A DNA stretch of 64,000 bases, from the sequence record NC_054911.1. One strand, written 5' to 3'. This document shows, piece after piece, positions 1-64,000 of the stretch. The position numbers were made by a program, and so were the translations under genes. Below the pieces are notes generated by a model. The model was given only the letters and a program-made list of their open reading frames with translations. It did not search any database and was not told where the DNA came from. Positions within the stretch are counted from its first letter, which is position 1. The number at the start of each line of letters is the position of its first letter. This DNA comes from Escherichia phage ECO4.

Positions 1-828
1 GAGAATAAATGGAGCGTCTTGAAGTGGATAGACTAAGTCACCAGTTTTGTAAATTTCCAATAGTTGGAGTCCACCACGGCAAGCATGACTCAGAGCTTTC
101 CAGTCAATGCCCTCATTCGCTTCAGCCTTACGAGCACGTTCGCCGTATTCAGCATCAAGTTTATTCAAAGACTGCTTAAGCTCAATAAGAGAAAGCGTTG
201 TTTGATATTTACGACCCAACACAGTGTAGAACGTTTGTGGACCTGTTTTCTCATGATTATGGAATACCCATTCACAGAATTCGTTCTCTGGAAGACGATG
301 CTTAATATCTTCAACTTTAGTTCGACGCTGCTTAATGGAACCGTCTTCTTGGTAATCAACCCATTGCTCAGGGATTTGATTAACTACTTTCAACACATCA
401 CGTAATGCGGCCAAACGAGAACCCTTAACACCGTATTTAGAAGCTTGCTTGCGAACATATCCTAAGTAGGATTTCATGTTGGTCGTATAAAAACGAGAAC
501 GGTTGTCTTGAATAAACTTCCATACATCAGGCAAATCAGATTTAACTACTAGTTCCGGTGGAGTGTGGAGCATATCCAATGCTACAGTTTCACCATCTGC
601 TGCTAATTTAAAGAAATACTTAAGACTGTATAGTTCATGGTCAATATCATCTTTAGTGTTTTTAGATGATGTGTTGTTAGTGTTTTTACTCATATGCTCT
701 TTAACATTTCCAATAAGAATATCGCGAGCAGGAGGAACAAAGATTTCTTTAAAATCTACATCAGATTCTGGAGTAGAAGTTCCATAAAGATGACTACCAA
801 AATAGCTTTTCATTACTGTTTTCATCAT
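1..828 (-). CDS. nucleotidyltransferase-like protein, partial (C-terminus beyond window start)
   Basis: Open frame runs off the window start; ATG at 826-828 overlaps the upstream stop (ATGA); N-terminus MMKTVMKSYFGSHLYGTSTPESDVDF carries a G-S-x9-D-x-D motif typical of Pol-beta-superfamily nucleotidyltransferases. Confidence 0.5.
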   Translation of the reverse strand, partial: MMKTVMKSYFGSHLYGTSTPESDVDFKEIFVPPARDILIGNVKEHMSKNTNNTSSKNTKDDIDHELYSLKYFFKLAADGETVALDMLHTPPELVVKSDLPDVWKFIQDNRSRFYTTNMKSYLGYVRKQASKYGVKGSRLAALRDVLKVVNQIPEQWVDYQEDGSIKQRRTKVEDIKHRLPENEFCEWVFHNHEKTGPQTFYTVLGRKYQTTLSLIELKQSLNKLDAEYGERARKAEANEGIDWKALSHACRGGLQLLEIYKTGDLVYPLQDAPFIL

Positions 829-1286
829 TCAGCCTTATATTCAATAACAGGACATACTTTAGCTTTACGAGCTTTTAAAAATTCAACGATAATCGATTTC
901 TTGGGTTGAATAGGAGGTAAACCTTTATACGCTCTATCAATATTTTCTACGTGTAAAGCATAATCCTTTTTCCATTTATAATCTTTATATTTTTCACGCA
1001 AATGTGCAGGAATAACAAATGAACAGATAATAAGTAAAACAACCAAAAGCGCAAGTATAAATGCCGATGGAAGAAGAGTCCATAAACTACCAAAAATAAG
1101 CCAACGTTGTAAACTTTCTGCACAGATAATTGTTAGCCCTACGAGTATAGCACATCCAAAAATAGAAACGAAAAATGTAGGAATGGCAATAGACCAAAAA
1201 TATGCGCATAGTGTCTTAGGTCGTTGCCATTCATCGTTAAACAATTTGAATAATTTATAGTGCCAAGAGTTTTCATTAATAATCAT
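825..1286 (-). CDS. membrane protein, 153 aa, several hydrophobic helices
   Basis: ORF track; long hydrophobic stretches. Confidence 0.5.
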   Translation of the reverse strand: MIINENSWHYKLFKLFNDEWQRPKTLCAYFWSIAIPTFFVSIFGCAILVGLTIICAESLQRWLIFGSLWTLLPSAFILALLVVLLIICSFVIPAHLREKYKDYKWKKDYALHVENIDRAYKGLPPIQPKKSIIVEFLKARKAKVCPVIEYKAE

Positions 1287-1288
1287 AA

Positions 1289-1540
1289 TTATCCTTTCAT
1301 TGAAGGCGTAACGGTTGTTAAATACTTAATCATAGCTTCAGCTTCTGATTTTGACAATGAAATTTCTCCATTGTTTTGACGAATAGAAATAAAATCCGGA
1401 TGACGGTCACCACCAGCTTTTAAAACACACATATAAGTATCAGTTTCGCCTTCAATATTTGAAATGATTGAAGCAGTTCCACATGAATGCGGTTTTTGAT
1501 AAATCAATACAGCTTTTCTTCCGCCATTTGGACTGCTCAT
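1289..1540 (-). CDS. hypothetical protein (start uncertain, overlaps the upstream ORF by about 90 nt)
   Basis: ORF track; ATG at 1538-1540. Confidence 0.3.
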   Translation of the reverse strand: MSSPNGGRKAVLIYQKPHSCGTASIISNIEGETDTYMCVLKAGGDRHPDFISIRQNNGEISLSKSEAEAMIKYLTTVTPSMKG

Positions 1541-1811
1541 AGGCTTTTAATACATCAAACAAATCAGTTCTTTTATCAATAGCTAAAATGTTATTTTCAT
1601 CTTCAATGTTAAATCCTTCGGATACTTCATAAAGTGTCACCCATAAATCGCCAATATCAATAACAGCGTTCACTTTTCCATGACTTTCAAGAGCATGACA
1701 AATTTTCTTGATTTCGTCATAACTCATTTTAATAATATCATCTCCTTGAATAAGAAAGATGTCATTTTTAAATTCAACACGAATTAAACCACTTCCACTT
1801 GAAATAAACAT
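1452..1811 (-). CDS. hypothetical protein, 119 aa
   Basis: ORF track; GAGGA Shine-Dalgarno upstream of the ATG. Confidence 0.5.
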   Translation of the reverse strand: MFISSGSGLIRVEFKNDIFLIQGDDIIKMSYDEIKKICHALESHGKVNAVIDIGDLWVTLYEVSEGFNIEDENNILAIDKRTDLFDVLKAYEQSKWRKKSCIDLSKTAFMWNCFNHFKY

Positions 1812-2032
1812 ATTTCCTCACTTTGAAATCATAGTTGGAATGACAGAATCAAGATAAGTCTTTAGCGCAATAGCTTCGTCTTTGGTAAATGTGACAATAT
1901 GTGATCGAAAATCGTCAATTTGGCGAATAGTTAAGACATCTCCCTCTTCATAACATTTTGATACATTTAAAAGAGTTTCATCATTCTGATTGCAAGCGTT
2001 AGTAATAATAGCATTGCAATTTTTGAGCCATT

Positions 2033-2371
2033 TTAAACTATGTTTTCTTTCATTAGAATAATAAAATATTTAATCTTAGCTATAAAACTATCCCAATGGA
2101 TAACTGATAAACACATTGACTCGCTTTTAATATTAAATCCTGGGCATGAAGAATAAAAATGAATTTTATGCTCATCATTAATGCTTACAATTTTATCAGT
2201 GTAAGCATATTCAATTTGAGTTAAACGAACAATTTCACTAGGTGTAAAATACAGCATATCGTCTTCTTGCGTCAAACGATACATATTATTTACTTTTTCT
2301 ATAGCCAATTCACCAAAAAGTGGACTAACTTCTAATACTAATCGTTTCATATTAATCCTTTTTATTGGCAC
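2033..2371 (-). CDS. hypothetical protein, 112 aa
   Basis: ORF track; same orientation and tight packing with neighbours. Confidence 0.45.
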   Translation of the reverse strand: MPIKRINMKRLVLEVSPLFGELAIEKVNNMYRLTQEDDMLYFTPSEIVRLTQIEYAYTDKIVSINDEHKIHFYSSCPGFNIKSESMCLSVIHWDSFIAKIKYFIILMKENIV

Positions 2372-2630
2372 GAATTTGTTCTAAAATTTTAGAGTATTCC
2401 TTTGTATCAGATTTACGTACAATCGATACACTATACGGCATACTATCGGTGTCTTTTATAAAGCGTTCCAAATGACATTCTAATAAAATTTCTGGATTAT
2501 AAATCGTGTACATCAAATTACCTGTTGCTCCACGATATTGACAGATTTCTACTGATTGAACACCATTCCATAATTTTGTTAAGACCAAATCACCTACTTC
2601 TAATTTAGGAAAGCCCATGTTATTCACCAA
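2352..2630 (-). CDS. hypothetical protein, 92 aa
   Basis: ORF track. Confidence 0.45.
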   Translation of the reverse strand: MVNNMGFPKLEVGDLVLTKLWNGVQSVEICQYRGATGNLMYTIYNPEILLECHLERFIKDTDSMPYSVSIVRKSDTKEYSKILEQIRANKKD

Positions 2631-2805
2631 TTAAAGTTTCAATATAAGAATCAAGATTTACTTTAGCTTCTTCCATAAGAGTTTTGTATTTAATCTTGTT
2701 GGCATGTCCGGAGAAAGCTGATTCATCAATAATTGTTGATGTATGAACAGCTTTACTATACGTCTCAATTAATTCTCTTAATTTAAAAGCCTGCTCACTT
2801 GTCAT
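2620..2805 (-). CDS. hypothetical protein, 61 aa
   Basis: ORF track; ATG at 2803-2805. Confidence 0.4.
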   Translation of the reverse strand: MTSEQAFKLRELIETYSKAVHTSTIIDESAFSGHANKIKYKTLMEEAKVNLDSYIETLIGE

Positions 2806-2909
2806 TACATACTCCTCTGAATCATATCAATAATGTTGTTCACCAGATTATAAGTAAACATTGGGTAATTATATTGAATCATCACATACACAACAAACAA
2901 AACTTTCAT
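2805..2909 (-). CDS. small hydrophobic peptide, 34 aa (MKVLFVVYVMIQ...), not in ORF track
   Basis: Manual translation; strong SD AAGGAGAAGAGA before the ATG; stop overlaps the next start codon. Confidence 0.3.
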   Translation of the reverse strand: MKVLFVVYVMIQYNYPMFTYNLVNNIIDMIQRSM

Positions 2910-2937
2910 TCTCTTCTCCTTGGCAGTTGACAAGATT

Positions 2938-2967
2938 ACTATACCATAACCTTGTCAACTTGTAAAC
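2938..2967 (-). promoter_or_regulatory. T4-type early promoter (-35 GTTTAC, 18-nt spacer, -10 TATAGT)
   Basis: Reverse complement of 2938-2967 read directly. Confidence 0.55.
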
Positions 2968-2969
2968 CA

Positions 2970-3125
2970 TTAAATGACGTTTTCGATAAAATTCTGAAGC
3001 TTTGTATGAGCATCAACCATGATTTTCATTTCTTCTTTGGCAAAAGCTGTGCCTCTTTCACGAGAAGAACATTCATAGTCAGAAACTGCATTAGCATATT
3101 CTTCAATTAGCTTCATTAAAAACAT
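2970..3125 (-). CDS. small ORF, about 51 aa, not in ORF track
   Basis: Manual translation of the minus strand (MFLMKLIEEYANAVSDYECSS...). Confidence 0.25.
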   Translation of the reverse strand: MFLMKLIEEYANAVSDYECSSRERGTAFAKEEMKIMVDAHTKLQNFIENVI

Positions 3126-3132
3126 CTGCTTT

Positions 3133-3327
3133 TCAGTTTTCATTATTCCACCTAATCATTTCAAGATATTGAACTAACTTAGCTTTAGATTTATCCAAAT
3201 CCTTTTTAGCTGTTGCTATACCTTCGTATGAATATCCTTCGCAATGCTCAACTGCTAATTGATATGAATCTATTTCAACATCGCGTGCTAATTTAATGAT
3301 TTTTTCAAACTGTTCGTGTGTTAGCAT
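3133..3327 (-). CDS. hypothetical protein, 64 aa
   Basis: ORF track. Confidence 0.4.
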   Translation of the reverse strand: MLTHEQFEKIIKLARDVEIDSYQLAVEHCEGYSYEGIATAKKDLDKSKAKLVQYLEMIRWNNEN

Positions 3328-3329
3328 AC

Positions 3330-3569
3330 TTAAACTCTCGTATTATGATCGATAATTTCATCAAGAAACATATCTAACGCTTCTAAAGCATTATCAACTT
3401 TAGCTTCAAAGTCTTTAATGCCTTTATTTGCAATGCCTGACGAAAACCAAGCAAAGTCACTAAGTTCCTCATCTGCTTTACGAATTAAAGCTACCAATTC
3501 CTTAATTTTATCCGCTTGTTCGATACTAATCATTATTCCACCACATATGAAAGAGAGAATATTGCACAT
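3330..3569 (-). CDS. hypothetical protein (79 aa, or 67 aa from the internal Met)
   Basis: ORF track. Confidence 0.4.
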
Positions 3570-3721
3570 GCCATGTGAGTTGCAACTTCATCACACATAT
3601 TATAACGTTTCTTAAGAAGTTCTACAAGTTCTTCACTGGTAACTTCATCCATGTCGACGAAAAAATCACCATTAATGATGACGTAGATATTTCCTTCTTG
3701 ATTAAGTGCTTCAATTTTCAT
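3533..3721 (-). CDS. hypothetical protein, 62 aa (MKIEALNQ...)
   Basis: Track ORF 3533-3868 trimmed to the Met that follows the early promoter at 3750-3779. Confidence 0.4.
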
Positions 3722-3749
3722 GATGTTCTCCTCTTTATCCGATGGTTGT

Positions 3750-3779
3750 ATAGTATCACAGCTCAAACGGAAAGTAAAC
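3750..3779 (-). promoter_or_regulatory. T4-type early promoter (-35 GTTTAC, 18-nt spacer, -10 TACTAT with TGa extension)
   Basis: Read directly. Confidence 0.55.
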
Positions 3780-3793
3780 CGGTAAAATGAAAA

Positions 3794-3811
3794 AGTCTCC
3801 CGAAGGAGACT
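3794..3811 (-). terminator. intrinsic terminator hairpin (UUCG tetraloop on the minus strand) followed by a T-run
   Basis: AGTCTCC-CGAA-GGAGACT with A5 upstream on the plus strand. Confidence 0.55.
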
Positions 3812-3815
3812 AATG

Positions 3816-4202
3816 TTATTCGAGGGAAAGAAGATACTTACTCTGGTAAAACATCCCAGTAATATCATCTATCGTGCTTTGAATGGCTGGAGGCATTTCT
3901 TTATAAATGCTGTTAGATTGGTCTAGTATGCGATCAATCATTTTAATTGTGTCGGTAGGAAGTTTACTGGCATCTGGAATTGAAGGCGTGTATTTTCTAC
4001 CAGAATACCCCAAATATTGCTCACCAAATTTATCAATCAAATCTGGCAATTCGGAGAAAATAAAATCGTATGCTTTGTGTCTAGCATAACTTTTAGTTTC
4101 AAAATGCGCAGAATGAAAATAAGCTTGTGCAGCCATTAATAAACCTAAGTATTCATCTGCCTTTGAAGGTTTTCCACTTTGTGAAAAGTCGCTGAATTTC
4201 AT
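3816..4202 (-). CDS. hypothetical protein, 128 aa
   Basis: ORF track; immediately downstream of rI. Confidence 0.5.
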
Positions 4203-4492
4203 TCAGTCTCCAATTTAATGTTCATAATTCTAGCGTATGATTGTGCCATCTCCGCGCCTCGTTCTATACATTCAAAATCAGAAGAGCACGGGTCATTTTT
4301 ATAGGTCGTTCTCATAAAACTATAGAACTGTTCAGATGATTCTACGCTTTTATTTTCAAAAAGCATATAAACATGTCTAATACCAGATTCCATAAATTTA
4401 TCAAAATGAGGATCGACATTCGCTTCAATTGGTGGAGATAAAGCAAATGACAATCCTAGCATGGCAAATAGTGCCGTTGCTTTTAAGGCCAT
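4199..4492 (-). CDS. rI: lysis-inhibition regulator RI-like periplasmic protein, 97 aa
   Basis: N-terminal signal-anchor (MALKATALFAMLGLSFALSPPIEA), length equals T4 RI, position next to tk. Confidence 0.7.
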   Translation of the reverse strand: MALKATALFAMLGLSFALSPPIEANVDPHFDKFMESGIRHVYMLFENKSVESSEQFYSFMRTTYKNDPCSSDFECIERGAEMAQSYARIMNIKLETE

Positions 4493-4504
4493 AAAGGCCT
4501 CCTA

Positions 4505-4717
4505 TCATTTTTGTCCTGTATTTACTTTATGCCGATGCACGGCCTTAACTTTATCAAGGTATTTTTCAAAATTTCGCAATCTAGTATAGTCTGCCGGAGA
4601 TTGGTTGAGTGATACTTCTCGACGCAAAGCTGAAATGATATTTCCAACTTCCCTACGAATTTCATCTAATTGAAGCACAGTAAGATTGCGAAGTTGCTTT
4701 TCAGTTAATTGTAGCAT
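4505..4717 (-). CDS. hypothetical protein, 70 aa
   Basis: ORF track; ATG at 4715-4717 downstream of a late promoter. Confidence 0.45.
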
Positions 4718-4742
4718 ATATACCCCTTTAGTTAGATAAACC

Positions 4743-4750
4743 TATTTATA
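4743..4750 (-). promoter_or_regulatory. T4-type late promoter -10 element (TATAAATA on the minus strand)
   Basis: Plus strand reads TATTTATA, about 26 nt upstream of the 4717 start. Confidence 0.5.
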
Positions 4751-4759
4751 ACTTTTGCA

Positions 4760-5341
4760 CTAACCGAGCTTTTTAGTTAATTCATTCCAATGTTTTCTAC
4801 ACAAAGAAACATAAATTTCATCACCAATACAGATTTGATTACCTTCTTTAACTGGTGTTCCATCTTCCATTAATCGAGCTGTCATAATCGCTTTTTTGCC
4901 GCAATGACAAACTGCCTTTAGTTCAATAAGTTTATCTGCAATCGCTAAAAGTTCTTTAGAACCTTCAAACAATTTTCCAGCGAAATCAGTCCTTAATCCA
5001 TAAGCCATAACAGGAACATTATATGTATCAACAATTCGACTTAATTGATGCACCTGTTCAGTTTTTAAAAACTGAGCTTCATCTACAAATACGCAATGAA
5101 TATCTTTTTGTGCTTCAGCCCATTTATAGAACTCGAAAATATCCATATCATCTGTAATAATATTCGCTTCCTGTTTAATTCCAATGCGAGAAACAACTTC
5201 ACAGACAGAATCGCGAGTATCAATAGCAGGCTTAAGAACTAATACACTCATTCCACGTTCTTTATAATTATGTGCAGCAGTCAAAAGAGAAGCAGATTTT
5301 CCAGCATTCATTGCTGCATAAGTAAAAATTAAACTCGCCAT
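4760..5341 (-). CDS. tk: thymidine kinase
   Basis: 193 aa; P-loop MNAGKS; C-terminal zinc cysteines; length equals T4 Tk. Confidence 0.9.
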   Translation of the reverse strand: MASLIFTYAAMNAGKSASLLTAAHNYKERGMSVLVLKPAIDTRDSVCEVVSRIGIKQEANIITDDMDIFEFYKWAEAQKDIHCVFVDEAQFLKTEQVHQLSRIVDTYNVPVMAYGLRTDFAGKLFEGSKELLAIADKLIELKAVCHCGKKAIMTARLMEDGTPVKEGNQICIGDEIYVSLCRKHWNELTKKLG

Positions 5342-5350
5342 ATCACCTTC

Positions 5351-5536
5351 TTAAAGCGTATTCACATAAGCTATTAATTCATTTTCTTTCTTATCAAACC
5401 GATCAGCAAATTCTTCCTGCTGTTCGGGAGATAGCGGGCCGTATTCATCATAAAAGGTGTTTGCTTCTGTATGCTCATCTAGAAGTTCATGGATAAGCTC
5501 AAACAATTTATCTTTTTGTTCTTTGCTTAGACTCAC
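5351..5536 (-). CDS. hypothetical protein, 61 aa (GTG start)
   Basis: ORF track. Confidence 0.4.
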   Translation of the reverse strand: MSLSKEQKDKLFELIHELLDEHTEANTFYDEYGPLSPEQQEEFADRFDKKENELIAYVNTL

Positions 5537-5709
5537 AGTATGTCAATCCCCAAAAGTTTTAAAATGACTCGTTTCTGATTCATAACCGCTACGATTGAAT
5601 GACCGTTGTGGTCTTTTTGACCTGATCCAATTATAAATCCTTTTTGCGCAGAAAGTTCAATCAAAACATCAAGTTCACGTAATAATTGATATTTTAAATC
5701 ATCATTCAT
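5533..5709 (-). CDS. small ORF, about 58 aa (MNDDLKYQLLRELDVL...), not in ORF track
   Basis: Manual translation; ATG overlaps the upstream stop (ATGA). Confidence 0.3.
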   Translation of the reverse strand: MNDDLKYQLLRELDVLIELSAQKGFIIGSGQKDHNGHSIVAVMNQKRVILKLLGIDIL

Positions 5710-5933
5710 TTTGGTTTACCTTCTTTAACGAAATCAGGATAAGGATAAAATCCCGAATAAAATCCTTCACCTTTATGATTGATGCATCCTTTATTAGAAC
5801 AATAGCACCAATAATCGAAATCACAAGCCATTTCATCGTTGCATAAAGCAAAAACAACCGGCCACTTACACTTTTCACAGTGGGCATTTTTAAGAATACT
5901 AGTTTGGCTCATAACCATGTAACCTTTAAGCAA
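5706..5933 (-). CDS. cysteine-rich small protein, 75 aa, probable zinc-binding
   Basis: ORF track; multiple C-x2-C pairs. Confidence 0.45.
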   Translation of the reverse strand: MLKGYMVMSQTSILKNAHCEKCKWPVVFALCNDEMACDFDYWCYCSNKGCINHKGEGFYSGFYPYPDFVKEGKPK

Positions 5934-6121
5934 TATTCTTCTACATGTTGTTTACGACCTTTCTTATCAATAAAGGTATATTCAACGAATGTTCCAATGT
6001 AGTCTTTATCTACATCATGTGGACTATTAATTGGACATTTAGTACGGCAAATGCGTTCCCATTGACGAATAATTTCCACTTTGTTTTTAGGATCAAACGG
6101 ATGTGGGTAATGTACTTTCAT
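5909..6121 (-). CDS. hypothetical protein, 70 aa
   Basis: ORF track. Confidence 0.4.
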   Translation of the reverse strand: MKVHYPHPFDPKNKVEIIRQWERICRTKCPINSPHDVDKDYIGTFVEYTFIDKKGRKQHVEEYCLKVTWL

Positions 6122-6572
6122 AATCCACCACTATTAAATCAATATCAGGAGTAAACATGTCGATTAATTTAGAAACCTTATCCCAATCGCCGCCAGCAAT
6201 ACCACAACCTATGCGTGGAATGTAAATTACTGGTTTAAACAAAAGGGTTTCTGCCTGTAGATTTAATTCTATCATGCAGTTTACTAAAGCACCATAATCA
6301 AGATTAGGACCTGGTTCGTATTGCGTGTACAAGTTATAACATATGCCAAAACCATTAGGTTTATGTTTAAAAACAATAGACATATCGCCTAATTTATCAC
6401 GAGAACCGTACTCAGTAGTGGTTTTATCTATTTCTAAAATTTTGGGATAGGCTCTTGCTAATTGACCCGCTACACCTGAACCCATAGTATGAAAACAATT
6501 GCACCCGTGCGCAATAATATTACCTTGAAGAAATAGGGCGACAATATCGCCCTTGATATATTTTACAATCAT
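6093..6572 (-). CDS. macro-domain protein (ADP-ribose binding/processing fold), 159 aa
   Basis: Motifs KGDIV...GNIIAHGCNCFHTMGSGVAGQL and IPRIGCGIAGGDW resemble macro-domain signatures; ATG at 6570-6572. Confidence 0.6.
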   Translation of the reverse strand: MIVKYIKGDIVALFLQGNIIAHGCNCFHTMGSGVAGQLARAYPKILEIDKTTTEYGSRDKLGDMSIVFKHKPNGFGICYNLYTQYEPGPNLDYGALVNCMIELNLQAETLLFKPVIYIPRIGCGIAGGDWDKVSKLIDMFTPDIDLIVVDYESTLPTSV

Positions 6573-6910
6573 CTAGTACTCAATCCTCGATTATAAGAAT
6601 CTACCAAACGGTCAACCATTGAATGACAAGCGGCTTTATCTTTCTCCTCCGCAACTGAACATTCTAAGGTATTCCACTTTTTAGCATATCGTTTTAACAA
6701 TGTATCGTTTTTGTATCTGCTTGATTTATCTCTTTCTCCGTCTTTATATGCATATATTAATTTCTGCGCAAATTCAGCTTGGCATGCTTTATTTTTCCCG
6801 CAATAATCCGCTGCAGTACGGTTTACATACTCTCTAATTTCAGTATATGATGTATCTGCTAACGCAGAAAATGAAATTAATCCTATACATAAAACCAAAA
6901 TTTTAGTCAT
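6569..6910 (-). CDS. secreted cysteine-containing protein with signal peptide, 113 aa
   Basis: N-terminal MTKILVLCIGLISFSALA signal peptide. Confidence 0.5.
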   Translation of the reverse strand: MTKILVLCIGLISFSALADTSYTEIREYVNRTAADYCGKNKACQAEFAQKLIYAYKDGERDKSSRYKNDTLLKRYAKKWNTLECSVAEEKDKAACHSMVDRLVDSYNRGLSTR

Positions 6911-7448
6911 TTACTATTTCCAAAAGTTTATTATTTTTAAGGTAATTAGCCTTTTCTAGGACTTCAGAAGCATATTTAGAACCTGCTTTAACATTCCATC
7001 CCGAATTATAAGAGGATATTGCTTTTCTTATATCGCCCTTATGTATATTTAACCAATAAGAAAGTTCAATGTACGCCCAGGAAGCTGAATTGGACCGTTT
7101 ATTCAACATTCTTTTTATTTCAGCATCGGTCATATTATAACCAAGTTCCTTAACTCTTGCTCGCATAGTAGGCAAATAATTTTGGAACATTCCATAAGCG
7201 TGATGCTTTGGTTTAGATTTTAAATTAACTCCGCCAGAGCTTTCTTGCCATAAAATAGCAGCCATTATATGACCTAATCCGCTCTTGTGGATATTTTTGT
7301 GTGTTTTATATTTTCCATCCTTAGAAAATTGTTCCCCGAATTGATACGCGTAACGCATGTTATCGAGTTGGACATTACTGAAAGTATGCTCGGAGCTATG
7401 TGCCATCATTGAAATGGCCAATAGACCAGCGAGTAGTGCTTTTCTCAT
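6903..7448 (-). CDS. periplasmic SLT-like lytic transglycosylase, 181 aa
   Basis: Signal peptide plus SLT motifs (AILWQESSGG, HAYGMFQ, SSYNSGW). Confidence 0.6.
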   Translation of the reverse strand: MRKALLAGLLAISMMAHSSEHTFSNVQLDNMRYAYQFGEQFSKDGKYKTHKNIHKSGLGHIMAAILWQESSGGVNLKSKPKHHAYGMFQNYLPTMRARVKELGYNMTDAEIKRMLNKRSNSASWAYIELSYWLNIHKGDIRKAISSYNSGWNVKAGSKYASEVLEKANYLKNNKLLEIVND

Positions 7449-7455
7449 GCTTACC

Positions 7456-7917
7456 TCATTGAGTTTTAATTACTGCTTTAGAAGCCTTTCCTGGTAAACG
7501 ACGACTGTTGATAATTGCCATCCTACATTGAAGTGACGGGTCTTTGAACTTCGCATTAGGTTTACAAACTGTAAATCCAAGCCAAAGATTTCCATCTGTG
7601 ATTTCTAAACGTCCAGGACGATATTCAACCCCATCAATAAAATCCTCGTCAATGTCAGGACGCGGAGGCATACTCAGGAATTCATTAACTTCTAAAACAT
7701 GGTCTTTTATTTTATGGAATAATTCAAAAACATATGTCTCATCAATCTCCCGTTGAATTGCACGATCAAGAAGATGTTGAGAATATTTTAGATGAAACGA
7801 TGAGACTCCTGCTGCTTTTGATGCCTCACGAATCTCATTGTTAATTTGACGAAACTCCGACTCAAAGTGACGACGAAGCTTATTTCGACGGATAAAAACT
7901 TCTGTATTGATAGTCAT
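7456..7917 (-). CDS. regB: RegB site-specific endoribonuclease
   Basis: 153 aa; sequence matches T4 RegB as I recall it; early promoter immediately upstream. Confidence 0.85.
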   Translation of the reverse strand: MTINTEVFIRRNKLRRHFESEFRQINNEIREASKAAGVSSFHLKYSQHLLDRAIQREIDETYVFELFHKIKDHVLEVNEFLSMPPRPDIDEDFIDGVEYRPGRLEITDGNLWLGFTVCKPNAKFKDPSLQCRMAIINSRRLPGKASKAVIKTQ

Positions 7918-7944
7918 GTTATTCTCCTCTTAACTGATAGAAAA

Positions 7945-7974
7945 ATTATACCACAGTCAAGAGGAAAAGTAAAC
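7945..7974 (-). promoter_or_regulatory. T4-type early promoter (-35 GTTTAC, 18-nt spacer, -10 TATAAT)
   Basis: Read directly; about 28 nt upstream of the regB ATG. Confidence 0.6.
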
Positions 7975-7976
7975 AG

Positions 7977-8255
7977 TTATTCTTTAAATCTAATCAATTT
8001 ATTCATAGACTTTGAAACCTCTGCACGAACCTCATGTAGATTTTTGAGCTGTTCAAGACGCTGCTCATAGTAAGCAATTTCATCTTCTTCGAGACAGTCC
8101 TGTGAATCTTCTTTAAGATAACGTGCATAGTCCTGGAAAGCGTTACGAACTACTTCCTGGAAGTCATCAAGACTTTGAATTTTCTTAGGAGCAGCAGATA
8201 CACGACGAGGGGCAGTATAATACTCATAACCAAACCCTGCGCTTAATTGAGCCAT
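7977..8255 (-). CDS. hypothetical protein, 92 aa (track ORF trimmed to first ATG)
   Basis: Track ORF starts at GTG; ATG at 8253-8255 with AGAGGA SD. Confidence 0.45.
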
Positions 8256-8521
8256 TAGTATTTTTCCTCTGGTTGGAACACTGCGCGACAAGCCCACATA
8301 CTGGCTTCTTTGAGTTTCGTTTTAGCAATAGTTAACTGATCGAGGCTTTCGGCGTAATTCTTCGCGAGTTCATCATCTTCACAGCTATCAAATGCTTCCC
8401 AAAATTCATCGTATAAAGCATCAAAGATAAGTCCTAAACGAACTTCAGCGTCTTTAATAGCATTTACTTTACCGATTTTTTCGTCGGTGTGTGGCTTATA
8501 ACCTTTAATATCTTCAATCAT
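8255..8521 (-). CDS. hypothetical protein, 88 aa (track ORF trimmed to ATG with SD)
   Basis: Track ORF starts at TTG; ATG at 8519-8521 preceded by GAGGAAG. Confidence 0.45.
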
Positions 8522-8735
8522 ATTTGACTTCCTCACCAGTGCATAAATCATATTCAACTAAACGAATAGGTTCATGAATGCCATATCCCTGAACAGAAAT
8601 TTCTGTCGTAGGATAAATTCCATTAATATCACCCATGTTCCATGCTTCGTTAAATTGCTGTTCGCCTGAATTACTAAACCACTCGGCGAAAGCATTTAGC
8701 ACATCTTCAGAACCTTCAATAATTATCTTTGCCAT
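8514..8735 (-). CDS. hypothetical protein, 73 aa
   Basis: ORF track; ATG at 8733-8735. Confidence 0.4.
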   Translation of the reverse strand: MAKIIIEGSEDVLNAFAEWFSNSGEQQFNEAWNMGDINGIYPTTEISVQGYGIHEPIRLVEYDLCTGEEVKYD

Positions 8736-9097
8736 TACAAACTCTCGGTGAAGGTACGAGCGATAACGTCGCGCTGCTGTTCCGGAGTCAGAGAGTTAAA
8801 GCGAACTGCATAACCGGATACACGGATGGTCAGCTGCGGATATTTTTCCGGATGCTTAACTGCATCTTCCAGAGTTTCACGACGCAGAACGTTAACGTTC
8901 AGGTGTTGACCACCTTCAATTTTAACTGTAGGTTGTGTTTCAATTTCAATTTCACGGGCATGCAAACCATAGAAAATTTCTGGGTCTACAAAAGAGTCCT
9001 CTTTAAAGGTTTTAGAAACAATAATTCGCGCTTGAATACCATCTTCAAAATAAATAGTACCTTTATGCGTGCCTTCAAGAATTTGATATGCTTTCAT
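8735..9097 (-). CDS. autonomous glycyl-radical cofactor (GrcA/YfiD-like), 120 aa
   Basis: C-terminal glycyl-radical motif [25 protein letters not shown]; ATG at 9095-9097 with SD (track start is TTG). Confidence 0.75.
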
Positions 9098-9105
9098 ATA
9101 ACCTC

Positions 9106-9435
9106 TCAATTAGAAAATAAATTTATCCAAGATTGTTCTTTAATTAAAAATGGCTCAGAATCGTATGCCATTAAACTTTGGGTGATTAGTCCTTTAAAAG
9201 GTCCATCAATAAATTCCATAGTAAAATATGGAATTTTATTCATTAATCTTGCATTAGGAGCAGTACACAAAACTCTGCATCCTTTGAATACGCCTTTTTG
9301 TAATTTGTATTGCTTGGGATAAAATTCGCTCAAAATGTTATTTTTTGCCAAAATTTCAAAATGATTCACCAATTTATTTTTAATAGTTTTTGGCGAAAAA
9401 TAAAGATATTCGAAAAGTTGCGTATCTGTCATCAT
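9106..9435 (-). CDS. hypothetical protein, 109 aa (track ORF trimmed to ATG)
   Basis: ATG at 9433-9435 overlaps the upstream stop (ATGA). Confidence 0.4.
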
Positions 9436-10019
9436 TGCATTCCGATTACGAAAAACTGTGGACGAGTAATACCACCAATGCAACATTTAATATTACAGCA
9501 GCAGTGTACAGTGTCAATATGGACACTATAAATCTTATCCATATCAGGAGATTTGACAGGCTCATCAATTATATACAAAATTCGCGAAAGCGATAAACCT
9601 CTGAACTTGCTTCCTTTATTACCAATAAAACTGCGCACAGAATCAGTAAATAAACGAAAACGTATATCATCATTAGAATAACGCGAAAATTCCTTTTTAA
9701 TATTATCTGCGGAAATTTTAGCGTAAGCTGAAGTATTAGAAAGAACAATAACTGTTCCGCCATCATACAGCCAATTAGCAGCAAAGTTAGTCACAGCAAT
9801 TGATTTGCCGGATTGACGTCCACCATCTATACGAAGTGTGCAGTACTGTTTAAGTAATTCTTCAAATGGCGGGATATAATCGTTTTTACAAATTTCTTCT
9901 ACTCTAGCATCAGAATGGTGTGTAAAAGCATTCATCAGGGATAGATAAGGACCAGTTAAAAATGTTCTCATTTTATTCTCTCTAGGTTTGGGCCATTCCG
10001 TGGCACATGAATTGTCCAT
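9432..10019 (-). CDS. P-loop NTPase with Walker A/B motifs and a cysteine-rich C-terminus, 195 aa
   Basis: Walker A GGRQSGKS, Walker B ILYIIDE, C-terminal HCCCNIKCC. Confidence 0.5.
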   Translation of the reverse strand: MDNSCATEWPKPRENKMRTFLTGPYLSLMNAFTHHSDARVEEICKNDYIPPFEELLKQYCTLRIDGGRQSGKSIAVTNFAANWLYDGGTVIVLSNTSAYAKISADNIKKEFSRYSNDDIRFRLFTDSVRSFIGNKGSKFRGLSLSRILYIIDEPVKSPDMDKIYSVHIDTVHCCCNIKCCIGGITRPQFFVIGMQ

Positions 10020-10124
10020 TTCTGTATTTACCCATTACCGCACTTGGGCTCGACCTTATTACAGGTTGGCGGGAATCCCTCATAGAATCATGAGGTCCAG
10101 CTTGTTCCCATATTTCTTATTTGC

Positions 10125-10598
10125 TTATTTAAATGATTTGACGTACTGAACAGAACCTTTACTATTCACGAAAGCGATTTTACCATTTTTATTATACATG
10201 GTAGCAGTACGCTGATAGCCATAAGTTTGCTTACCAGATTGATAACCAACTAATGCAAAATTATCTTCACCCATTTTATTCTGTTTAGCGCGAATGCGTT
10301 CATGACCATGTGCCATAAGAACCTTAGCATCACCCGTTGCAATGGATCTACGAGTTTTTTCATCTTCAACTGTATTAACAAAATCATCAAATGAATCAAA
10401 TTTAGCATGAGATTTATTATACAGTTTTCCATCTACTGCATAATTATATCCTTGCACATCCATCTCAACTTCTGTACCATCATCCAATACAGCAGTGATT
10501 TTCTGTCCTTTTTTAAATTTCAAAAGATCAGTAAAAGATTCAGCAATAATTTGAGAATTAATAGCTGCTTCAGTGATAAATTCTTGATATGTTTTCAT
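10125..10598 (-). CDS. internal-protein-like head protein with N-terminal capsid-targeting sequence, 157 aa
   Basis: N-terminus MKTYQEFITEAA closely matches the ipI N-terminus in this window (MKTYQEFTST). Confidence 0.6.
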   Translation of the reverse strand: MKTYQEFITEAAINSQIIAESFTDLLKFKKGQKITAVLDDGTEVEMDVQGYNYAVDGKLYNKSHAKFDSFDDFVNTVEDEKTRRSIATGDAKVLMAHGHERIRAKQNKMGEDNFALVGYQSGKQTYGYQRTATMYNKNGKIAFVNSKGSVQYVKSFK

Positions 10599-10607
10599 AT
10601 GTTTCCT

Positions 10608-11024
10608 TTAAATGTAAATATTTTTGCCGTAATACTTGTACCAGTGTGGCTTCATTAAAATTTTTTCATCGAGTCGTTGTTGACTCAATTTAATAGCTGA
10701 TTTGCATGGATTATAATCATTTTTCCATTCTGCTGGAATATCGCTGATGTCAGGAACTTCAGTATCTTTTATACTAAACCCGCGTTTTAAGCATTCCGTT
10801 ATAATGTCTGATTGACGCTTTCGCAAAAATTCTAACTTATCGTAAAAGAACGTAACATGACCAGAACCTAAAATAAACTCGGAAGATATTTTAAAATCTT
10901 TAACCCGCTTACCATTTGCCACATGTTTACGAACTATACCAAAAACACGTGGCAATTCACGGTATTCTGCGATTAAATGCTGATCAGCAAGTTCAGATAC
11001 TAAAGTCAAATTAATACGAGTCAT
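10608..11024 (-). CDS. denV: endonuclease V (pyrimidine-dimer DNA glycosylase)
   Basis: 138 aa; [17 protein letters not shown]... matches T4 DenV as recalled. Confidence 0.9.
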
Positions 11025-11049
11025 TTTATCCCTCCAAGTAACTGTGAAT

Positions 11050-11079
11050 ATACTATCACAGTTCTAGGAGAAAGTAAAC
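11050..11079 (-). promoter_or_regulatory. T4-type early promoter (-35 GTTTAC, 18-nt spacer, -10 TAGTAT)
   Basis: Read directly; upstream of denV. Confidence 0.55.
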
Positions 11080-11083
11080 AACT

Positions 11084-11614
<531 letters not shown>

Positions 11615-12070
11615 TTAAAAGAGGTTGTTCATTATTCGGTAAAGTGAAGGACCCATCACATATTGCCACTGAGTACGAGGAATAAGAGCAAAAGCGTCCA
11701 TCTCTGGAATCATAACACCATCTTTATTTTCAAAATAAGACTCACAATGGCAATTTCTAAACATCTCATGCTCTACTGGAATCGTATAATAAAATAACTG
11801 TAAGTCTTTATTACTAGAATATTTAAATACACCTAGGTCTTCTAGAAGGTCTGGATTATAATTGCTAAAACCGGTCTCTTCTAAGCATTCTCTTTTTGCA
11901 GCTTCCAGTGCATTCAAATCAGAACTTTCTACACGACCTTTTGGAATATCCCAACGATGTGCCATCATTCCAGGCTTACGAGAACCAGTAACCCGACCCA
12001 TAAATAAATCTTTATCTTCTGTCATGAAGATAATACCAGCTGATAATGTTTTCATTTTAATTTCCTGCAT
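11615..12070 (-). CDS. nudE: Nudix hydrolase
   Basis: 151 aa; Nudix box GRVESSDLNALEAAKRECLEETGF. Confidence 0.8.
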   Translation of the reverse strand: MQEIKMKTLSAGIIFMTEDKDLFMGRVTGSRKPGMMAHRWDIPKGRVESSDLNALEAAKRECLEETGFSNYNPDLLEDLGVFKYSSNKDLQLFYYTIPVEHEMFRNCHCESYFENKDGVMIPEMDAFALIPRTQWQYVMGPSLYRIMNNLF

Positions 12071-12540
12071 TCAGTGATAAAGCTATTTAAATTTTGAGCA
12101 TATTTCTTTTCATCATAAATCTTTTGCTGTCTGCGTAAACGCCATGGCATTTCAATGAACGTGTACCATATCCCAGATAATATTGCTGCTGTAAAAATAT
12201 TAACAAGTATGGTTAAAATAATCCAATCTCCCGTTCTGTCTACTGGACTTTCTCCAAAGAAGCAAAATACAAATGATGTCACAGGAAAACTAATAATGTA
12301 CCACAGAATCATAATTTTATCTGTGAACCAATCAGCGTTCGTTAATTTAGCGCGACCATTATGAATACACACGAATTTATCATCTGTTACAGTAGATGGC
12401 TTAACTGCTTGATATCCCATTCTAAACTCCCTAATTAATCGTTTCTTTGTATCTTCAGAACAGCCGCTCCAGTCAACTCTATCGACTGAAATGCCATCGT
12501 CCCCATCATCTAAATCATACCAGCGAGTTTTTAAAATCAT
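12052..12540 (-). CDS. membrane protein, 162 aa (soluble N-terminus, two C-terminal TM helices)
   Basis: ORF track; hydrophobic C-terminal half. Confidence 0.5.
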   Translation of the reverse strand: MILKTRWYDLDDGDDGISVDRVDWSGCSEDTKKRLIREFRMGYQAVKPSTVTDDKFVCIHNGRAKLTNADWFTDKIMILWYIISFPVTSFVFCFFGESPVDRTGDWIILTILVNIFTAAILSGIWYTFIEMPWRLRRQQKIYDEKKYAQNLNSFITECRKLK

Positions 12541-12899
12541 TTGATTTTCCTACAATCATTCACGAATTCTTTCATTGATTCATTTTCAATATAAGACATG
12601 TAGTTATTATATTCTTTTAATTGTATTTTGTAATCCTTTTTTCTTTGCCAATTTATTTTAAAATTATCATAATGAAAATATAAAATGATACTAAAGAATG
12701 AAAATAATGAAATTGCTATAGTATAATGAAGTTCACTCCAAACTTCTATTATATTTACTGTGCCGTCAATGTTTAAAATAATACAGTCAATTAACAATCC
12801 AAAAAGACTACCCGCAAGAGCTGCAGCCAACGCCACAGCAAAAATTAAAAATGACTCAGGAAGAGAATATTTGACTTTATTTAGTTTTGGCTTTTGCAT
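12537..12899 (-). CDS. small membrane protein, 120 aa, two TM helices
   Basis: ORF track. Confidence 0.5.
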   Translation of the reverse strand: MQKPKLNKVKYSLPESFLIFAVALAAALAGSLFGLLIDCIILNIDGTVNIIEVWSELHYTIAISLFSFFSIILYFHYDNFKINWQRKKDYKIQLKEYNNYMSYIENESMKEFVNDCRKIK

Positions 12900-13273
12900 C
12901 GTGATTCCTTAACAAATTTCATAATTTCATCAAATTCATGTGCAGCAAGTTTAAGCTGATGTTCCTTTTTAATCTTTTTACACTGGGCTTTCCAATCACG
13001 TACACGTTTACGATAGTGTCTTCCTTGATACCAGTATCCCACCCAATTTACAGGTACTAATAAAAATGGAACTATCATTGGAAGAATTAGTGTTGACGCA
13101 AATATTATATTAGATTCAATATCAGTCATAACATCTATAACTATTCCAACCCCCAGTAGAATTACAAATGATACAGCTATTACAGGACCTATTAATACAT
13201 CAGTAGAAATTAGCTGGCGCTTTAATTCATACTTCAACGGTTTACTTGGAAGATACATTGATGGCTTTGACAT
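12881..13273 (-). CDS. small membrane protein, 130 aa, two TM helices
   Basis: ORF track. Confidence 0.5.
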   Translation of the reverse strand: MSKPSMYLPSKPLKYELKRQLISTDVLIGPVIAVSFVILLGVGIVIDVMTDIESNIIFASTLILPMIVPFLLVPVNWVGYWYQGRHYRKRVRDWKAQCKKIKKEHQLKLAAHEFDEIMKFVKESRCKSQN

Positions 13274-13844
13274 ATTCTCTACATTCCTTCACAAATTTTT
13301 CTAATAATAAATCGCTTTCAAAATTGGGATTTTCTACGAATTTATCAAAAAGATCATCAACAATAGTTAAGATATTCTTTTTACTAAGAATACGCTTATT
13401 TTCATGCTTCGTTTCAGAATCAACTATAAGAGTAAAGAAATATTTCTTGCCCTGAAATTTTACAGTAGTATCAATATAGAATAAATTTGACTTTTGTAAA
13501 TTACGTTTAAACCATGCATCACTTAAACTATAAACGCCAAGATAATCATAATCGTCGTTTAAATAACAGACCGTCCATTCAGGAGAAACAAAATCAGTAA
13601 ATTCAACGTCAAAATCGCATGTTAATGAATGAATTGATTCAATACTGTTAATAAGTATTCCAGGACGTATTAAAGACTTTTTACCTCTAGAAAATCTTCC
13701 AGAAAGATTTTCATCAGTTTCATATGAAGAACCCCAATAATAATTACGTCCTTCTGCCATACGTTTAAGAGCATTTAATAATTGGTCTGGAACATCAACT
13801 TGTCTTTGGAATTCTTCAAACATTGAATTGAAATCACTTTGCAT
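13242..13844 (-). CDS. hypothetical protein, 200 aa
   Basis: ORF track. Confidence 0.5.
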   Translation of the reverse strand: MQSDFNSMFEEFQRQVDVPDQLLNALKRMAEGRNYYWGSSYETDENLSGRFSRGKKSLIRPGILINSIESIHSLTCDFDVEFTDFVSPEWTVCYLNDDYDYLGVYSLSDAWFKRNLQKSNLFYIDTTVKFQGKKYFFTLIVDSETKHENKRILSKKNILTIVDDLFDKFVENPNFESDLLLEKFVKECREYVKAINVSSK

Positions 13845-13871
13845 TTTTCATTCCTATTTACTCCAAGTAAT

Positions 13872-13887
13872 AGGGGCCGAAGCCCCT
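13872..13887 (-). terminator. GC stem-loop with tetraloop (AGGGGC-CGAA-GCCCCT), possible terminator
   Basis: Perfect 6-bp GC stem just downstream of the 13893 stop. Confidence 0.4.
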
Positions 13888-13892
13888 TATCA

Positions 13893-14486
13893 TTATTTCA
13901 GAGAATTAATATATTCCTGAACATCGGCAGAGGTAGTTTCAACCCCAGAAATATTGCCATTAAAGGTTTCAACTCGGGCAAGAGTATCTTCAATATCAAC
14001 CTTAGTCAGCGCTGCAATTTCAACTACATCATCAGCAGTACTAATTCCGAGGGCATTCGCGGCGCGAGTTTCACGGATATATTCCAATTTAACTGCAAGT
14101 TCTTGGCGAGCATCATCTAACTCAACTACTTTCTTGGCGATTTCAATTCGCATTTCAGCATAACCATCAGCTTTAGTAGTCAGCTGCTCAGCTGTTCGAC
14201 GATATAGTAAACCGAGTTTAGCATGCATTGTTACATCTTGACCTTCAGAAAGGAGCTTGCGAATTTCGCGCTCTTTTGATTCGGCCTGCTTATTCTTTTC
14301 GACAATAAGTTCACGAATACGCTTTTCTTCGTTAATAGATTTAATGGAAGCAGTTTTTAGGTCTTTAATCTTATCAAGTAGTTTTGCTGCTGCAGCAGTA
14401 TACTGTTCTTCAACAGATAGATTTTTAGCCATAACAGAACCAAGTTTAGTGCGAATAAACTCAACAATTTTCTTCAGTGTGTTCAT
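13893..14486 (-). CDS. coiled-coil protein, tentatively PspA/IM30-like, 197 aa
   Basis: Long heptad-rich helical sequence with segments resembling PspA ([15 protein letters not shown]); tentative. Confidence 0.4.
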
Positions 14487-14527
14487 AGTATTTCCTTAGG
14501 TTGATTAAAATTAAAATCCACAGAAAA

Positions 14528-14557
14528 ATTATATCATGCTATTTAAGAGATGTAAAC
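14528..14557 (-). promoter_or_regulatory. T4-type early promoter (-35 GTTTAC, 18-nt spacer, -10 TATAAT)
   Basis: Read directly; overlaps the 3' end of the upstream ORF. Confidence 0.5.
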
Positions 14558-15062
14558 TATTTTTAATTTTACAAATTCGTTCAGCTTCTTCAACAGCGGC
14601 AGTGATAATGCTTTTAGCTATAGGAGTACTAATACTAGTAGCTTTTACACTTAACACGATTTCTTTATCTTTACCAGGCCAACCCCACGATTTTTCACCA
14701 TGAGTGCCTTTAATTACAGCAGACACCTCAAGTGAGCATCCATTATCACATGTTTTTACATTAACAACCCAAGTGTCACTTTTCTCAACCGGTTTATCCC
14801 AGTAAATATTGAGAATACGCGGGACATCAAATTTAGCAGGGCAAATCTTAACCGTAAGACCTTCGCTTTCTAGCCAATTAATAAGAGGACGTTCATACAT
14901 GCGGCGATGTGGGCTTTGAACTCGACAAGCCTTGTACCCATTGCTTGCGGCTTCACTAAGCTCTTCTAATACCTGCTTTTGCATTATTGATAAGATACCA
15001 TCAAAAGATTTTTCGGAAGTTTCATTCAGTTCGGTATAAAGAGACATAACAGTTTTCCTCAA
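14529..15062 (-). CDS. hypothetical protein (177 aa from TTG, or 172 aa from ATG at 15047)
   Basis: ORF track. Confidence 0.5.
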   Translation of the reverse strand: MRKTVMSLYTELNETSEKSFDGILSIMQKQVLEELSEAASNGYKACRVQSPHRRMYERPLINWLESEGLTVKICPAKFDVPRILNIYWDKPVEKSDTWVVNVKTCDNGCSLEVSAVIKGTHGEKSWGWPGKDKEIVLSVKATSISTPIAKSIITAAVEEAERICKIKNSLHLLNSMI

Positions 15063-15073
15063 ATTATAGGCTC

Positions 15074-15103
15074 ATAATATCTCAATCATGAGCCTATGTA
15101 AAC
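15074..15103 (-). promoter_or_regulatory. T4-type early promoter (-35 GTTTAC, 18-nt spacer, -10 TATTAT) overlapping an 8-bp inverted repeat
   Basis: Read directly. Confidence 0.5.
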
Positions 15104-15367
15104 TTATTTCATATTATTGAAATATTCTTCTGCAATTTCGTCGTTATCATGATAAACTTTAGAAGACAGTTTAACATAACCTTCAGCAGTGAACATGTTA
15201 ATCACAACCTTTACAGTATACCACTGACCATCTTCATTACCCATTACTGCGTAAGTTTCAAACATCGGATGATCAGGACCGATAACTTTAATATCATTCA
15301 CTGTACGACCAAAATCTTCTGAAACACATTTCATAAAGAAGTTGAACAGTTCGCCGTAATTATCCAT
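15104..15367 (-). CDS. hypothetical protein, 87 aa (track ORF trimmed to ATG with GGAGA SD)
   Basis: Track start is TTG; ATG at 15365-15367. Confidence 0.5.
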   Translation of the reverse strand: MDNYGELFNFFMKCVSEDFGRTVNDIKVIGPDHPMFETYAVMGNEDGQWYTVKVVINMFTAEGYVKLSSKVYHDNDEIAEEYFNNMK

Positions 15368-15410
15368 TTCATTCTCCAAGTTGTTTTCTGTATCAGTAGT
15401 TGATAGTTGT

Positions 15411-15440
15411 ATAGTACCATGGAAGAACAGGGATGTAAAC
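15411..15440 (-). promoter_or_regulatory. T4-type early promoter (-35 GTTTAC, 18-nt spacer, -10 TACTAT with TGg extension)
   Basis: Read directly; shares an upstream AAATTTTTCACAAA element with the promoters at 18649 and 19017. Confidence 0.6.
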
Positions 15441-15573
15441 AGTTTTGTGAAAAATTTTTTAAAAAGTTTTGGGGAATTCTAGGGCAAGGAGGGGAAATCA
15501 AAGGATAGGATAATATATTATAAAGGGTAGAAACTAAATGATGCCTAGAGAGGCCTGGAAAGGCCTAGATACC

Positions 15574-15604
15574 AAAAAGCCCCAACCTTTTGGTCGGGGC
15601 TAAG
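15574..15604 (-). terminator. intrinsic terminator hairpin plus T-run; copy 1 of a 31-bp direct repeat
   Basis: AAAAAGCCCCAACCTTTTGGTCGGGGCTAAG; 10-bp stem with one mismatch; identical to 16131-16161 except one loop base. Confidence 0.6.
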
Positions 15605-15745
15605 AATGTTATTTGATTTGTTTAGCAGACCAAATGCGGTCTTTAATAATTTTTTGGATGTCTTCAACATACTCTAGGTCATGAGCATGTGGGTTATCTT
15701 TAAAGCTATGAGCACGAGCTAGCTTTTGGCCTTCAGTTTTGATTA

Positions 15746-16084
15746 CTAAAAGCTCTTTAAGGATAGCTTCATATTTGGAGATAATTCCTTTAACGATATT
15801 TTTTTTTCTTGTGCGACTTTAGGATCTGCTTTAGGAGCAGGTTTACCCGAAGCCTTTGCAAAAGCAGCGCCAGTAGCAACTAAACTTTTCCAGGCCATAC
15901 TAACTGCATTTCCCGTAAATCCTTCCGCTTTCATGTCGCGTGCGAACTGAAATCGCGATTCATCAGAAGCATCTTTGTAAGAATATTTACCCGCTGCAAT
16001 GGCTGCTTTTGCGACAGCTTGAATTTCGGTGCTAGATGCTTCATTTAACACCGCTTCATTTAAAAATTGAGTATATGATTTCAT
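15746..16084 (-). CDS. internal-protein-like protein with capsid-targeting-sequence-like N-terminus, 112 aa
   Basis: N-terminus MKSYTQFLNEA resembles the IP leader MKTYQEF; Ala/Lys-rich; own late promoter and SD. Confidence 0.55.
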   Translation of the reverse strand: MKSYTQFLNEAVLNEASSTEIQAVAKAAIAAGKYSYKDASDESRFQFARDMKAEGFTGNAVSMAWKSLVATGAAFAKASGKPAPKADPKVAQEKKISLKELSPNMKLSLKSF

Positions 16085-16120
16085 CTTATTTCCTGTTTTA
16101 ATTCGTGGATTTAATATACT

Positions 16121-16128
16121 TATTTATA
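16121..16128 (-). promoter_or_regulatory. T4-type late promoter -10 element (TATAAATA on the minus strand)
   Basis: Plus strand TATTTATA, 37 nt upstream of the ATG at 16084. Confidence 0.55.
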
Positions 16129-16130
16129 CT

Positions 16131-16161
16131 AAAAAGCCCCAACCTTTCGGTCGGGGCTAAG
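16131..16161 (-). terminator. intrinsic terminator hairpin plus T-run; copy 2 of the 31-bp direct repeat
   Basis: AAAAAGCCCCAACCTTTCGGTCGGGGCTAAG. Confidence 0.6.
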
Positions 16162-16465
16162 CCTTGCGGCAACCTTGTCGGGGTTCCACCTGCTAAGGCA
16201 AGTGTTTGTACGAAACGCCGGGATTCGAACCCGGTTATCAAGCAGTTGACGCTACTCAATATTTTTAAAAGGCCATATCTCGACCATATCCGAACGTTCC
16301 GTCAAAAACGCTACTCGGTTTACGGCAAAGATATTTCCTCGAATCGATAATTCGGTGCGCCGTTTCTGCTGTGATAGTAAAGAGCCAGAACACAGTAAAA
16401 CTGTGGGAGGAAACTATACTCCAGGGAACATCAGTCCGACGACTTACCGGTAGCGACCCGGTTTC
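16162..16465 (-). ncRNA. candidate stable structured RNA(s) with a tRNA-like T-arm; no credible ORF
   Basis: About 300 bp, GC-richer than flanks, between the 16466 ORF and the terminator; perfect T-arm-like element at 16218-16234; only ORF is antisense. Confidence 0.35.
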
Positions 16466-16816
16466 TTAGTATTCTTTTAAAGCATCAACCTGTTCACGAC
16501 GTTTACGCCATAAATCAATTACTTCATACGCAGATTCAGCATTTCGAATTGGACGGCATTTATATAAAGACTTGTGATTTTGATATTGTGTAGATAACGG
16601 AATTTTATCTAAAAGGTCTTTACGTTCAAAATATTCGTAACCATCTAAACCAAATGAACGATTTTTGAGAAATTGCCAATGACCAAATTCGTTTTCGACA
16701 TAAACATAATCTGCGTGTTGATAAAGCAAATTAGTTTCACGAGATGAGATATGGTTTTCATATTCATTGAAGTAAAATGTTAAATCATGAACTACTAAGT
16801 AAACATTACCTTTCAT
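16466..16816 (-). CDS. hypothetical protein, 116 aa
   Basis: ORF track; directly downstream of the tRNA array. Confidence 0.5.
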   Translation of the reverse strand: MKGNVYLVVHDLTFYFNEYENHISSRETNLLYQHADYVYVENEFGHWQFLKNRSFGLDGYEYFERKDLLDKIPLSTQYQNHKSLYKCRPIRNAESAYEVIDLWRKRREQVDALKEY

Positions 16817-16834
16817 ATTTTCCTCACTTATAAT

Positions 16835-16910
16835 TGGTCGAGGCAGTAGGGATCGAACCTACGACCCAGGACTTAGAAGGTCCTTGCTCTTCCTTCTGAG
16901 CTATGCCTCG
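16835..16910 (-). tRNA. tRNA-Arg (anticodon TCT), CCA encoded
   Basis: Manual cloverleaf fold of the reverse complement; anticodon loop CTTCTAA. Confidence 0.8.
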
Positions 16911-16914
16911 TATT

Positions 16915-16989
16915 TGGCGGACGTGATAGGATTCGAACCTATAACCAATCACTTAACAGGCGATCGCTCTGCCATTGAGCTACACATCC
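16915..16989 (-). tRNA. tRNA-Asn (anticodon GTT), CCA encoded
   Basis: Manual fold; anticodon loop CTGTTAA; T-loop TTCGAAT. Confidence 0.65.
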
Positions 16990-16993
16990 AAAT

Positions 16994-17080
16994 TGGTGGG
17001 GAGTGATGGAGTCGAACCACCCGAGTCGCAATGACAATGGATTTACAGTCCACACCGCTACCTCTACGGGATAACTCCCC
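16994..17080 (-). tRNA. tRNA-Tyr (anticodon GTA), type II with long variable arm, CCA encoded
   Basis: Manual fold; anticodon loop CTGTAAA. Confidence 0.65.
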
Positions 17081-17089
17081 AAATTAATT

Positions 17090-17164
17090 TGGTGGCCCTG
17101 GGTGGAATTGAACCACCATCTGGCGATTATGAGTCGCTTGCTTGAACCTTCCAGCTACAGGGCC
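17090..17164 (-). tRNA. tRNA with CAT anticodon (Met, or Ile reading AUA after anticodon modification)
   Basis: Manual fold; anticodon loop CTCATAA; one A-C mismatch in the anticodon stem. Confidence 0.7.
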
Positions 17165-17165
17165 T

Positions 17166-17241
17166 TGGTGCTGATTGACGGAATCGAACCGCCGACCTTC
17201 TCATTACAAGTGAGTTGCTCTACCTACTGAGCTAAATCAGC
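17166..17241 (-). tRNA. tRNA-Thr (anticodon TGT), CCA encoded
   Basis: Manual fold; anticodon loop CTTGTAA. Confidence 0.8.
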
Positions 17242-17246
17242 AAAAC

Positions 17247-17336
17247 TGGCGGAGGCGATAGGATTTGAACCTATGAGTCGCCGGAGCGACTGCCGGTTTT
17301 CAAGACCGGTGCATTAAACCACTCTGCCACGCCTCC
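17247..17336 (-). tRNA. tRNA-Ser (anticodon TGA), type II, CCA encoded
   Basis: Manual fold; anticodon loop CTTGAAA; long variable arm. Confidence 0.8.
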
Positions 17337-17338
17337 AG

Positions 17339-17412
17339 TCTCCGCGGCAGGATTTGAACCTACGACATTCTGCTCCCAAAGCAGACGCTCTACCAAACTG
17401 AGCTACACGGAG
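17339..17412 (-). tRNA. tRNA-Pro (anticodon TGG), CCA not encoded
   Basis: Manual fold; anticodon loop TTTGGGA. Confidence 0.8.
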
Positions 17413-17422
17413 TAAATTAAAT

Positions 17423-17496
<74 letters not shown>

Positions 17497-17501
17497 AAAT
17501 T

Positions 17502-17588
17502 TGGTGCGAGAAGTGGGACTCGAACCCACAAGGAAATCATTCCGCAGCATTTTAAGTGCTGTGCCTTTACCAATTTGACCATTCTCGC
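17502..17588 (-). tRNA. tRNA-Leu (anticodon TAA), type II, CCA encoded
   Basis: Manual fold; anticodon loop CTTAAAA. Confidence 0.8.
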
Positions 17589-17589
17589 G

Positions 17590-17662
17590 CTGGGAATAAA
17601 GGACTCGAACCTTTGCATCCTGGAATCAAAATCCAGTGCCTTACCAACTTGGCTAATTCCCA
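17590..17662 (-). tRNA. tRNA-Gln (anticodon TTG), CCA not fully encoded
   Basis: Manual fold; anticodon loop TTTTGAT. Confidence 0.8.
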
Positions 17663-17759
17663 ATTATTAACAAAGGCTCTCTAACAAGAACCCTTGATGA
17701 TAGAGGGTATTAATCAGTGCGGTATGAGTTAATAATAACAAATAATTCTTAAAGCATAT

Positions 17760-18053
17760 TTACCATTTATGATAATACATATTTACGATGCATTCAAGAC
17801 CCAAAGGATTCTTGAAAATATCATATTCAAGAGGACCTTTTTCTGTTTCAATAAAGAAATCAAAATTTACTGTATTAAATTTACGGTCTTCCTTCACTAA
17901 TTTAACTTGTGAAGATGAACGGTCAATGTAAACCTTTTCAACTTCAAAATATGTTAAAATGCCATAATCATCAATCAAGGCTTTAGCCGCGTCTTGATCA
18001 TATTTATATCCATTTTCAATGGATGATACTTTCGCATAAAGAATCATTATCAA
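17760..18053 (-). CDS. hypothetical protein, 97 aa
   Basis: ORF track. Confidence 0.45.
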   Translation of the reverse strand: MIMILYAKVSSIENGYKYDQDAAKALIDDYGILTYFEVEKVYIDRSSSQVKLVKEDRKFNTVNFDFFIETEKGPLEYDIFKNPLGLECIVNMYYHKW

Positions 18054-18472
18054 CCTTCATCAACAATAGTGTGCGTATTGGCATTTACAATTTGCCACCA
18101 ATCAAAGCGATTAGAACCATAATCTAGTTTGTTTTCATTTTCTTTGATAATGTCACGGAGTTCATCTTCGGTAGCGGCTTTCGCTATTAAATCAGCATAT
18201 CCACCACGAGGATAATAATTATCACCTGCAAAAAGTAAAAAGTTTGGTTTAATGTTATTGAACTCTTCAAGAGTAATAACTTTTCCTAGTGGTAGTTGAA
18301 CAATCTCTACATATTTATATCCTAATTTTTGAGCAGCATCTACTGCTTCAAGCAAAGTATCATGAGCCCATCCAATTTGACAACCTGGCTTTTCCGATGG
18401 ATTAGCCTGATAATCCGCATACACTTTGTACATTCTATTCACCTTTAGAAATTTTATCCATAACGATAGCAA
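18050..18472 (-). CDS. hypothetical protein, 140 aa
   Basis: ORF track. Confidence 0.5.
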   Translation of the reverse strand: MLSLWIKFLKVNRMYKVYADYQANPSEKPGCQIGWAHDTLLEAVDAAQKLGYKYVEIVQLPLGKVITLEEFNNIKPNFLLFAGDNYYPRGGYADLIAKAATEDELRDIIKENENKLDYGSNRFDWWQIVNANTHTIVDEG

Positions 18473-18620
18473 TTAAACCAATTAAAAATGCTACTACAAG
18501 TGAAAACACATTTTCTGCTGTAGTCAATAATCCGCATATAAATCCAACAAACATTGAAAAACTAAAAGCGGAAGCAGAAATTGCAATAGCAACATTTCGA
18601 ATTAATTCACAACGTTTCAT
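18435..18620 (-). CDS. small membrane protein, 61 aa
   Basis: ORF track; ATG at 18618-18620 downstream of an early promoter. Confidence 0.4.
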   Translation of the reverse strand: MKRCELIRNVAIAISASAFSFSMFVGFICGLLTTAENVFSLVVAFLIGLIAIVMDKISKGE

Positions 18621-18648
18621 TTTATTCTCCTCAGTAGTTGATAGGGTA

Positions 18649-18678
18649 ATAGTATCACAACTAAAACCCTATGTAAAC
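18649..18678 (-). promoter_or_regulatory. T4-type early promoter (-35 GTTTAC, 18-nt spacer, -10 TACTAT with TGa extension)
   Basis: Read directly. Confidence 0.6.
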
Positions 18679-18696
18679 AACTTTGTGAAAAATTTA

Positions 18697-18981
18697 TTAC
18701 AAAAGATTTTTAGCAATAATTTTAAGCTGAGCTACTGAAATATGCTTGGCTTTAAACAAAGCAGTTTCTTCAGCAGGTGAGATAACGATTGTAGCACCAT
18801 CTTTCTTAGCGGACCATCCATCACCCAGGTAAACAGTACCTTTGACTTCTTCGCCATCAACCAGGCTAATCATCGGTTTACCTTCACGTCCTTTGTTTGC
18901 TTTAATAACTTCAGAAGTAAGGGTCGCTTCAGTCAAAGTAGAAGCGTTAGTCGTTGAAGTGAATTCTTGATAAGTTTTCAT
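18697..18981 (-). CDS. ipI: internal protein I (packaged head protein)
   Basis: 94 aa; capsid-targeting leader MKTYQEF; position between the tRNA array and 57B as in T4. Confidence 0.8.
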   Translation of the reverse strand: MKTYQEFTSTTNASTLTEATLTSEVIKANKGREGKPMISLVDGEEVKGTVYLGDGWSAKKDGATIVISPAEETALFKAKHISVAQLKIIAKNLL

Positions 18982-19016
18982 TTTATTTTCCTAAATTAAT
19001 AAATGTGTTGATGGAG

Positions 19017-19046
19017 ATAATATCACTTCTCCATCATCGTGTAAAC
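19017..19046 (-). promoter_or_regulatory. T4-type early promoter (-35 GTTTAC, 18-nt spacer, -10 TATTAT with TGa extension)
   Basis: Read directly; upstream of ipI. Confidence 0.6.
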
Positions 19047-19063
19047 AACTTTGTGAAATTATT

Positions 19064-19742
<679 letters not shown>

Positions 19743-19743
<1 letters not shown>

Positions 19744-20468
19744 TATAGTACCTTTAGTGTATTTTTAATTTTAGAAAAAAGTTCTTCAAGAGAACCATCG
19801 TTTGTAATTACTAAATCACCATCACGAATTGGCAATCCAGCTTCTGTAATATGTGTATCATTGGATTTTTGACCAGGACGAACTACATGAATTACTGTAG
19901 CACCCATCGCCCTAGCCGCATCCATTTCATGATCTTGACGGGTATCAGGAACGATATAATAATCATAACCTGAGTTAAATTTATCAAGATAATCTAAAGC
20001 AAATAATTTTACCCAGTACATGCGGTCGAAGTTATTAACAATCAAATCCGTACCTAGGGCTTGCATCAGACGACGGACTGACCATTGATCTTCAATATTA
20101 TTTATAACGTCAATAATCTTGTTAAATGCTACGGAATTAACTGATTCTTGTCCTTCGTCATCAAAAACAAACACACCCTTAATTGGGCTTTTACCATTAA
20201 GATAGCAAAATGCTTGTTCCATAATCGTAATTACTTCTAATTTAGTCAGATTTAAATTAGTTTCACGATCATAGTCAATTCCTTCAAACTCTTTACGAGT
20301 TAAACAAGGATAGTCAGTGTTTGCTGCAAATACACCCCATGCATAAGCCAATGCATCCTTAATAGGACCAGCAAGTTGGTATTTAACTGCAGAATAATTG
20401 CTCATGATAAAATCAGCAGTAGTATCTTTTCCACTACGCTTTACACCGCTTAAAAAGATTAGTTTCAT
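19743..20468 (-). CDS. 1: deoxynucleoside monophosphate kinase
   Basis: 241 aa from ATG at 20466-20468 with GAGGAG SD; P-loop GVKRSGKDT. Confidence 0.85.
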
Positions 20469-20517
20469 GTGTTTCTCCTCAAATTTAATTAAGATTATAA
20501 CACACAAAACTGAAGCA

Positions 20518-21048
20518 TTAAACTTCCGCTATAATTTTTCCATCTTTTTCTACTTGAAAATAGGTGTAAGGAATCGTTGCAGTACATACTAAAGCCGGGT
20601 CTGAATCTTCTGTGTAGCTAAATTCTACTTCAGATAGGTCAGAAACCCAAGGCTTATAAAAATTTATTGACATCACGATTTCAGTTTTGCTATTATCTAA
20701 GATGTAAAGCGTAATGTACTCAGGACCTGTTTTTTGGGCAGTATTTTCACCTGTAAGATAGTTGCTAGTTCCTAACATCCATTCATACATTCCTATCCAC
20801 GACTTAAGTTCTTCATCAACTATAAATCTCACAATGAGTGGATCATACTCAAATGTAACACCTGGACGTTGTGCTCGGCCCAGTCCAAACGGCCCAGTCA
20901 CGGTATCAGTAACAGGTATCCTAATTCCCGGAATAGGAACTGACTGAGCATTTAAAGTAAAAGCAGATGTAGTATTACTATGCGGTATTGATACTACAAA
21001 GTTAGTTGTATTTGCTTGGTTAAAAATTTGTTGTAGTGCTTGCGACAT
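20518..21048 (-). CDS. 3: gp3 tail completion / sheath terminator protein
   Basis: 176 aa from the ATG with SD, equals T4 gp3 length. Confidence 0.8.
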   Translation of the reverse strand: MSQALQQIFNQANTTNFVVSIPHSNTTSAFTLNAQSVPIPGIRIPVTDTVTGPFGLGRAQRPGVTFEYDPLIVRFIVDEELKSWIGMYEWMLGTSNYLTGENTAQKTGPEYITLYILDNSKTEIVMSINFYKPWVSDLSEVEFSYTEDSDPALVCTATIPYTYFQVEKDGKIIAEV

Positions 21049-21154
21049 ATATTCCTCATAATGCTTCATAAATGTTGGTGGTATAATGGGTCTAAGTCCC
21101 TTCCATTCAATTCCAATTAGAACAAACAACAGAAAAGAATGGAAGATAATAGAA

Positions 21155-21979
21155 TTAGATATTTGACCAGACTTTGTTTGCAGAGAAACGTTTTCCTTTT
21201 GAAACGAACTGCTGAAGTGGCATCAACACAACGTTCGCCCAGTCTTTCGGGGCGATTTCAACGAGGCTACCCATAATATTACCGGGTATATATGCCTTAA
21301 TCATTTGATCTGCACCCCTAAATCCTTTCACTTGACTCCAATCAATTTTTAATTTCGTTTTATTAGTAATAGTAGGTGTATTTGAATATTGCTTTAAAAG
21401 CTCTTCTAGAAATTGCTGACGAGCTTTAGGTGGAATATAGTGCAAGTTCAATCCGTACATTAAATTATGCTTACCTAAACCAAGGTAAATTATCAAAGGA
21501 AATTTATCCCAGTAAGGAAGAGTTTCCTTGTGTTTAGCATCATAAGCAAAAGCATATATTCGTCCCGGCTGCGGGCGAACAACTTTATGTCCTTTTACTT
21601 GCTTAATAGTTTCAGCAAACCATTTTCTGGTTTTATTATTAATTGCTGCACCTTCATTACGAATTTTATCGCGCAATGTTTGTCTGAATGAATTTATCAT
21701 AAGCAGTTGTCTTTCTTGCTTATTGAGTTTATTCATTGGTTTTGATTCAAGCTTTTGAATCTTTTCAGCTGTTTTAATTCCTGAAGCATATTTTGACATT
21801 GCCGAAGTAAACGTAGAGTATTTGATTCCTCTTTCTTCAGCAAATTGCTTTCCTGTCATTCCTTTTGCTTTGGCCTTTTTGTATTCAAGACCTATCTGAA
21901 TCCATTTCTTTTCGTTTAATGATTGCTTAACCTTTGGAACTTGGGGAGTACTTTCATTAATTATTTGAAAAATAGCCAT
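21155..21979 (-). CDS. 2: gp2 DNA end-protector protein
   Basis: 274 aa; position between genes 3 and 4. Confidence 0.8.
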
Positions 21980-22431
21980 TATGCCCCCTTAAAGCCAAGA
22001 GCTCGTAATCCATCTTCTGTTAGAATTCTAAATTTTATTCCACGCTTTTCAGCTAAAGCTTGCGCTGCTTTCCATTTGTCAGTATTAACGGAATATGTAT
22101 AAATTTCATTCATAAATCTTTTCTTCGCTGCAGTTGTTAGATGTGCTGGTTTAACTGGTGGTTGTGTTTCTTTTTTAGGTTTTATTTCAATAAAAAATTC
22201 TTGCCCAGAAGAATCTTTCATCCAAATATCCATGAAGTATCTACGTTTTTTCCCTTCTGCATTACAAAAATAAGGAATTACTGCTGTTTCACTACCCCAT
22301 GCAATAATTTCTGGATTTTTATCTAACCATTCAAAAAAGAATTTTTCCCAATTTGATCTATACGTAATTTTTTTAGGGTCACCTCTATATTTTGATATAT
22401 TTTTAGGAACCCATTTTCCAGAATATGCCAT
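21979..22431 (-). CDS. 4: gp4 head completion protein
   Basis: 150 aa; position. Confidence 0.8.
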
Positions 22432-22442
22432 TGGATTCTCCT

Positions 22443-22450
22443 TATAAATA
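22443..22450 (+). promoter_or_regulatory. T4-type late promoter TATAAATA (gene 53)
   Basis: Exact TATAAATA 29 nt before the ATG. Confidence 0.6.
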
Positions 22451-22457
22451 GATAATA

Positions 22458-22465
22458 TATTTATA
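22458..22465 (-). promoter_or_regulatory. T4-type late promoter TATAAATA on the minus strand (gene 4), divergent from the gene 53 promoter
   Basis: Plus strand TATTTATA; 27 nt upstream of the gene 4 ATG. Confidence 0.5.
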
Positions 22466-22478
22466 AACAGGAGGGCCC

Positions 22479-23069
22479 ATGCTCTTTACATTTTTTGATC
22501 CGATTGAATATGCGGCCAAAACGGTGAATAAAAACGCGCCGACTATTCCTATGACAGATATTTTTAGAAACTATAAAGACTATTTCAAACGCGCTCTTGC
22601 GGGATATCGCTTACGCACTTACTATATCAAAGGTTCACCACGCCCGGAAGAATTAGCAAATGCTATATATGGAAATCCACAGCTGTATTGGGTTTTATTG
22701 ATGTGTAATGATAATTATGATCCATATTATGGATGGATTACTTCGCAAGAAGCTGCTTATCAAGCATCTATACAAAAATACAAAAACGTAGGTGGAGACC
22801 AAATAGTATATCATGTGAATGAGAACGGTGAAAAATTTTACAATTTAATATCATACGATGATAATCCATATGTTTGGTATGATAAAGGCGATAAAGCTAG
22901 AAAATATCCTCAATATGAAGGAGCGCTTGCTGCGGTCGATACGTATGAAGCGGCTGTTCTTGAAAATGAAAAACTTCGTCAAATAAAAATAATAGCAAAA
23001 TCAGACATCAATTCATTTATGAACGACCTTATACGTATAATGGAGAAATCTTATGGAAATGATAAGTAA
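22479..23069 (+). CDS. 53: gp53 baseplate wedge protein
   Basis: 196 aa; position before gene 5. Confidence 0.85.
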   Translation: MLFTFFDPIEYAAKTVNKNAPTIPMTDIFRNYKDYFKRALAGYRLRTYYIKGSPRPEELANAIYGNPQLYWVLLMCNDNYDPYYGWITSQEAAYQASIQKYKNVGGDQIVYHVNENGEKFYNLISYDDNPYVWYDKGDKARKYPQYEGALAAVDTYEAAVLENEKLRQIKIIAKSDINSFMNDLIRIMEKSYGNDK

Positions 23070-24780
23070 TAACCTTAATTGGTTTGTTGGTGTTGTTGAA
23101 GATAGAATGGACCCATTAAAATTAGGTCGTGTTCGTGTTCGTGTGGTTGGTCTGCATCCACCTCAAAGAGCACAAGGCGATGTAATGGGTATTCCAACTG
23201 AAAAATTACCATGGATGTCAGTTATTCAACCTATAACTTCTGCAGCAATGTCTGGAATTGGAGGTTCTGTTACTGGACCGGTAGAAGGAACTAGAGTTTA
23301 TGGTCATTTTTTAGACAAATGGAAAACTAACGGAATTGTCCTTGGCACGTATGGTGGAATAGTTCGCGAAAAACCGAATAGACTTGAAGGATTTTCTGAC
23401 CCAACTGGGCAATATCCTAGACGTTTAGGAAATGATACTAATGTATTAAACCAAGGCGGAGAAGTAGGATATGATTCGTCTTCTAACATTATCCAAGATA
23501 GTAACTTAGACACTGCAATAAATCCCGATGATAGACCACTATCAGAGATTCCAACCGATGATAATCCAAATATGTCAATGGCTGACATGCTTCGCCGTGA
23601 TGAAGGATTAAGACTAAAAGTTTATTGGGATACTGAAGGATATCCGACAATTGGTATTGGTCATCTTATCATGAAGCAGCCAGTTCGTGATATGGCTCAA
23701 ATTAATAAAGTTTTATCAAAACAAGTTGGTCGTGAAATTACTGGAAACCCAGGTTCTATTACGATGGAAGAGGCGACGACTTTATTTGAACGTGATTTGG
23801 CTGATATGCAACGGGACATTAAATCACATTCTAAAGTAGGACCAGTCTGGCAAGCTGTCAACCGTTCTCGTCAAATGGCGTTAGAAAATATGGCATTTCA
23901 AATGGGTGTTGGCGGTGTAGCTAAATTTAACACAATGTTAACTGCTATGTTAGCCGGAGATTGGGAAAAAGCATATAAAGCCGGTCGTGATTCATTGTGG
24001 TATCAACAAACAAAAGGCCGTGCATCCCGTGTTACCATGATTATTCTTACGGGGAATTTGGAATCATATGGTGTTGAAGTGAAAACCCCAGCTAGGTCTC
24101 TATCAGCAATGGCTGCTACTGTAGCTAAATCTTCTGACCCGGCTGACCCTCCTATTCCAAATGACTCGAGAATTTTATTCAAAGAACCAGTTTCTTCATA
24201 TAAAGGTGAATATCCTTATGTGCATACAATGGAAACTGAAAGCGGACATATTCAGGAATTTGATGATACTCCTGGACAAGAACGATACAGATTAGTTCAT
24301 CCGACTGGAACTTATGAAGAAGTATCACCGTCAGGAAGAAGAACAAGAAAAACTGTCGATAATTTGTATGATATAACCAACGCTGATGGTAATTTTTTGG
24401 TAGCCGGTGATAAAAAGACTAACGTCGGTGGATCAGAAATTTATTACAACATGGATAATCGTCTTCACCAGATAGATGGAAGCAATACAATATTTGTACG
24501 TGGCGACGAAACGAAAACTGTTGAAGGAAATGGAACTATCCTAGTTAAAGGTAATGTTACTATTGTAGTTGAAGGTAATGCTGACATTACAGTTAAAGGA
24601 GATGCTACCACTTTAGTTGAAGGAAATCAAACTAACACAGTAAATGGAAATCTTTCTTGGAAAGTTGCTGGGACAGTTGATTGGGACGTTGGTGGTGATT
24701 GGACAGAAAAAATGGCATCTATGAGTTCTATTTCATCTGGTCAATACACAATTGATGGATCGAGGATTGACATTGGCTAA
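23053..24780 (+). CDS. 5: gp5 baseplate hub / tail-associated lysozyme (cell-puncturing device)
   Basis: 575 aa; internal lysozyme domain (DEGLRLKVYWDTEGYPTIGIGHL); C-terminal VxGxxxxx beta-helix repeats. Confidence 0.95.
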   Translation: MEMISNNLNWFVGVVEDRMDPLKLGRVRVRVVGLHPPQRAQGDVMGIPTEKLPWMSVIQPITSAAMSGIGGSVTGPVEGTRVYGHFLDKWKTNGIVLGTYGGIVREKPNRLEGFSDPTGQYPRRLGNDTNVLNQGGEVGYDSSSNIIQDSNLDTAINPDDRPLSEIPTDDNPNMSMADMLRRDEGLRLKVYWDTEGYPTIGIGHLIMKQPVRDMAQINKVLSKQVGREITGNPGSITMEEATTLFERDLADMQRDIKSHSKVGPVWQAVNRSRQMALENMAFQMGVGGVAKFNTMLTAMLAGDWEKAYKAGRDSLWYQQTKGRASRVTMIILTGNLESYGVEVKTPARSLSAMAATVAKSSDPADPPIPNDSRILFKEPVSSYKGEYPYVHTMETESGHIQEFDDTPGQERYRLVHPTGTYEEVSPSGRRTRKTVDNLYDITNADGNFLVAGDKKTNVGGSEIYYNMDNRLHQIDGSNTIFVRGDETKTVEGNGTILVKGNVTIVVEGNADITVKGDATTLVEGNQTNTVNGNLSWKVAGTVDWDVGGDWTEKMASMSSISSGQYTIDGSRIDIG

Positions 24781-24814
24781 TATACTTCCAATGAGCGCTG
24801 ATTTAGGAGAATCC

Positions 24815-25309
24815 ATGGAAGGTTCTTCTATCGACGTCACCTTTACCGCTCAATTAGAAACAGGTGAAACGTTAGTATCTATAAATATAACTAGTTACGA
24901 AGAAACTCCTGGGGTTTTAGTAGAAGAAAATCGCTTATACGGAACATATGAATCTGTGTTTGGATTTGGAAATGACGCGTTGAAATATCGTTTAGGCGAT
25001 GAATTTAAAACTGCTGCTTCATGGGAAGAACTTCCTACTGATTCTGATACTCAGTTGTATTTATGGAAAGCTCCTCAAAACCTCCAGAAGACATTCACTT
25101 ACGAAGTAACATTAATATATGACTACCAAGAACAAAGTGAATCTGGAGGTTCTGGCAGTAATTCTAGGTCATCTTCTGATACTACTGAACCGACAGATCC
25201 TCCTGCTCCAGTAAGAAAAACTCTCGTTAAAAATTATACTAAAACTATAGTTGGAAATTGGAGTCGTTGGGCTAATAAATTAAGAAGCTATGTGTATGAG
25301 AGGTCATAG
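24815..25309 (+). CDS. 5.1: gp5.1-like hypothetical protein (start uncertain)
   Basis: Track ORF trimmed to the ATG preceded by AGGAG. Confidence 0.5.
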   Translation: MEGSSIDVTFTAQLETGETLVSINITSYEETPGVLVEENRLYGTYESVFGFGNDALKYRLGDEFKTAASWEELPTDSDTQLYLWKAPQNLQKTFTYEVTLIYDYQEQSESGGSGSNSRSSSDTTEPTDPPAPVRKTLVKNYTKTIVGNWSRWANKLRSYVYERS

Positions 25310-25603
25310 ATGTCAGGATTAAGTTATGATAAGTGTGTTACTGCCGGCCATGAAGCATGGCCTCCAACAGTTGTGAATGCTACACAAAGTAAAGTATTCA
25401 CTGGAGGAATTGCTGTTCTCGTAGCAGGTGATCCAATTACAGAACATACAGAAATTAAAAAGCCATATGAAACACATGGCGGAGTGACACAACCTAGAAC
25501 TTCTAAGGTATATGTCACTGGAAAGAAAGCGGTTCAAATGGCTGATCAAATATCATGCGGTGATACTGTGGCTCAGGCATCATCTAAAGTATTCATTAAA
25601 TAG
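25310..25603 (+). CDS. 5.4: gp5.4 PAAR-like spike tip protein
   Basis: 97 aa; position after gene 5. Confidence 0.7.
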
Positions 25604-25611
25604 GATTTAAA

Positions 25612-27594
25612 ATGGCAAATACCCCTGTAAATTATCAATTAACAAGAACAGCAAATGCTATTCCCGAGATATTCGTCGGGGGTACGTTTGCTGAAATAAA
25701 ACAAAACCTCATTGAATGGCTTAATGGCCAAAATGAATTTTTGGATTATGATTTTGAAGGCTCAAGATTAAACGTTCTGTGTGACCTTTTAGCTTATAAT
25801 ACATTGTACATTCAACAGTTTGGTAATGCTGCTGTGTATGAAAGCTTTATGCGTACTGCTAACTTACGAAGTTCAGTTGTTCAAGCTGCACAAGATAACG
25901 GATATTTACCTACTTCAAAATCCGCTGCGCAGACCGAAATTATGTTAACATGCACCGACGCATTGAATAGGAATTACATTACTATTCCTCGCGGAACTCG
26001 CTTTTTAGCATATGCAAAAGATACTTCTGTTAATCCATATAACTTCGTTTCTACCGAAGACGTTATTGCTATTCGTGATAAAAATAACCAATATTTTCCG
26101 CGTTTAAAATTGGCCCAGGGACGTATAGTAAGAACTGAAATCATTTATGATAAATTAACACCTATTATCATTTATGATAAAAATATTGATAGAAACCAGG
26201 TTAAATTATACGTTGATGGAGCAGAATGGATTAACTGGACAAGAAAGTCAATGGTTCATGCTGGTTCTACATCAACAATTTACTACATGCGTGAAACTAT
26301 TGATGGAAATACTGAATTCTATTTTGGTGAAGGTGAAATTTCTGTTAATGCTTCTGAAGGAGCTTTGACCGCTAATTATATCGGAGGTCTTAAACCTACT
26401 CAGAACTCTACGATTGTTATTGAGTACATCAGTACTAATGGTGCTGACGCGAACGGAGCAGTCGGATTTTCATACGCAGATACATTAACAAATATAACTG
26501 TCATCAATATTAATGAAAATCCAAACGATGACCCAGATTTTGTTGGGGCAGATGGCGGCGGTGATCCAGAAGATATTGAGCGTATTCGCGAATTGGGTAC
26601 TATTAAACGCGAAACCCAGCAACGCTGCGTAACTGCAACCGACTATGATACATTCGTCTCAGAAAGATTCGGTTCTATTATTCAAGCGGTTCAGACTTTC
26701 ACTGATTCTACTAAACCTGGTTATGCATTTATTGCTGCTAAACCTAAATCAGGACTATATTTAACTACTGTACAACGTGAAGATATTAAAAATTATCTCA
26801 AAGATTATAATTTAGCTCCTATTACACCATCAATTATTTCTCCTAATTATCTTTTTGTTAAGACTAATTTAAAAGTCACATATGCTTTAAATAAGCTGCA
26901 AGAATCAGAACAGTGGCTAGAAGGTCAAATAATTGATAAAATTGATCGTTATTATACCGAAGACGTAGAAATTTTTAATTCATCTTTCGCTAAATCTAAG
27001 ATGTTGACATATGTAGATGATGCAGATCATTCTATTATTGGCTCATCGGCGACAATTCAGATGGTACGTGAAGTACAAAACTTCTATAAAACGCCTGAAG
27101 CGGGTATTAAATACAATAATCAAATAAAAGATCGTTCTATGGAATCTAATACGTTTTCATTTAATTCTGGACGAAAGGTTGTAAATCCTGATACTGGTTT
27201 AGAAGAAGATGTATTATATGACGTTCGTATAGTATCAACAGACCGAGATTCTAAAGGAATTGGTAAAGTTATTATTGGTCCATTTGCTTCTGGCGATGTT
27301 ACAGAAAATGAAAACATTCAGCCGTATACAGGCAACGATTTTAATAAATTAGCAAATTCTGATGGACGCGACAAATACTATGCTATCGGTGAAATAAATT
27401 ATCCAGCTGACATGATTTATTGGAATATCGCTAAAATTAATTTAACATCCGATAAATTTGAGGTTCAGACTATTGAGCTATATTCTGATCCAATAGACGA
27501 TGTTATCTTTACTCGCGATGGTTCACTGATTGTATTTGAAAATGATTTACGTCCACAATACTTAACTATCGATTTGGAGCCTATATCACAATGA
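25612..27594 (+). CDS. 6: gp6 baseplate wedge protein
   Basis: 660 aa; position. Confidence 0.9.
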   Translation: MANTPVNYQLTRTANAIPEIFVGGTFAEIKQNLIEWLNGQNEFLDYDFEGSRLNVLCDLLAYNTLYIQQFGNAAVYESFMRTANLRSSVVQAAQDNGYLPTSKSAAQTEIMLTCTDALNRNYITIPRGTRFLAYAKDTSVNPYNFVSTEDVIAIRDKNNQYFPRLKLAQGRIVRTEIIYDKLTPIIIYDKNIDRNQVKLYVDGAEWINWTRKSMVHAGSTSTIYYMRETIDGNTEFYFGEGEISVNASEGALTANYIGGLKPTQNSTIVIEYISTNGADANGAVGFSYADTLTNITVININENPNDDPDFVGADGGGDPEDIERIRELGTIKRETQQRCVTATDYDTFVSERFGSIIQAVQTFTDSTKPGYAFIAAKPKSGLYLTTVQREDIKNYLKDYNLAPITPSIISPNYLFVKTNLKVTYALNKLQESEQWLEGQIIDKIDRYYTEDVEIFNSSFAKSKMLTYVDDADHSIIGSSATIQMVREVQNFYKTPEAGIKYNNQIKDRSMESNTFSFNSGRKVVNPDTGLEEDVLYDVRIVSTDRDSKGIGKVIIGPFASGDVTENENIQPYTGNDFNKLANSDGRDKYYAIGEINYPADMIYWNIAKINLTSDKFEVQTIELYSDPIDDVIFTRDGSLIVFENDLRPQYLTIDLEPISQ

Positions 27595-30500
27595 CAGTAA
27601 AAGCACCTTCAGTCACTAGTCTCAGAATTTCCAAGTTATCCGCAAATCAGGTGCAAGTACGCTGGGATGACGTTGGTGCTAATTTCTACTATTTTGTAGA
27701 AATCGCTGAGACAAAAACAAACTCGGGAGAAAATCTCCCGAGTAATCAATATCGTTGGATTAATTTAGGATATACAGCAAATAATAGTTTCTTTTTTGAT
27801 GATGCTGATCCACTGACATCATATGTTATTAGAGTAGCTACAGCTGCGCAAGATTTTGAGCAGTCTGATTGGATTTATACCGAAGAGTTTGAAACTTTTG
27901 CTACGAATGCTTACACATTTCAAAATATGATTGAAATGCAATTAGCTAATAAATTCATTCAGGAAAAGTTCACTCTTAATAATTCTAATTATGTCAATTT
28001 CAATAATGACACAATAATGGCTGCGTTGATGAATGAATCATTTCAGTTCAGCCCATCGTATGCTGATGTTTCATCAATAAGTAATTTTATTATTGGTGAA
28101 AATGAGTATCATGAAATACAAGGTTCTATTCAACAAGTATGTAAGGATATTAACCGAGTTTATTTGATGGAATCAGAAGGGATTCTATATCTTTTTGAGC
28201 GTTATCAACCTGTAGTTAAAGTATCTAATGATAAAGGACAAACCTGGAAAGCTGTGAAGCTCTTCAATGACCGTGTAGGATATCCTTTATCTAAGACAGT
28301 ATATTACCAATCTGCGAACACAACATACGTTCTAGGATACGACAAGATTTTCTACGGCCGTAAATCAACTGATGTTAGATGGTCAGCTGATGATGTCAGA
28401 TTTAGTTCACATGATATAACATTTGCTAAACTTGGCGACCAATTACATCTAGGATTTGATGTAGAAATTTTTGCCACTTACGCGACTTTACCAGCGAATG
28501 TATACCGCATTGCAGAAGCTATTACTTGCACCGATGATTACATTTACGTTGTCGCCAGAGACAAAGTTAGATACATAAAAACGAGTAATGCACCTATAGA
28601 TTCTGATCCATTATCTCCAACATATTCGGAAAGACTTTTTGAACCTGATACCATGACTATAACCGGAAATCCTAAAGCAGTATGCTATAAAATGGATTCT
28701 ATCGGTGATAAAGTTTTTGCTCTTATTATTGGTGAAGTTGAAACATTAAATGCTAATCCTAGAACATCAAAAATAATTGATTCCGCTGATAAAGGAATAT
28801 ATGTTTTAAATCATGGCACGAAAACATGGAAAAGAGTTTTTGGCAACACTGAAGAAGAAAGAAGACGTATTCAACCTGGATATGCGAATATGTCAACTGA
28901 TGGTAAATTAGTTTCTCTATCTTCGAGTAATTTTAAATTTTTAAGTGATAATATTGTTAATGACCCTGAAACTGTGGTGAAGTATCAGTTAATCGGTGCT
29001 GTTAAATATGAATTTCCTCGTGAATGGCTAGCTGATAAGCATTATCATATGATGGCATTTATAGCAGATGAAAAATCTGATTGGGAAACTTTTACACCTC
29101 AGCCAATGAAATACTACGCAGAGCCGTTCTTTAACTGGTCTAAAAAATCTAACACACGCTGTTGGATAAACAACTCTGATAGAGCTGTAGTAGTTTATGC
29201 TGATTTAAAATACACTAAAGTTATAGAAAATATTCCGGAAACATCACCAGATAGATTAGTTCATGAATACTGGGATGATGGTGATTGTACGATAGTAATG
29301 CCAAATGTTAAATTCACTGGATTTAAAAAATATGCGTCTGGGATGCTTTTCTATAAATCCTCCGGTGAAATAATTTCTTACTATGATTTTAACTATCGAG
29401 TGAGAGACACGGTTGAAATAATTTGGAAGCCAACTGGAATATTTTTAAAAGCATTTTTACAAAACCAAGAGCATGAGACTCCTTGGTCACCAGAAGAAGA
29501 GCATGGATTAGCTGATCCCGATTTAAGACCATTGATTGGCACAATGATGCCTGATTCTTATTTGCTACAGGATTCGAATTTTGAGGCATTTTGCGAAGCA
29601 TATATTCAGTATCTTTCTGATGGATATGGAACTCAGTATAATAATTTACGAAATTTAATTCGTAACCAATATCCGCGAGAAGAGCACGCGTGGGAATATT
29701 TGTGGTCAGAGATATATAAAAGAAACATTTATTTAAATGCTGATAAACGTGATGCTGTTGCAAGATTTTTTGAATCACGTAGCTATGATTTTTATTCTAC
29801 TAAAGGAATTGAAGCATCATACAAATTTCTTTTTAAAGTTCTTTATAATGAAGAAGTTGAAATTGAAATTGAATCTGGGGCTGGTACTGAATATGATATA
29901 ATCGTTCAATCTGATTCTTTGACTGAAGACTTAGTAGGACAAACGATTTATACAGCTACAGGAAGATGTAATGTTACTTATATAGAAAGAAGCTATTCTA
30001 ATGGTAAATTGCAATGGACCGTAACTATTCATAATCTTTTGGGAAGATTAATTGCCGGTCAAGAAGTTAAAGCAGAAAGACTCCCTAGTTTTGAAGGCGA
30101 AATTATTCGTGGGGTTAAAGGAAAGGATTTGCTTCAAAATAATATAGACTATATTAATAGAAGTCGATCATATTATGTAATGAAAATTAAATCCAACTTA
30201 CCTTCTTCCCGCTGGAAATCTGACGTTATTCGTTTTGTTCATCCAGTAGGATTTGGATTTATAGCAATTACTCTTTTAACTATGTTTATTAATGTTGGTT
30301 TAACTCTTAAACATACAGAGACCATAATTAATAAATACAAAAACTATAAATGGGATTCTGGATTGCCTACTGAATATGCTGATAGAGTAGCTAAATTAAC
30401 TCCGACTGGTGAAATTGAGCATGATTCGGTAACAGGCGAAGCAATTTATGAGCCTGGCCCAATGGCTGGTGTAGAATATCCTCTTCCTGATGACTATAAT

Positions 30501-30689
30501 GCTGAAAATAACAATTCAATATTTCAAGGTCAATTGCCGTCTGAACGACGTAAATTAATGAGTCCTCTATTTGACGCATCTGGAACAACATTTGCGCAAT
30601 TTAGAGATTTAGTTAATAAACGTCTAAAAGATAATATAGGAAATCCAAGAGACCCTGAAAATCCAACACAGGTTAAAATAGATGAATGA
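27591..30689 (+). CDS. 7: gp7 baseplate wedge initiator
   Basis: 1032 aa; position. Confidence 0.9.
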   Translation: MTVKAPSVTSLRISKLSANQVQVRWDDVGANFYYFVEIAETKTNSGENLPSNQYRWINLGYTANNSFFFDDADPLTSYVIRVATAAQDFEQSDWIYTEEFETFATNAYTFQNMIEMQLANKFIQEKFTLNNSNYVNFNNDTIMAALMNESFQFSPSYADVSSISNFIIGENEYHEIQGSIQQVCKDINRVYLMESEGILYLFERYQPVVKVSNDKGQTWKAVKLFNDRVGYPLSKTVYYQSANTTYVLGYDKIFYGRKSTDVRWSADDVRFSSHDITFAKLGDQLHLGFDVEIFATYATLPANVYRIAEAITCTDDYIYVVARDKVRYIKTSNAPIDSDPLSPTYSERLFEPDTMTITGNPKAVCYKMDSIGDKVFALIIGEVETLNANPRTSKIIDSADKGIYVLNHGTKTWKRVFGNTEEERRRIQPGYANMSTDGKLVSLSSSNFKFLSDNIVNDPETVVKYQLIGAVKYEFPREWLADKHYHMMAFIADEKSDWETFTPQPMKYYAEPFFNWSKKSNTRCWINNSDRAVVVYADLKYTKVIENIPETSPDRLVHEYWDDGDCTIVMPNVKFTGFKKYASGMLFYKSSGEIISYYDFNYRVRDTVEIIWKPTGIFLKAFLQNQEHETPWSPEEEHGLADPDLRPLIGTMMPDSYLLQDSNFEAFCEAYIQYLSDGYGTQYNNLRNLIRNQYPREEHAWEYLWSEIYKRNIYLNADKRDAVARFFESRSYDFYSTKGIEASYKFLFKVLYNEEVEIEIESGAGTEYDIIVQSDSLTEDLVGQTIYTATGRCNVTYIERSYSNGKLQWTVTIHNLLGRLIAGQEVKAERLPSFEGEIIRGVKGKDLLQNNIDYINRSRSYYVMKIKSNLPSSRWKSDVIRFVHPVGFGFIAITLLTMFINVGLTLKHTETIINKYKNYKWDSGLPTEYADRVAKLTPTGEIEHDSVTGEAIYEPGPMAGVEYPLPDDYNAENNNSIFQGQLPSERRKLMSPLFDASGTTFAQFRDLVNKRLKDNIGNPRDPENPTQVKIDE

Positions 30690-31686
30690 TTCAAGTGTTA
30701 TCTATCGTGCGATAGTTACTTCAAAATTTAGAACAGAAAAAATGTTGAATTTTTATAATTCAATTGGAAGTGGTCCGGATAAAAACACTATCTTTATCAC
30801 ATTTGGAAGATCAGAACCGTGGTCATCAAATGAAAATGAGGTGGGCTTTGCTCCACCTTATCCAACTGATTCTGTATTAGGCGTAACTGACATGTGGACG
30901 CATATGATGGGAACCGTAAAGGTTCTTCCATCTATGCTTGATGCAGTTATTCCTCGTAGAGATTGGGGAGATACTAGATATCCGGATCCATATACATTTA
31001 GAATTAACGATATTGTAGTATGTAACTCAGCTCCTTACAATGCTACCGAATCAGGCGCAGGCTGGTTAGTATATCGCTGTTTAGATGTTCCTGACACAGG
31101 AATGTGTTCAATTGAGTCTTTAACTAATAAGGATGAATGCCTTAAGTTAGGTGGAAAATGGACTCCTTCTGCTAGGTCAATGACTCCTCCTGAAGGTCGA
31201 GGAGACGCGGAAGGAACAATCGAACCTGGAGACGGGTATGTATGGGAATATCTTTTTGAGATTCCGCCTGATGTATCTATAAATAGATGTACGAATGAAT
31301 ATATCGTGGTTCCTTGGCCCGAGGAATTAAAAGAAGACCCGACTAGATGGGGGTATGAAGATAACCTCACTTGGCAGCAAGATGATTTTGGGTTAATTTA
31401 TCGTGTTAAAGCTAATACAATTCGTTTTAAAGCATATTTAGATTCAGTTTATTTTCCTGAAGCTGCATTGCCGGGAAATAAAGGATTTAGACAAATATCG
31501 ATAATTACAAATCCTCTTGAAGCTAAAGTTCATCCAAATGATCCAAACGTTAAAGCTGAAAAGGATTATTATGATCCTGAAGATTTAATGAGGCATTCGG
31601 GTGAAATGATTTATATGGAAAATAGGCCACCTATTATTATGGCAATGGATCAGACAGAAGAAATCAATATTCTGTTTACATTTTAA
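30682..31686 (+). CDS. 8: gp8 baseplate wedge protein
   Basis: 334 aa; position. Confidence 0.9.
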   Translation: MNDSSVIYRAIVTSKFRTEKMLNFYNSIGSGPDKNTIFITFGRSEPWSSNENEVGFAPPYPTDSVLGVTDMWTHMMGTVKVLPSMLDAVIPRRDWGDTRYPDPYTFRINDIVVCNSAPYNATESGAGWLVYRCLDVPDTGMCSIESLTNKDECLKLGGKWTPSARSMTPPEGRGDAEGTIEPGDGYVWEYLFEIPPDVSINRCTNEYIVVPWPEELKEDPTRWGYEDNLTWQQDDFGLIYRVKANTIRFKAYLDSVYFPEAALPGNKGFRQISIITNPLEAKVHPNDPNVKAEKDYYDPEDLMRHSGEMIYMENRPPIIMAMDQTEEINILFTF

Positions 31687-31691
31687 ATTAA

Positions 31692-31709
31692 GGGAGCCCA
31701 TGGGCTCCC
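31692..31709 (+). terminator. intrinsic terminator: perfect palindrome GGGAGCCCATGGGCTCCC followed by TTTTT
   Basis: Read directly after the gene 8 stop. Confidence 0.65.
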
Positions 31710-31717
31710 TTTTTCTT

Positions 31718-31725
31718 TATAAATA
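31718..31725 (+). promoter_or_regulatory. T4-type late promoter TATAAATA (gene 9)
   Basis: Exact TATAAATA 25 nt before the ATG. Confidence 0.6.
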
Positions 31726-31749
31726 CTATAAACTCATAAGGAAACCGCT

Positions 31750-32616
31750 ATGTTCATTCAAGAACCAAAGAAATTGATTGATACCGGCGAAATTGGTAAC
31801 GCTTCTACTGGTGATATCTTATTCGACGGTGGTAATAAAATTAATAGTGATTTTAACGCAATTTATAATGCGTTTGGCGATCAACGTAAAATGGCAGTAG
31901 CAAATGGCACTGGAGCTGATGGTCAAATTATCCATGCTACTGGATATTATCAAAAACACTCTATCGCGGAGTACGCAACTCCAGTAAAAGTTGGCACTAG
32001 ACATGATATTGATACTTCTACCGTAGGTGTTAAAGTTATCATTGAAAGAGGCGAACTTGGCGACTGCGTTGAATTTATTAACTCGAATGGATCAATATCA
32101 GTTACTAATCCTTTAACGATTCAAGCTATTGATTCAATTAAAGGCGTTTCAGGTAATTTAGTAGTAACTAGTCCATATAGTAAAGTTACTTTACGTTGTA
32201 TTTCATCTGATAATTCTACGTCGGTTTGGAATTATTCTATTGAAAGTATGTTTGGGCAAAAGGAATCACCAGCTGAAGGTACATGGAATATTTCTACATC
32301 TGGATCAGTTGACATTCCACTATTTCATCGTACTGAATATAACATGGCTAAATTGTTAGTTACATGCCAATCAGTAGATGGAAGAAAAATTAAAACAGCA
32401 GAAATAAATATTCTTGTAGATACTGTTAATTCAACGGTCATTTCTTCTGAATATGCTGTCATGCGGGTTGGGAATGAAACTGAAGAAGACGAAATCGCTA
32501 ATATTGCATTTAGTATTAAAGAAAATTATGTAACGGCGACTATAAGTTCTTCAACTGTCGGTATGAGAGCAGCAGTTAAAGTTATCGCTACGCAGAAAAT
32601 CGGGGTGGCTCAATAA
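31750..32616 (+). CDS. 9: gp9 baseplate wedge / long tail fibre socket
   Basis: 288 aa; position. Confidence 0.9.
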   Translation: MFIQEPKKLIDTGEIGNASTGDILFDGGNKINSDFNAIYNAFGDQRKMAVANGTGADGQIIHATGYYQKHSIAEYATPVKVGTRHDIDTSTVGVKVIIERGELGDCVEFINSNGSISVTNPLTIQAIDSIKGVSGNLVVTSPYSKVTLRCISSDNSTSVWNYSIESMFGQKESPAEGTWNISTSGSVDIPLFHRTEYNMAKLLVTCQSVDGRKIKTAEINILVDTVNSTVISSEYAVMRVGNETEEDEIANIAFSIKENYVTATISSSTVGMRAAVKVIATQKIGVAQ

Positions 32617-34421
32617 TGAAACAAAATATTAATATCGGTAATGTTGTTGATGATGGTACCGGTGACTACCTGCGTAAAGGTGGTATAAAAATAAATGAAA
32701 ACTTTGATGAACTTTATTATGAACTTGGTGATGGAGATGTTCCATATTCAGCCGGTGCCTGGAAAACTTATAATGCTTCATCTGGACAAACACTAACGGC
32801 AGAATGGGGAAAATCATATGCCATTAACACTTCATCTGGAAGAGTAACTCTACAACTTCCTAAAGGAACCGTTAATGATTATAATAAAGTAATTAAAGCT
32901 AGGGATGTATTTGCAACATGGAATGTTAATCCAGTTACTCTAGTAGCCGCTTCTGGTGATACAATTAAAGGGTCGTCATCGTCAGTTGAAATTAATATTC
33001 AATTTAGTGATTTAGAGCTCGTTTATTGCGCTCCAGGACGCTGGGAGTATGTCAAAAATAAGCAAATTGATAAAATTATCAGTTCAGACATTAGTAATGT
33101 AGCTCGTAAAGAATTTTTAGTCGAAGTTCAAGGGCAAACAGACTTTTTAGATGTTTTTAATGGAACTAGTTATAATGTCAATAACATCAGAGTAAAACAT
33201 CGTGGTAACGAATTGTATTACGGCGATGTATTTAGCGAAAACAGTGACTTTGGCTCTCCGGGCGAAAATGAAGGCGAATTAGTTCCTCTTGATGGATTTA
33301 ATATTCGATTAAGACAGCCTTGTAATATTGGTGACACTGTTCAAATTGAAACATTTATGGATGGTGTATCACAATGGAGAAGTTCATATACAAGACGCCA
33401 AATAAAAGTACTGGATTCAAAACTAACATCAAAGACTTCTTTAGAAGGAAGCATTTATGTTACTGATTTATCGGCGATGAAATCAATTCCATTCTCCGCA
33501 TTTGGATTAATTCCAGGAGAACCTATTAATCCTAATTCTCTTGAAGTTCGTTTTAATGGAATTTTACAACAACAAGCTGGAACAGCCGGATATCCTCTGT
33601 TTTTATGTGAAGGCGCTAATTCAGATACGCAAGAAGGATGTATATCTCTTGGTGGCGAATGGAAAGAATCAAACACCGATTATTCTATAGAATATGAAGA
33701 CGGAAAACCTATCAGTCTTTTATTTGATAGAAAATTTGAATCCGGTGACATTATCGTTATAACATGGTTCAATAATGATTTAGGAACTCTTTTAGAAAAA
33801 GATGACATTATTGAATTAACTGATGACCGTTATGTTAGTAAAGGATCATCTACTGAAGTTACTGGTGATGTAGCCTTAACAGATTTTGATAAAATCGGTT
33901 GGCCAAATGTTGAAAAAGTTGATTCTTATACTAGAACGTATAATTCAATATCATCTATTTTCGACAGCATTTATCCTGTTGGTTCAATTTATGAAAATGC
34001 TATAAACCCAAATAATCCGGTGACTTATATGGGATTTGGTTCATGGAAATTATTTGGTAAAGGACAAGTTTTAGTAGGATGGAATGATGATGTTACAGAT
34101 CCAAACTTTGCATTAAACAATAATGATTTAGATTCTAGCGGAAATCCTTCACATACCGCCGGTGGAACAGTTGGTACAACATCAGTAACGCTTGAAAACG
34201 CAAATCTTCCTGCAACTAAAACCGACGAAAGAGTTTTAATTGAAGACGAAAATGGATCGGTTATTATTGGAGGTTGCCAATATGACCCAGATGAAACTGG
34301 TCCTATATATACAAAATACCGTGAAGATTACGCAACAACAAACTCTTCACATACTCCTCCTGCTAATATTAGTAATATTCAACCGTCTATTACTGTATAC
34401 CGTTGGATAAGGATTGCATAA
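32616..34421 (+). CDS. 10: gp10 baseplate wedge / short tail fibre attachment
   Basis: 601 aa; position. Confidence 0.9.
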
Positions 34422-35080
34422 TGAGTTTACTTAATAATAAAGCGGGAGTTATTTCCCGCTTAGCAGATTTTCTTGGTTTTAGAACTAAGAAAAATGATAT
34501 TTCGGTTATGAATAATCAGCCAGTAGGTGCTGTAACAATTTCACAAATAGCAAAAGGTTTTTATGACCCAAATGTAGAATCTGCTATTAATGATGTTAGA
34601 AATATGGCAGAGCAACAGGTTGGAGCTGTATTAGTTAATATAAGCGGCGTATCTCCTACTGGAGTGCAACAAACAGACTACTGGTCATTTGAAGGAACTG
34701 TCAATGATACTTCAGCCAAACCGGGTGACACAGTTATTGTTAACATGTTTGGTATTCCAGTTAAAGCTACTAATGGAATGACTTCAATCGAATTTACCAG
34801 TGCCGTTAGAACAGCTCTACAGGAAATGGTTGCAAAATTTATTGCAATTGATTCATTTGAAGACCATCCTACCATAGGAAATAAAATACAAGTTAAGTAT
34901 TTAGATAACCAAGAACATATCTTAGAACAATACTCTGATAAAGGAATTACTTTCAAACAAGAAATAATTTCTCCTTCTAAACCTGGATACGGAACTTGGC
35001 AATTATTAGGTGCGCAAACTGTCACGCTAGATAGTCACACACAACCTACGGTATTTTATTATTTTGAGAGAATAGCATGA
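34421..35080 (+). CDS. 11: gp11 baseplate wedge / short tail fibre connector
   Basis: 219 aa from the ATG overlapping the gene 10 stop ([10 protein letters not shown]...). Confidence 0.85.
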
Positions 35081-36627
35081 GTAACAATACATATCAGCAC
35101 GTATCAAATGAATCAAAATATGTTAAATTCGATCCTACCGGATCGAATTTTCCTGACACTGTCACGACAGTGCAGTCTGCATTATCAAAAATAAGTAATA
35201 TCGGCGTAAATGGTATTCCTGATGCAACTATGGAAGTTAAAGGAATAGCAATGATTGCGTCAGAGCAAGAGGTTTTAGATGGAACTAATAATTCTAAAAT
35301 CGTTACACCCGCTACATTAGCAACAAGATTATTGTATCCAAATGCTACTGAAACTAAGTATGGTTTAACGCGCTATTCAACAAATGAAGAAACATTAGAA
35401 GGCTCAGATAATAATTCATCAATAACGCCGCAAAAACTGAAATACCATACTGACGATGTGTTCCAAAATAGATATTCGTCTGAGTCATCAAACGGGGTTA
35501 TTAAAATATCATCTACACCTGCAGCTTTAGCTGGAGTTGATGATACTACGGCAATGACTCCATTAAAAACGCAAAAACTTGCAATAAAATTAATTTCACA
35601 AATAGCTCCTTCCGAAGATACTGCATCAGAATCTGTGAGAGGTGTAGTTCAATTATCTACTGTTGCGCAAACTCGTCAAGGAACTCTCCGCGAAGGATAT
35701 GCAATTTCTCCGTATACCTTTATGAATTCTGTTGCAACACAAGAATATAAGGGTGTTATACGTTTAGGAACACAATCGGAAATTAACAGTAATTTGGGAG
35801 ATGTTGCTGTAACAGGTGAAACATTAAATGGTCGAGGAGCTACCGGTTCTATGCGTGGGGTAGTAAAATTAACGACGCAAGCCGGTATTGCCCCTGAAGG
35901 TGATAGCTCTGGAGCATTAGCATGGAACGCAGATGTAATTAATACTCGCGGTGGACAAACTATTAATGGTTCTTTAAATTTAGATCATTTAACAGCAAAT
36001 GGAATTTGGTCACGCGGCGGAATGTGGAAAAATGGCGATCAACCTGTTGCCACTGAAAGATATGCGTCCGAAAGGGTTCCAGTTGGAACTATTATGATGT
36101 TTGCTGGAGATTCAGCTCCTCCTGGTTGGATTATGTGCCATGGTGGAACTGTGTCAGGAGATCAATATCCTGATTATAGAAACACAGTTGGAACGAGATT
36201 TGGTGGCGATTGGAATAATCCTGGCATTCCTGATATGCGAGGTCTTTTCGTCAGAGGAGCTGGTACTGGTGGTCATATTTTAAATCAACGAGGGCAAGAT
36301 GGTTACGGGAAGGATAGACTTGGTGTAGGATGTGACGGAATGCATGTTGGCGGGGTTCAAGCACAACAGATGTCATACCATAAACATGCTGGCGGTTGGG
36401 GAGAATACCAAAGACATGAAGCTCCATTTGGCGCGTCCGTTTATCAAGGATATCTTGGAACTAGAAAATATGCCGACTGGGATAATGCTTCATACTTCAC
36501 TAATGATGGATTTGAATTAGGTGGACCGAGAGATGCCCTTGGTACACTTAATCGTGAAGGATTAATTGGTTATGAAACTAGACCATGGAATATATCATTA
36601 AACTATATTATTAAAATTCATTACTAA
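35077..36627 (+). CDS. 12: gp12 short tail fibre
   Basis: 516 aa; position. Confidence 0.9.
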
Positions 36628-36636
36628 GGATTACAA

Positions 36637-38094
36637 ATGATTGAATTAAAAGATTTACCTTTTGTTGATAGCGTTCCTGGCGAAGGTCAGGAACGTATTT
36701 CATGGATTAAAAATGGTGAAGAAATACTAGGAGCTAGTACTAAGTATGGAAACGATGGATCAATGAATAGACCAACTGTGTCCGTATTTAAAAATGTTGA
36801 GGTTCTTGATGAAAATATAGGAATTCTTAAAACTGCCGTTGAAACATCACAGGAAGATATTAAAACAATTCAAGGCATTTTGGATGTATCTGGAGATATC
36901 GAAGCACTATCACAGATTAGCGTTAATAAAAATGACATATCAAATTTAAAGACGCTTACGAATGAACACACTGATATATTAAATGGTACAAATACTACGG
37001 TTGATAATATTCTTTCTGATATTGGTCCATTTAATTCGCAAGCAAATTCAGTTTATAGAACGATTAGAAATGATTTGTTATGGATTAAAAGGGAATTAGG
37101 ACAATATGCTGGGCAAGATATTAATGGTCTTCCTGTTGTAGGAAATAGCAGCACGGGGATGAAGCACCGTATCATTAATAATACAGATGCTATAACTTCC
37201 CAAGGAATACGTCTAAGTGATTTGGAAGAAAAATTTATTGAATCTGATGTAGGTTCACTGACAATTGAAGTCGGAAATCTTAGACAAGAACTTGGACAAA
37301 GACCATCTTCATTTAGTGAAAGCATATATTCACGTGTGCATAATTTAGATCAATCACAGATTAATCTTAGTTCCGAAATTAAATCTATCAAAACTTCTAT
37401 TGGATATCCAGGAAATACTTCAATAATCACAGATGTCAATGTCAACAGTCAAGAAATTTCAGCTTTAAATGATGAACTAAATAAAAGTGGCGGCGTTAAA
37501 CAGCGATTAACTGTTATTGAAACATCGATTGGTTCAGATGATATTCCTTCTAGTATTAAAGGTCAAATTAAAGATAATACCACTTCTATTGAATCTTTAA
37601 ATGGAATTGTAGGTGAAAACACCTCGTCCGGTTTAAGAGCTAACGTTTCATGGCTAAATCAGATAGTTGGAACTGATTCTAGCGGAGGTCAACCTTCTCC
37701 TCCGGGGTCTCTTTTAAATAGAGTTTCAACTGTTGAAACCTCTGTTAATAGACTTAACAATGATGTTCAAAACTTACAGGTTGAAATTGGTAATAACAAT
37801 TCCGGAATTAAAGGGCAAGTTGTAACACTAAATAAATTAGTAAATGGAACAAATCCGAATGGTTCAACTGTCGAAGAACGCGGATTGACTAATTCAATAA
37901 AAGCTAATGAGACTAACATTTCTTCAATTAATCAAGAGATTCGTAGTATTAAAGGTAATGTGTCCTCATTGCAGAGGGATGTCCAGACTTTACAAGAAGC
38001 TGGTTATATTCCTGAAGCTCCAAAAGATGGTCAAGCTTACGTTCGTAAAGACGGCGAATGGGTATTGCTTTCTACCTTTTTATCACCAGCATAA
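36637..38094 (+). CDS. wac: fibritin (whisker, neck coiled-coil protein)
   Basis: 485 aa; long heptad-repeat coiled coil; C-terminal foldon-like [27 protein letters not shown]. Confidence 0.9.
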
Positions 38095-38098
38095 CATG

Positions 38099-38112
38099 GG
38101 GCCGCAAGGCCC
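38099..38112 (+). terminator. GC stem-loop with GCAA tetraloop (GGGCC-GCAA-GGCCC)
   Basis: Read directly between wac and gene 13; no clear T-run. Confidence 0.4.
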
Positions 38113-38125
38113 TAAAGGATTTTAA

Positions 38126-39827
<1,702 letters not shown>

Positions 39828-39868
39828 TAAATATTATAAACTAATTAAAGCCCAGATTAGGAGAAATC

Positions 39869-43009
<3,141 letters not shown>

Positions 43010-43037
43010 TATTAAAGCATATTAAAGAGGATTAAAA

Positions 43038-45017
43038 ATGACTTTATTATCTCCGGGCATTGAGCTCAAAGAAACTACGGTTCAAAGCACCGTGGTTAAT
43101 AACTCTACTGGTACAGCAGCTTTGGCCGGTAAATTCCAGTGGGGTCCTGCTTTTCAGATCAAACAGGTTACAAATGAAGTAGATTTAGTTAATACTTTTG
43201 GTCAACCTACAGCTGAAACTGCTGACTATTTTATGTCTGCAATGAATTTCTTGCAGTACGGAAATGACTTACGAGTAGTTCGTGCTGTTGATAGAGATAC
43301 CGCTAAAAACTCATCTCCGATTGCTGGTAATATTGAATACACAATTTCTACCCCAGGTAGTAACTATGCAGTTGGAGATAAAATCACGGTCAAATATGTT
43401 TCAGATGATATTGAAACTGAAGGTAAAATTACTGAAGTAGACGCAGATGGAAAAATTAAGAAAATTAATATTCCTACTGCAAAAATTATCGCTAAAGCAA
43501 AAGAAGTTGGTGAATATCCAACACTAGGTTCTAATTGGACTGCAGAAATTTCTTCATCTTCTTCCGGTTTAGCTGCAGTAATAACTCTTGGAAAAATTAT
43601 TACTGATTCCGGTATTTTATTAGCTGAAATCGAAAGCGCTGAAACTGCTATGACAGCAGTTGATTTTCAGGCAAATCTTGAAAAATATGGAATTCCAGGA
43701 GTAGTAGCTCTCTATCCAGGCGAATTAGGCGATAAAATTGAAATTGAAATCGTATCTAAAGCTGACTATGCGAAAGGCGCTTCTGCATTACTCCCAATTT
43801 ATCCAGGTGGTGGTACTCGTGCATCTACTGCTAAAGCGGTGTTTGGATATGGACCACAAACTGATTCACAGTACGCTATTATAGTTCGTCGAAATGATGC
43901 TATTGTTCAAAGCGTTGTTCTTTCAACTAAGCGTGGTGAAAAAGATATTTACGATAGTAACATCTATATCGATGACTTTTTCGCAAAAGGTGGTTCAGAA
44001 TATATTTTTGCAACTGCACAAAACTGGCCAGAAGGCTTCTCTGGAATTTTAACTCTGTCTGGTGGATTATCATCAAATGCTGAAGTAACAGCAGGAGATT
44101 TGATGGAAGCTTGGGACTTCTTTGCTGACCGTGAATCTGTTGACGTTCAGTTGTTTATTGCGGGTTCTTGTGCCGGTGAATCTTTAGAAACAGCATCTAC
44201 TGTCCAAAAACACGTCGTTTCAATTGGTGATGCTCGCCAGGATTGCTTAGTATTGTGCTCACCACCGCGTGAAACTGTAGTTGGAATTCCTGTAACCCGT
44301 GCTGTTGATAACTTAGTCAATTGGAGAACTGCAGCAGGTTCATATACTGATAATAACTTTAATATTAGTTCAACCTACGCAGCAATTGATGGTAACTACA
44401 AATATCAGTATGACAAATATAATGATGTGAATCGTTGGGTTCCATTAGCAGCTGATATTGCTGGTTTATGCGCGAGAACCGATAACGTTTCTCAGACTTG
44501 GATGTCTCCAGCTGGTTATAATCGTGGCCAGATTCTTAACGTTATTAAACTTGCTATTGAAACTCGCCAGGCTCAGCGCGACCGTTTATACCAAGAAGCT
44601 ATCAACCCGGTAACTGGTACAGGTGGTGATGGTTACGTATTGTATGGTGATAAAACAGCTACTTCTGTTCCTTCTCCATTTGATCGTATTAACGTTCGTC
44701 GTCTGTTTAATATGTTGAAAACGAATATCGGACGTAGTTCAAAATATCGTTTGTTCGAATTAAACAATGCGTTTACTCGTTCTTCATTCCGTACAGAAAC
44801 TGCTCAGTACTTGCAAGGAATTAAAGCTCTTGGCGGAATTTATGAATATCGTGTAGTTTGCGATACAACAAATAACACTCCGTCAGTAATTGATAGAAAT
44901 GAGTTTGTTGCAACATTCTACATCCAACCGGCGCGCAGTATAAATTATATCCAGCTTAACTTCGTTGCGACTGCTACTGGTGCAGATTTCGATGAGTTAA
45001 CTGGTCTTGCTGGTTAA
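43038..45017 (+). CDS. 18: tail sheath protein
   Basis: 659 aa; position. Confidence 0.95.
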   Translation: MTLLSPGIELKETTVQSTVVNNSTGTAALAGKFQWGPAFQIKQVTNEVDLVNTFGQPTAETADYFMSAMNFLQYGNDLRVVRAVDRDTAKNSSPIAGNIEYTISTPGSNYAVGDKITVKYVSDDIETEGKITEVDADGKIKKINIPTAKIIAKAKEVGEYPTLGSNWTAEISSSSSGLAAVITLGKIITDSGILLAEIESAETAMTAVDFQANLEKYGIPGVVALYPGELGDKIEIEIVSKADYAKGASALLPIYPGGGTRASTAKAVFGYGPQTDSQYAIIVRRNDAIVQSVVLSTKRGEKDIYDSNIYIDDFFAKGGSEYIFATAQNWPEGFSGILTLSGGLSSNAEVTAGDLMEAWDFFADRESVDVQLFIAGSCAGESLETASTVQKHVVSIGDARQDCLVLCSPPRETVVGIPVTRAVDNLVNWRTAAGSYTDNNFNISSTYAAIDGNYKYQYDKYNDVNRWVPLAADIAGLCARTDNVSQTWMSPAGYNRGQILNVIKLAIETRQAQRDRLYQEAINPVTGTGGDGYVLYGDKTATSVPSPFDRINVRRLFNMLKTNIGRSSKYRLFELNNAFTRSSFRTETAQYLQGIKALGGIYEYRVVCDTTNNTPSVIDRNEFVATFYIQPARSINYIQLNFVATATGADFDELTGLAG

Positions 45018-45033
45018 TACGGTGCATTCTAAA

Positions 45034-45051
45034 GGCCTGTTTCGACAGGCC
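45034..45051 (+). terminator. stem-loop with UUCG tetraloop (GGCCTGT-TTCG-ACAGGCC) after gene 18
   Basis: Read directly. Confidence 0.5.
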
Positions 45052-45052
45052 A

Positions 45053-45060
45053 TATAAATA
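45053..45060 (+). promoter_or_regulatory. T4-type late promoter TATAAATA (gene 19, distal)
   Basis: Exact TATAAATA. Confidence 0.55.
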
Positions 45061-45111
45061 CACTATATCCTTAATTCTTTAATTCTATATGCCCTAGGTT
45101 AAACATAGGGA

Positions 45112-45119
45112 TATAAATA
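45112..45119 (+). promoter_or_regulatory. T4-type late promoter TATAAATA (gene 19, proximal)
   Basis: Exact TATAAATA 15 nt before the ATG. Confidence 0.55.
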
Positions 45120-45133
45120 CTACAGAGGCTAAT

Positions 45134-45625
45134 ATGTTTGTAGATGATGTAACACGAGCGTTTGAATCTGGTGATTTTGCTCGACCTAACTTATTCCAAG
45201 TAGAAATTTCTTATCTTGGACAAAATTTTACGTTCCAATGTAAAGCCACTGCTTTACCAGCTGGTATTGTAGAAAAAATTCCAGTCGGATTTATGAACCG
45301 TAAAATTAACGTAGCAGGTGATCGTACATTCGATGACTGGACTGTTACAGTAATGAACGATGAAGCTCATGATGCTCGCCAGAAGTTTGTTGATTGGCAA
45401 AGCATTGCTGCTGGTCAAGGAAACGAAATTACTGGTGGAAAACCTGCAGAGTATAAAAAGAGCGCTATTGTTCGTCAATATGCTCGTGATGCTAAAACAG
45501 TAACAAAAGAAATTGAAATTAAAGGTCTGTGGCCTACTAACGTGGGTGAACTTCAATTAGATTGGGATTCAAACAATGAAATCCAAACCTTTGAAGTAAC
45601 TCTTGCTCTCGATTATTGGGAATAA
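45134..45625 (+). CDS. 19: tail tube protein
   Basis: 163 aa; position. Confidence 0.95.
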   Translation: MFVDDVTRAFESGDFARPNLFQVEISYLGQNFTFQCKATALPAGIVEKIPVGFMNRKINVAGDRTFDDWTVTVMNDEAHDARQKFVDWQSIAAGQGNEITGGKPAEYKKSAIVRQYARDAKTVTKEIEIKGLWPTNVGELQLDWDSNNEIQTFEVTLALDYWE

Positions 45626-45630
45626 AATGA

Positions 45631-45648
45631 ATGGGGAGAAATCCCCAT
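45631..45648 (+). terminator. stem-loop with GAAA tetraloop (ATGGGGA-GAAA-TCCCCAT) after gene 19
   Basis: Read directly. Confidence 0.5.
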
Positions 45649-45657
45649 CCTGCTTAA

Positions 45658-47282
<1,625 letters not shown>

Positions 47283-47283
<1 letters not shown>

Positions 47284-47531
47284 TGGAAGGTTTAATTGAA
47301 GCTATTAAATCAAACGACCTCGTAGCCGCTCGTAAATTATTTGCTGAAGCCATGGCTGCAAGAACGATTGATTTAATTAAAGAAGAAAAAATCGCTATCG
47401 CTCGTAATTTCTTAATTGAAGGTGAAGAACCTGAAGACGAGGATGAAGATGATGACGAAGATGGTGATGATAAAGACGACAAAAAAGACAAAGACTCTGA
47501 CGAAGATGACGAAGACGAGGATGATGAATAA
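47283..47531 (+). CDS. 67: gp67 prohead core protein with poly-acidic C-terminus
   Basis: 82 aa; Asp/Glu-rich tail. Confidence 0.8.
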
Positions 47532-47956
47532 TGCTTCTGATCCCTGAAACTCATGAATTAGTTCTCGAGAATGTCGAAGCACTTATTCCTGAAGCACAGG
47601 GTCGCTTTGACGAATTGTCTTCTGCTTTAAATAAAGACGATATAAATACAATTGTCGAGAATATGCTTGATGATGAAACTGATTTAGCAGTTGCATTAGC
47701 TTCTATTAATGAAAATATGCCGTTAAATGAATTCATCGTTAAACATGTTTCTGCCCGTGGTGAAATTACTCGCACTAAAGATCGCAAAACCCGCGAACGA
47801 AATGCATTTCAAACCACCGGGCTGTCTAAAGCAAAACGTAGACAAATTGCTCGTAAAGCTACCAAAACGAAGATTGCCAATCCAGCAGGTCAATCTCGTG
47901 CTCAGCGTAAGCGTAAAAAAGCTCTTAAACGCCGTAAAGCATTAGGATTAAGCTAA
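47531..47956 (+). CDS. 68: gp68 prohead core protein
   Basis: 141 aa; basic C-terminus. Confidence 0.8.
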
Positions 47957-48594
47957 TGAATGAACCCCAATTACTAATTGAAACTTGGGGTCAACCTGGC
48001 GAAATTATTGATGGTGTGCCAATGCTTGAATCCCACGATGGAAAAGACCTAGGTTTAAAACCGGGTTTATACATCGAAGGAATATTCATGCAAGCGGAAG
48101 TCGTCAATAGAAATAAACGTCTTTATCCAAAACGCATATTAGAAAAAGCGGTAAAAGACTATATCAATGAGCAAGTTTTAACTAAACAAGCTCTCGGAGA
48201 ATTAAATCATCCTCCACGCGCTAATGTTGACCCGATGCAAGCCGCTATCATTATAGAAGATATGTGGTGGAAAGGAAATGACGTATACGGACGAGCTCGT
48301 GTTATTGAAGGTGACCATGGTCCTGGAGATAAATTAGCAGCTAATATTCGTGCCGGATGGATTCCAGGAGTTTCTTCTCGTGGATTAGGTTCATTGACTG
48401 ACACAAATAAAGGTTATCGTATCGTAAACGAAGGATTCAAATTAACTGTAGGTGTTGATGCAGTATGGGGTCCAAGTGCTCCAGATGCATGGGTAACTCC
48501 TAAGGAAATTACCGAATCACAGACGGCGGAAGCCGATACAAGTGCCGATGACGCCTATATGGCTCTCGCAGAGGCCATGAAAAAAGCGTTATAA
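47956..48594 (+). CDS. 21: prohead core protease
   Basis: 212 aa; position. Confidence 0.9.
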   Translation: MNEPQLLIETWGQPGEIIDGVPMLESHDGKDLGLKPGLYIEGIFMQAEVVNRNKRLYPKRILEKAVKDYINEQVLTKQALGELNHPPRANVDPMQAAIIIEDMWWKGNDVYGRARVIEGDHGPGDKLAANIRAGWIPGVSSRGLGSLTDTNKGYRIVNEGFKLTVGVDAVWGPSAPDAWVTPKEITESQTAEADTSADDAYMALAEAMKKAL

Positions 48595-48597
48595 ATA
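48590..48597 (+). promoter_or_regulatory. T4-type late promoter TATAAATA (gene 22)
   Basis: Overlaps the gene 21 stop. Confidence 0.6.
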
Positions 48598-48624
48598 TTA
48601 TTATCTAAACAACAGGACTACAAA

Positions 48625-49434
48625 ATGCTTAAAGAACAACTGATTGCCGAAGCGCAGAAAATTGATGCTTCCGTTGCTCTTGATAGTATTTTCGAATCAG
48701 TTAATATTTCTCCGGAAGCAAAAGAAACTTTCGGCACTGTATTCGAAGCTACCGTCAAGCAGCACGCCGTTAAATTAGCTGAATCTCATATCGCTAAAAT
48801 TGCTGAAAAAGCAGAAGAAGAAGTAGAAAAAAATAAAGAAGAAGCAGAAGAAAAAGCTGAGAAGAAAATCGCTGAGCAAGCTTCTAAATTCCTTGACCAT
48901 CTTGCAAAAGAATGGCTCACTGAAAATAAATTAGCAGTAGATAAAGGTATCAAAGCCGAACTGTTTGAATCCATGCTTGGTGGATTGAAAGAGCTCTTCG
49001 TTGAACACAACGTTGTTGTTCCAGAAGAATCAGTTGATGTTGTAGCTGAAATGGAAGAAGAGCTGCAAGAACATAAAGAAGAATCAGCTCGTCTGTTCGA
49101 AGAACTCAATAAGCGTGACGCATATATCAATTATGTGCAGCGTGAAGTGGCATTGAGCGAAAGTACTAAAGATCTGACTGAGTCTCAAAAAGAAAAAGTC
49201 TCTGCTCTGGTCGAAGGTATTGATTATTCAGATGCATTCTCAAGCAAATTGAGTGCCATCGTAGAAATGGTGAAGAAATCTAATAAAGATGAAAGCACTA
49301 TTACTGAGAGTATAAATACTCCTGATACTGAAGCAGCCGGACTGAATTTCGTCACTGAAGCTGTAGAAGATAAATCTGCACAAGGTGCAGAAGATATTGT
49401 AAGTGTATATGCGAAAGTCGCATCTCGTTTCTAA
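48625..49434 (+). CDS. 22: prohead core scaffold protein
   Basis: 269 aa; Glu/Lys-rich helical scaffold. Confidence 0.9.
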   Translation: MLKEQLIAEAQKIDASVALDSIFESVNISPEAKETFGTVFEATVKQHAVKLAESHIAKIAEKAEEEVEKNKEEAEEKAEKKIAEQASKFLDHLAKEWLTENKLAVDKGIKAELFESMLGGLKELFVEHNVVVPEESVDVVAEMEEELQEHKEESARLFEELNKRDAYINYVQREVALSESTKDLTESQKEKVSALVEGIDYSDAFSSKLSAIVEMVKKSNKDESTITESINTPDTEAAGLNFVTEAVEDKSAQGAEDIVSVYAKVASRF

Positions 49435-49452
49435 TTTTAAAGGTTAACACAA

Positions 49453-51018
49453 ATGACTATCAAAACTAAAGCTGAACTTTTGAACAAATGGAAGCCATTA
49501 CTGGAAGGTGAAGGTTTACCGGAAATTGCTAATAGCAAACAAGCGATTATCGCTAAAATCTTTGAAAACCAGGAAAAAGATTTCCAGACAGCTCCGGAAT
49601 ATAAAGACGAAAAAATTGCTCAGGCATTCGGTTCTTTCTTAACAGAAGCTGAAATTGGTGGTGACCACGGTTACAATGCTACCAACATCGCTGCAGGTCA
49701 GACTTCTGGCGCAGTAACTCAGATTGGCCCAGCTGTTATGGGTATGGTACGTCGTGCTATTCCTAACCTGATTGCTTTCGATATTTGTGGTGTTCAGCCA
49801 ATGAACAGCCCGACTGGCCAGGTATTCGCGCTGCGCGCAGTATATGGTAAAGATCCAATCGCTTCCGGCGCTAAAGAAGCATTCCACCCAATGTATGGTC
49901 CAGATGCAATGTTCTCTGGTCAGGGTGCTGCTAAGAAATTCCCAGCTCTGGCTGCTAGTACTGAAACTGTTGTAGGTGATATCTATACTCACTTCTTCCA
50001 GGAAACCGGTACTGTATATCTGCAAGCTTCAGCTGTTGTGACAATTGATTCTAGTGCAAATGATGCAGCTAAATTAGATGCTGAAATTAAGAAACAAATG
50101 GAAGCAGGTGTACTGGTAGAAATCGCTGAAGGTATGGCTACTTCTATCGCTGAACTCCAGGAAGGTTTTAACGGTTCTACCGATAACCCATGGAATGAAA
50201 TGGGCTTCCGTATCGATAAGCAAGTTATCGAAGCTAAATCTCGTCAGCTGAAAGCTGCTTACTCTATTGAATTAGCACAAGACCTCCGTGCTGTTCACGG
50301 TATGGATGCTGATGCTGAACTGTCTGGTATTCTGGCTACCGAAATCATGCTGGAAATCAACCGCGAAGTTGTTGATTGGATTAACTACTCAGCTCAGGTT
50401 GGTAAATCTGGTATGACCCTGACTCCAGGTTCTAAAGCTGGTGTATTTGACTTCCAGGATCCGATTGATATTCGTGGTGCTCGCTGGGCGGGTGAATCCT
50501 TTAAAGCTCTGTTGTTCCAGATTGACAAAGAAGCAGTTGAAATTGCTCGTCAGACCGGTCGTGGTGAAGGTAACTTCATTATCGCTTCCCGTAACGTAGT
50601 TAACGTTCTGGCTTCAGTTGATACCGGCATTTCTTATGCTGCACAGGGTCTGGCTACCGGCTTTAACACTGATACTACCAAGTCAGTATTTGCTGGTGTT
50701 CTGGGTGGTAAATACCGCGTATATATCGACCAGTATGCTAAACAAGATTATTTCACTGTAGGTTATAAAGGTCCGAACGAAATGGATGCTGGTATTTACT
50801 ATGCTCCATATGTAGCTCTGACTCCGCTGCGTGGTTCCGATCCGAAGAACTTCCAACCAGTAATGGGATTCAAAACTCGTTACGGTATCGGTATCAACCC
50901 ATTTGCAGAATCCGCTGCTCAGGCTCCGGCTTCTCGCATCCAGAGCGGTATGCCTTCTATCCTGAACAGCCTTGGTAAAAACGCTTACTTCCGCCGTGTA
51001 TATGTTAAAGGTATCTAA
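49453..51018 (+). CDS. 23: major capsid protein
   Basis: 521 aa; position; strongly biased codon usage. Confidence 0.95.
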   Translation: MTIKTKAELLNKWKPLLEGEGLPEIANSKQAIIAKIFENQEKDFQTAPEYKDEKIAQAFGSFLTEAEIGGDHGYNATNIAAGQTSGAVTQIGPAVMGMVRRAIPNLIAFDICGVQPMNSPTGQVFALRAVYGKDPIASGAKEAFHPMYGPDAMFSGQGAAKKFPALAASTETVVGDIYTHFFQETGTVYLQASAVVTIDSSANDAAKLDAEIKKQMEAGVLVEIAEGMATSIAELQEGFNGSTDNPWNEMGFRIDKQVIEAKSRQLKAAYSIELAQDLRAVHGMDADAELSGILATEIMLEINREVVDWINYSAQVGKSGMTLTPGSKAGVFDFQDPIDIRGARWAGESFKALLFQIDKEAVEIARQTGRGEGNFIIASRNVVNVLASVDTGISYAAQGLATGFNTDTTKSVFAGVLGGKYRVYIDQYAKQDYFTVGYKGPNEMDAGIYYAPYVALTPLRGSDPKNFQPVMGFKTRYGIGINPFAESAAQAPASRIQSGMPSILNSLGKNAYFRRVYVKGI

Positions 51019-51032
51019 TCTTTGACGATTTA

Positions 51033-51050
51033 AGGGACCTTCGGGTCCCT
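51033..51050 (+). terminator. intrinsic terminator (AGGGACC-TTCG-GGTCCCT plus T-rich tail) after gene 23
   Basis: Read directly. Confidence 0.6.
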
Positions 51051-51066
51051 TTAGTTGTTTTTATGG

Positions 51067-51074
51067 TATAAATA
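51067..51074 (+). promoter_or_regulatory. T4-type late promoter TATAAATA (gene 24)
   Basis: Exact TATAAATA 28 nt before the ATG. Confidence 0.6.
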
Positions 51075-51101
51075 AATCATATAAACTGAAAGGAAAGCGC
51101 A

Positions 51102-52385
51102 ATGGCTAAAATCAACGAACTTCTGCGCGAATCAACCACAACGAATAGCAACTCAATCGGTCGCCCAAATCTCGTTGCTTTGACTCGCGCTACCACTAAA
51201 TTAATATATTCTGACATTGTAGCAACGCAAAGAACTAATCAACCTGTTGCTGCTTTTTATGGTATCAAATACCTTAACCCAGACAATGAATTTACATTTA
51301 AAACTGGTGCTACTTATGCTGGCGAAGCTGGATATGTAGACCGAGAACAAATCACAGAATTAACGGAAGAGTCTAAATTAACTCTTAATAAAGGCGATTT
51401 ATTCAAATATAATAATATCGTTTATAAAGTATTAGAAGATACACCATTTGCTGATATTGAAGAAAGTGATTTAGAATTAGCTCTTCAGATTGCAATTGTT
51501 CTTTTAAAGGTTCGTCTATTTTCTGACGCAGCGTCAACAAGCAAATTTGAAAGCTCTGATAGTGAAATTGCGGATGCTAGATTCCAGATTAATAAATGGC
51601 AAACCGCAGTTAAATCTCGTAAACTTAAAACTGGTATCACAGTTGAATTAGCACAAGATTTAGAAGCAAATGGATTCGATGCTCCTAATTTCTTAGAAGA
51701 TTTGCTTGCAACTGAAATGGCAGATGAAATCAATAAAGATATTCTGCAGTCTTTGATTACAGTATCAAAACGTTATAAAGTTACAGGAATTACTGATACT
51801 GGATTCATTGATTTGAGTTATGCATCTGCACCTGAAGCTGGTCGTTCATTATACCGAATGGTATGTGAAATGGTTTCGCATATCCAAAAAGAATCAACTT
51901 ATACAGCAACGTTTTGTGTTGCTTCAGCTCGTGCCGCTGCGATTCTTGCTGCATCTGGTTGGTTAAAACATAAACCAGAAGATGATAAATATCTTTCACA
52001 AAATGCCTACGGGTTCTTAGCTAATGGTTTACCGCTTTATTGCGATACTAACAGCCCATTAGATTATGTAATCGTTGGCGTAGTAGAAAATATCGGTGAA
52101 AAAGAAATTGTTGGATCAATTTTCTATGCTCCGTATACAGAAGGTCTCGACTTAGATGACCCTGAACATGTAGGTGCATTTAAAGTTGTTGTTGATCCAG
52201 AAAGCTTACAACCGTCTATCGGTTTATTAGTTAGATATGCTTTATCTGCAAATCCTTATACCGTAGCAAAAGATGAAAAAGAAGCAAGAGTAATTGATGG
52301 TGGAGACATGGATAAAATGGCGGGTCGTTCAGATTTGTCTGTTTTATTAGGTGTTAAGCTACCAAAAATTATTATCGATGAATAA
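51102..52385 (+). CDS. 24: capsid vertex protein
   Basis: 427 aa; position. Confidence 0.9.
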   Translation: MAKINELLRESTTTNSNSIGRPNLVALTRATTKLIYSDIVATQRTNQPVAAFYGIKYLNPDNEFTFKTGATYAGEAGYVDREQITELTEESKLTLNKGDLFKYNNIVYKVLEDTPFADIEESDLELALQIAIVLLKVRLFSDAASTSKFESSDSEIADARFQINKWQTAVKSRKLKTGITVELAQDLEANGFDAPNFLEDLLATEMADEINKDILQSLITVSKRYKVTGITDTGFIDLSYASAPEAGRSLYRMVCEMVSHIQKESTYTATFCVASARAAAILAASGWLKHKPEDDKYLSQNAYGFLANGLPLYCDTNSPLDYVIVGVVENIGEKEIVGSIFYAPYTEGLDLDDPEHVGAFKVVVDPESLQPSIGLLVRYALSANPYTVAKDEKEARVIDGGDMDKMAGRSDLSVLLGVKLPKIIIDE

Positions 52386-52388
52386 AAC

Positions 52389-52410
52389 AAAGGGACCTTT
52401 CGGTCCCTTT
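52389..52410. terminator. bidirectional intrinsic terminator (AAAGGGACC-TTTC-GGTCCCTTT) between gene 24 and rnlB
   Basis: 9-bp stem flanked by A-run and T-run. Confidence 0.6.
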
Positions 52411-52414
52411 TTAT

Positions 52415-53419
52415 TTAGCTCACCAACTCAATCCAAGCCGGACGAAGTACATCTTGTACCATTTTAACTAATTCCTTTTTAATCAAAGAAGGATTATCTG
52501 CTTGAGTTAGAGTAATACCTTCACGAGAAGTTTCTTCCAAAATATCTTGGACAGTTAGCCCCATCACCTTTCCAAAATCCTTTGGACCAATTTCGCCAAT
52601 TTTAGAAATAACGTTATTTACTCGGTTCAGTGTAACGTAACAAGCTAAAATTCCCACCAATTTGTTATCAGCTTCTGACAATTCAACTTTAGCTTTAATA
52701 GGCTTATCAGACTTTTTCTTTTCACTAAATTTAGAATTCTTGCATTTGATGGCTACACGATTGCGATTAGGCAGCCAAGAAGGCTAACAAGGTTTCAATA
52801 CATATCCTTCAGCGGTAAATACTTCGCCTTTGGCTTCGGCATTCCAAACGCATTTATTTGCATCAACTAATCCAGCATGGTCTACTGTAAAATTATAATC
52901 TTGGACGACAGAATCTAAATCATTTGGCAATTTAATAAGCTCTTCAAATTTACCGCGACCTAAAAGTGGAGCCATTTTAAATTTAAATGTATTGCAGAAT
53001 GATTCCATCATATAATCATCGACATAAGTCACGTCACCACTTTCTGTAGTGACAATAATGTCAAATACATAAAAATCTTTATCACCATAATCAACATTCT
53101 TCTGAATGCCAGGTCCAGCGAATTCGCCAAAAACTTGATAAGTCACAACAGCTGAAGTTTCCATAATATCTTGTACTGCTTTAATGGAATCAGCGTAATT
53201 CTTTAGAATAATTTCATACCCAAAGAAATCTTCAGCAGGAAGAATCGGTCCAGTACGTTTAGCGCAAGTTACTTTATCACGCTCAATAATCAATGAGAAA
53301 TTTGTGCCGTGAATCTTTTCACGAGCTACCCATTCGCCGCCAGTCAATCCCAAGCTATAAAGTTTTTCAATAAATTTAGAGTTGTAATGATTTTCAAGAC
53401 TGCTATACTTTTTAAACAT
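52415..53419 (-). pseudogene. rnlB: RNA ligase 2 (Rnl2) reading frame interrupted by a single in-frame amber codon (TAG at 52784-52786)
   Basis: N-terminal 211 codons with ligase motif I (KIHGTN), then TAG, then 122 in-frame codons; total 334 equals T4 Rnl2 length. Confidence 0.7.
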
Positions 53420-53428
53420 AATTAATCC

Positions 53429-53707
53429 TCAAAATGTAATTTCTAACCAATCACCATCACGCTGATCACTATTGACTTTAAAATTAAATCCTTCTTTTCT
53501 CAGCCAATCACCAATTTCTTCAGTAATCAATTTATCACGAGCAGTACAATAATAACTAAAATATGTTTTACCTTGTTCAGCTGCTTTATTAGCAAGTTCT
53601 GAAAAATCTTTAATAAAACACTCTAGTTTAAACTGTTTACTTTTTAATGCTTTTTCACGTAATTGATTAGCAAAAGATTCATTTTCATAAAGATCATACT
53701 GTTCCAT
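53429..53707 (-). CDS. hypothetical protein, 92 aa
   Basis: ORF track; ATG at 53705-53707. Confidence 0.5.
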   Translation of the reverse strand: MEQYDLYENESFANQLREKALKSKQFKLECFIKDFSELANKAAEQGKTYFSYYCTARDKLITEEIGDWLRKEGFNFKVNSDQRDGDWLEITF

Positions 53708-53909
53708 TTTTCACCTTTTTATTAATGTGTCTTTTTCTATAGACAACTTTTTCTCGAGTCTCAAATTTATTCTTTGCAGTCATAGCTCGAGCCCATAATA
53801 CAGCCACTTCTTTCGCCTGTAAGTTTAATTCACGAGCAATTTCAATGAATGACTTTCCAGACTCATGAAGTGTAAACACCACAACTTCAGTTCTCATAAT
53901 CAATCTCAT
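53694..53909 (-). CDS. hypothetical small protein, 71 aa, possible helix-turn-helix
   Basis: ORF track. Confidence 0.45.
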   Translation of the reverse strand: MRLIMRTEVVVFTLHESGKSFIEIARELNLQAKEVAVLWARAMTAKNKFETREKVVYRKRHINKKVKNGTV

Positions 53910-53977
53910 GTTATCGAGTTGGTGCCATTATATACATCATTTTCTGATTGTGTTTTGTGTGCTTTCAAAATGAAGAA

Positions 53978-53993
53978 AGGGGCCGAAGCCCCT
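53978..53993 (-). terminator. intrinsic terminator hairpin (AGGGGC-CGAA-GCCCCT) downstream of hoc
   Basis: Same hairpin sequence as 13872-13887; T-rich tail on the minus strand. Confidence 0.5.
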
Positions 53994-53998
53994 TTCGA

Positions 53999-55417
53999 TT
54001 ATGGATAAGTATAGATGATACCAGTTTCTAAAGCAGTTTTATGGATGATGTATCCATTACGTGATTCTTGAACATCAACTTCTGGATAATCTTTCATCAT
54101 CTTCTGAAGCGTATAACGATGCAAGTAGTACTTACTATCTGGATCTTCAGTTTTCCAATCTTTACCTTCTTCAGTCATTTTTTGGATTTCATCCATAACC
54201 CACCAACCGCACCAGATATAAGCTGAAGTACGATGTGGAAGAGGATGAACATAAGGCAATTCACCTTCTGGTTCCGGAGCAACTTTATCAGTTACCTGAA
54301 CTTGACCTGTTGTTTTAACTGTTTTGCTATCATAGTCAGTTGCTGTAACGACAGCAGTAACTTCAATAGTTTGACTTCCAACAGATGAGGTATCAACAGT
54401 ATATACGTTAGTTGACCCTTCTACAGGAGAAGAATCTTTCTTCCATGAGTAAGTAATTTGTGCTTCTTCTGGAGCATCCGTAACATTAGCAGTAAATGTA
54501 GCCGAAGCATCTTGCTGAACGTTAATAGAAGGAGGAGTCAATGTAACCTGTGGATTCATTGTCTTCTTATTAACTGTCAATGATACTTCATTAGAAGTAA
54601 CTTCCTTTTCATTGTAATTTTCTGCTGTTACTTGGGCTACGCATTTAATTCTTTTTACTCCACTTGTAGTTGGAGTATAGCTAAATGTAGAGCTAGTTTC
54701 TCCACCAACTTGTGAATCATCTACATACCACTGATACGTAGCAGATGCTCCATCAGGTTGAGAAGCTAAGGCAGCAGTAAATTGAACTGGGGTTCCAATT
54801 ACTCCAGCTGAAGGACTAGCAGGAGTTACTGCCAATGTAGTTGTCTGTGTCTTTTTATTAACAGTCAGTGATACTTCATTAGAAGTAACGGTTTTTTCAT
54901 CATAATTTGTCGCGGTTACTTGAGCTACACACTTGATTTTTTTAACTCCGCTTGCGGCAGGAGTGTAATTGAATGTAGCAGAAGTCGCTTCGTCTACAGG
55001 AGAACTGTCAACGTACCATTGATACGTAGCAGATGCACCTGATGGCTGCGAAGCTAAAGCAGCGGTAAATTTAACAGCTGTTCCAATTACTCCTGCTGGA
55101 GGACTATTGGGAGTTACGGCTAAGGTAGTCGTCTGAGTTTTGTTTTTGACTGTGATAGTTGTAGTAGCTTCTGCTGTTTCAGCTTCAGATTCTGGAACTG
55201 TATTTGTTGCAACAACTTTAATAGTCTTTTGACCAGCAGGACCTTTTAATACATAATCAAAAGTTGCTTCAGACCCATCTTGTGGAGCATTATCTACACT
55301 CCAAGCATAAGTAATAGTTCCACCTCCAGTTTCACCACTAGGTGCAGCAGTAAACTGCTTGGTTTCATCAATAACTCCTGACGGTGTTTTAGGAGTTATA
55401 TCAACTGTAAAAGCCAT
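53999..55417 (-). CDS. hoc: Hoc outer capsid decoration protein with four Ig-like domains and a C-terminal capsid-binding domain
   Basis: 472 aa; repeated Ig-like modules; C-terminal YVHPLPHRTSAYIWCGWWVMDEIQ region; position before inh. Confidence 0.85.
   Translation of the reverse strand: MAFTVDITPKTPSGVIDETKQFTAAPSGETGGGTITYAWSVDNAPQDGSEATFDYVLKGPAGQKTIKVVATNTVPESEAETAEATTTITVKNKTQTTTLAVTPNSPPAGVIGTAVKFTAALASQPSGASATYQWYVDSSPVDEATSATFNYTPAASGVKKIKCVAQVTATNYDEKTVTSNEVSLTVNKKTQTTTLAVTPASPSAGVIGTPVQFTAALASQPDGASATYQWYVDDSQVGGETSSTFSYTPTTSGVKRIKCVAQVTAENYNEKEVTSNEVSLTVNKKTMNPQVTLTPPSINVQQDASATFTANVTDAPEEAQITYSWKKDSSPVEGSTNVYTVDTSSVGSQTIEVTAVVTATDYDSKTVKTTGQVQVTDKVAPEPEGELPYVHPLPHRTSAYIWCGWWVMDEIQKMTEEGKDWKTEDPDSKYYLHRYTLQKMMKDYPEVDVQESRNGYIIHKTALETGIIYTYP
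54569..55144 (-). repeat. tandem direct duplication of about 288 bp inside hoc (two adjacent Ig-like domain units)
   Basis: Protein units NKKTQTTTLAVTP...VTSNEVSLTV occur twice back to back; DNA units diverged but alignable. Confidence 0.7.
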
Positions 55418-55426
55418 AAGTTATCC

Positions 55427-56107
55427 TTATTTTAATGTTACGAAAGAAGAATTGCGTGTTTCACGAATTAAAACTGATCCGTCGCGATTAATGTAATAAA
55501 TTAAGCTAAACAAAGTTTGGTGTGCTGACGCGTGTTCAAAACTAGTTGGGTGAGATTTCCAATCCGGAGTTTCAGCAATCCACTGGTAAATCCACCAAGG
55601 AACGGTACAGAATCCTGGATTTTTTCCAATCAACTGAAGATTCGGACTAAAGTTTTCCGGAAGAGTAAATACAGACGGCTTTTCAGATTCAATAATCTCA
55701 GCTACAGCCTGTTCGAATTTTTCTTCAACAAAAGGAGTATCTTCAATTAAAACAGTAGTATTTTCAGGAATTTTATCCGTTTCTACTACTTCAATTTTAA
55801 TGTCAGATTTAACCGGAGAATCAATCAGAAGTGCTGCCTCTGGATTGACTTCTTCATCGTCATATTTTAATCCGTCTGCGGCATCAGCAGCATCAATTAA
55901 GTCTTTAATAGATAACCCATCAGTCTCTGGCATAGGTTCACTAGCGAGCTTCTGGAGAGCTTCTTCAATATCATTAACGATATTATCAAAAGATTTATTC
56001 TTTTTGACCTTTATACCAAACTGTTCAGCGTATTCAGCTAATTTAGCTTTAGCTTCTTTATTATCATCAAGAGCCTTCAGCTCTGCAATATAATCTTTAT
56101 CTATCAT
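55427..56107 (-). CDS. inh: Inh inhibitor of prohead protease
   Basis: 226 aa; position after hoc. Confidence 0.8.
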   Translation of the reverse strand: MIDKDYIAELKALDDNKEAKAKLAEYAEQFGIKVKKNKSFDNIVNDIEEALQKLASEPMPETDGLSIKDLIDAADAADGLKYDDEEVNPEAALLIDSPVKSDIKIEVVETDKIPENTTVLIEDTPFVEEKFEQAVAEIIESEKPSVFTLPENFSPNLQLIGKNPGFCTVPWWIYQWIAETPDWKSHPTSFEHASAHQTLFSLIYYINRDGSVLIRETRNSSFVTLK

Positions 56108-56120
56108 AATATTTCCTCAG

Positions 56121-56128
56121 TATAAATA
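56121..56128 (+). promoter_or_regulatory. T4-type late promoter TATAAATA (segE)
   Basis: Exact TATAAATA 29 nt before the segE ATG. Confidence 0.55.
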
Positions 56129-56156
56129 TAGATATATTTATTACTCGGAAAATAGT

Positions 56157-56774
56157 ATGTACCACTTTGTATATGAAACAACAAATCTAATAAATGGTAA
56201 AAAGTATATAGGAAAACACTCTACTGATGACTTGAATGATGGTTACCTTGGTTCCGGTAAGGCAATTCAGCAGGCTATAAAGAAATATGGTGAAAACAAT
56301 TTCTCTAGAACAATACTAAAAGAGTTTAAAACTTCCGAAGAAGCGTACATGTATGAAGAAGAAATTATAACTCCTGAAATAATAAAAAGCAAAAATTATT
56401 ATAATATGAAACCTGGTGGAATTGGTGGAATTGTTATGACTACAGAGGTTATAGCAAAGATGAAAGAATCTTCCGCTAAGAGATTTGAAAACTCACCGGG
56501 CACGGTATTAGGTACAACTTGTTACACTAATGGAACTAAAAATATTTTTATTAAACCTGGAGAACTTGTTCCAGAAGGATTTGTAAAAGGGATGGTTCAT
56601 CCTAATAGAAAGTCCAGAAAAGGATGTAAAGTCAAACCAACTACCACAGGAACTTTTTGGGTCAATAATGGTGCAATAAATAAATTAATACAACCAGACG
56701 GTATTATTCCCGACGGATTTATTAAAGGTCGTCTCATGAAAAGAGATTCTAAAGGCAAATTTAGTAAGGCATAA
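56157..56774 (+). CDS. segE: GIY-YIG homing endonuclease
   Basis: 205 aa; N-terminal GIY-YIG-type motif (YHFVYETTNLINGKKYIGKHS); position between inh and uvsW. Confidence 0.75.
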   Translation: MYHFVYETTNLINGKKYIGKHSTDDLNDGYLGSGKAIQQAIKKYGENNFSRTILKEFKTSEEAYMYEEEIITPEIIKSKNYYNMKPGGIGGIVMTTEVIAKMKESSAKRFENSPGTVLGTTCYTNGTKNIFIKPGELVPEGFVKGMVHPNRKSRKGCKVKPTTTGTFWVNNGAINKLIQPDGIIPDGFIKGRLMKRDSKGKFSKA

Positions 56775-56776
56775 TT

Positions 56777-58285
56777 ATGGATATTAAAGTACATTTTCAC
56801 GACTTCAGCCATGTACGCATCGATTGTGAAGAGAGCACGTTCCACGAATTAAGAGATTTCTTTTCGTTTGAGGCCGATGGATATAGGTTTAATCCTCGCT
56901 TCAGATATGGCAACTGGGATGGACGAATCCGTCTTTTAGATTATAATCGTCTTCTTCCATTCGGCTTAGTCGGGCAAATTAAAAAGTTCTGTGATAACTT
57001 TGGCTATAAAGCCTGGATTGACCCACAAATTAACGAAAAAGAAGAATTATCAAGAAAAGATTTTGATGAATGGCTTTCTAAATTAGAAATCTATTCAGGA
57101 AATAAAAGAATTGAACCACACTGGTATCAAAAAGATGCAGTGTTCGAAGGATTAGTTAATCGTCGTAGAATTCTTAATCTTCCAACATCTGCAGGTAAAT
57201 CTTTAATTCAGGCTCTGCTTGCGCGATATTATTTGGAAAATTATGAAGGTAAAATTCTTATCATTGTTCCAACAACTGCTCTGACAACTCAGATGGCTGA
57301 TGACTTTGTTGATTATCGTTTATTCAGTCACGCAATGATAAAGAAAATTGGTGGCGGAGCATCAAAAGATGATAAATATAAAAATGATGCACCAGTCGTT
57401 GTTGGTACATGGCAAACTGTAGTAAAACAACCAAAAGAATGGTTCTCACAGTTTGGAATGATGATGAATGATGAATGTCATCTTGCTACAGGAAAAAGTA
57501 TTTCATCTATCATATCAGGTTTAAATAACTGCATGTTCAAATTTGGTCTATCTGGTTCATTACGTGACGGCAAAGCCAATATCATGCAGTATGTTGGAAT
57601 GTTTGGCGAAATATTTAAGCCAGTAACGACTTCTAAGTTAATGGAAGATGGGCAAGTAACTGAGCTAAAAATTAATAGTATTTTTCTTCGTTATCCTGAT
57701 GAGTTCACTACTAAATTAAAGGGAAAAACTTACCAAGAAGAAATAAAAATTATTACTGGGCTCAGTAAAAGAAATAAATGGATAGCTAAATTAGCTATTA
57801 AGCTTGCGCAAAAAGATGAAAACGCTTTTGTCATGTTTAAACATGTATCACATGGTAAAGCTATTTTCGATTTAATTAAAAATGAATACGATAAAGTTTA
57901 TTACGTATCAGGGGAAGTTGATACCGAAACCCGCAATATAATGAAAACCTTAGCTGAAAATGGCAAAGGAATAATTATAGTAGCTAGTTATGGTGTATTT
58001 TCTACTGGTATTTCAGTTAAAAATCTGCATCACGTTGTTTTAGCGCACGGTGTTAAATCAAAAATCATTGTATTACAAACAATCGGTCGTGTATTACGTA
58101 AGCATGGTTCTAAGACAATAGCAACAGTCTGGGACCTCATAGATGACTGTGGTGTTAAGCCAAAATCTGCTAATACGAAAAAGAAATATGTTCATTTGAA
58201 CTATCTTTTAAAACACGGCATTGATCGTATTCAGCGCTACGCAGATGAAAAATTCAATTACGTAATGAAAACAGTTAATTTATAA
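56777..58285 (+). CDS. uvsW: UvsW DNA/RNA helicase
   Basis: 502 aa; Walker A PTSAGKS and DECH box. Confidence 0.9.
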   Translation: MDIKVHFHDFSHVRIDCEESTFHELRDFFSFEADGYRFNPRFRYGNWDGRIRLLDYNRLLPFGLVGQIKKFCDNFGYKAWIDPQINEKEELSRKDFDEWLSKLEIYSGNKRIEPHWYQKDAVFEGLVNRRRILNLPTSAGKSLIQALLARYYLENYEGKILIIVPTTALTTQMADDFVDYRLFSHAMIKKIGGGASKDDKYKNDAPVVVGTWQTVVKQPKEWFSQFGMMMNDECHLATGKSISSIISGLNNCMFKFGLSGSLRDGKANIMQYVGMFGEIFKPVTTSKLMEDGQVTELKINSIFLRYPDEFTTKLKGKTYQEEIKIITGLSKRNKWIAKLAIKLAQKDENAFVMFKHVSHGKAIFDLIKNEYDKVYYVSGEVDTETRNIMKTLAENGKGIIIVASYGVFSTGISVKNLHHVVLAHGVKSKIIVLQTIGRVLRKHGSKTIATVWDLIDDCGVKPKSANTKKKYVHLNYLLKHGIDRIQRYADEKFNYVMKTVNL

Positions 58286-58299
58286 GGGCTTCGGCCCTT
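58284..58299 (+). terminator. stem-loop with UUCG tetraloop (AAGGGC-TTCG-GCCCTT) after uvsW
   Basis: Read directly. Confidence 0.5.
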
Positions 58300-58544
58300 T
58301 GGAGAAAAAGATGTTACTAGAATTTAAACAATTTCTTTATGAAGCTTCTATTGATGAATTTATGGGTAAAATTGCCTCTTGTCAAACATTAGAAGGTTTA
58401 GAAGAACTTGAAGCTTATTATAAGAAAAGAGTCAAAGAAACTGAATTAAAAGACACTGATGACATCTCTGTGAGAGATGCTTTAGCAGGAAAAAGAGCTG
58501 AATTAGAAGATTCAGACGATGATGAAGTAGAAGAAAGCTTTTAA
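58299..58544 (+). CDS. uvsW.1: UvsW.1-like small acidic protein
   Basis: 81 aa; position after uvsW. Confidence 0.6.
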   Translation: MEKKMLLEFKQFLYEASIDEFMGKIASCQTLEGLEELEAYYKKRVKETELKDTDDISVRDALAGKRAELEDSDDDEVEESF

Positions 58545-58599
58545 ATTAAAAAAGGCCCAACCGAAAAGGAAGGGCCAAAACTATAGACTAAAGGTCACA

Positions 58600-58767
58600 C
58601 TATAGCAAAAGTTGTGTTTCATTTAATTGTTCTTCCGAACTTTCTGAAACTGGTAGTTCTTTAATGTAATTATAGCAAGGCCCAGGATGTACAGGACCTT
58701 TGTCTGTTTCAACAACCAATGCAGAATCGATTGGAGTTTTACAGACAACACAAATCTTATCTGACAT
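58600..58767 (-). CDS. small cysteine-containing ORF, 55 aa (MSDKICVVCKTPIDS...), not in ORF track
   Basis: Manual translation; position upstream of the uvsY operon. Confidence 0.3.
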   Translation of the reverse strand: MSDKICVVCKTPIDSALVVETDKGPVHPGPCYNYIKELPVSESSEEQLNETQLLL

Positions 58768-58795
58768 GATTGTCTCCTCTGAATTATATATCTAT

Positions 58796-59020
58796 TTATA
58801 CAACTCTCATATGCATATCAATGCCCATATCTTTAGAATAAAAATATTCATCAAGATATCCGGCAAATTTTCCTTTAACATAAAGGACATCTTCACCGCA
58901 TGGATGGTCGGCCAGGATACGAATATCCTGACGCTTAAGATTATGCTTTTTCATTAAGAATTGAATCTCAGTTTCAAATTCTTCTTCATAATTAAAAGCA
59001 TCATCAATGTTATATCTCAT
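58796..59020 (-). CDS. hypothetical protein, 74 aa
   Basis: ORF track; ATG overlaps the uvsY stop. Confidence 0.5.
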   Translation of the reverse strand: MRYNIDDAFNYEEEFETEIQFLMKKHNLKRQDIRILADHPCGEDVLYVKGKFAGYLDEYFYSKDMGIDMHMRVV

Positions 59021-59433
59021 TATTTTCCAGCCTCAAATGCCCGCATGTCTTGAATATGCTTAATAGCAAATCCGCGTGATTTGATAGCATCAAGAGCTCC
59101 GCTACAGAAATCTAATAAAATTCCCCAATATTGTAATGAAGTATCAACCTTTAAAACATCCTTATCAGCTGATAGAACTGTTTTCATTTCTGATTTCTCG
59201 TAACGATCCATACTAAATTCATCACCATCTCCTCGTCCCGAGTAGTAGTCTAATTTAGCTTTAAGAGCAACTTTTTTCTGTGCTTCAATTCTAAGCATTT
59301 CCTTTTTAATACTTGAATGCTTATTAAGCCATTTACTATATAACATCACATTATTAGCTGCTTCATACTGTAATTTAGTCGAATCTATAAACACATCTTT
59401 CTTCAATTCTTCTTGAAGATCTTCTAATCTCAT
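59020..59433 (-). CDS. uvsY: UvsY recombination mediator
   Basis: 137 aa; sequence consistent with T4 UvsY. Confidence 0.9.
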   Translation of the reverse strand: MRLEDLQEELKKDVFIDSTKLQYEAANNVMLYSKWLNKHSSIKKEMLRIEAQKKVALKAKLDYYSGRGDGDEFSMDRYEKSEMKTVLSADKDVLKVDTSLQYWGILLDFCSGALDAIKSRGFAIKHIQDMRAFEAGK

Positions 59434-59473
59434 ATTGTTCTCTATTCAATTGTTATTGGATGGACTTAGATTC

Positions 59474-59499
59474 ATTATACCACGTTTTAACGTGAAGCA
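59474..59499 (-). promoter_or_regulatory. MotA-dependent middle promoter (MotA box AATGCTTCA, 13-nt spacer, -10 TATAAT) upstream of uvsY
   Basis: Minus strand reads GGTATAATGCTTCACGTTAAAACGTGGTATAATG. Confidence 0.55.
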
Positions 59500-59898
59500 T
59501 TATACCCTATTACTGGAAGCCAGTTGCAGTTTTATCTGCTCAATATCATCAGGATTATCGATGACTGAAAAGCGTATTTCTACTATCAAAGTATAATCAT
59601 CATAAACCGGTATTACATTAACTGCTAATTTATCAATACGTGGCTCATAGTTTCTTACTGCGCTTTCGATATTACGCTCAACCGTGTCAGCAGTAAGAGG
59701 AGTCATATTCTCAAAAAGTTGGTCAGATAAATCGCATCCAAATTCAGGGTCAAACGGTCTTGAACCTTTTCTTGTTGTAATAATTCCTAAAAGACTATTT
59801 TTAATTGACCTTAATCCAAGTGATCTTGAAACGTCTTTGTTCCAATCCATTTTCATCTCTGGGTCAATATCAGAATAAAGCTTATTAATATTTGCCAT
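59500..59898 (-). CDS. 25: gp25 baseplate wedge protein
   Basis: 132 aa; position. Confidence 0.85.
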   Translation of the reverse strand: MANINKLYSDIDPEMKMDWNKDVSRSLGLRSIKNSLLGIITTRKGSRPFDPEFGCDLSDQLFENMTPLTADTVERNIESAVRNYEPRIDKLAVNVIPVYDDYTLIVEIRFSVIDNPDDIEQIKLQLASSNRV

Positions 59899-60524
59899 TA
59901 CAATAGCTCAAAGAATTCTTTGAGTCCTCTTATTACATGAGCGTGGGTTTTTCCACACTCTGGACATTTAATTGGAACAGCCAAATAAACAGTAGGCTTT
60001 AAAAGCATATCTTTTATAGCTACAATATCTGACTCTGTGATGATAGAATATAAATCTTCCAATTCTTTTTCATTTAAGTCTTCAACTGGAATGCTTTCAC
60101 CGTTAGCATGAATCGTTTCTATACATGATACTATCATGTGGGCTATATTTTTATCATCAAAAATTTTAGGGTAATGGAATTTAATTTTAATGTCACCCAG
60201 TGTATACCAGAGGTCTTCTGGTGCATCTATTTGTGTATGTAATAGATTTATATGGGTTGGTATTTCAGTTCCACAGGTGCACTTCCAGGAGTTTTCGTGA
60301 TTAACTTCTCCAAGAGAATGCGCCCATAAATGAATCAGTAATAGTTCTGATTCTTGGCGGTTTAAATCTTTTGCATTTGTGCAGTCTTTGATTAGCTTTT
60401 TAACAATTACTTCTACGGAACCATTATTTTTGGCAGTAATAAGTTCTAGATATTCTTTAAGAGTAAATGCACGACAGTTGATTATTTTAGAACCAACTCT
60501 CACGTCAAATTTGTATTCATACAT
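59898..60524 (-). CDS. 26: gp26 baseplate hub protein
   Basis: 208 aa; position. Confidence 0.85.
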
Positions 60525-60545
60525 ATTTAGCTCCTTTATTTATCA

Positions 60546-60553
60546 TATTTATA
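60546..60553 (-). promoter_or_regulatory. T4-type late promoter TATAAATA on the minus strand (gene 26), overlapping the divergent gene 51 promoter
   Basis: Plus strand TATTTATA. Confidence 0.5.
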
Positions 60554-60557
60554 AATA
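60550..60557 (+). promoter_or_regulatory. T4-type late promoter TATAAATA (gene 51)
   Basis: Exact TATAAATA 18 nt before the ATG. Confidence 0.55.
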
Positions 60558-60574
60558 GAATAAAAGGAGCATCT

Positions 60575-61324
60575 ATGGCAAACATTATTCGTTGTAAATT
60601 ACCTGATGGTGTTCATCGTTTTAAACCATTTACGGTAGAAGATTATCGAGATTTTTTGTTAGTTCGAAACGATATAGAACATCGGTCATCACAAGAACAA
60701 AAAGAAGTAATTGCTGATTTAATTGCTGATTATTTTGGAGACTATCCAAAGACTTGGCAACCATTTATATTTTTGCAGGTATTTGTAGGTTCAATAGGTA
60801 AAACTAAAGTACCAGTCACATTCATATGTCCAAAATGTAAAAAAGAAAAGACAGTTCCATTTGAAATATATCAAAAAGAATTAAAGGAACCTATTTTTGA
60901 TGTAGCTAATGTTAAAATTAAATTAAATTTTCCTTCTGAGTTTTATGAAAATAAAGCAAAGATGATTACTGAAAATATTCATTCTGTTCAAGTAGATGAA
61001 ATGTGGTATGATTGGAAGGAAATTAGTGAATCAAGTCAAATAGAACTTGTTGACGCCATCGAGATAGAAACATTAGAAAAAATTCTCGATGCAATGAATC
61101 CTATTAATTTAACATTGCACATGTCGTGTTGTGATAAGTACATTAAAAAATACACTGATATAGTAGATGTGTTTAAGCTATTAGTTAATCCAGATGAGAT
61201 ATTTACTTTTTATCAAATTAATCACACGCTTGTAAAAAGTAATTATAGCTTAAATTCAATAATGAAAATGATTCCTGCCGAGCGCGGATTCGTATTAAAA
61301 CTGATTGAGAAGGATAAACAATAA
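60575..61324 (+). CDS. 51: gp51 baseplate hub assembly catalyst
   Basis: 249 aa; position. Confidence 0.85.
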
Positions 61325-62496
61325 TGAGTATGTTGCAACGCCCCGGATATCCAAATCTCAGCGTTAAATTATTTGAGAGTTATGACGCTTGGAGTAATAA
61401 TAGATTTGTTGAATTAGCTGCTACTATTACCACATTAACTATGCGTGACTCTCTTTATGGTCGAAATGAAGGAATGCTACAATTTTATGATTCTAAAAAC
61501 ATTCATACAAAAATGGATGGAAATGAAATAATTCAGATTTCTGTAGCTAATGCAAACGATATTAATAATGTTAAAACACGAATTTATGGATGCAAGCATT
61601 TTTCCGTGTCAGTAGATTCAAAAGGCGATAACATCATTGCTATTGAATTGGGAACTATTCATTCTATAGAAAATCTTAAATTTGGTAGACCATTTTTCCC
61701 TGATGCCGGGGAATCTATAAAGGAAATGCTTGGTGTCATTTATCAAGACCGCACATTATTAACTCCAGCAATAAATGCTATAAATGCTTATGTTCCTGAT
61801 ATTCCATGGACTAGCACATTTGAAAACTATTTGTCATATGTAAGAGAAGTTGCTCTAGCGGTAGGAAGCGATAAGTTCGTATTTGTATGGCAAGACATCA
61901 TGGGAGTTAACATGATGGACTATGATATGATGATAAATCAAGAACCATATCCAATGATTGTGGGTGAGCCAACTTTAATAGGTCAATTCGTCCAAGAATT
62001 GAAATATCCATTAGCATATGATTTTGTTTGGTTGACTAAATCAAACCCGCATAAACGTGATCCAATGAAAAATGCTACTATCTATGCTCATTCATTTTTA
62101 GATTCTTCATTACCAATGATTACTACAGGAAAGGGTGAAAACTCTATTGTAGTGTCAAGGTCAGGTGCTTATTCTGAAATGACTTATAGAAATGGATATG
62201 AAGAAGCTATTCGTCTTCAGACTATGGCGCAGTATGATGGTTACGCTAAATGTTCTACTGTCGGTAATTTTAACTTGACTCCTGGCGTTAAAATTATTTT
62301 TAATGATAGTAAAAACCAATTTAAAACAGAATTTTACGTTGATGAAGTTATTCACGAATTATCAAATAATAATTCCGTAACTCATCTTTATATGTTCACT
62401 AATGCAACGAAACTGGAAACAATTGACCCAGTTAAGGTTAAAAATGAATTTAAAACTGATACTACCACTGAAGAAAGTAGTTCTTCCGATAAGTAA
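61324..62496 (+). CDS. 27: gp27 baseplate hub protein
   Basis: 390 aa; position. Confidence 0.9.
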
Positions 62497-62977
62497 TAAA
62501 GAAGTTTCTATTCCTAAGATGGGTCTTAAACATTATAACATTTTAAAAGATGTTAAAGGTCCTGATGAAAATTTAAAGCTTCTTATTGATTCTATTTGTC
62601 CAAATTTATCACCGGCAGAAGTTGATTTCGTTTCTATTCATTTGCTAGAATTTAATGGAAAGATTAAATCTCGTAAAGAAATAGATGGTTATACTTATGA
62701 TATTAATGACGTTTATGTATGTCAAAGATTGGAATTTCAATACCAAGGAAATACATTTTATTTTAGACCTCCTGGAAAATTTGAACAATTTTTAACTGTA
62801 AGCGATATGTTATCCAAATGCTTGCTTAAGGTCAATGATGAAGTTAAAGAAATTAATTTTCTTGAGATGCCAGCATTTGTTTTAAAATGGGCAAATGATA
62901 TTTCTACAACTTTAGCAATTCCTGGCCCTAATGGTCCAATAACCGGAATTGGCAATATTATTGGATTATTTGAATGA
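62444..62977 (+). CDS. 28: gp28 baseplate hub distal protein
   Basis: 177 aa from the ATG at 62444, overlapping the gene 27 end. Confidence 0.7.
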
Positions 62978-64000
62978 AAAAGCCACAAGAAATGCAAACG
63001 ATGCGTAGAAAAGTTATTTCAGATAATAAACCAACACAGGACGCGGCTAAATCCGCTTCTAATACTTTATCTGGTCTTAATGACATTTCTACAAAATTAG
63101 ATGATGCTCAAGCTGCTTCTGAATTAATAGCTCAGACTGTTGAAGAAAAATCAAATGAAATAGTTGGAGCAATTGATAACGTTGAAAGCGCAGTAAGTGA
63201 TACTACTGCCGGTTCTGAGTTAATTGCTGAAACTGTTGAAATTGGAAACAATATTAATAAAGAAATCGGTGAATCGCTCGGAAGCAAATTAGATAAATTA
63301 ACAAGTTTACTGGAACAAAAAATTCAGACAGCTGGAATTCAGCAAACTGGAACGAGTTTAGCAGTAGTCGAAAATGCTATTCCTGTTAAAGTCGTCGAGG
63401 ATGATACAGCTGAATCTGTGGGTCCTTTATTACCGGCTCCTGAAGCAGTTAATAATGATCCTGATGCTGATTTTTTCCCTACTCCTCAGCCAATTGAACC
63501 AAAACAAGAGTCTCCAGAAGAGAAGCAAAAAAGAGACGCATTTAACTTAAAATTATCTCAAGCTTTAGATAAATTAACAAAGACAGTTGATTTCGGATTT
63601 AAGAAATCTATTTCAATTACTGATAAAATATCTAGCATGCTATTTAAGTATACCGTCAGTGCTGCTATTGAAGCTGCTAAAATGGTTGCATTGATAATGG
63701 CTGTTGTTATTGGAATAGACCTGCTGATGGTTCATTTTAAATACTGGTCAGATAAATTTTCAAAAGCCTGGGATTTATTTAGCACTGATTTTACTAAATT
63801 CTCTAGCGAAACCGGAACATGGGGTCCTTTATTACAGAGCATCTTTGATTCTATTGATAAAATTAAACAACTTTGGGAAGCTGGAGATTGGGGCGGATTG
63901 ACAGTAGCTATTGTTGAAGGGCTTGGAAGTGTTCTTTATAATTTAGGAGAGCTTATTCAATTAGGTATGGCTAAATTATCTGCAGCAATTCTTCGAGTCA
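62974..64000 (+). CDS. 29: gp29 baseplate hub / tail length determinant, partial (continues beyond window end)
   Basis: ATG at 62974 overlapping the gene 28 stop; open to the window end. Confidence 0.85.
   Translation, partial: MKKPQEMQTMRRKVISDNKPTQDAAKSASNTLSGLNDISTKLDDAQAASELIAQTVEEKSNEIVGAIDNVESAVSDTTAGSELIAETVEIGNNINKEIGESLGSKLDKLTSLLEQKIQTAGIQQTGTSLAVVENAIPVKVVEDDTAESVGPLLPAPEAVNNDPDADFFPTPQPIEPKQESPEEKQKRDAFNLKLSQALDKLTKTVDFGFKKSISITDKISSMLFKYTVSAAIEAAKMVALIMAVVIGIDLLMVHFKYWSDKFSKAWDLFSTDFTKFSSETGTWGPLLQSIFDSIDKIKQLWEAGDWGGLTVAIVEGLGSVLYNLGELIQLGMAKLSAAILRV

Follow-up and report, generated by a model that had tools for sequence, protein, structure and literature searches.

The closest described relatives of the genes analysed here are found in phage T4 and among bacterial antitoxins and murein-cleaving enzymes. 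Knocking out the T4 gene tk.4 makes the phage sensitive to DarTG2, hence the name adfM, for anti-DarT factor Macrodomain (2025 preprint, 10.1101/2025.11.20.689424). In a T4 transposon screen, DarTG2 was the only significant tk.4 result, and hydrolysis by AdfM is put forward in the same preprint only as an inferred activity (10.1101/2025.11.20.689424). The antitoxin macrodomain DarG uses a catalytic lysine (Lys80 in Thermus aquaticus DarG, within a T-K motif; motif residues as listed in PMC8120803), and it has a C-terminal DarT-binding domain and a darT gene beside its own. SCO6735 cleaves thymidine-linked ADP-ribose from DNA and counteracts the toxicity of DarT, and a Q85A mutant of it is inactive; both SCO6735 and TARG1 remove protein Glu/Asp-linked ADP-ribose as well (PMC9411070). 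The T4 gene vs has classically been assigned to a factor that binds the cytoplasmic valyl-tRNA synthetase (ValRS), as cited in PMC8076793. A vs knockout forms small plaques on M9 glucose, a defect that depends on nutrients.

The window analysed was a stretch of 64,000 nucleotides from Escherichia phage ECO4 (NC_054911.1), which is a Tequatrovirus (T4-like) genome. Megablast of the region matched 725 phage records, the best of them at 99.4% identity, with vs and regB annotated. The first-pass annotation had described three consecutive minus-strand genes downstream of regB, and the program-made list of open reading frames agrees with it exactly (159, 113 and 181 aa). These are the already-named T4-type genes tk.4, vs and vs.1. 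The gene order tk.4, vs, vs.1, regB is shared with T4, and the ECO4 proteins are 57% (Tk.4), 97% (Vs) and 100% (Vs.1) identical to their T4 counterparts. The features of the region are:

7945-7973, minus strand: predicted sigma-70 promoter of the early type, TTTACT-17-TATAAT plus extended TG (10/12 consensus matches), upstream of regB.
7456-7917, minus strand: regB endoribonuclease gene, directly upstream of vs.1; Pfam REGB_T4 E = 1.4e-68, product 99% identical to T4 RegB.
6903-7448, minus strand: vs.1, a 181-aa predicted exported SLT/GH23-type lytic transglycosylase; predicted signal peptide at residues 1-18 (nt 7448-7395), Glu69 codon at 7244-7242.
6569-6910, minus strand: vs, 113 aa, annotated as valyl-tRNA synthetase modifier; predicted signal peptide at residues 1-18 (nt 6910-6857).
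6093-6572, minus strand: tk.4/adfM allele, a stand-alone Gln-type macrodomain (SCO6735/BT1257-like) of 159 aa; Gln84 codon at 6323-6321.
6535-6553, minus strand: 8-bp G+C-rich hairpin followed by a U-rich stretch, within tk.4 codons 7-12.
6095-6480, minus strand: mosaic segment covering the body of tk.4, 41-67% identical to T4 DNA by sliding identity.

The genes are tightly packed. The start of vs and the end of vs.1 overlap by 8 nt, the tk.4 start and vs stop share an ATGA overlap, and the 3' end of tk.4 overlaps tk.3 by 29 nt. All three are conserved across hundreds to thousands of phage records, and for their T4 orthologues RNA has been detected early and protein in the middle phase (PMC9697503 supplement), so we judged them to be real genes. 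The promoter upstream of regB is the likely source of a regB-vs.1-vs-tk.4 transcript, and together with the T4 expression data it fits the early expression proposed at first. The hairpin within tk.4 looks like a terminator or an element governing RNA stability; it is kept, with a few paired changes, in lineages encoding KGDIVAL. Our preferred reading, with a probability of about 0.7, is that the three genes form two separate functional units: tk.4 (adfM), which would encode an anti-DarT2 enzyme, and vs.1 with vs, which would encode an exported envelope pair.

Tk.4 had been called a macro-domain protein from the sequence, and the profile search confirmed it. Pfam Macro (PF01661) matched residues 22-136 over profile positions 2-117 of 118, with E = 6.2e-8 and 33.1 bits, above the cut-off of 22. 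Both the ECO4 and the T4 alleles matched the PADLOC DarG model (for ECO4, E = 4e-7, positions 3-144 of 329) and the macro region of the NCBIfam DarG model. The latter, antitoxin_DarG, was the best NCBIfam match of Tk.4, at 27.8 bits against an equivalog cut-off of 250. Matches to PDB sequences were BT1257, Poa1p, SCO6735, DarG and TARG1; BT1257 and SCO6735 were the closest, and DarG was aligned over the C-terminal loop only.

Orthology to AdfM is indicated by the shared vs - tk.4 - tk.3 order and by BLASTP to T4 Tk.4 (E = 1e-69). The two proteins are stand-alone macrodomains of ~155-159 aa in the same slot between vs and tk.3. They are alike over the N-terminal 50 residues and share His22, Asn25, Thr83-Gln84, Gly122 and Gly124. 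However, the overall identity of 57% drops to ~45% over the C-terminal two-thirds, the diphosphate loop of the active site differs (IGCGIAGGDW in ECO4, IGAGIGKGNW in T4), and the ECO4 allele is extended at the C-terminus by four residues, which overlap tk.3.

Residues were compared in a MAFFT alignment including BT1257 and TARG1, in which the TARG1 row was partly verified against the PDB-search alignment. His22, Gly122 and Gly124 were invariant, and Asn25 and Gln84 were at least 90% conserved, with Gln84 replaced in the TARG1 row only. A family-wide N-[LA]-Y-T-Q motif aligned Gln84 with Lys84 of TARG1 and with the BT1257 glutamine. Tk.4 thus has the marks of a Gln-type ALC1-like macrodomain: Gln at the catalytic-Lys position, a G-C-G diphosphate loop and H-x-x-N. 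With DarG of DarTG2 it shares a homologous macrodomain and, presumably, the substrate, but it has Gln84 instead of the catalytic lysine, and its 159 aa, flanked by vs and tk.3, include neither a C-terminal DarT-binding domain nor an adjacent darT. SCO6735 and BT1257 also have Gln where DarG and TARG1 have the catalytic Lys, and they have a PRIGCG[IL]AGG loop in common with Tk.4. They differ from it in being bacterial housekeeping or DNA-damage proteins and in having a longer loop after the Gln, and an equivalent of Lys34 of SCO6735 is apparently absent from Tk.4 (Ser32, by numbering offset). The comparison suggests that AdfM works via the Gln-type mechanism of SCO6735, not via the DarG lysine.

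The RefSeq name of Tk.4 is "phosphatase", and an A1pp match was noted in 2006. An ADP-ribose-1''-phosphate phosphatase acting on a small-molecule by-product would also agree with the match to Poa1p structures, which spans residues 3-79 at E = 1e-9. That match is limited to the N-terminal half, whereas the best full-length matches were BT1257, SCO6735 and DarG, and the genetic phenotype in T4 is DarTG2 sensitivity; we regard a phosphatase of this kind as highly improbable. As the preferred reading has it, Tk.4 (AdfM) would be a small cytoplasmic macrodomain, an orphan antitoxin-like enzyme with the SCO6735 Gln type of active site instead of the DarG Lys. It would strip DarT2-added ADP-ribose from the thymidines of phage single-stranded DNA, so that replication could continue.

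The sequence of tk.4 is also mosaic. The flanks of 6095-6480 are mostly 93-100% identical to T4 (87% in one window in vs, where there is a 6-nt indel), and the contrast with the segment itself marks an allelic replacement. The ECO4 Tk.4 is 91-95% identical to the Tk.4 of loci in which Vs.1 is 66-68%, Vs 44-48% and RegB 58-59% identical, and its 90% cluster includes phages SP18 and VR7. The divergent allele has been exchanged between distantly related T-even-type phages. In the most distant loci, tk.4 was missing from the fetched flank. By these comparisons, tk.4 is an accessory gene exchanged separately from vs.1-vs. The first-pass annotation had grouped the three genes as one cluster; a single three-gene functional cluster was rejected, as the evolutionary history of tk.4 differs from that of the linked vs.1-vs pair.

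Two roles had been proposed for the macro protein, counter-defence and regulation of the phage's own ADP-ribosylation, and only the first was borne out. The counter-defence role is supported, and it is already published for the T4 orthologue; DarTG2 protection is known for the T4 allele only, and for the ECO4 allele the role is putative. As a regulator, Tk.4 would tune the ADP-ribosylation carried out by Alt, ModA and ModB, erasing marks on host proteins or RNA. It is a macrodomain (Pfam Macro), and the removal of protein-linked ADP-ribose by SCO6735 and TARG1 would fit such a role. The TARG1/DarG/SCO6735 class acts on thymidine-DNA and Glu/Asp-linked adducts, however, whereas Alt, ModA and ModB of T4 ADP-ribosylate arginine, a modification that this class of macrodomain is not known to undo; regulation is therefore not favoured. 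In addition, the sole significant result for tk.4 in the transposon screen was DarTG2-specific, and tk.4 is non-essential, with alleles swapped between distant phages, which is typical of counter-defence genes. We consider a regulatory role very unlikely.

The 181-aa Vs.1 had been described as an SLT-like periplasmic protein with a catalytic Glu-Ser motif, and profile, alignment and model all agree with the SLT assignment. Pfam SLT matched it with E = 1.4e-5 and 25.1 bits, a narrow margin over the gathering cut-off of 21.3. The Glu-Ser motif is E69-S70 in WQESS. In an alignment of 18 sequences, down to 39% identity, E69, G86-x-F88-Q89 and Y147-N148-x-G150 were invariant, and S70 was at least 90% conserved. 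An AF2 model had a pLDDT of 88, and the top 21 Foldseek matches in the PDB were all lytic transglycosylases or GH23 chitinase (probability 0.97-1.0, E 5e-3 to 0.25), with MltD, Slt, LtgA, GH23 chitinase and the phi6 lysin among the top matches (TM ~0.45-0.54). PDB sequence searches, with the single sequence and with a profile, found no significant match of Vs.1 to any chain, and PADLOC and NCBIfam searches found none for Vs or Vs.1.

By profile, motifs and modelled fold, Vs.1 is a GH23/SLT lytic transglycosylase. Like the Slt70 C-domain, MltD and MltE/EmtA, it combines the motifs E-S, G-x-x-Q and Y-N-x-G with a GH23 fold in its model and a predicted Sec signal peptide; unlike family-1 lytic transglycosylases, it is very divergent, single-domain and phage-encoded. 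Vs.1-like matches were found in 2044 phage records, including Felixounavirus, Ackermannviridae and Straboviridae.

Both Vs.1 and Vs begin with the features of Sec signal peptides: a positive (K/R) n-region, a hydrophobic core and a cleavage motif with small residues at -3/-1. The N-termini are MRK-ALLAGLLAISMM-AHS in Vs.1, with the predicted cleavage before S, and MTK-ILVLCIGLISF-SALA in Vs, with the predicted cleavage before D. Signal peptides were called by simple rules, a crude filter rather than a trained predictor. The window has 79 ORFs that are 90 aa or longer, and of these the filter picked only vs, vs.1 and rI. K/R followed by a hydrophobic core free of acidic residues was found in 47/47 Vs-like and 17/18 Vs.1 sequences. 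An AxA motif is present in the N-terminus of all 47 Vs family members, some Vs homologues have a lipobox (LSGC), and all intact versions of Vs have a signal peptide or lipobox together with four conserved cysteines. Vs.1 and Vs would thus both be exported via Sec signal peptides, and Vs.1 would act in the periplasm during infection, cutting the murein of the host.

For Vs.1, cell-wall remodelling early in infection rather than lysis, as first suggested, is plausible. Nolan et al. proposed "some role in cell lysis" for it. An auxiliary lysis enzyme, or a factor in superinfection or lysis from without, with Vs not controlling it, would be compatible with the SLT fold and predicted export; moreover, Vs.1 homologues adjoin rIIA/rIIB in Felixounavirus, and rI lies nearby in the ECO4 window. 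Yet the RNA for Vs.1 is early and the protein is there from the middle period on, while lysis of the T4-infected cell has to wait for holin and endolysin. A lysis role would also leave the tight vs.1-vs coupling across Straboviridae unexplained. Overall, we hold it to be unlikely.

The 113-aa protein had been noted as secreted and cysteine-containing. The signal-peptide features and the cysteines, four of them invariant, held up, but the protein had not been recognised as the product of the annotated T4 gene vs, the valyl-tRNA synthetase modifier. Vs belongs to PHROG 1256 (E = 5.2e-40). Its predicted mature part has 95 aa and a calculated mass of 11.0 kDa, and the AF2 model is a four-helix protein. 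In family alignments Cys37, Cys43, Cys84 and Cys95 are invariant, the N-terminus varies and the mature part is conserved. No internal Met precedes residue 98, leaving no alternative start for a signal-less form. A search against PDB sequences matched nothing, and structure searches found no relative pointing to an inhibitor role. An exhaustive profile search of 1.84 billion proteins returned only 8 representatives, none above 119 aa.

This secreted look of Vs conflicts with a role on cytoplasmic ValRS: contact with the synthetase calls for a cytoplasmic location, and the sequence predicts export and disulfide bonding. It is possible, though doubtful, that Vs is a cytoplasmic peptide that binds and modifies the host synthetase, with its hydrophobic N-terminus unused or its export partial, and with the adjacency to vs.1 historical. 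T4 and hundreds of relatives carry the annotation, Müller & Marchin are cited for valyl-tRNA ligase binding in PMC8076793, and the nutrient dependence of the vs knockout defect fits a role in translation. In the original sequence record vs appears only as the unnamed ORF 60.9, and literature searches for work tying it to the ValRS-modifying factor gave secondary mentions only. The factor of 1970s biochemistry was ~10 kDa, close to the predicted mature mass of Vs. Binding of the factor to ValRS was assayed in extracts, in which compartments are mixed. Mutations in vs alter plating on valS(ts) hosts, which would argue for a cytoplasmic pool of Vs. Against a cytoplasmic Vs stand the K/R, hydrophobic core and AxA in 47/47 members and the lipobox in some, the four invariant cysteines, the variable N-terminus before a conserved mature part, the lack of a start for a signal-less form, and the invariable coupling of vs to the gene of a predicted exported enzyme.

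That coupling was seen in all fetched viral loci. A Vs-like reading frame begins -8 to +7 nt from the vs.1 stop in 55/55, and it is intact in 53. The other two have a truncated or frameshifted vs beside an intact vs.1, so Vs is not an obligatory antidote. No Vs-like gene adjoins the distant Vs.1 homologues of Felixounavirus and Ackermannviridae; in Slopekvirus, two other genes lie between the vs.1 and vs homologues. As judged from gene order, vs.1 is tightly linked to vs throughout the Straboviridae. The secreted look of Vs suggests a periplasmic Vs.1-Vs pair. The two genes would be translationally coupled and made from the early transcript. Vs would be a disulfide-bonded four-helix protein of the envelope, where it most likely works with Vs.1 or restrains it.

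A more specific proposal is offered tentatively, and we do not hold it to be probable: Vs would be a Sec-exported, disulfide-bonded periplasmic protein and a dedicated regulator or inhibitor partner of Vs.1, the pair would serve the Straboviridae as a conserved module for early remodelling of the envelope, and ValRS binding would be secondary or derived from extracts. Inhibition of Vs.1 by Vs is a hypothesis by analogy. In T4, Spackle (gp61.3) acts with the gp5 lysozyme, and a small exported disulfide-containing protein could likewise control a periplasmic muramidase-type enzyme; Ivy, MliC/PliC and LprI, the bacterial periplasmic inhibitors of lysozymes and lytic transglycosylases, are similarly analogues only. 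Sequence and structure searches found no sequence or fold similarity of Vs to Spackle, Ivy, MliC/PliC or LprI.

The macrodomain result is of confirmatory value, and a second, strongly diverged adfM allele moving between distant T-even-type phages is the pattern expected under arms-race pressure. Should Vs prove to be periplasmic and linked to Vs.1, the annotation propagated to hundreds of genomes is misleading, and if it is the partner of Vs.1, the minimal-medium defect of Δvs would stem from unrestrained Vs.1. The comparison of vs and vs.1 turns a fifty-year-old loose end, the purpose of vs, into simple experiments. If the proposed roles of Vs and Vs.1 are correct, they would also point to a class of enzymes, widespread in large virulent phages, that are exported early and cleave murein.

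The three minus-strand genes that the first-pass annotation had placed downstream of regB were found at exactly those positions. They are already known T4 genes, listed here with the regB gene and the promoter upstream of them:

6093-6572, minus strand: tk.4, a 159-aa ORF
6569-6910, minus strand: vs, a 113-aa ORF
6903-7448, minus strand: vs.1, a 181-aa ORF
7456-7917, minus strand: regB, directly upstream of vs.1
7973-7945, minus strand: early-type promoter (TTTACT-17-TATAAT with TG), upstream of regB

Their junctions indicate tight coupling from regB to tk.4. The vs.1 ATG lies 7 nt after the regB stop. The other junctions are overlaps: 8 nt between vs.1 and vs (ATGACTAA), ATGA between vs and tk.4, and 29 nt between tk.4 and the gene that follows it. 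Between regB and vs there is neither a strong promoter-like site nor a hairpin resembling a terminator. In time-resolved omics of T4, which classed all three proteins using proteome data, tk.4, vs and vs.1 have early RNA and middle protein (PMC9697503 supplement).

Codons 7-12 of tk.4, just past the vs stop, contain an 8-bp hairpin rich in G+C (AGGGCGAUAUUGUCGCCCU; 6535-6553, minus strand) and, after it, a U-rich stretch. The hairpin is kept in lineages encoding KGDIVAL, with a few paired changes (related loci L029, L032 and L047), and is missing from other lineages; the record of the relative fPS-2 has a terminator annotated under the match in this region. It could act as an attenuator of transcription reaching tk.4, or it could make the vs.1-vs mRNA more stable.

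The source genome is a Tequatrovirus. A 2.2-kb query around the locus matched 725 phage records (best 99.4% identity), with annotations including 'endoribonuclease RegB', 'valyl-tRNA synthetase modifier', 'macro domain protein' and 'phosphatase'. A synteny check against the T4 reference confirmed the shared order tk.3, tk.4, vs, vs.1, regB. Public databases already contain the exact protein sequences under the same names; the original 1986 record, X04567.1, gives them as unnamed ORFs 61.4, 60.9 and 60.5. The initial interpretation was largely right at the annotation level, with the macro and SLT domains correctly assigned, but the 113-aa secreted cysteine protein is vs, which had gone unrecognised as the annotated valyl-tRNA synthetase modifier. 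Farther along the minus strand (8735-9109) lies the orthologue of vs.6, a known T4 gene that relatives annotate as an autonomous glycyl radical cofactor (GrcA-like).

The proposal that the macro protein acts in counter-defence proved right and is already published for T4. In a November 2025 preprint, tk.4 was the single significant hit of a T4 transposon library on a host with DarTG2, whose DarT2 toxin puts ADP-ribose on thymidines in DNA; a clean T4 tk.4 knockout was DarTG2-sensitive, and the gene was named adfM (10.1101/2025.11.20.689424). Its authors infer that AdfM removes ADP-ribose from DNA.

Profile searches bore out the macro domain, as Tk.4 matched Pfam Macro above threshold. Among PDB sequences its best relatives were BT1257 (2afc/2fg1, E about 2e-10), SCO6735 (5e3b), the DarG macrodomain (5m3i), TARG1 and, over the N-terminal half only, yeast Poa1p. 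DarG was the sole match in PADLOC (E=4e-7 for the window allele, 1e-9 for the T4 allele), and the DarG equivalog was the best match in NCBIfam, over the macro part only and scoring far under the cut-off. Active sites were compared by aligning twelve family members with BT1257 and with what we take to be the TARG1 sequence, the C-terminal part of which agrees with the PDB search alignment. The motif N-[LA]-Y-T-Q is near-invariant in the family, and Gln84 aligns to a Gln in BT1257 and to Lys84 of this presumed TARG1 sequence. DarG has 'T-K' at this position, with Lys80 being essential (PMC8120803). SCO6735 has Gln85 there and no Lys/Asp pair, yet it removes ADP-ribose linked to thymidine in DNA and counteracts DarT toxicity; its Q85A mutant is dead (PMC9411070). 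Tk.4 retains His22, Asn25, Gly122 and Gly124, which by numbering offset appear to equate to SCO6735 His24, Asn27, Gly126 and Gly128. Given the Gln84 motif, the SCO6735 precedent and these conserved residues, the best description of Tk.4/AdfM is a stand-alone macrodomain of the Gln type, like SCO6735 and BT1257, with which it shares a Gln in place of the Lys of DarG and TARG1. Tk.4 being itself a DarG was ruled out, as it lacks the Lys, a DarT-binding domain and a darT neighbour.

Compared with T4, Vs.1 is 100% identical and Vs 97% (a two-residue deletion in the signal-peptide c-region), whereas Tk.4 is only 57% identical. Sliding DNA identity to T4 is mostly 93-100% across tk, tk.3, vs, vs.1 and regB, with one stretch at 87% in vs holding a 6-nt indel, and falls to 41-67% in the tk.4 body (about 6095-6480). 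The window's Tk.4 is 91-95% identical to its counterparts in certain divergent loci, where Vs.1 (66-68%), Vs (44-48%) and RegB (58-59%) are much less similar; phages SP18 and VR7 are among the members of its 90% cluster. The tk.4 allele has therefore passed between T-even-type phages that are only distantly related. In a blastn survey, 274 of 1011 records reached at least 80% query coverage. Many close relatives, T2 included, matched just bases 331-1356 of the query and therefore carry the other tk.4 allele. A second mosaic patch relative to T4 covers 5350-5900, most of which has a DNA identity of 22-42%. In place of the tk.1/tk.2 region it has other small ORFs, at 5351-5536, 5533-5709 and 5706-5933, the last matching Pfam Phage_zn_bind (E=3e-29).

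For Vs.1, the SLT assignment held in the profile search, with a Pfam score narrowly over gathering (25.1 vs 21.3 bits). The similarity has been on record since 2006 (Nolan et al.). A set of 18 homologues with identities as low as 39% keeps the catalytic Glu69, G86-x-F88-Q89 and Y147-N148-x-G150 without exception, and Ser70 in at least 90%. Sequence searches of the PDB gave no significant match. In a fold search, lytic transglycosylases headed the matches of the AlphaFold model (pLDDT 88). With probabilities of 0.97-1.0, E-values of 5e-3 to 0.25 and TM about 0.45-0.54, these top matches comprised MltD, Slt, LtgA, Cj0843, a GH23 chitinase and the phi6 lysin. Vs.1-like matches occur in 2044 phage records and reach Felixounavirus and Ackermannviridae at about 31% identity. 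Two of these distant homologues were inspected, in Escherichia phage Alf5 (locus L059, 1501-2049) and Shigella phage Ag3 (L058, about 1430-2049). Both lie outside Straboviridae and have a signal peptide as well as the E-S and Y-N-A-G motifs, and the Felixounavirus gene directly follows rIIA-rIIB. The annotated Ag3 gene is apparently too short N-terminally, losing signal peptide and catalytic Glu.

Vs (PHROG 1256, E=5e-40) begins with MTK, a 12-residue hydrophobic core and SALA|D. Four Cys of the mature part (37, 43, 84, 95) are invariant among close homologues and conserved in 47/47 distinct family members from related loci. The N-terminal region of the family is variable and the mature part conserved; homologues in several phages carry an N-terminal lipobox, LSGC. 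In L033, L034, L037 and L051, the vs-like ORF begins MKKLFVLLVVFALSGCK, with a lipoprotein lipobox in place of a signal-peptidase-I site. Tequatrovirus Vs sequences vary by a 2-residue indel exactly where cleavage is predicted (6857-6870; SALA|D, SASALA|D, SASASA|D), as is typical of relaxed constraint on a signal peptide.

A crude signal-peptide filter (K/R ahead of a hydrophobic decamer, Kyte-Doolittle mean >=2.0, no acidic residue) was passed by 47/47 Vs-like and 17/18 Vs.1 sequences. No macro protein passed, owing to acidic residues in the stretch and hydrophobic maxima <2.0. Among 79 window ORFs of at least 90 aa, the filter selected only vs, vs.1 and the positive control rI (4199-4492, minus strand), the periplasmic lysis-inhibition antiholin. 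The second and last Met of Vs is residue 98, so internal ATG initiation could not yield a signal-less form. Export of Vs is likely, judging from its sequence. In the AlphaFold model (pLDDT about 90 for the mature part), four helices form two hairpins whose turns hold the Cys pairs. Fold search found no structural relatives, and the local Pfam library gave no match. A profile search run exhaustively against 1.84 billion representatives returned just 8 matches, all <=119 aa, and by tblastn the family is confined to Straboviridae-type records.

Linkage was surveyed in 55 related viral loci fetched via the Vs.1 profile. A Vs-like reading frame directly followed vs.1 in all 55. It was intact in 53, including loci beyond reach of the narrow Vs profile, with about 99-122 aa, a signal peptide, four conserved Cys and a start -8 to +7 nt from the vs.1 stop. 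The other two have a damaged vs beside an intact vs.1, by an in-frame deletion removing the first Cys pair (L018, 4541-4798) and a frameshift (L036, 4549-4876). The damage may be genuine or may reflect sequencing errors; a genuine loss would mean that Vs is dispensable with Vs.1 present. In many loci a third ORF with a signal peptide, about 130-152 aa long, is inserted between vs and tk.4. The locus seems to collect exported proteins. This third family (L011-L015, L030, L035, L039, L043 and L049-L057, about 300-400 nt after vs.1) has a motif like AWExxPGYPE, mostly 2-4 Cys and no Pfam match; T4 and the window have no member. The flanks fetched for the most distant loci showed no macrodomain gene. 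Slopekvirus has two genes between a Vs.1 paralogue and the Vs-like gene, and no Vs-like gene adjoined the Vs.1 homologue in the Felixounavirus and Ackermannviridae loci inspected. Given this linkage and the variable macro gene and insertions, vs.1-vs is a conserved pair of predicted exported proteins within Straboviridae, probably translationally coupled, and tk.4 is an independent accessory neighbour.

A two-module account of the locus is best supported. One module would be a cytoplasmic AdfM-type macrodomain that would detoxify DarT2-modified phage DNA; its counter-defence role as such has already been demonstrated for T4. The other would pair a GH23 lytic transglycosylase with a helical, four-Cys partner, both of them exported. 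In the textbook view Vs binds the cytoplasmic valyl-tRNA synthetase, and an exported Vs is in real conflict with that role. The Δvs defect on minimal medium fits both views, and the predicted mature mass of 11.0 kDa is compatible with either, as is the finding that Vs with an N-terminal His tag is insoluble in E. coli (PMC8076793). It is reasonable to suppose that Vs and Vs.1 may be functional partners, and inhibition of Vs.1 by Vs would be just one possible form of this. The remaining interest lies in a divergent, horizontally exchanged adfM allele with a Gln-type active site, and in Vs, whose likely secretion is unexplained and which is universally coupled to Vs.1 within Straboviridae.

Follow-up and report, generated by a model that had tools for sequence, protein, structure and literature searches.

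The T4-type gene vs.6 of Escherichia phage ECO4, a phage version of the glycyl-radical cofactor GrcA with a radical domain of host origin

In the stretch of Escherichia phage ECO4 DNA that we analysed (64,000 nt of the record NC_054911.1, hereafter the window), the gene vs.6 is the T4-type phage version of the host gene grcA (yfiD), and its product, known in T4 as Y06I, very probably repairs the host pyruvate formate-lyase PflB after cleavage by oxygen (we put the probability at about 0.87). This gene is an already known and biochemically tested gene of T4-type phages, and the gene call itself adds nothing. The sole addition to it is its mosaic structure, in which a 5′ half of phage type is joined to a 3′ half identical to Escherichia coli grcA over most of its length. 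The mosaic bears on the frequency of recombination between lytic phages and the host chromosome and on the role of the N-terminal half of the protein.

Coordinates, context and family of the gene

The features considered in this work are collected in Table 1. The vs.6 frame runs uninterrupted on the minus strand from an ATG (9097-9095) to a TAA (8737-8735), for a total of 363 nt, corresponding to 120 aa and the stop. These are exactly the coordinates (8735-9097) given in an earlier reading of the DNA made from the sequence alone (the sequence-only reading), as judged by the ORF, its translation and the starts of the homologues. We rejected an alternative TTG start at 9109, four codons further 5′, because all the homologues begin with MKAYQ and the annotated CDSs of the relatives are all 363 nt in length. 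The Shine-Dalgarno sequence overlaps the TGA stop (9106-9108) of the upstream gene vs.7, and it is kept in the alignments with T4, EcNP1 and Jiaodavirus. At the other end, the stop of vs.6 and the start of vs.5 overlap in the sequence TAATG (vs.5 ATG at 8733-8735, ORF at 8514-8735), and a GAGAG (8742-8746) lies inside the 3′ end of vs.6, 6 nt before the vs.5 ATG. The same stop-start overlap is annotated in RB69, KP179 and Matisse. Given the overlaps with the vs.7 stop and the vs.5 start, vs.6 is packed in a run of translationally coupled small genes.

Table 1. Position of vs.6, its parts and two neighbouring genes in the window.
Feature	Position	Strand	Basis or remark
vs.6 (Y06I / phage GrcA) CDS	8735..9097	-	ORF and translation; Pfam Gly_radical; PHROG 1209; annotation in relatives
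Shine-Dalgarno GAGAGG of vs.6	9102..9107	-	read from the sequence; 4 nt before the ATG
RVSGY motif (residues 92-96)	8810..8824	-	alignments to 6OWR and 1H16
Phage-type 5′ half, codons 1-59	8921..9097	-	AT-rich; no DNA similarity to grcA
Host-derived patch, 169-nt run	8751..8919	-	zero mismatches to E. coli grcA; pairwise alignments
Phage-type 3′ end of vs.6	8735..8750	-	5 synonymous differences from E. coli grcA
RegB	7456-7917	-	neighbour of vs.6
DenV (endonuclease V)	10608-11024	-	neighbour of vs.6

The gene order regB, vs.3, vs.4, vs.5, vs.6, vs.7, vs.8, denV matches that of T4, RB69, EcNP1 and other Tevenvirinae. We also scanned for promoters and terminators, counting the sites against shuffled sequence: there were 16 promoter-like sites versus 12.9 expected and 2 terminator-like sites versus 2.3 expected, values from which a transcription unit is not inferable. 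As a separate observation on this cluster, the protein of the vs.8 homologue (9435-10019, minus strand) has a Walker-A-like GGRQSGKS and, apart from its own PHROG family of unknown function (phrog_1488), weakly matches the family of large terminases in their ATPase region (phrog_2, E=5.4e-6).

Vs.6 is identical to its T4 counterpart at 119 of 120 residues (99.2%), the T4 genome contains only one place that matches, and for this reason we considered it as the same protein as T4 Y06I. The sequence-only reading, which had proposed a phage-encoded GrcA/YfiD homologue, is supported, although it did not identify the gene as the long-known T4-type vs.6. In T4 the gene occupies the same locus, between vs.7 and vs.5, and there, too, it is a mosaic whose 3′ half is E. 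coli-identical; it differs at residue 54 (Thr in the window phage, Pro in T4 strain 147) and in the last 13 nt before the stop, where the differences from E. coli grcA are 5 in the window phage and 2 in T4. Not T4 itself but Escherichia phage A6-6 (99.4%) and Shigella phage ESh24 (99.2%) are the closest records; the phage is T4-type and belongs to the genus Tequatrovirus. In the T4 strain 147 record (KJ477685), the vs.6 and vs.5 frames are intact (positions 1501-2076 of the compared locus), although neither has an annotated CDS.

The gene is widespread, with 755 phage records found by megablast and homologues in 1,587 found by tblastn. The latter include T5-like phages, T4-like phages of Aeromonas and Vibrio, and one Yersinia jumbo phage. 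Many of these records are already labelled "autonomous glycyl radical cofactor GrcA", and vs.6 was described as one of the few T4 ORFs of unknown function kept in all the T4-like genomes compared (Nolan et al. 2006, PMC1524935). Other GenBank labels for the 120-aa protein are "pyruvate formate-lyase", "acetyltransferase-related protein" and "HNH homing endonuclease", so the annotation is inconsistent. The homologues of Slopekvirus, Karamvirus, Pseudotevenvirus, Krischvirus, Aeromonas T4-likes, Tequintavirus and Eneladusvirus have the same size and an RVSGY domain, and the phage-type N-terminal motif is common to most of them. In Salmonella phage Spc35 (T5-like, locus 329-969) and Aeromonas phage 31 (locus 23-960) the homologue lies directly downstream of a phage tRNA block, unlike the T4 position.

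Concerning the domain structure, Gly_radical is the sole Pfam domain of Vs.6 (residues 60-101, E=2.2e-18, 67 bits with a cut-off of 22). The protein is a stand-alone glycyl-radical domain protein of 120 aa lacking a catalytic barrel, which is the size and layout of GrcA/YfiD (TIGR04365, IPR011140). The best NCBIfam model was, by a wide margin, TIGR04365 for GrcA (E=1.4e-45); the score of 154.6 bits is below the equivalog cut-off of 170 because the N-terminal half is divergent. Vs.6 also matches phrog_1209 over its full length (E=5.4e-63, residues 1-120 on profile positions 1-121), and both this profile match and the position in the regB-denV cluster assign it to the PHROG 1209 family. On the pyruvate formate-lyase model TIGR01255, instead, it covers only positions 680-744 of 744, with 89 bits versus a cut-off of 994. 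We did not consider it as a pyruvate formate-lyase, since it has no barrel of about 760 aa with Cys418/Cys419, and the "pyruvate formate-lyase" labels in several phage records are, as judged from these protein comparisons, over-calls.

The best PDB match was E. coli GrcA (6OWR, E=4.6e-42). Precisely, residues 61-120 of Vs.6 correspond to GrcA residues 68-127 with 60/60 identities, and BLASTP gave 74 identical residues out of 100 over the aligned part. A match to PflB residues 697-759 (PDB 1H16) extends over 63 residues (E=4.8e-26). The radical glycine is Gly95 (codon 8813-8815), aligned with GrcA Gly102 and PflB Gly734, and RVSGY is invariant among 13 aligned phage and bacterial homologues. 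The N-terminal half behaves differently: residues 22-60 share 14 identities with GrcA in 40 aligned positions (about 35%) and residues 1-21 gave no alignment with it, the homology of this half with that of GrcA being likely on the basis of the alignable part. In these respects the sequence-only reading, which had described a C-terminal half nearly identical to E. coli GrcA, an RVSGY glycyl-radical motif and a divergent N-terminal half, was borne out; the alignment to GrcA and to the PflB C-terminus, which it had proposed as a check, returned both the high C-terminal identity and the radical-glycine context.

Expected function in the infected cell

According to Andorfer et al. (PMC8683613), oxygen cleaves PFL at Gly734, and YfiD and Y06I are the only two validated spare parts; the same paper, citing Wagner et al. 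2001 (PMID 11444864), describes both as proteins of about 14 kDa which receive their radical from PFL-AE and restore O2-cleaved PFL. Hence the spare-part function for pyruvate formate-lyase, which the sequence-only reading had suggested for this gene, had already been reported there for the T4 orthologue.

In YfiD, residues 1-60 are disordered and, according to NMR and biochemistry, promote both the binding to cleaved PFL and an efficient installation of the radical, while residues 61-127 form the radical domain, which by NMR reproduces the fold of PFL 693-759. Vs.6 resembles E. coli GrcA in being a stand-alone protein of about 14 kDa made of an N-terminal half and a structured radical domain, and in the N-terminal residues IQI, AR.IV.K, ED and RE. 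It differs in being 7 residues shorter, in the phage composition and codon usage of its N-terminal half, and in its genomic position (the host gene lies between ung and eamB, vs.6 in a phage early-region cluster). With the C-terminal domain of PflB (1H16, 697-759) it shares the motif and the domain, but not the 10-stranded barrel and the catalytic cysteines, and thus it cannot be an enzyme by itself. Since the two-part layout is the same and the second part is identical to host GrcA, the Y06I mechanism should apply directly to Vs.6.

In this mechanism, traces of oxygen reaching a fermenting host would cleave PflB at the radical glycine Gly734. Vs.6 would then dock on the cleaved PflB, with its N-terminal half aiding the binding, and its C-terminal 60 residues would replace the lost glycyl-radical loop and helix of PflB. 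The host activase PflA would put a new radical on Gly95, and the conversion of pyruvate into formate and acetyl-CoA (hence ATP) would resume. If so, T4-type phages invest in host fermentation when oxygen leaks in, and the gain for the phage would be an energy supply kept up during microaerobic infection in the gut. No in vivo phenotype of vs.6 mutants emerged from the literature searched. T4 shuts off host gene expression, so the amount of PflB and PflA left to repair in an infected cell is uncertain.

A second gain could be formate, from which the class III (anaerobic) ribonucleotide reductase draws its reducing power; T4-type phages encode such a reductase, NrdD, together with its activase NrdG, and the repair of PflB might keep up formate as reductant for the phage NrdD. 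Aeromonas phage PX29 has the genes nrdD, nrdG, vs.6, nrdC and nrdH in this order, with vs.6 overlapping the end of nrdG (locus 359-3947), and in the Yersinia jumbo phage fHe-Yen9-04 a single ORF separates nrdD from the homologue downstream of it (locus 1-957). This gene neighbourhood in two phages, taken with textbook biochemistry, hints at a functional link of phage GrcA with NrdD via PFL-derived formate. The adjacency to nrdD or nrdG elsewhere makes it testable whether PFL repair is connected, through the formate supply, with anaerobic dNTP synthesis in gut infections. In the window we looked for nrdD and nrdG near vs.6: neither adjoins it, and there was no ORF of at least 200 aa in positions 1-7000.

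The same adjacency in PX29 and fHe-Yen9-04 could be read in another way, namely that Vs.6 is a spare part for the anaerobic ribonucleotide reductase itself, replacing the oxygen-cleaved glycyl-radical tail of phage or host NrdD; Nolan et al. (2006, PMC1524935) in fact suggested a role in nucleotide metabolism on the grounds of a shared Gly_radical domain. We considered this very improbable. The C-terminal domain is identical to that of host GrcA and matches PflB 697-759, the PFL-type pattern RVSGYA..F..LT is kept in all the phage homologues, the 33 PDB sequences with a match at E<=0.001 included no NrdD chain, and reconstitution of PFL is reported for Y06I (PMC8683613). Among the NCBIfam and PDB matches at the thresholds used, moreover, there was no NrdD model or structure that would indicate similarity to an NrdD glycyl-radical tail.

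The N-terminal half raises a different alternative. In YfiD this half governs the recognition of cleaved PFL and the efficiency of activation, whereas in Vs.6 it is phage-specific and strongly conserved among phages, so that an altered targeting is conceivable: Vs.6 might act as a decoy or regulator, competing for PflA or occupying PflB, and thereby redirect or damp the host fermentation. A pure inhibitor, however, would need neither the catalytic glycine nor the radical domain, which are intact and, as a whole, host-identical, and Y06I is reported to restore activity in vitro (PMC8683613). There is, in our opinion, little chance that this reading is the correct one. The repair of PflB is the function that we retained, and a radical domain which is PFL-type, host-identical and strongly conserved disfavours both these readings as well as the one considered in the next section.

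The host-identical patch

We compared vs.6 with 5,426 complete E. coli genomes by BLASTN. In each of them only the last 185 nt of the gene gave a match, at 97% and to grcA, and none of the 5,426 genomes matched the gene upstream of query position 179. The 169-nt identical run includes synonymous sites and encodes the structured glycyl-radical domain, and the 5 differences from E. coli grcA, all synonymous, are confined to the 13 nt that precede the stop. Within the domain interior, identity to E. coli grcA is complete in both the window and T4 (165/165 nt, including all 55 third codon positions). The codon of GrcA residue 68, at which the patch starts, falls shortly after the beginning of the NMR-defined structured domain (61-127).

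Composition gave the same partition. GC3 is 0.46 in the 3′ half of vs.6 and 0.19 in the 5′ half, versus 0.25-0.33 in the neighbouring phage genes and 0.43 in E. coli grcA; CTG, CGT and CCG are among the codons of the 3′ half. A codon-usage comparison with host and phage had been proposed in the sequence-only reading, which regarded the gene as host-derived: the comparison gave a host-like 3′ half and a phage-like 5′ half, and the derivation holds for the 3′ half, given its identity to grcA and its GC3. At the protein level, the 5′ half carries the motif MKAYQIL.G..KGTIY..D...AR.IVSKT..ED, common to distant phages, for which reason we took it to be old phage sequence. The 3′ half, as judged by the nucleotide identity, came very recently from an Escherichia grcA.

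We considered three other explanations for the identity. Constraint on the amino acids was rejected as its cause, because in bacteria of other genera whose 60 residues are the same, identity to E. coli is limited to 152-167 of 180 nt and 32-47 of 60 third positions, with identical runs <=44 nt. The longest run identical to the patch in any bacterium outside Escherichia was <=48 nt, and another Escherichia species, in the same stretch, is identical to E. coli grcA at 178/180 nt. The genes pflB and tdcE were rejected as donors, their DNA identity to the patch of the window being about 75% versus 97% for grcA, which indicates grcA, and not pflB, as the donor. A laboratory or assembly artefact was rejected as well, the patch being present in hundreds of independent isolates.

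An E. coli-identical run of 169 nt with host-like composition denotes a very recent host origin of the 3′ half, and it could be asked, then, whether the whole gene is a functionless passenger, that is a recently captured fragment of host DNA which is in frame by chance. We regarded this as the least credible of the alternatives, with hardly any probability. The gene is intact, at a coverage of at least 80%, in 1,539 of the 1,587 phage records found by tblastn, which belong to several phage families; the patch is in frame within a phage gene that is older and conserved, and the 5′ half of this gene has diverged less than the neighbouring genes; and the changes of the patch among phages are nearly all synonymous.

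Probable replacement of the radical domain in different phage genera

We compared the window with RB69, a Mosigvirus, in which the flanking genes have diverged considerably: identity was 68% for vs.7, 72% for vs.5 and 64% for vs.4, versus 88.7% for the 5′ half of vs.6 (8921-9097 versus RB69 locus 1501-1677) and 96.7% for its 3′ half. In the compared phage loci, including those of T4 strain 147 and RB69, the patch region corresponds to locus positions 1678-1863. In the interior of the domain RB69 is identical to E. coli grcA at 163/165 nt, and the other Tequatrovirus and Mosigvirus genomes at 157-162/165, their private changes being almost entirely synonymous. Since the Escherichia-type patch is present in both genera in spite of flanks with 64-72% identity, it is much younger than the split between Tequatrovirus and Mosigvirus, having been either acquired independently or passed between the genera. 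The high conservation of the 5′ half between the two could reflect either strong purifying selection or an inter-phage exchange reaching into the 5′ half.

The Jiaodavirus phages of Klebsiella have an orthologous vs.6 at the same locus, with a 5′ half 72-73% identical to that of the window. In their 3′ half the encoded variant is LLDAVEH, as is typical for Klebsiella, Salmonella and several further enterobacterial genera among those sampled. The patch of KP179 is identical to K. pneumoniae grcA at 152/165 nt versus 142/165 for E. coli, and that of ValerieMcCarty02 at 158/165 versus 145/165. At the 20 sites distinguishing the two bacterial genes, the Jiaodavirus genes have the K. pneumoniae base at 14 and 16, whereas T4 and the window have that of E. 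coli at 20/20, and on these grounds we rejected a single ancestral capture for all the patches. pflB was rejected as the donor of the KP179 patch (83% versus 91% for Klebsiella grcA). The grcA of Pseudocitrobacter, with 157/165 to the patch of ValerieMcCarty02, is nearly as close as that of K. pneumoniae, so that the Jiaodavirus donor is better described as Klebsiella-like, not Escherichia, than securely as K. pneumoniae. Taken together, these nucleotide comparisons suggest that the radical domain has undergone at least two independent host-to-phage replacements.

The replacement is not universal. In Slopekvirus, Karamvirus, Pseudotevenvirus, Krischvirus, T5-like phages, Aeromonas T4-like phages and the jumbo Yersinia phage, the 3′ halves reach only 63-85% identity with any of the bacterial grcA genes sampled and have no long runs identical to them; these homologues differ from those of Tequatrovirus and Mosigvirus in that they lack a very recent host patch.

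We propose, as a tentative explanation to which we give slightly less than even odds, that the half of the gene coding for the radical domain is repeatedly overwritten by host grcA via homologous recombination during infection, each lineage carrying the allele of its current host. The radical domain, about 80% or more identical to the host copy, would be a target for recombination at each infection, while the diverged 5′ half and 3′ tip would escape replacement. Tequatrovirus, Mosigvirus and Jiaodavirus all keep the old phage-type 5′ half and 3′ tip, the latter holding the ribosome-binding site and the start of the next gene. If this explanation is true, vs.6 would serve as a natural reporter, easy to score, of the recombination that a strictly lytic phage with modified DNA undergoes with the chromosome it is degrading. 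In the literature searched we found no description of a mosaic or gene conversion of phage grcA, nor of its role as an auxiliary metabolic gene, though the mosaic may have been reported before.

Two minor observations were made on the records used. In Escherichia phage vB-Eco-KMB39, vs.6 contains a 55-nt direct tandem duplication (AGTTAAAATTGAAGG...GAAACT; locus 201-618), which begins at the 5′ edge of the host-derived patch and shifts the frame, with two overlapping "vs.6" CDSs annotated as a result; either a recombination scar or an error in the assembly could account for it. Several "plasmid" records with grcA or pflB in PLSDB are 4-5 Mb long and are evidently mislabelled chromosomes, an example being CP125156.1 (K. 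pneumoniae strain 176 "plasmid unnamed2", 5.37 Mb).

Follow-up and report, generated by a model that had tools for sequence, protein, structure and literature searches.

In T4 IPIII, residues 4 and 7 of the N-terminal leader serve capsid targeting and residues 8 and 10 serve processing, the protease gp21 cleaves after L/I-X-E, and the 10-residue leader is by itself enough for packaging, foreign proteins included (PMC9026906). IPIII without its capsid-targeting sequence (CTS) is active from the cytoplasm (PMC9391042). Three internal proteins each inhibit one GmrSD enzyme with strict specificity, Ip1 that of E. coli CT596, Ip2 that of ECOR21 and Ip3 the two-gene form of ECOR17, and the authors of that study proposed that all proteins of both Ip loci target GmrSD variants (PMC12373910). 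The genes ip4-10 gave no reproducible inhibition of a panel of GmrSD variants (Silas et al. 2025, PMC12373910, Supplementary Fig. 9); from the shared nomenclature we assume that the 'ip4' of that panel is the Ip4 analysed here. A further leader-bearing protein, Bas37_0260, blocks McrBC (bioRxiv 10.1101/2025.11.20.689424, HIDEN-SEQ preprint).

The window, the whole 64-kb stretch of DNA that was analysed, carries an internal-protein gene between denV and vs.8. Judged by its sequence, this gene is ip4, already named, and neither the gene nor its arrangement is new. Its product resembles T4 IPII and IPIII in its N-terminal capsid-targeting leader with an L/I-X-E site, in its basic character and in its place within the e-vs.8 interval, and the leader and ribosome-binding-site DNA of the T4 genes is near-identical to that of ip4. 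It differs from them in that the bodies are unrelated and the T4 genes lie upstream of denV, whereas ip4 lies downstream; a known target (GmrSD-ECOR21 and GmrSD-ECOR17, respectively) also sets IPII and IPIII apart from Ip4. T4 IPI (IPI*), the inhibitor of GmrSD of E. coli CT596, is a leader-bearing injected protein, as Ip4 probably is, but is encoded at a locus near 57B and has an unrelated body with a fold that does not match the Ip4 model. Bas37_0260 is likened to Ip4 by class and not by sequence: it is of the Ip class, has only its N-terminal signal in common with IPI-III and inhibits a Type IV enzyme, but is encoded at the ipI locus. The Ip4/ipIV proteins of K3, T2, RB32, RB51 and PST are the same protein with the same leader, at 98-99% aa identity.

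Identity and distribution of the gene

The coding sequence and its start signal lie on the strand opposite to that given, directly behind denV:

10125..10598, minus strand: ip4 (Ip4/ipIV) coding sequence, an ATG-started ORF of 157 codons plus stop
10604-10608, minus strand: Shine-Dalgarno sequence AAGGA, 5 nt 5' of the ip4 ATG, by direct reading of the sequence
10608..11024, minus strand: denV (endonuclease V), divergent allele (Pyr_excise; PHROG 1183, E 1.5e-62)

The ORF list and the sequence give a 157-aa product that opens MKTYQEFITEAAINSQIIAESF. By ORF coordinates 9 nt lie between the denV stop codon and the ip4 start, and direct reading shows that the ip4 Shine-Dalgarno sequence shares bases with the denV stop codon. 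The gene differs from its counterparts in T2, RB51 and phiD1 at 18-22 nucleotides, of which 1-2 alter an amino acid. Since the codon differences from these three phages comprise 17-20 synonymous and 1-2 non-synonymous changes, ip4 is a real gene under strong purifying selection.

The assignment as ip4 follows from two profile matches and from near-identity to the proteins of K3, T2, RB32, RB51 and PST. Pfam DUF7412 matches Ip4 over its full length (E 1.1e-95, 318.5 bits against a cut-off of 27), with residues 1-157 aligned on profile positions 1-158, and PHROG 3155, 'internal virion protein', matches residues 1-157 of 157 (E 1.1e-101). By tblastn the window protein is 99.4% identical in amino acids to T2 ipIV, RB32 Ip4 and Yersinia phage PST ipIV and 98.7% identical to RB51 Ip4, the RB51 record carrying the note 'similar to T2, RB70 Ip4' on the gene; the substitutions number only 1-2 (V150I, and T76A against RB51). 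In a structural search of viral models, K3 Ip4 (UniProt Q38388) was the sole significant match, at 98% identity. The preliminary description of this locus had seen in the gene a possible new determinant, a view that gives way to its identity with the named Ip4/ipIV at 98-99% aa. The name ip4 reportedly dates from the 1990s, the original description being presumed to be that of Repoila et al. 1994. A search for 'Ip4' or 'ipIV' in the main text of T-even papers found neither name in the searchable literature.

Homologues of Ip4 are carried by 469 of the 50,697 phage records searched by tblastn, compared with 261 records for IPIII and 198 for IPII. Most of these records (305 of the 469) are of Escherichia type at 95% aa identity or more, T2, RB32, RB51 and PST among them; about 160 more, at 60-80% aa, are from T4-like Klebsiella, Salmonella and Raoultella phages. 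Identity across other genera is 67-71% aa, and a protein-database search yielded a homologue in Serratia phage SP1 at 61%. Among the records sampled, Ip4 occurs together with IPII or IPIII in Klebsiella and Raoultella phages only. Among 1.84 billion representative proteins, a search by profile returned eight remote homologues at E<=1e-3, all of them phage Ip4-like proteins or fragments, and the contig of a distant homologue that was recovered is 2.8 kb long with uninformative neighbours.

Some ip4 copies in the databases look damaged or chimeric. The copy of Klebsiella phage vB_Kpn_AM_K5 has a divergent C-terminal end, a truncated 39-aa product stops matching after residue 30, and a 100-aa protein holds only the last 35 Ip4 residues, joined to an unrelated N-terminus.

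Relation to IPI, IPII and IPIII

Two ORFs only in the window start with MKTYQEF, ip4 and a 94-aa ORF:

18697..18981, minus strand: IPI orthologue, 94 aa (PHROG 4363; 90.5% aa identity to T4 IPI, 100% to phiD1)

In a five-sequence BLASTP comparison the leader-less body of Ip4 had no significant similarity to IPI, IPII or IPIII, the best values being E 0.48 for IPII and E 87 for IPIII. With the leaders kept, tblastn alignments of Ip4 with IPII and IPIII are confined to the N-terminus. The preliminary description was right in this respect, having reported a 157-aa protein with the ipI-type leader on an unrelated body. The window also lacks homologues of IPII and IPIII elsewhere, where T4 IPII and IPIII find leaders only by tblastn; its internal-protein content is IPI and Ip4, without IPII and without IPIII. 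Orthology of the ORF to IPII or IPIII is ruled out by the body-only BLASTP and the leader-only tblastn matches. Such orthology had been named beforehand as the result that would count against the description; its equivalent was found in clear orthology to the named Ip4, which close relatives carry at this position.

Locus organisation

The window has the order e-denV-ip4-vs.8, with e at 11084..11578 and a vs.8-like gene downstream of ip4, whereas T4 has e-ipIII-ipII-denV-vs.8; the difference from T4 noted in the preliminary description is thus real. Between flanks about 95% identical to T4 by blastn (9300-10113, up to the T4 denV stop, and 11035-11800, the e region), the ipIII-ipII-denV block of T4 is replaced by a divergent denV and ip4. 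This denV is 78% identical to T4 EndoV in amino acids and 77% in nucleotides, inside the flanks of about 95%, and seems to have been exchanged together with ip4 as one segment.

The arrangement had suggested a rearrangement or replacement. It is the usual one: the RB51 annotation likewise reads e-denV-Ip4-vs.8, phiD1 shares this order with its ip4 equivalent annotated just as internal virion protein, and at least 80% of the 2.3-kb stretch is present in 313 phage records. Klebsiella phage Roth04 has e, ip4, an unannotated CDS coinciding with an IPIII tblastn hit, and vs.8. In Salmonella phage STML-198 the gene between ip4 and vs.8 is annotated as an internal head protein of 88 aa, and in both phages ip4 comes directly after e. 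T2 reads e-ipIV and is missing precisely the denV segment, window 10614-11034 (T2 NC_054931.1, blastn). The position of the window gene, after e with or without denV and before vs.8, matches that in RB51, phiD1, T2, Roth04 and STML-198. In T6 (MH550421.1) e abuts regB, the whole denV/ip/vs.3-vs.8 block being absent, and there is no ip gene at the locus; the T6 ipI locus carries Ip5 and Ip6. In the comparison with T4, T2 and T6 proposed in the preliminary description, the window differs from T4 and from T6, which has no ip gene there, and T2 has ipIV but lacks denV. The lack of denV fits the classical UV sensitivity of T2. Because T4-like flanks enclose exchanged ip/denV content, the e-to-vs.8 interval is by synteny and blastn a cassette locus, of which the window has the commonest cassette.

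The leader region itself is conserved at the DNA level. Positions 10567-10625, which cover the ip4 leader and 27 nt upstream, are 95% identical to the T4 ipII counterpart by blastn, and 10567-10613 are 94% identical to the ipIII counterpart. This shared leader and ribosome-binding-site DNA is likely a recombination patch.

Other features of the region deserve mention. In the window the N-terminal extension annotated for the 219-aa T4 Vs.8 protein is interrupted (9432-10083, minus strand), with a 33-aa ORF at 9982-10083 near-identical to T4 Vs.8 residues 1-33 and a 195-aa ORF at 9432-10019; the aligned stretch measures 814 nt in the window and 822 nt in T4. In RB51 and phiD1, vs.8 is annotated at 179-180 aa with the start MRTFLTG (window 9432-9971), and the T4 extension is probably not genuine coding sequence. 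Vs.8 has weak P-loop/terminase-like matches (phrog_2, E 5e-6; AAA_14, E 0.011) and is wrongly annotated as 'terminase large subunit' in some records. The spacer of about 140 nt between ip4 and vs.8 (9972-10124) has a GC content of 45% against about 33%, is also conserved in T4 and includes a hairpin of 7 bp, GACCUCAUGAUUCUAUGAGG. An RNA element in this spacer was considered and rejected, there being no Rfam match and a folding z-score of -0.05 against shuffles. The window is part of a Tequatrovirus genome, and over its first 25 kb (1-25000) the nearest relatives in the phage collection are ECML-363, JY01 and BECP11, at only about 96% identity.

Leader and processing sites

The 157 residues divide into a leader, a linker and a body, and the window also encodes the protease, the scaffold and the capsid protein of the head:

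10569..10598, minus strand: capsid-targeting sequence MKTYQEFITE, codons 1-10, ending in I-T-E10 (sequence and family conservation)
10539..10568, minus strand: linker AAINSQIIAE, codons 11-20, ending in the protease-type site I-A-E20 (alignment and model disorder)
10128..10538, minus strand: predicted mature Ip4 body, residues 21-157, 15.5 kDa, pI 9.3
47956..48594, plus strand: gene 21 prohead protease, which would act in trans on the Ip4 leader (Pfam Peptidase_S77, E 1.5e-111)
48625-49434: gp22 scaffold gene, adjoining gene 21
49453-51018: gp23 major capsid protein gene, near gene 21 and gp22

The leader reads MKTYQEFITE where the T4 internal proteins have MKTYQEFIAE. An alignment of 14 sequences shows M1, K2, F7, E10 and E20 to be invariant in the Ip4 family, with Y or F at residue 4, I, L or M at residue 8, and I, L or M in every member three positions before E20 (P3). 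Ip4 thus has the 10-residue capsid-targeting leader with its key residues 4 and 7, and it has two gp21-type motifs, I8-T9-E10 and I18-A19-E20, in a genome with a Peptidase_S77 gene. All three distant homologues at 34-36% identity keep a leader-like N-terminus, in two of them MNF(E/K)(Q/D)FLNES, and two of the three keep the E20-type site as LNE-S. Since proteins so diverged still carry such an N-terminus, leader and body have evidently been linked over a long time.

Processing of IPI goes past residue 10 and yields IPI*. The second conserved protease-type site is a feature of Ip4 and is likened here to that processing. From the motifs, gp21 would cleave the Ip4 leader after Glu10 and probably also after Glu20, and the predicted mature protein is basic (pI 9.3, 22 K+R), as are IPII (pI 9.6) and IPIII (pI 9.7). 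By its leader, its protease-type sites and its location in a known ip hot-spot, Ip4 is a member of the internal-protein class, as had been proposed; its packaging into the head and delivery into the host along with the DNA are probable. A search of the literature for virion proteomics or injection data on Ip4 returned none among searchable papers.

Expression

The pattern TATAAATA of the T4 late promoter occurs 24 times over the whole window, against about 10 expected, and two of these copies lie just upstream of e:

11592-11599 and 11605-11612, minus strand: two tandem T4 late-promoter boxes TATAAATA, found by pattern search

These boxes at 11592-11612, 13 nt apart, are the nearest and the sole perfect late promoters upstream of ip4 on the minus strand; the pattern search found no perfect TATAAATA between e and ip4. 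A search for terminator-like sites on the minus strand between the e late promoters and ip4 likewise found none. Late read-through from the e promoters into ip4, and so co-transcription with e, is plausible on this arrangement of signals.

Predicted structure

An AlphaFold2 model of Ip4 was built with a 15-sequence alignment and predicts a confident mixed alpha/beta fold (mean pLDDT 84.4, pTM 0.77), with values of 80-94 in the body and about 50 or less in the leader. In the better model pLDDT is below 50 at residues 12-18, and in the first model at residues 10-18; low values at 12-18 are as would be expected for a propeptide. Foldseek found no match to the fold in the PDB (best E 0.23). A sequence search of the PDB with Ip4 gave nothing meaningful, its top match being an artificial protein (E 6e-4) with no passing stretch. 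There is no conserved catalytic motif, H64, H97 and H99 being lost in distant homologues. As the fold is unmatched, the structure gives no hint of function.

Discussion

We regard ip4 as an alternative T-even internal-protein gene and think it fairly probable that its product is packaged, processed and injected to act against a defence that meets the incoming DNA. The anti-defence role is the most likely one by analogy. Four leader-bearing internal proteins have known targets and all four block Type IV enzymes, a class of restriction enzyme directed against modified T-even DNA; this is why we favour an injected, target-specific defence inhibitor.

The course of events can be pictured in five steps: (i) Ip4 would be made late, probably on transcripts that run from the two e late promoters through e and denV; (ii) the sequence MKTYQEFITE would direct it into the prohead scaffolding core; (iii) gp21 would remove the leader after Glu10 and probably cut after Glu20, leaving a basic protein of about 15.5 kDa in the head; (iv) mature Ip4 would be ejected into the cell along with the DNA; (v) there it would most likely bind a single specific defence protein of the host and block it, so shielding the glucosyl-hydroxymethylcytosine DNA as it enters. 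Our best guess for the target is a modification-dependent restriction enzyme of Type IV, the class blocked by Ip1, Ip2, Ip3 and Bas37_0260. Several results stand against this picture. The published panel of GmrSD variants showed no reproducible inhibition by ip4-10, and the search of the accessible literature for Ip4 in virion proteomics or injection studies came back empty. For a protein in an arms race Ip4 varies unusually little (95-100% aa identity across the 305 Escherichia-type records, 67-71% in other genera), no perfect late promoter lies directly before its gene, and its fold is unmatched.

Ip4 could instead be mainly a structural or charge-neutralising component of the head, with a part in assembling the core or in condensing and ejecting the DNA but without a specific target in the host. 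No other internal protein at the locus is as widely carried, Ip4 is under strong purifying selection across genera, and the mature protein would share the basic character of IPII and IPIII. Internal proteins touch DNA phosphates through their lysines (PMC3012670), and IPIII mutants show aberrations of head assembly (PMC9026906). Nevertheless, basic IPII and IPIII proved to be specific GmrSD inhibitors, and since T4, without ip4 at the locus, and T6, without any ip gene there, are both viable, Ip4 is dispensable for head structure. We consider a mainly structural role unlikely, while allowing it a real chance.

Ip4 might also be injected as an effector with a target other than a Type IV enzyme, whether another early defence or a function of host take-over, as with the injected Alt enzyme. 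The failure of ip4-10 to affect the tested GmrSD variants reproducibly is in keeping with this, as is a confident yet unmatched fold, and conservation in phages of Klebsiella, Salmonella, Serratia and Raoultella would fit a target common to many Enterobacteriaceae. The GmrSD tests, however, covered a small part of Type IV diversity, all four leader-bearing internal proteins with known targets (4/4) inhibit Type IV enzymes, and conserved catalytic residues are lacking, since H64, H97 and H99 are lost in the distant homologues. A target of this other kind seems to us improbable.

That the leader is no more than a recombination scar, which ip4 has in common with ipII and ipIII, on an ordinary cytoplasmic early protein that is never packaged, would agree with the 94-95% identity to T4 of the leader and the 27 nt upstream beside an unrelated body and with the want of a perfect late promoter immediately upstream, but is very unlikely because the leader is conserved: its targeting and cleavage residues are kept family-wide (F7 and E10 invariant), it is diverged but recognisable in homologues at 34-36% identity, and the first 10 residues alone package foreign proteins (PMC9026906).

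We return, then, to Ip4 as an injected defence inhibitor. More specifically, we give about an even chance to its being an inhibitor of a host defence not yet named, either another Type IV subtype or an early-acting system found across the Enterobacteriaceae. Gene, name, leader and position have all been recorded before, in T2, K3, RB32 and RB51 as in hundreds of other genomes, and the question of function is general to Ip4 rather than specific to the window. If Ip4 is such an inhibitor, its confident, unmatched fold would be a new inhibitor architecture. Because Ip1-3 and Bas37_0260 set host range and Ip4 outnumbers IPII and IPIII, its target would explain part of the difference in host range between T2-type and T4-type phages and may be useful in the choice of therapeutic phages.

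Follow-up and report, generated by a model that had tools for sequence, protein, structure and literature searches.

Between the e.8 homologue and the stable RNA genes of Escherichia phage ECO4 lies a small late transcription unit whose product is, in our reading (probability about 0.6), a packaged internal protein; ECO4 carries a frameshifted allele of this gene, and the gene-free state of phages T4 and PST would have arisen by recombination between terminator hairpins. The stretch of DNA analysed, hereafter the window, is a T4-like (Tequatrovirus) segment of ECO4, 64 kb in length. Newly described here is a specific, widespread and unannotated protein family that has a leader, is encoded outside the classical ip sites, combines a late promoter with a stem-loop and contains a recurrent frameshift hotspot.

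Organization of the locus

The cassette is situated between the e.8 homologue and the rnaC/rnaD/tRNA cluster, and the minus strand is used throughout. Its features are listed below.

15104-15367, minus strand: e.8 homologue, with a sigma-70-like promoter at 15439-15411
15569-15604, minus strand: repeat copy 1, serving as intrinsic terminator of the cassette gene; the stem-loop (15578-15601) has an AAAA loop and is followed by a U-run
15609-15798, minus strand: out-of-frame remnant of the C-domain, 62 codons and a stop (NIVKGIISKYEAILKELLVIKTEGQKLARAHSFKDNPHAHDLEYVEDIQKIIKDRIWSAKQIK, then stop), open and matching relatives
15746-16084, minus strand: the ORF in its present state (112 aa), identical to ECO4 gp159 (ASZ77262.1 / YP_010068372.1)
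15799-15807, minus strand: A9 homopolymer (T9 on the plus strand), A7 in intact orthologues
16040-16084, minus strand: leader-like codons 1-15, MKSYTQFLNEAVLNE, with two L-x-E gp21 sites, after E10 and E15
16089-16094, minus strand: Shine-Dalgarno AGGAAA, from the sequence
16121-16128, minus strand: box TATAAATA of the T4 late promoter type; the ATG follows after 36 nt
16126-16161, minus strand: repeat copy 2, which terminates the tRNA/rnaD/rnaC operon; stem-loop 16135-16158 with a GAAA loop
16209-16463, minus strand: rnaC and rnaD homologues, from alignment to T4, ends approximate

The 112-aa frame starting with MKSYTQFLNEA, its own Shine-Dalgarno sequence before the ATG and its late promoter had been proposed in a first-pass annotation of this DNA, and all were found in place, as was the pair of 31-nt hairpins (15574-15604 and 16131-16161) differing in one base of the loop. 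With up to 3 mismatches allowed, this hairpin occurs exactly twice in 64 kb, compared with 0 copies expected from 100 shuffles, and the repeat extends to 36 nt with 94% identity (15569-15604 and 16126-16161). Both copies fold on the minus strand, that is in the direction of the gene, into a 10-bp stem with a tetraloop followed by a U-run, with folding energies of −21.7 and −20.7 kcal/mol (z about −3.4). Copy 1 starts 7 nt past the stop codon of the intact frame, and in relatives the intact gene likewise stops 7 nt before the downstream hairpin. The 3′ GTAT of copy 2 overlaps the late promoter box, and the homologous site in the T4 record X03016 is annotated as a potential terminator. Assignment of the hairpins to a dispersed repeat family was rejected, because the window holds only two copies.

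Taken alone, TATAAATA is weak evidence for a promoter, as it has 24 matches in the window versus about 10 expected. The box occupies the same position in most orthologous loci read, and two loci carry AATAAATA instead. A search for a sigma-70-like site upstream of the gene gave no match in 16085-16165. By its anatomy the locus is a self-contained late unit (late promoter, Shine-Dalgarno sequence, gene, terminator) that immediately follows the tRNA/rnaD/rnaC operon terminator and in which the cassette gene would be transcribed late from TATAAATA.

The adjacent tRNA cluster (16466-17662, minus strand) encodes ten tRNAs (Arg, Asn, Tyr, Met, Thr, Ser, Pro, Gly, Leu and Gln) and has no segB; tRNA-His, present in close relatives, is missing from it, and a 116-aa ORF (16466-16816) is found between rnaD and tRNA-Arg. 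Rfam searches of the flanks returned tRNAs only, with no rnaC or rnaD model.

The frameshifted allele of ECO4

Comparison with intact copies from G4507, BECP11, KarlGJung and seven IMG/VR loci identified the ECO4 ORF as a frameshifted and truncated allele of a gene that encodes 154-157 aa in relatives. All ten intact copies read contain GAAAAAAAT with seven A residues, while the window has nine. Through the +2 shift, 17 out-of-frame residues take the place of the last 62, the protein ending with AQEKK-ISLKELSPNMKLSLKSF and a stop, and the C-terminal domain, which is the most conserved one, is removed; in the displaced frame of this domain (15609-15798) no ORF of at least 30 aa is listed. No protein identical to the 112-aa product is known apart from ECO4 gp159 (ASZ77262.1), and the A9 version had no exact match in the phage record collection. 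Of the 60 closest records listed, 55 have A7. By tblastn, at least 80% of the protein was matched in one place in 466 of 510 phage records, and the gene was split in about 3 of 60 sampled records. Other run lengths were registered as A6 (111 aa) in SfPhi01, F26, 235Ecol030PP and metagenome contigs, and as A8 (97 aa) in G28, T4_ev240, teqhal and EC128, with comparable truncations also in a second, Mosigvirus-like lineage.

Constraint within the gene is strongest in the C-domain (dN 0.037, dS 1.35, dN/dS 0.03), and the N-domain evolves fast (dN 0.27). Since it is this most constrained part that is lost, the A9 allele is, judging by its sequence, probably defective or leaky. It could have been produced by replication slippage from A7 to A9 at the boundary between the linker and the C-domain, which would give the 112-aa product devoid of the latter.

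The extra residues may instead be a sequencing or assembly error, with ECO4 really encoding a normal 157-aa protein. We take this possibility seriously while leaning against it. A9 is indeed unique to the ECO4 record, the frame downstream of it bears no further damage, the nearest relatives at the locus (99.7–99.8% identical) have A7, and the window holds one other isolated frameshift relative to BECP11. However, the window is not a generally error-prone assembly: isolated indels are few when it is compared with a 94–99% identical relative and do not occur in its 19-58 kb structural block; short reads seldom produce a +2 error in a 7-mer; and the variants with A6 and A8 recur in independent records and metagenome assemblies, just as similar truncations recur in the second lineage.

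The second isolated frameshift belongs to a 173-aa gene of BECP11; in the window (1289-1811, minus strand) a 1-nt insertion around 1530, giving CC in place of C in the coding strand, divides it into ORFs of 119 and 83 aa.

Comparable cases are the Streisinger frameshift hotspots of T4, which are homopolymer runs in the rII and e genes. As in these hotspots, the length of the A-run changes in a non-essential gene, recurrently and independently; unlike them, the variants of the cassette gene represent natural or stock variation among sequenced isolates, and its A-run lies exactly at a domain boundary. Programmed frameshifting or transcriptional slippage as the main reading was rejected, because the conserved state is the in-frame A7 and A9 is confined to the ECO4 record. 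Rescue of the A9 allele is a matter of speculation: either a −1 ribosomal shift on A_AAA_AAA or one A added by RNA polymerase would restore the C-domain, as a step of −1 leads from the shifted frame back to the wild-type one. It is very improbable that the A-run serves as a contingency switch for a packaged protein, where slippage would toggle phage lineages between full-length and N-domain-only products and the leaky A9 allele would allow one genome to make both forms.

Protein family and predicted structure

The intact orthologue and the ECO4 ORF, the latter over profile positions 1-101 only, match PHROG 2280, a family of unknown function. By tblastn the gene was found in 510 records of phages of Escherichia, Shigella, Klebsiella, Yersinia, Salmonella, Citrobacter and Serratia, and the annotation among the records listed was always hypothetical or an uncharacterized "Phage protein". 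Members of the family were retrieved only from T4-like phages by word-indexed as well as exhaustive searches, and when 1.8 billion representatives were searched exhaustively with a profile, 13 proteins came up, all of them T4-like phage proteins or fragments. For the cassette protein Pfam gave no family (sub-threshold noise only) and PADLOC no match; PDB sequence profiles gave nothing better than E above 0.1, Foldseek against PDB no match below E 0.6 (ferritin-like helical noise only), and a fold search of BFVD only members of PHROG 2280.

In the AlphaFold (AF2) model of the intact protein (mean pLDDT 80) a disordered leader (pLDDT below 50 for residues 6-14) is followed by a three-helix N-domain (18-71), a low-confidence K/P/A linker and a helical C-domain that opens with a 37-residue helix. 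The mature part of the intact protein (142-147 aa, pI 9.4–9.5, 24 K+R) is predicted to be helical and is lysine-rich and basic; the intact precursor has a pI of 9.4 against 9.5 after maturation, and the truncated form 9.7–9.8.

KarlGJung (Bas37) and three IMG/VR loci have a second unit between the cassette gene and e.8, consisting of a 187-aa ORF starting with MKTYAEFLTEAA and a different hairpin of its own. This ORF also falls into PHROG 2280, as a remote paralogue (hhalign probability 92%, E 7.5e-7). Two paralogues of the same family, 189 and 178 aa in length and both with leaders resembling the targeting signal (CTS) of internal proteins, are encoded in Yersinia phage fHe-Yen9-01 (locus L012, 1922-3037, plus strand), where the pair makes up a two-gene unit preceded by one hairpin and TATAAATA, in the order reverse to that of KarlGJung.

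Leader and probable packaging

T-even phages carry diverse internal proteins that share only a CTS (PMC3012670; PMC9026906). In work on IPIII, a leader of 10 residues was enough for encapsidation; targeting depended on positions 4 and 7, and gp21 cleavage at L/I-x-E on positions 8 and 10 (PMC9026906). We used the CTS criteria of Mullaney & Black as summarised in PMC9026906. The leader of the ORF, MKSYTQFLNE, has Y4, F7, L8 and E10 followed by Ala, thus agreeing with all four mapped positions, and contains the gp21-type sites L8-N9-E10/A and L13-N14-E15/A. The targeting determinants (aromatic residue 4 and hydrophobic residue 7) are kept in all 19 aligned members of the family, L8 is invariant, and the pattern M-x-x-[FY]-x-[EQD]-[FIVL]-L-x-E-[AGS] fits 19 of 19, while the mature parts go down to about 21–25% identity. 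Resemblance to the leaders of internal proteins, noticed already at first pass, was borne out: MK.Y..F[LI].E is present in 2 of 580 ATG frames, those of the ORF and of the IpIV-type protein.

Because the leader has the residues that target T4 internal proteins to the prohead core, the product is most likely packed in the head. The sequence MKSYTQFLNE/AVLNE/A would direct it into the prohead core, the gp21 protease would then cut after E10 and/or E15, and the protein, trimmed to about 15.5 kDa, would be carried in the head with the DNA. For PHROG 2280 as a whole, the conserved leader suggests that the product is probably a packaged internal protein; its ejection into the cell and its host target are speculative. 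A search for virion proteomics or N-terminal sequencing of any family member found no usable report in the literature, the Yersinia fPS paper containing no proteomics.

The leader with Y4, F7, L8, E10 and the following Ala is not the only trait in common with T4-type internal proteins. The gene has a late-promoter box, encodes a small basic lysine-rich product, and is located in a plastic region near other ip genes, being polymorphic among relatives. Unlike known internal proteins, the cassette protein has two domains, its locus is between e.8 and rnaC, and its mature part (PHROG 2280, no Pfam family) lacks similarity to theirs in sequence or predicted fold; none of the listed records annotates it as an internal protein, and packaging is here a prediction. 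At the level of profiles kinship with known Ip families fell away: IPI (Pfam PF11634) and IpIV (DUF7412) matched the ipI and IpIV-like genes of the window but neither the ORF nor the intact orthologue.

The IpIV-type internal protein of the window (157 aa; 10125-10598, minus strand; Pfam DUF7412, PHROG 3155) is encoded to the left of denV. Between denV and e, where T4 has ipII and ipIII, the window has neither, and its internal-protein complement and layout therefore differ from those of T4. The ipI homologue (18697-18981, minus strand; Pfam IPI_T4) starts with MKTYQEFTSTTNASTLTE followed by Ala. It lacks L/I-x-E at positions 8-10, and since the first such site is at 16-18, its propeptide is longer than that of the IpIV type and of the cassette gene.

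Fitness data and possible function

It is doubtful that the protein is an injected counter-defence factor travelling on a mobile recombinational cassette, as was supposed at first pass. Precedents do exist: T4 IPI blocks GmrSD (PMC3012670), and Bas37_0260, a CTS-bearing protein encoded at the ipI locus, is an McrBC inhibitor (10.1101/2025.11.20.689424). Fast evolution of the N-domain (dN 0.27), presence/absence variation at the locus and the second paralogue of some phages would also agree with such a role. However, in the HIDEN-SEQ study of Bas37, which is KarlGJung, the orthologue bas37_0244 was non-essential, with 29 of 34 TA sites hit, and was undepleted on CFT073, CFE299, CFE303, CFE331 and CFE336 (log2FC −0.11, −0.30, −0.14, 0.00 and +0.39; adjusted p = 1) (10.1101/2025.11.20.689424). 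Frameshifted alleles persist in several isolates, and against mobility of the cassette stands the position of its gene, which is syntenic across several phage lineages rather than scattered.

The same study found Bas37_0260 as an inhibitor of McrBC, hence its screens can detect functions of this kind. Bas37_0260 comes from the very phage that carries the intact cassette orthologue and is likewise a small protein unrelated to known internal proteins except for its N-terminal packaging-type signal; in contrast to its demonstrated phenotype, bas37_0244 had none in the same screens. Counter-defence is thus unsupported, since the Bas37 orthologue is non-essential and its disruption had no fitness effect on K-12 or the five clinical E. 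coli isolates.

Two neighbours responded otherwise. The homologues of e.5 and e.6 (window 13242-13844 and 13893-14486, minus strand) correspond to bas37_0239 and bas37_0240, which were strongly depleted on CFT073 (log2FC −3.6 and −6.5; adjusted p 0) and not on the other isolates read; they are better anti-defence candidates than the cassette gene. The 187-aa paralogue bas37_0243 (locus L003, 1808-2371, minus strand), next to the cassette orthologue and absent from the window, was scored "Essential" in HIDEN-SEQ (1 of 48 TA sites hit), though T4 and the window phage do without it. Hoc and a homing endonuclease were also scored essential in this library, so the call for bas37_0243 may reflect a difference between stock and reference, possibly a hairpin-mediated deletion, rather than true essentiality.

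We consider it unlikely that the cassette protein is a cytoplasmic late protein which stays out of the head and owes its CTS likeness to shared ancestry of the 5′ end or to chance. In favour of this reading, its mature part is unrelated to known internal proteins, and the literature search gave no virion report for the family. Nevertheless, the leader is maintained family-wide while the mature N-domain diverges to about 21–25% identity, it agrees with all four functionally mapped CTS positions, its motif is rare in the window, and paralogues share it too.

Presence, absence and origin of the cassette

Comparison of the locus across T-even relatives revealed a repeat-bounded indel. In T4 the order is e.8, one hairpin and rnaC, with no gene; its sequence follows the left flank of the window through the hairpin and then continues as the right flank, the difference being an exact repeat-bounded 557 bp. 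The gene is also absent between e.8 and the tRNA cluster of PST, and in BYEP01 and SHFML-26 the T4 empty-site query was matched in one uninterrupted piece (sampled table). Other lineages have, at the same site, the same order of stable-RNA terminator, late box, Shine-Dalgarno sequence, gene and terminator, namely Mosigvirus-like contigs, Yersinia phages, Klebsiella phage KP01 and Enterobacter phage Entb_43. In those distant lineages neither hairpin is a copy of the other; the duplication is specific to Tequatrovirus.

As the gene is syntenic after the stable-RNA terminator in several phage lineages, it appears to be an old resident of the site, and its presence/absence polymorphism is best read as loss. 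Most simply, the compared sequences point to the T4 empty site as a deletion by recombination between the 36-bp copies: homologous recombination between the hairpins would remove exactly the gene and one hairpin, as in T4 and PST. The direction of the T4 difference, loss versus gain, is taken here from synteny. Of the recombinational module proposed at first pass, the repeat-bounded indel relative to T4 is retained, but free movement is not, the gene being a syntenic resident in several lineages.

The opposite order of events, with T4 preserving the ancestral empty site and the cassette inserted into the terminator with duplication of the hairpin, seems improbable: exact duplication of the target hairpin does look like an insertion footprint, and the literature on PeSL cassettes documents both excision and insertion (PMC2839356), but orthologues occupy the same place behind the same late promoter in distant lineages with non-copy hairpins, and the gene is present in most records where it or the site was found (510 records have the gene, whereas of 40 sampled matches to the T4 site only about 5 were clearly empty).

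Deletion between the hairpin copies, the preferred reading, has a counterpart in the PeSL (promoter-early stem-loop) cassettes of T4-type phages (Arbiol et al. 2010; Comeau et al. 2014). Short flanking stem-loops mediate gene shuffling in these phages (PMC2839356); excision of cassettes between stem-loops has been documented, and patches under 50 bp are enough for T4-type recombination to act on (PMC2839356; PMC4122927). Like PeSL cassettes, the locus has a short GGGG...CCCC terminator stem-loop by a promoter and on both sides of a non-essential gene (the orthologue being non-essential in Bas37), and the indel breakpoint between relatives is inside the repeated motif. Unlike them, it has the late TATAAATA box in place of a sigma-70 early promoter, two hairpin copies in 64 kb instead of many dispersed ones, and an old syntenic gene as cargo instead of an ORFan.

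Significance

We recommend that annotations mark the ECO4 gene as a frameshifted allele and describe the PHROG 2280 family as a putative internal head protein. The cassette gene provides a recurrent frameshift hotspot that removes one domain, and the filled, doubly filled and empty sites form a natural series for gene loss driven by terminator repeats. Absence of the gene from T4 itself may be the reason why the family has escaped study. The heads of T-even phages are loaded with small proteins of various kinds, and some of these counteract host restriction once they reach the cell. If its product is packaged, PHROG 2280 would be an unannotated addition to these proteins, encoded by roughly 500 sequenced phages whose hosts include Escherichia, Shigella, Yersinia and Klebsiella.

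Follow-up and report, generated by a model that had tools for sequence, protein, structure and literature searches.

Small phage RNAs other than tRNAs can serve as RNase P substrates, as is the case for the M3 RNA of phage phi80 and the C4 RNA of phages P1/P7. In phage T4, two small RNAs, species I and II, were reported to lie within a tRNA precursor transcript of ~1.75 kb (PMC2330249). Northern blotting detected T4 RNAC, and the two RNAs were assigned to the late RNAs of unknown function (PMC9697503); reviews and recent omics studies describe them likewise. The pseudo-ToxI RNA of phage phiTE is a proven decoy directed against an abortive-infection toxin (PMC3475682). Here, we compare these systems with a locus of Escherichia phage ECO4.

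Identification of rnaD and rnaC orthologues in phage ECO4

The window, the whole stretch of 64,000 nucleotides analysed (NC_054911.1), derives from a Tequatrovirus (T4-like phage). An earlier note on it had described positions 16162-16465 as untranslated, structured sequence, for which one or two small stable RNAs as in T4, a decayed tRNA, or a novel structured RNA were considered. On the minus strand, positions 16131-16469 align base for base with T4 rnaD, rnaC, the shared trailer, and the terminator. Judged by this homology, the 300-bp stretch is composed of the orthologues of the T4 small stable RNAs rnaD (species 2) and rnaC (species 1), as in the first of the three proposals; we assign a probability of approximately 95% to the identity and architecture of the two RNAs. 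Taken as a whole, the locus is very probably explained by these orthologues followed by a structured trailer and the operon terminator (16208-16131, Table 1). The earlier observation holds, and the features run slightly past the limits given: rnaD extends to about 16469, and the trailer and terminator extend to 16131.

The matching stretch is annotated as rnaD and rnaC in T4 (MT984581) and Aplg8 (NC_054902). In total, 812 phage records match the rnaD/rnaC region, and rnaC is 95-99% identical across >680 phage records. Alignment to the T4 small stable RNA genes, a check proposed in the earlier note, gave 135 of 139 identical positions for rnaC, with all four differences either structure-preserving or at unpaired positions. 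For rnaD (T4 1998-2115), 98 of 118 positions were identical; the ends (16422-16465 and 16354-16374) are the same as in T4, and the central ~48 nt are replaced by a different module. The mature ends of both RNAs in ECO4 were inferred from the T4 annotation, which ends rnaC at the position equivalent to 16209. Covariance models of the two RNAs scored 157 bits for rnaC (model R1, 16206-16347) and 112 bits for rnaD (model R2, 16354-16465).

The Rfam search, likewise proposed earlier, gave no family match for either RNA in Rfam 15. At gathering thresholds, 10 tRNAs and nothing else were found in the whole window; a permissive scan of 16050-16600 returned sub-threshold noise only (isrK, tRNA-Sec, anti-hemB, mascRNA), and five divergent rnaD loci matched no Rfam family. 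The description as novel structured RNA is therefore apt insofar as neither RNA is in Rfam 15, but the genes are already known. Both are textbook features of T4, so that their presence in a T4-like phage is expected.

T4 and ECO4 share the order, on one strand, of tRNA array, rnaD, 6-nt spacer, rnaC, trailer, and terminator. They differ in the module that forms the rnaD apical domain (about 48 nt), in the number of tRNAs in the array (8 in T4 versus 10 in ECO4), and upstream of rnaD, where T4 has 1 nt between tRNA-Arg and rnaD and ECO4 has a 116-aa ORF (16466-16816), whose stop codon is overlapped by the rnaD start (~16469).

Table 1. Features of the rnaD/rnaC locus in the ECO4 window.
Feature	Position	Strand	Remarks
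tRNA array, 10 genes	16835..17662	-	upstream of rnaD and rnaC, same strand
rnaD orthologue (T4 species 2 RNA), 116 nt	16354..16469	-	ends placed by homology to the T4 annotation
rnaD P1 hairpin	16446..16462	-	ACCGG, loop GUCGCUA, CCGGU
rnaD core, 5' side AAGUCGUCGGACUGAUGUUCCCUG	16422..16445	-	P2 5' strand, GACUGA internal loop, P3 5' strand, P4 base
rnaD variable apical domain (P4)	16374..16421	-	window/BW-1/Esher1 type
rnaD core, 3' side UCACAGCAGAAACGGCGCACC	16354..16374	-	P4 and P3 3' strands, GAAA loop, P2 3' strand with bulged C
Spacer GAAUUA, 6 nt, rnaD to rnaC	16348..16353	-	form as after tRNA 3' CCA in other genera (CCAAAUUAU/CG)
rnaC orthologue (T4 species 1 RNA), 139 nt	16209..16347	-	97% identical to T4
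rnaC acceptor 5' strand CGAUUCG	16340..16346	-	pairs with 16217-16211
rnaC arm 1, long irregular hairpin	16270..16339	-	apical loop UUGACG 16305-16300
rnaC arm 2, 10-bp stem	16236..16261	-	6-nt loop CGUCAA 16251-16246
rnaC T arm	16218..16234	-	CCGGG, loop UUCGAAU, CCCGG
rnaC acceptor 3' strand CGUUUCG (16217-16211) and conserved tail U-ACAA	16206..16217	-	
Conserved 3' trailer	16160..16205	-	three small hairpins: 16204-16187, 16185-16171, 16170-16161
Intrinsic terminator of the tRNA/rnaD/rnaC unit	16131..16158	-	10-bp stem, 7 G-C pairs, GAAA loop, U tract

Transcription unit and coding potential

The GC content of 16150-16449 is 0.487, compared with 0.34-0.42 for the protein-coding DNA on either side and 0.45-0.53 across the tRNA array, in line with the GC enrichment noted before. 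The terminator that had been placed at 16135-16158 was found there as the stem AGCCCCGACC-GAAA-GGTTGGGGCT (16158-16135) followed by TTTTT. Together, trailer and terminator are 98.7% identical to T4 (77/78). The trailer has a fold z-score of -3.7, shows a compensatory change from G-C to A-U in its first hairpin among homologues, and is kept in IME08 and ESCO47, both of which are devoid of rnaC. Downstream of the operon, and in contrast to T4, lies a 112-aa ORF flanked by a duplicated terminator.

The only minus-strand ORFs in the rnaD/rnaC region begin with GTG (42 aa) and TTG (53 aa), and neither frame is conserved, in agreement with the earlier view that no credible ORF exists on this strand. 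Comparison of the longest stop-free frames in 22 rnaC and 29 rnaD homologues revealed no conserved small protein, the finding that the note had named as a refutation, because the longest stop-free frame shifts between frames and strands among homologues. It is thus extremely improbable that the region encodes a small protein. Such a reading could draw on the two short ORFs and on several GenBank records that carry CDS features ('hypothetical protein') over the match; against it stand the non-ATG starts, the 1-nt and 2-nt indels by which homologues differ, and the substitutions, which are compensatory for RNA helices.

Structure of rnaC

A consensus fold of sequences from eight genera recovered a four-way junction, and comparative analysis presents rnaC as a tRNA-like RNA in which a 7-bp acceptor stem is placed on a canonical T arm and two extra hairpins with mutually pairing 6-nt loops take the place of the D and anticodon arms. 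The rnaC segment folds with -47.9 kcal/mol (z = -4.1 versus shuffles), which together with strong covariation bears out the earlier description as structured sequence. Among 20 distinct sequences, 94.2% of the cells were paired versus 36-45% with slid partners, and 27 of 50 pairs showed compensatory changes; the observed values were reached in 0 of 500 shuffles.

The T arm lies on the minus strand exactly as claimed (CCGGG 16234-16230, TTCGAAT 16229-16223, CCCGG 16222-16218), and its stem covaries (CCGGG/CCCGG, CCAGG/CCUGG, CCUGG/CCAGG, CUUGG/CCAAG). The acceptor arm, which reportedly could not be assembled around it, does exist: 16346-16340 (CGAUUCG) pairs with 16217-16211 (CGUUUCG). It had been missed because ~125 nt separate its 5' strand from the T arm further downstream. 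In this stem, A3-U70 is changed to G3-C70 in 14 of 20 sequences, and the U.U/U.U mismatches are changed to U-A/C-G in the Tegunavirus lineage. The tail reads U-ACAA in ECO4 and T4 and U-CCAA in homologues from Klebsiella T4-like phages. An alternative, internal acceptor strand, ACGGAACG, is complementary to the 3' strand at 8/8 positions in T4 and ECO4 and is the choice of the tRNA-Sec model; it was ruled out by changes from G.U to A.C in Moonvirus, Karamvirus, and Kanagawavirus and by the lack of the segment in KMB17 and Melville.

Compensatory changes were found in 15 of 22 pairs of arm 1 and in 7 of 10 pairs of the arm 2 stem. The loops CGUCAA (arm 2) and UUGACG (arm 1) form a 6-bp kissing interaction, which is 100% paired in the 20 sequences and was changed twice independently in a compensatory manner (UUGAUG/CAUCAA and UUGGCG/CGCCAA).

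Structure of rnaD

MFE folding of rnaD alone was uninformative (z = -0.03), and its structure was therefore resolved by comparative analysis only. The RNA is not tRNA-like and consists of a conserved core with a hypervariable apical hairpin; the fold comprises a 5' hairpin and a long helix. In 29 homologues, 91.5% of the cells were paired versus 30-47% when slid, with compensatory changes in 16 of 24 pairs; in P1, such changes occur in 5/5 pairs. The helix core is invariant (AAGUCGUC...CUGA.G..CCCUG / UCACAGC.GAA..GGCGCA). In P2, the CGUC/GGCG pairs are the same in 29/29 sequences, and the end of the helix is switched from G-C to C-G in eight sequences; P3 covaries. All conserved elements (P1, P2 with bulged C, GACUGA/GAAA internal loop, P3, and P4) are present in ECO4. 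Its apical domain, with the hairpin CACAG-UUUUA-CUGUG at 16405-16391, is common to BW-1 and, in diverged form, to the unclassified 150-kb phage Esher1.

A hammerhead reading of rnaD (CUGAUG...GAAAC) was ruled out: CUGAUGU and GAAA are present, but the covariation-supported fold contains neither stem I nor a cleavage-site strand, and hammerhead models gave no match at E up to 10 in 16050-16600. As a separate observation, tandem G.A pairs would be possible in the GACUGA/GAAA loop, which does not fit the canonical 3-nt-bulge K-turn or box C/D geometry.

Distribution and genomic neighborhood

Phage tRNA arrays contain relatives of both RNAs, which lie on the same strand as the tRNAs and 2-8 nt from an adjacent one. 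In Karamvirus, Gelderlandvirus, and Tegunavirus, rnaC is situated between tRNA-Trp and tRNA-Gly. Scans of the viral collection with 14-base patterns yielded mostly noise, as chance accounted for 13 of 33 loci with the rnaC pattern and for most loci with the rnaD pattern, and the pattern loci were therefore filtered with covariance models. By this means, rnaD relatives were placed in the tRNA arrays of phages from many groups, among them Vequintavirinae and a 46-kb phage type, again at distances of 2-8 nt from tRNAs, and rnaD apical-domain types turned out to be common to unrelated phage taxa. Either RNA can be missing: rnaD is deleted in Sf25, and rnaC is absent from IME08, ESCO47, and YenP8. 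In T4, IME08, ESCO47, W70, and most other phages, rnaD follows directly after a tRNA with no ORF upstream; in ECO4, BW-1, NBEco003, and Sf25, it begins at the stop codon of the 116-aa ORF.

In phiTE, an rnaD-like element is located 23 nt upstream of pseudo-ToxI. An overlap of the two was ruled out by their coordinates, according to which pseudo-ToxI is adjacent, 23 nt downstream. In homologues, a part of rnaC is called a tRNA by ARAGORN and in some GenBank records, examples being a 'tRNA-Phe' (7816-7911 in one homologue record) and a 'tRNA-OTHER' in phage G9062.

In bacterial genomes, the 3' half of the motif was present in none of 120 loci among the matches listed. A blastn search with the 265-nt region against 5,426 complete genomes of E. 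coli and against 72,556 plasmids gave no match; the lack of sequence similarity to a chromosomal or plasmid RNA in this search counts against mimicry.

A host-adaptive SNP in the rnaD apical hairpin

The best clue to a function comes from an evolution experiment. When phage BW-1 was adapted to the semi-permissive E. coli strain ECOR34 in three lines, the only convergent mutation was a T to C change at 164264, termed 'regulatory' by the authors, and this single change strongly increased virulence on one host (relative bacterial growth from 0.17 to 0.98; PMC12685909). The SNP maps to nt 76 of rnaD in the apical hairpin, where it turns CACAG-UUUUA-CUAUG into CUGUG and thereby repairs a mismatch. 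The predicted fold is shifted from -8.3 kcal/mol, with a different structure in the ancestor, to -14.0 kcal/mol with the fold of ECO4, which already has the repaired base (G16393). The convergent change points to a host-specific role, exerted in trans or in cis; in the latter case, it could alter processing or stability of the 116-aa ORF transcript.

Possible maturation and function

We suggest that both RNAs are probably cotranscribed with the tRNAs and excised by the tRNA-processing machinery. RNase P would cut rnaC at the acceptor/T-arm mimic, and rnaD would be released once the tRNA or rnaC units next to it are cleaved, with subsequent exonuclease trimming to its terminal helices. As rnaC has no encoded CCA (U-ACAA), it may be a poor substrate of RNase P or of the CCA enzyme. 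The mature RNAs may then act as accessory factors that modulate the interaction with the host, with rnaC mimicking the top half of a tRNA and engaging a tRNA-recognizing protein, and rnaD providing a stable scaffold for the display of a swappable effector hairpin. T4 mutants that have lost the entire tRNA region are viable on laboratory strains, as known from the T4 literature of the 1970s, and any function of rnaC or rnaD is therefore conditional. The likeliest role for both RNAs, though as such still doubtful, would be that of decoys or sponges for a host RNA-binding or RNA-cleaving factor, for example a defence nuclease; this idea draws on one evolution experiment and on the association with pseudo-ToxI in phiTE. 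Going further, and with a somewhat lower likelihood, rnaD-type RNAs could represent a widespread uncatalogued class of 'tRNA-array passenger' RNAs in enterobacterial phages, whose exchangeable hairpin would counter a strain-specific host factor, for example an RNA-targeting defence, in the manner of pseudo-ToxI. The invariant rnaD scaffold would then ensure excision and stability with the apical hairpin as effector, rnaC would be a second passenger class in which a tRNA top half and a kissing-loop body serve the same general purpose, and ECO4 would carry the 'adapted' hairpin allele with which BW-1 grows on ECOR34.

A purely cis-acting role, in which both RNAs are folding insulators, processing spacers, or 3'-end protectors that persist as exonuclease-resistant by-products without a function in trans, is a minority option that we consider rather unlikely. 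It would account for their invariable position in tRNA arrays, on the tRNA strand and abutting tRNAs, for their location at the operon 3' end before trailer and terminator in Tequatrovirus, for the dispensability of either RNA, and for the resemblance of the rnaD terminal helices to end-protecting clamps. However, the conservation is far above that needed for a spacer, with a P2 core that is invariant in 29 rnaD sequences from unrelated phages and an rnaC kissing loop and T loop that are kept by compensatory change. Moreover, rnaC is found in mid-array rather than at the 3' end in Karamvirus and related genera, and one base in the rnaD apical hairpin sufficed for the strong effect on BW-1 virulence. 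The narrower proposal that rnaD is a 3'-UTR element of the 116-aa ORF, controlling mRNA stability or translation, and that the BW-1 SNP acts via that protein, fits the start of rnaD at the stop codon in four phages and the term 'regulatory' chosen for the SNP (PMC12685909). We regard it as improbable: most phages have rnaD directly after a tRNA, so that the scaffold predates the ORF and is independent of it, and T4 rnaD is a discrete stable RNA.

That rnaC is a decaying tRNA pseudogene, its T arm a relic and the remainder unconstrained intergenic DNA, is very unlikely and already effectively refuted by covariation. The perfect T arm and 7-bp acceptor stem in an RNA without D arm or anticodon loop, as well as the tRNA labels given to parts of rnaC homologues, would be expected of a pseudogene; near-identity in >680 phage records, accumulation of the RNA during T4 infection, the 27 compensatory pairs that extend to the non-tRNA arms, and a loop-loop pairing kept through two independent double changes would not. 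The suggestion of a decayed tRNA is fair only for the probable origin of rnaC, which keeps a tRNA top half, but the RNA is under selection and not decaying because its non-tRNA arms and kissing loop are kept by compensatory changes.

Three results make the role of rnaC and rnaD, a question of about 50 years' standing, more testable: the support by covariation for the rnaC junction and kissing loop, which makes precise mutants possible; the placement of rnaD in a much wider family with a modular apical hairpin in tRNA arrays of unrelated phages; and the repair of a base pair in that hairpin by the convergent BW-1 mutation. Should the two RNAs be anti-defence decoys, tRNA arrays of phages would serve as platforms from which RNA counter-defence is expressed. 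In routine annotation, 'hypothetical protein' genes are often put over the locus, and such RNAs would then be missed systematically.

Comparison with other known RNAs

With tRNAs, rnaC shares an acceptor stem of 7 bp that stacks directly on a T stem of 5 bp, the loop UUCGAAU, the location in a tRNA array at tRNA-like spacing, and probably processing by RNase P. It differs from them by the lack of a D arm, a 7-nt anticodon loop, and an encoded CCA, by a conserved tandem U.U mismatch in the acceptor, and by two extra arms locked by the kissing loop. The tRNA model RF00005 (threshold 29 bits) gave no match here, even when E values up to 10 were allowed, ARAGORN found neither tRNA nor tmRNA in the rnaD/rnaC region, and the tRNA-Sec model reached 16.4 bits (threshold 47) with an internal 5' strand that fails covariation. 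For tmRNA, no Rfam match was obtained in the region, and the 3:70 pair of rnaC is A-U or G-C, whereas that of tmRNA is G3.U70. The model of the Y-RNA-like YrlA (RF02553) likewise had no match there with E values up to 10, and mascRNA, another RNA with a tRNA-like domain, appeared only as sub-threshold Rfam noise.

The phiTE pseudo-ToxI, which mimics a type III antitoxin RNA and neutralizes ToxN, is likewise a small noncoding RNA in a phage tRNA region, and it resembles the ECO4 locus in its host-specific effect on infection and in that small sequence changes lead to escape or adaptation. Type III antitoxin RNAs are characterized by tandem repeats, about 34-45 nt in length, which the toxin processes, whereas a repeat search with a minimum score of 30 detected none in rnaD and rnaC; comparison by eye gave no convincing sequence similarity of ToxI to rnaD or rnaC, and the relation of pseudo-ToxI to the rnaD-like element is one of neighborhood only. 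The phi80 M3 and P1/P7 C4 RNAs are not known to lie within tRNA arrays, and their roles are either known or different. They are matured by the host tRNA-processing enzyme via an acceptor-like helix, and by analogy rnaC may be likened to them in this respect.

Identity of the structured region

A total of 812 phage records matched nucleotides 16100-16500 of the window, nearly all from Tequatrovirus and other Tevenvirinae, with Phage NBEco003 as the closest (99.8%). The matching DNA is annotated in T4 (MT984581) and Aplg8 (NC_054902) as rnaD ("small, stable RNA; species 2 RNA") and rnaC ("species 1 RNA"), and a three-way alignment was collinear from the rnaD 5' end through the terminator. The ends of the features in the window were placed by homology with the T4 annotation. 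Identity to T4 was 135/139 for rnaC, 77/78 for trailer plus terminator, and 98/118 for rnaD, whose core is identical on both sides of a central stretch of approximately 48 nt with a different sequence. Thus, an earlier note on this DNA was right in its leading guess of the two T4 small stable RNAs; the observation is real, its interpretation was correct, and the element had been described before, as T4 rnaC/rnaD. The T-arm-like element (CCGGG-TTCGAAT-CCCGG), the terminator (stem at 16158-16135), and the elevated GC content (0.487 in 16150-16449 versus 0.34-0.42 in flanking coding DNA) that it described were likewise recovered.

Features of the rnaC/rnaD region and its upstream tRNA array
Feature	Coordinates	Strand	Remark
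Candidate late-promoter-like motifs TATAAATA	18319-18312 and 18008-18001	minus	
Candidate promoter, sigma-70-like	17797-17769	minus	
tRNA genes (10)	16835-17662	minus	
rnaD	16469-16354	minus	homology with T4
Spacer, 6 nt, between rnaD and rnaC		minus	homology with T4
rnaC	16347-16209	minus	homology with T4
rnaC acceptor stem, 7 bp	16346-16340 with 16217-16211	minus	abuts T arm directly
rnaC arm 1, long hairpin	16339-16270	minus	consensus fold
rnaC U/A-rich linker	3' of arm 1	minus	consensus fold
rnaC arm 2, 10-bp stem and 6-nt loop	16261-16236	minus	consensus fold
rnaC T arm	16234-16218	minus	consensus fold
Structured trailer and terminator	16208-16131	minus	homology with T4

No Rfam family matched the rnaC/rnaD elements. 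In many GenBank records a "hypothetical protein" CDS is drawn over both RNAs, one record annotates an "Early E3 16 kDa glycoprotein" at the locus, and one labels the rnaC locus "tRNA-OTHER". In the literature, both RNAs are located on a tRNA precursor transcript of approximately 1.75 kb (2008 paper, PMC2330249), a 2010 review still described their function as unknown (PMC3014915), and a 2022 omics paper probed RNAC by Northern blot and assigned the two RNAs to the late class (PMC9697503).

rnaC is a tRNA-like four-way junction

Homologues of rnaC from Tequatro-, Karam-, Kanagawa-, Moon-, Teguna-, and Gelderlandvirus and from Klebsiella T4-like phages were obtained from BLAST hits, an IMG/VR pattern scan, and a covariance model. 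The consensus fold is a four-way junction, in which standard pairs occupied 94.2% of cells (20 distinct sequences); sliding the 3' partners by 1-3 columns lowered this value to 36-45%. Compensatory changes were found in 27 of the 50 pairs, and none of 500 shuffles reached the observed values. The acceptor arm that the earlier note could not assemble is present in rnaC. In its acceptor stem, A3-U70 (T4 and window) alternates with G3-C70 among homologues, and a tandem U.U mismatch is conserved, with U-A/C-G instead in the Tegunavirus lineage. The 3' tail following the acceptor reads U-ACAA in most sequences and U-CCAA in Klebsiella phages. An alternative acceptor using the internal ACGGAACG segment was ruled out by failing covariation.

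Complementarity links the two arms of rnaC: the arm 1 apical loop (UUGACG, 16305-16300) matches the arm 2 loop (CGUCAA, 16251-16246). The six kissing-loop pairs are kept in 20/20 sequences, and double changes arose independently in two lineages, to UUGAUG/CAUCAA in Tegunavirus and to UUGGCG/CGCCAA in Klebsiella T4-like phages. From the acceptor/T arm and the kissing two-arm body it therefore follows that rnaC retains the "top half" of a tRNA, with a closed two-arm module standing in for the D and anticodon half. Judged by the defining tests, the molecule resembles a tRNA without being one: it was not accepted by tRNA, tmRNA, or YrlA models, nor was it called by ARAGORN in the window. Part of a Karamvirus rnaC (L017:7816-7911) is called by ARAGORN as a 96-nt "tRNA-Phe".

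Conserved scaffold and exchangeable hairpin of rnaD

In the comparative fold of rnaD, hairpin P1 at the 5' end is followed by helix P2, in which GUCGUCG pairs with CGGCG-C-AC. Beyond an internal loop (GACUGA facing GAAA) come helices P3 and P4, and a variable apical domain caps P4. With a covariance model applied to loci from a pattern scan of viral contigs, relatives well outside Tequatrovirus were identified in Mosig-, Dhaka-, Gapriver-, Karam-, Moon-, and Kanagawavirus, in Klebsiella T4-like phages, in the Vequintavirinae W70 and phiTE, in the unclassified 150-kb coliphage Esher1, and in a 46-kb phage type (Klebsiella VLCpiS13d/Aeromonas pIS4-A). In a set of 29 distinct sequences, pairing holds for 91.5% of cells and compensatory changes occur at 16 of 24 pairs, with an invariant CGUC/GGCG core in P2. 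All copies lie on the tRNA strand, most of them 2-8 nt from the adjacent tRNA. rnaD lacks the defining features of a hammerhead and of ToxI; tandem repeats were looked for and none were found.

Several unrelated types of apical domain exist, and their distribution cuts across phage taxonomy. The type in the window is common to BW-1, with a diverged form in Esher1, and that of W70 recurs in a Karamvirus. The apical domain of the window (16374-16421) contains UUUCCUCCCAC, and that of Esher1 UUCCUCCUCCCAC; both include CCUCC, the anti-Shine-Dalgarno core. T4-type apical loops share AUCUUU, even in the 46-kb phage type. Such shared strings could conceivably be binding motifs.

In BW-1, a phage adapted experimentally to E. 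coli ECOR34, one convergent mutation "in rnaD" (T to C at position 164264) was accompanied by a rise in virulence, given as relative bacterial growth, from 0.17 to 0.98 (PMC12685909). Inspection of the BW-1 locus confirmed the same apical type as in the window. Read on the RNA strand, the mutation replaces A with G at nt 76, so that CUAUG in CACAG-UUUUA-CUAUG becomes CUGUG and a C.A mismatch in the apical hairpin is repaired. The ancestral RNA is predicted to adopt a different structure (-8.3 kcal/mol), and the evolved one the window/Esher1 fold (-14.0 kcal/mol). The "adapted" G is already present in the window at 16393.

Loss of either RNA and the neighbouring genes

Shigella phage Sf25 (L016:490-530) has lost rnaD almost entirely (GGGTCGC/ACAGCAG junction) with rnaC, trailer, and terminator intact; this viable Tequatrovirus amounts to a natural rnaD knockout. 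IME08, ESCO47, and Yersinia phage P8 possess rnaD without rnaC; in the first two, the conserved trailer directly follows the rnaD 3' end (…GCGCACCGA/ACACTTGCC…), a junction consistent with a clean excision of rnaC or with a locus that never received it. Both RNAs are therefore accessory. The trailer (16160-16205, minus strand) between rnaC and terminator is retained in phages without rnaC, its first hairpin carries a compensatory G-C to A-U change in ESCO47, and it may serve as a signal for processing or represent a third functional RNA element.

The operon terminator (AGCCCCGACC[A/G]AAAGGTTGGGGCT plus T run) is duplicated on the minus strand (15578-15601 and 16135-16158). Between the copies lies a 112-aa ORF (15746-16084, minus), absent from T4 at this position, an arrangement suggestive of the insertion of a gene cassette along with a terminator copy; a perfect late-promoter motif TATAAATA (16128-16121) is located just upstream of the ORF. 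Among the window tRNAs, tRNA-Tyr (GTA; 16994-17080, minus) scored 30.2 bits (Rfam tRNA threshold 29) and the other nine 59-73 bits; NBEco003 labels its equivalent "tRNA-OTHER". A tRNA-His that NBEco003 and Aplg8 carry between tRNA-Asn and tRNA-Arg is missing from the window.

Possible function and relation to known systems

Orthology, structures, and placement in tRNA arrays are established here. Both RNAs would be co-transcribed with the tRNAs from upstream promoters and excised by the tRNA-processing machinery, rnaC being released through its acceptor/T-arm mimic and rnaD once its neighbours had been cut and its ends trimmed as far as the terminal helices. We tentatively propose (probability about 0.3) that host factors are the targets of the mature RNAs: rnaC would mimic the top half of a tRNA, rnaD would present its apical hairpin, and both would probably serve as decoys for host proteins that bind or cleave RNA. 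A search of E. coli genomes and plasmids revealed no similarity, and there were no bacterial chromosomal copies among the matches listed (120 loci, one pattern scan).

As a rival, rnaC and rnaD might be purely cis-acting, with a role in processing or stability. Alternatively, rnaD could be the 3'-UTR of the 116-aa ORF (16466-16816, minus) between tRNA-Arg and rnaD, the stop codon of which overlaps the rnaD 5' end; in that case this ORF might be the real target of the "regulatory" BW-1 mutation. The ORF, with a weak, sub-threshold match to DUF2654 as its sole Pfam match, is also present in BW-1, NBEco003, and Sf25; T4 has only 1 nt at this site. A tRNA pseudogene is effectively excluded, as is a small protein. 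In line with the earlier note, the minus strand of the region contains no credible ORF, only frames of 42 and 53 aa, both with non-ATG starts.

In Pectobacterium phage phiTE (NC_020201), the annotated pseudo-ToxI RNA follows 23 nt downstream of an rnaD-like element (L166:1195-1309); this RNA mimics the ToxI antitoxin, and its expansion lets phiTE escape ToxIN abortive infection (PMC3475682). Two tRNA-like halves seem to enclose the pseudo-ToxI repeats (L166:1310-1430), a 5' segment GACTCTATAGCTCAGC resembling acceptor plus D arm and a 3' segment GGTTCGAACCCGTCCAGTTCCACCA resembling T loop, acceptor, and CCA; the acceptor strands are non-complementary, so the arrangement resembles two tRNA genes fused into a chimera around pseudo-ToxI. 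The rnaD-like element and pseudo-ToxI are neighbours but two separate features: from phiTE it is clear that RNAs with an anti-defence role can reside in phage tRNA regions, not that rnaD is one of them.

Follow-up and report, generated by a model that had tools for sequence, protein, structure and literature searches.

Introduction

RNA ligase 2 of bacteriophage T4 (Rnl2; gene rnlB, formerly 24.1; PDB 2HVQ and 1S68) is a protein of 334 positions in which the lysine of nucleotidyltransferase motif I is K35, motif IV contains E204 and motif V contains K225 and K227. The two motif V lysines are key residues for adenylylation of the ligase, and the shortest active truncation of Rnl2 that is cited comprises residues 1-249 (Rnl2tr; PMC3149579). 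This laboratory enzyme, a C-terminally truncated N-terminal fragment, retains motif V and performs steps 1 and 3 (PMC3149579; PMC3884662). A transposon map of T4 recovered insertions in rnlB at 84 of 84 TA sites and classed the gene as non-essential; RnlB of phage Bas37 is likewise tolerant of insertions (bioRxiv 10.1101/2025.11.20.689424, supplementary files 7 and 8), and T4 mobD.1 is also non-essential (bioRxiv 10.1101/2025.11.20.689424). The name rnlB in the literature refers mostly to the RnlA-RnlB toxin-antitoxin system of E. coli, not to the phage gene.

Truncation of T4 proteins by nonsense codons has a long history in the classical T4 ambers, each of which is one sense-to-UAG change, suppressible by supD, supE, and supF, that was selected in an essential gene. 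An internal stop is an ordinary kind of event, and nonsense alleles are common in phage genes that can be dispensed with.

Here we analyze a stretch of 64,000 nucleotides from Escherichia phage ECO4 (NC_054911.1; hereafter the window), in which the T4-type rnlB gene is interrupted by a single amber codon. The interrupted gene is no new kind of element; it is probably a recent, tolerated null allele that arose by conversion of the Tyr212 codon from TAT to TAG.

Genomic Context of rnlB

The window derives from a Tequatrovirus, and its gene order, genes 23 and 24 followed on the minus strand by rnlB, 24.2, 24.3, and hoc, is the same from gene 24 onward as that of T4. By megablast, the phage records closest to the window are Shigella phage SfPhi01, with 99.4% identity across 1.2 kb, and Escherichia phage AR1, with 98.1% across 24 kb; for many structural proteins, identity to the AR1 counterpart is 100%. 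Megablast against E. coli genomes and plasmids gave no match, and an exact look-up of the Hoc protein likewise found no record, so that no independent copy of the genome was available for comparison. A short minus-strand unit closes with rnlB. Between rnlB and gene 24 there is a two-way terminator-like hairpin (52389-52410), in which a stem of 9 pairs leads into a T run on both strands, and a second terminator-like hairpin is located 3′ of hoc (53975-53996). With no gene between rnlB and the presumed terminator, a polar effect of the stop codon on other genes is unlikely.

Several further differences from relatives were seen outside rnlB. The tk.4 homologue (6108-6572) is only 55% identical to that of AR1, compared with 93-100% for its neighbours, a local mosaic replacement. 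Several in-frame indels in a stretch rich in GAT, GAA, and GAC distinguish gene 67, which encodes a prohead core protein, from its AR1 counterpart in the region of the acidic C-terminal tail (47283-47530). Three intact minus-strand ORFs at 10608-11024, 14529-15047, and 18697-18981 (138, 172, and 94 residues) lack a counterpart in AR1 and stand where AR1 has other genes or none, and AR1 e.7, ar1_142, and ar1_146 are without a match in the window; the three ORFs are a case of accessory-gene turnover. In SfPhi01, hoc (record L001, 3200-4201) is annotated as two overlapping coding sequences, which suggests a frameshift or an error in another dispensable gene, one for head decoration.

Anatomy of the Interrupted Frame

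Read on the minus strand, positions 53419 to 52415 give 211 sense codons, a TAG, 122 further sense codons whose translation ends in VLRPAWIELVS, and a terminal TAA, i.e., an rnlB frame (52415-53419) of 334 codons plus TAA that is broken at codon 212 by the amber at 52784-52786 (minus strand). This bears out the description given in a first-pass annotation, which had been made from the sequence alone and had further proposed that the two halves are collinear and together equal T4 Rnl2 in length. They do so: when position 212 is filled with an X, the two halves, joined into 334 residues, align with T4 RNA ligase 2 (PDB 2hvq) from residue 1 to residue 334 without a gap (E = 8e-224), and a match to a known protein over such a length cannot be chance. 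The alignment, which the same annotation had put forward as a check, sets the stop opposite the Tyr of VLKPC-Y-PSW in T4 Rnl2 and so identifies Tyr212 as the residue replaced by TAG. Apart from the stop, the window and T4 proteins differ by S93T, R217P, and G219R.

The landmarks of the enzyme family are in place on both sides of the stop. Motif I (KIHGTN, residues 35-40, with K35 as the KxxG lysine) is that of an Rnl2-family nucleotidyltransferase, and motifs IV (E204) and V (K225, K227) are in register with T4 Rnl2 at the DNA level, motif V being beyond the stop and hence untranslated; the numbering agrees with the literature, in which E204 falls within EGYVLKP and K225 and K227 within AIKCK. 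Pfam RNA_ligase (PF09414) matches the N-terminal half (E = 4.5e-22; profile positions 2-157 of 171), and Pfam T4_Rnl2_C (PF18043) matches codons 213-334, all of them beyond the stop (E = 8.3e-25). A functional member of the Rnl2 family would be expected to have a single uninterrupted frame of ~334 codons, which the window rnlB lacks; on every sequence criterion save this one, the gene is the orthologue of T4 rnlB. The ORF listing accordingly divides the frame into an ORF of 211 residues (52784-53419) and one of 88 residues that begins at a TTG at 52681. The predicted truncated product of 211 residues (52787-53419, minus strand) extends from motif I (K35) to motif IV (E204) and is without motif V, whereas the untranslated remainder (52418-52783, minus strand; codons 213-334) holds K225 and K227 of motif V and the Rnl2 C-terminal domain in undecayed form.

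Origin of the Amber Codon

The base change that created the stop can be read directly by comparison with relatives. At nucleotide 636 of the gene, the window has G and each of 16 relatives read base by base (SfPhi01, AR1, four IMG/VR contigs, and ten contigs with an identical gp23) has T; on the plus strand, position 52784 is C in the window and A in the relatives. The difference is a third-position transversion that turns TAT into TAG, and the first-pass annotation was therefore right to diagnose a nonsense codon rather than a frameshift or deletion. Intact rnlB genes are the rule among relatives: the gene encodes 334 residues in all ten contigs with identical gp23, relatives that are ~96-98% identical, and 33 of 35 rnlB homologues in IMG/VR are intact (328-336 sense codons), with a sense codon for Tyr, Val, Thr, Ile, Asn, or Lys at position 212 in every one of the 33. 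The two other IMG/VR homologues, L035 (1501-2498) and L039 (1501-2485), come from T4-like genomes that are otherwise complete (162-172 kb) and are independent disruptions of the gene; their lesions are putative frameshifts in distant homologues (~52-62% identity), not nonsense codons as in the window.

The variant is private to the window, which is likewise a direct observation. Among 474 related phage records, none holds an exact copy of the 61 nt around the stop, the best having one mismatch; an exact 38-mer across the stop has no match in IMG/VR, in metagenome contigs, or in GTDB genome contigs; and the gene-position collection has no entry with the exact sequence of the 211-residue product. 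The window rnlB differs from that of SfPhi01 at 5 bases and from that of AR1 at 8 (99.1% identity to AR1 at the protein level), and 3′ of the stop only 2 differences from SfPhi01 are found, both at third codon positions. Such lack of decay means that the change is recent or that it is an error. Private changes in the lineage number 6 in 4 kb, of which 3 are in gene 24, whose protein is nevertheless 100% identical to that of AR1. Of all possible single-base changes in the window rnlB, 4.8% create a stop.

These same observations have to be weighed against the alternative that the TAG stems from a mistake in sequencing or in assembly of the consensus, the codon in the actual phage being TAT and its rnlB intact. 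A private variant with an undecayed downstream sequence, set in a 61-nt context whose remaining bases are the same as in the closest relatives, is precisely what such an error would look like. The rnlB change is, however, a substitution and not a homopolymer indel. We regard an error as unlikely, although it is the alternative that deserves the most serious attention, and the disruptions found elsewhere in the window, described below, bear on it in both directions.

Decoding of the Amber Codon

The frame remains open 3′ of the stop, as would be required if the TAG were read as sense by programmed read-through or through a change of code, the phage's own suppressor tRNA or a signal in the message giving both short and full-length products; the first-pass annotation had named a suppressor tRNA as one of its explanations. 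T4-type phages generally have their tRNA genes in one cluster. In the window, ARAGORN placed this cluster at 16835-17662 on the minus strand and identified ten tRNAs: Arg (anticodon tct), Asn (gtt), Tyr (gta), Met/Ile-type CAU (cat), Thr (tgt), Ser (tga), Pro (tgg), Gly (tcc), Leu (taa), and Gln (ttg). None of the ten tRNA genes in the 64-kb window has a CUA anticodon. One change in its anticodon would turn the tRNA-Tyr into a supF-type suppressor, but the anticodon is GUA, and the tRNA is, like those for Ser, Leu, and Gln, base-for-base the same as its counterpart in AR1, whose rnlB is intact. In view of the ten anticodons and of the identity of these four tRNAs with those of AR1, a phage suppressor tRNA is rejected for the 64-kb window. 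When compared with the cluster of AR1, that of the window has tRNA-Pro in place of the segD homing endonuclease gene and is without the tRNA-His of AR1, so that its content looks like a mosaic.

The use of TAG elsewhere in the window is equally conventional. With AR1 proteins as probes, rnlB alone among 93 genes of the window has a stop within the alignment, and six intact genes end normally in TAG, namely tk, trna.4, 5.1, 5.4, uvsY.-2, and the essential gene 15. A phage with a reassigned amber would be expected to encode a CUA tRNA, to have many in-frame TAGs, and to avoid TAG as a terminator; the window shows none of these features. With one in-frame stop in 93 genes of the window and six normal TAG terminators, genome-wide recoding of TAG is rejected. 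The scan for other in-frame TAGs, which the first-pass annotation had suggested for the complete genome, turned up rnlB only among these 93 genes.

Read-through at this one codon finds no more favor in its surroundings. Programmed read-through is recognized by conservation among relatives, both of the stop and of a stimulatory context or structure, whereas the stop in rnlB is shared with no relative, and its flanks are the same as those of relatives with TAT, which leaves no co-evolved context. No RNA structure that could stimulate read-through was found from just 5′ of the stop to ~95 nt 3′ of it, where folding was no better than that of shuffled sequences (z = 0.22). That the codon is programmed to be read as sense is accordingly scarcely credible, and the suppressor explanation offered at first pass is abandoned as far as a tRNA of the phage is concerned.

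Suppression by the host is a separate matter. A real mutation might be masked if the phage had been isolated or propagated on an E. coli strain with an amber suppressor, such as a supE, supF, or supD laboratory derivative of K-12, in which full-length Rnl2 is made. Many phage isolation hosts are derivatives of K-12, and the variety of residues at position 212 in homologues suggests that an enzyme with Gln, Ser, or Tyr inserted there would probably be active. On the other hand, nothing in the sequence supports this history, and viability does not call for it, since rnlB is dispensable. The base 3′ of the stop is C, which reportedly makes a poor context for amber suppression. Masking by a host suppressor is therefore quite improbable, and a recent null allele at Tyr212 remains the favored reading of the locus.

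Other Disrupted Genes in the Window

Three further genes of the window are broken by small indels relative to AR1. The AR1_101 homologue has gained one G at ~1530 and is represented by the minus-strand ORFs 1452-1811 and 1289-1540; mobD.1 (ORF 2033-2371) has lost one A from an A5 run at ~2063; and the AR1_137 homologue (phrog_2280; minus-strand gene 15612-16084) has gained two T in a T run at ~15799-15808. All three indels are private, with 413-467 relatives compared (those at ~1530 and ~2063 are absent from 413-439, the T expansion from 467), and the best matches differ by the indel alone. The AR1_101 homologue and mobD.1 are adjacent paralogues (27% identity) that both contain Pfam T4_y05I_N and T4_y05I_C and belong to phrog_1502, and in both of these y05I-like genes the indel is close to the junction of the two domains.

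The window thus contains four private gene-disrupting lesions, the rnlB amber and three frameshifts, and all four are in genes taken as non-essential, by a direct call for mobD.1 and rnlB and by assumption for the AR1_101 and AR1_137 homologues. About 34.6 kb (54% of the window) is occupied by genes that are essential in T4, and no lesion is found there. If lesions fell at random, the probability of this distribution would be ~0.044, a value that rests on four events and on general knowledge of which T4 genes are essential.

The three additional lesions also speak for a consensus error, in that they are private, small, and gene-breaking, and the two in A or T runs resemble platform error or homopolymer miscalls. 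Yet the ~35 kb of essential genes is free of disruption even though it has as many homopolymer runs (184 of at least 5 bases, vs. 146 in the non-essential part), all four lesions are confined to genes taken as dispensable, and two of the indels strike both members of one paralogue pair, which would be unlikely if errors were random. The distribution of lesions slightly favors real mutations over random errors, and on balance real mutations that have been filtered by viability are preferred to errors in the consensus.

If the mutations are real, a further question is whether the four private knock-outs were selected, either as an escape from a host defence that senses or needs these accessory proteins or as an adaptation to the host. 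A literature search found no relevant report of rnlB as a defence trigger or of a described rnlB amber. Selection of this kind is a faint prospect; were it to hold, Rnl2 and the y05I-like proteins would be pointed out as defence triggers or as proteins with costly functions.

Predicted Product and Its Probable Loss of Function

The product made from the interrupted gene ends at Cys211, past motif IV (E204) but short of motif V (K225, K227). In comparison with T4 Rnl2, it corresponds to residues 1-211 only. It shares with Rnl2tr the character of a C-terminally truncated N-terminal fragment but ends 14 residues before K225, a residue that Rnl2tr keeps; since the 1-211 fragment loses part of the nucleotidyltransferase fold, the properties of Rnl2tr are not transferable to it. 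We infer loss of activity from the lack of motif V, of part of the fold, and of the C-terminal domain, and the fragment should be capable neither of ligase-AMP formation nor of the ATP-dependent reaction by which Rnl2 enzymes join 3′-OH and 5′-PO4 ends at nicks in duplex RNA. The proposal at first pass of a natural rnlB null that expresses a truncated adenylyltransferase fragment consequently divides in two: the null is the best explanation of the locus, but the fragment, without motif V and with the PF09414 match cut at position 157 of 171, would be unusable as an adenylyltransferase. Re-initiation to give a useful C-terminal piece was considered and set aside: the first in-frame start is the TTG at 52681, and a separate C-terminal domain would not restore motif V; inspection by eye revealed no ribosome-binding site 5′ of this TTG.

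The sequence of events that we propose for the null allele would begin with the recent change of one base in the Tyr212 codon, from TAT to TAG, in a Tequatrovirus ~98% identical to AR1. Translation would then halt after residue 211, with motifs I-IV kept and motif V and the C-terminal domain lost, and the product, unable to form ligase-AMP or to seal nicks, would make the gene a null allele. The null would be tolerated because Rnl2 is dispensable in laboratory growth and rnlB is the last gene before the terminator, a condition in which we infer that it carries no fitness cost. The rnlB amber would be one among several private knock-outs in genes taken as dispensable. The contrast with the classical T4 ambers is instructive: those were recovered from essential genes, whereas the window amber affects a gene that can be dispensed with, in an isolate that is wild-type-like, and shows no sign of deliberate selection or of a suppressor.

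Implications

For annotation, rnlB of the window is best recorded as a pseudogene or null allele with an internal stop, and is neither two genes nor evidence of recoding; significance beyond annotation is small. That several accessory genes carry private disruptions is also a reason to check the reads behind this assembly. If the mutation is real, the phage would be further evidence that rnlB is dispensable, and as a natural rnlB-minus phage it could be compared with its close relatives for the role of Rnl2 in infection.
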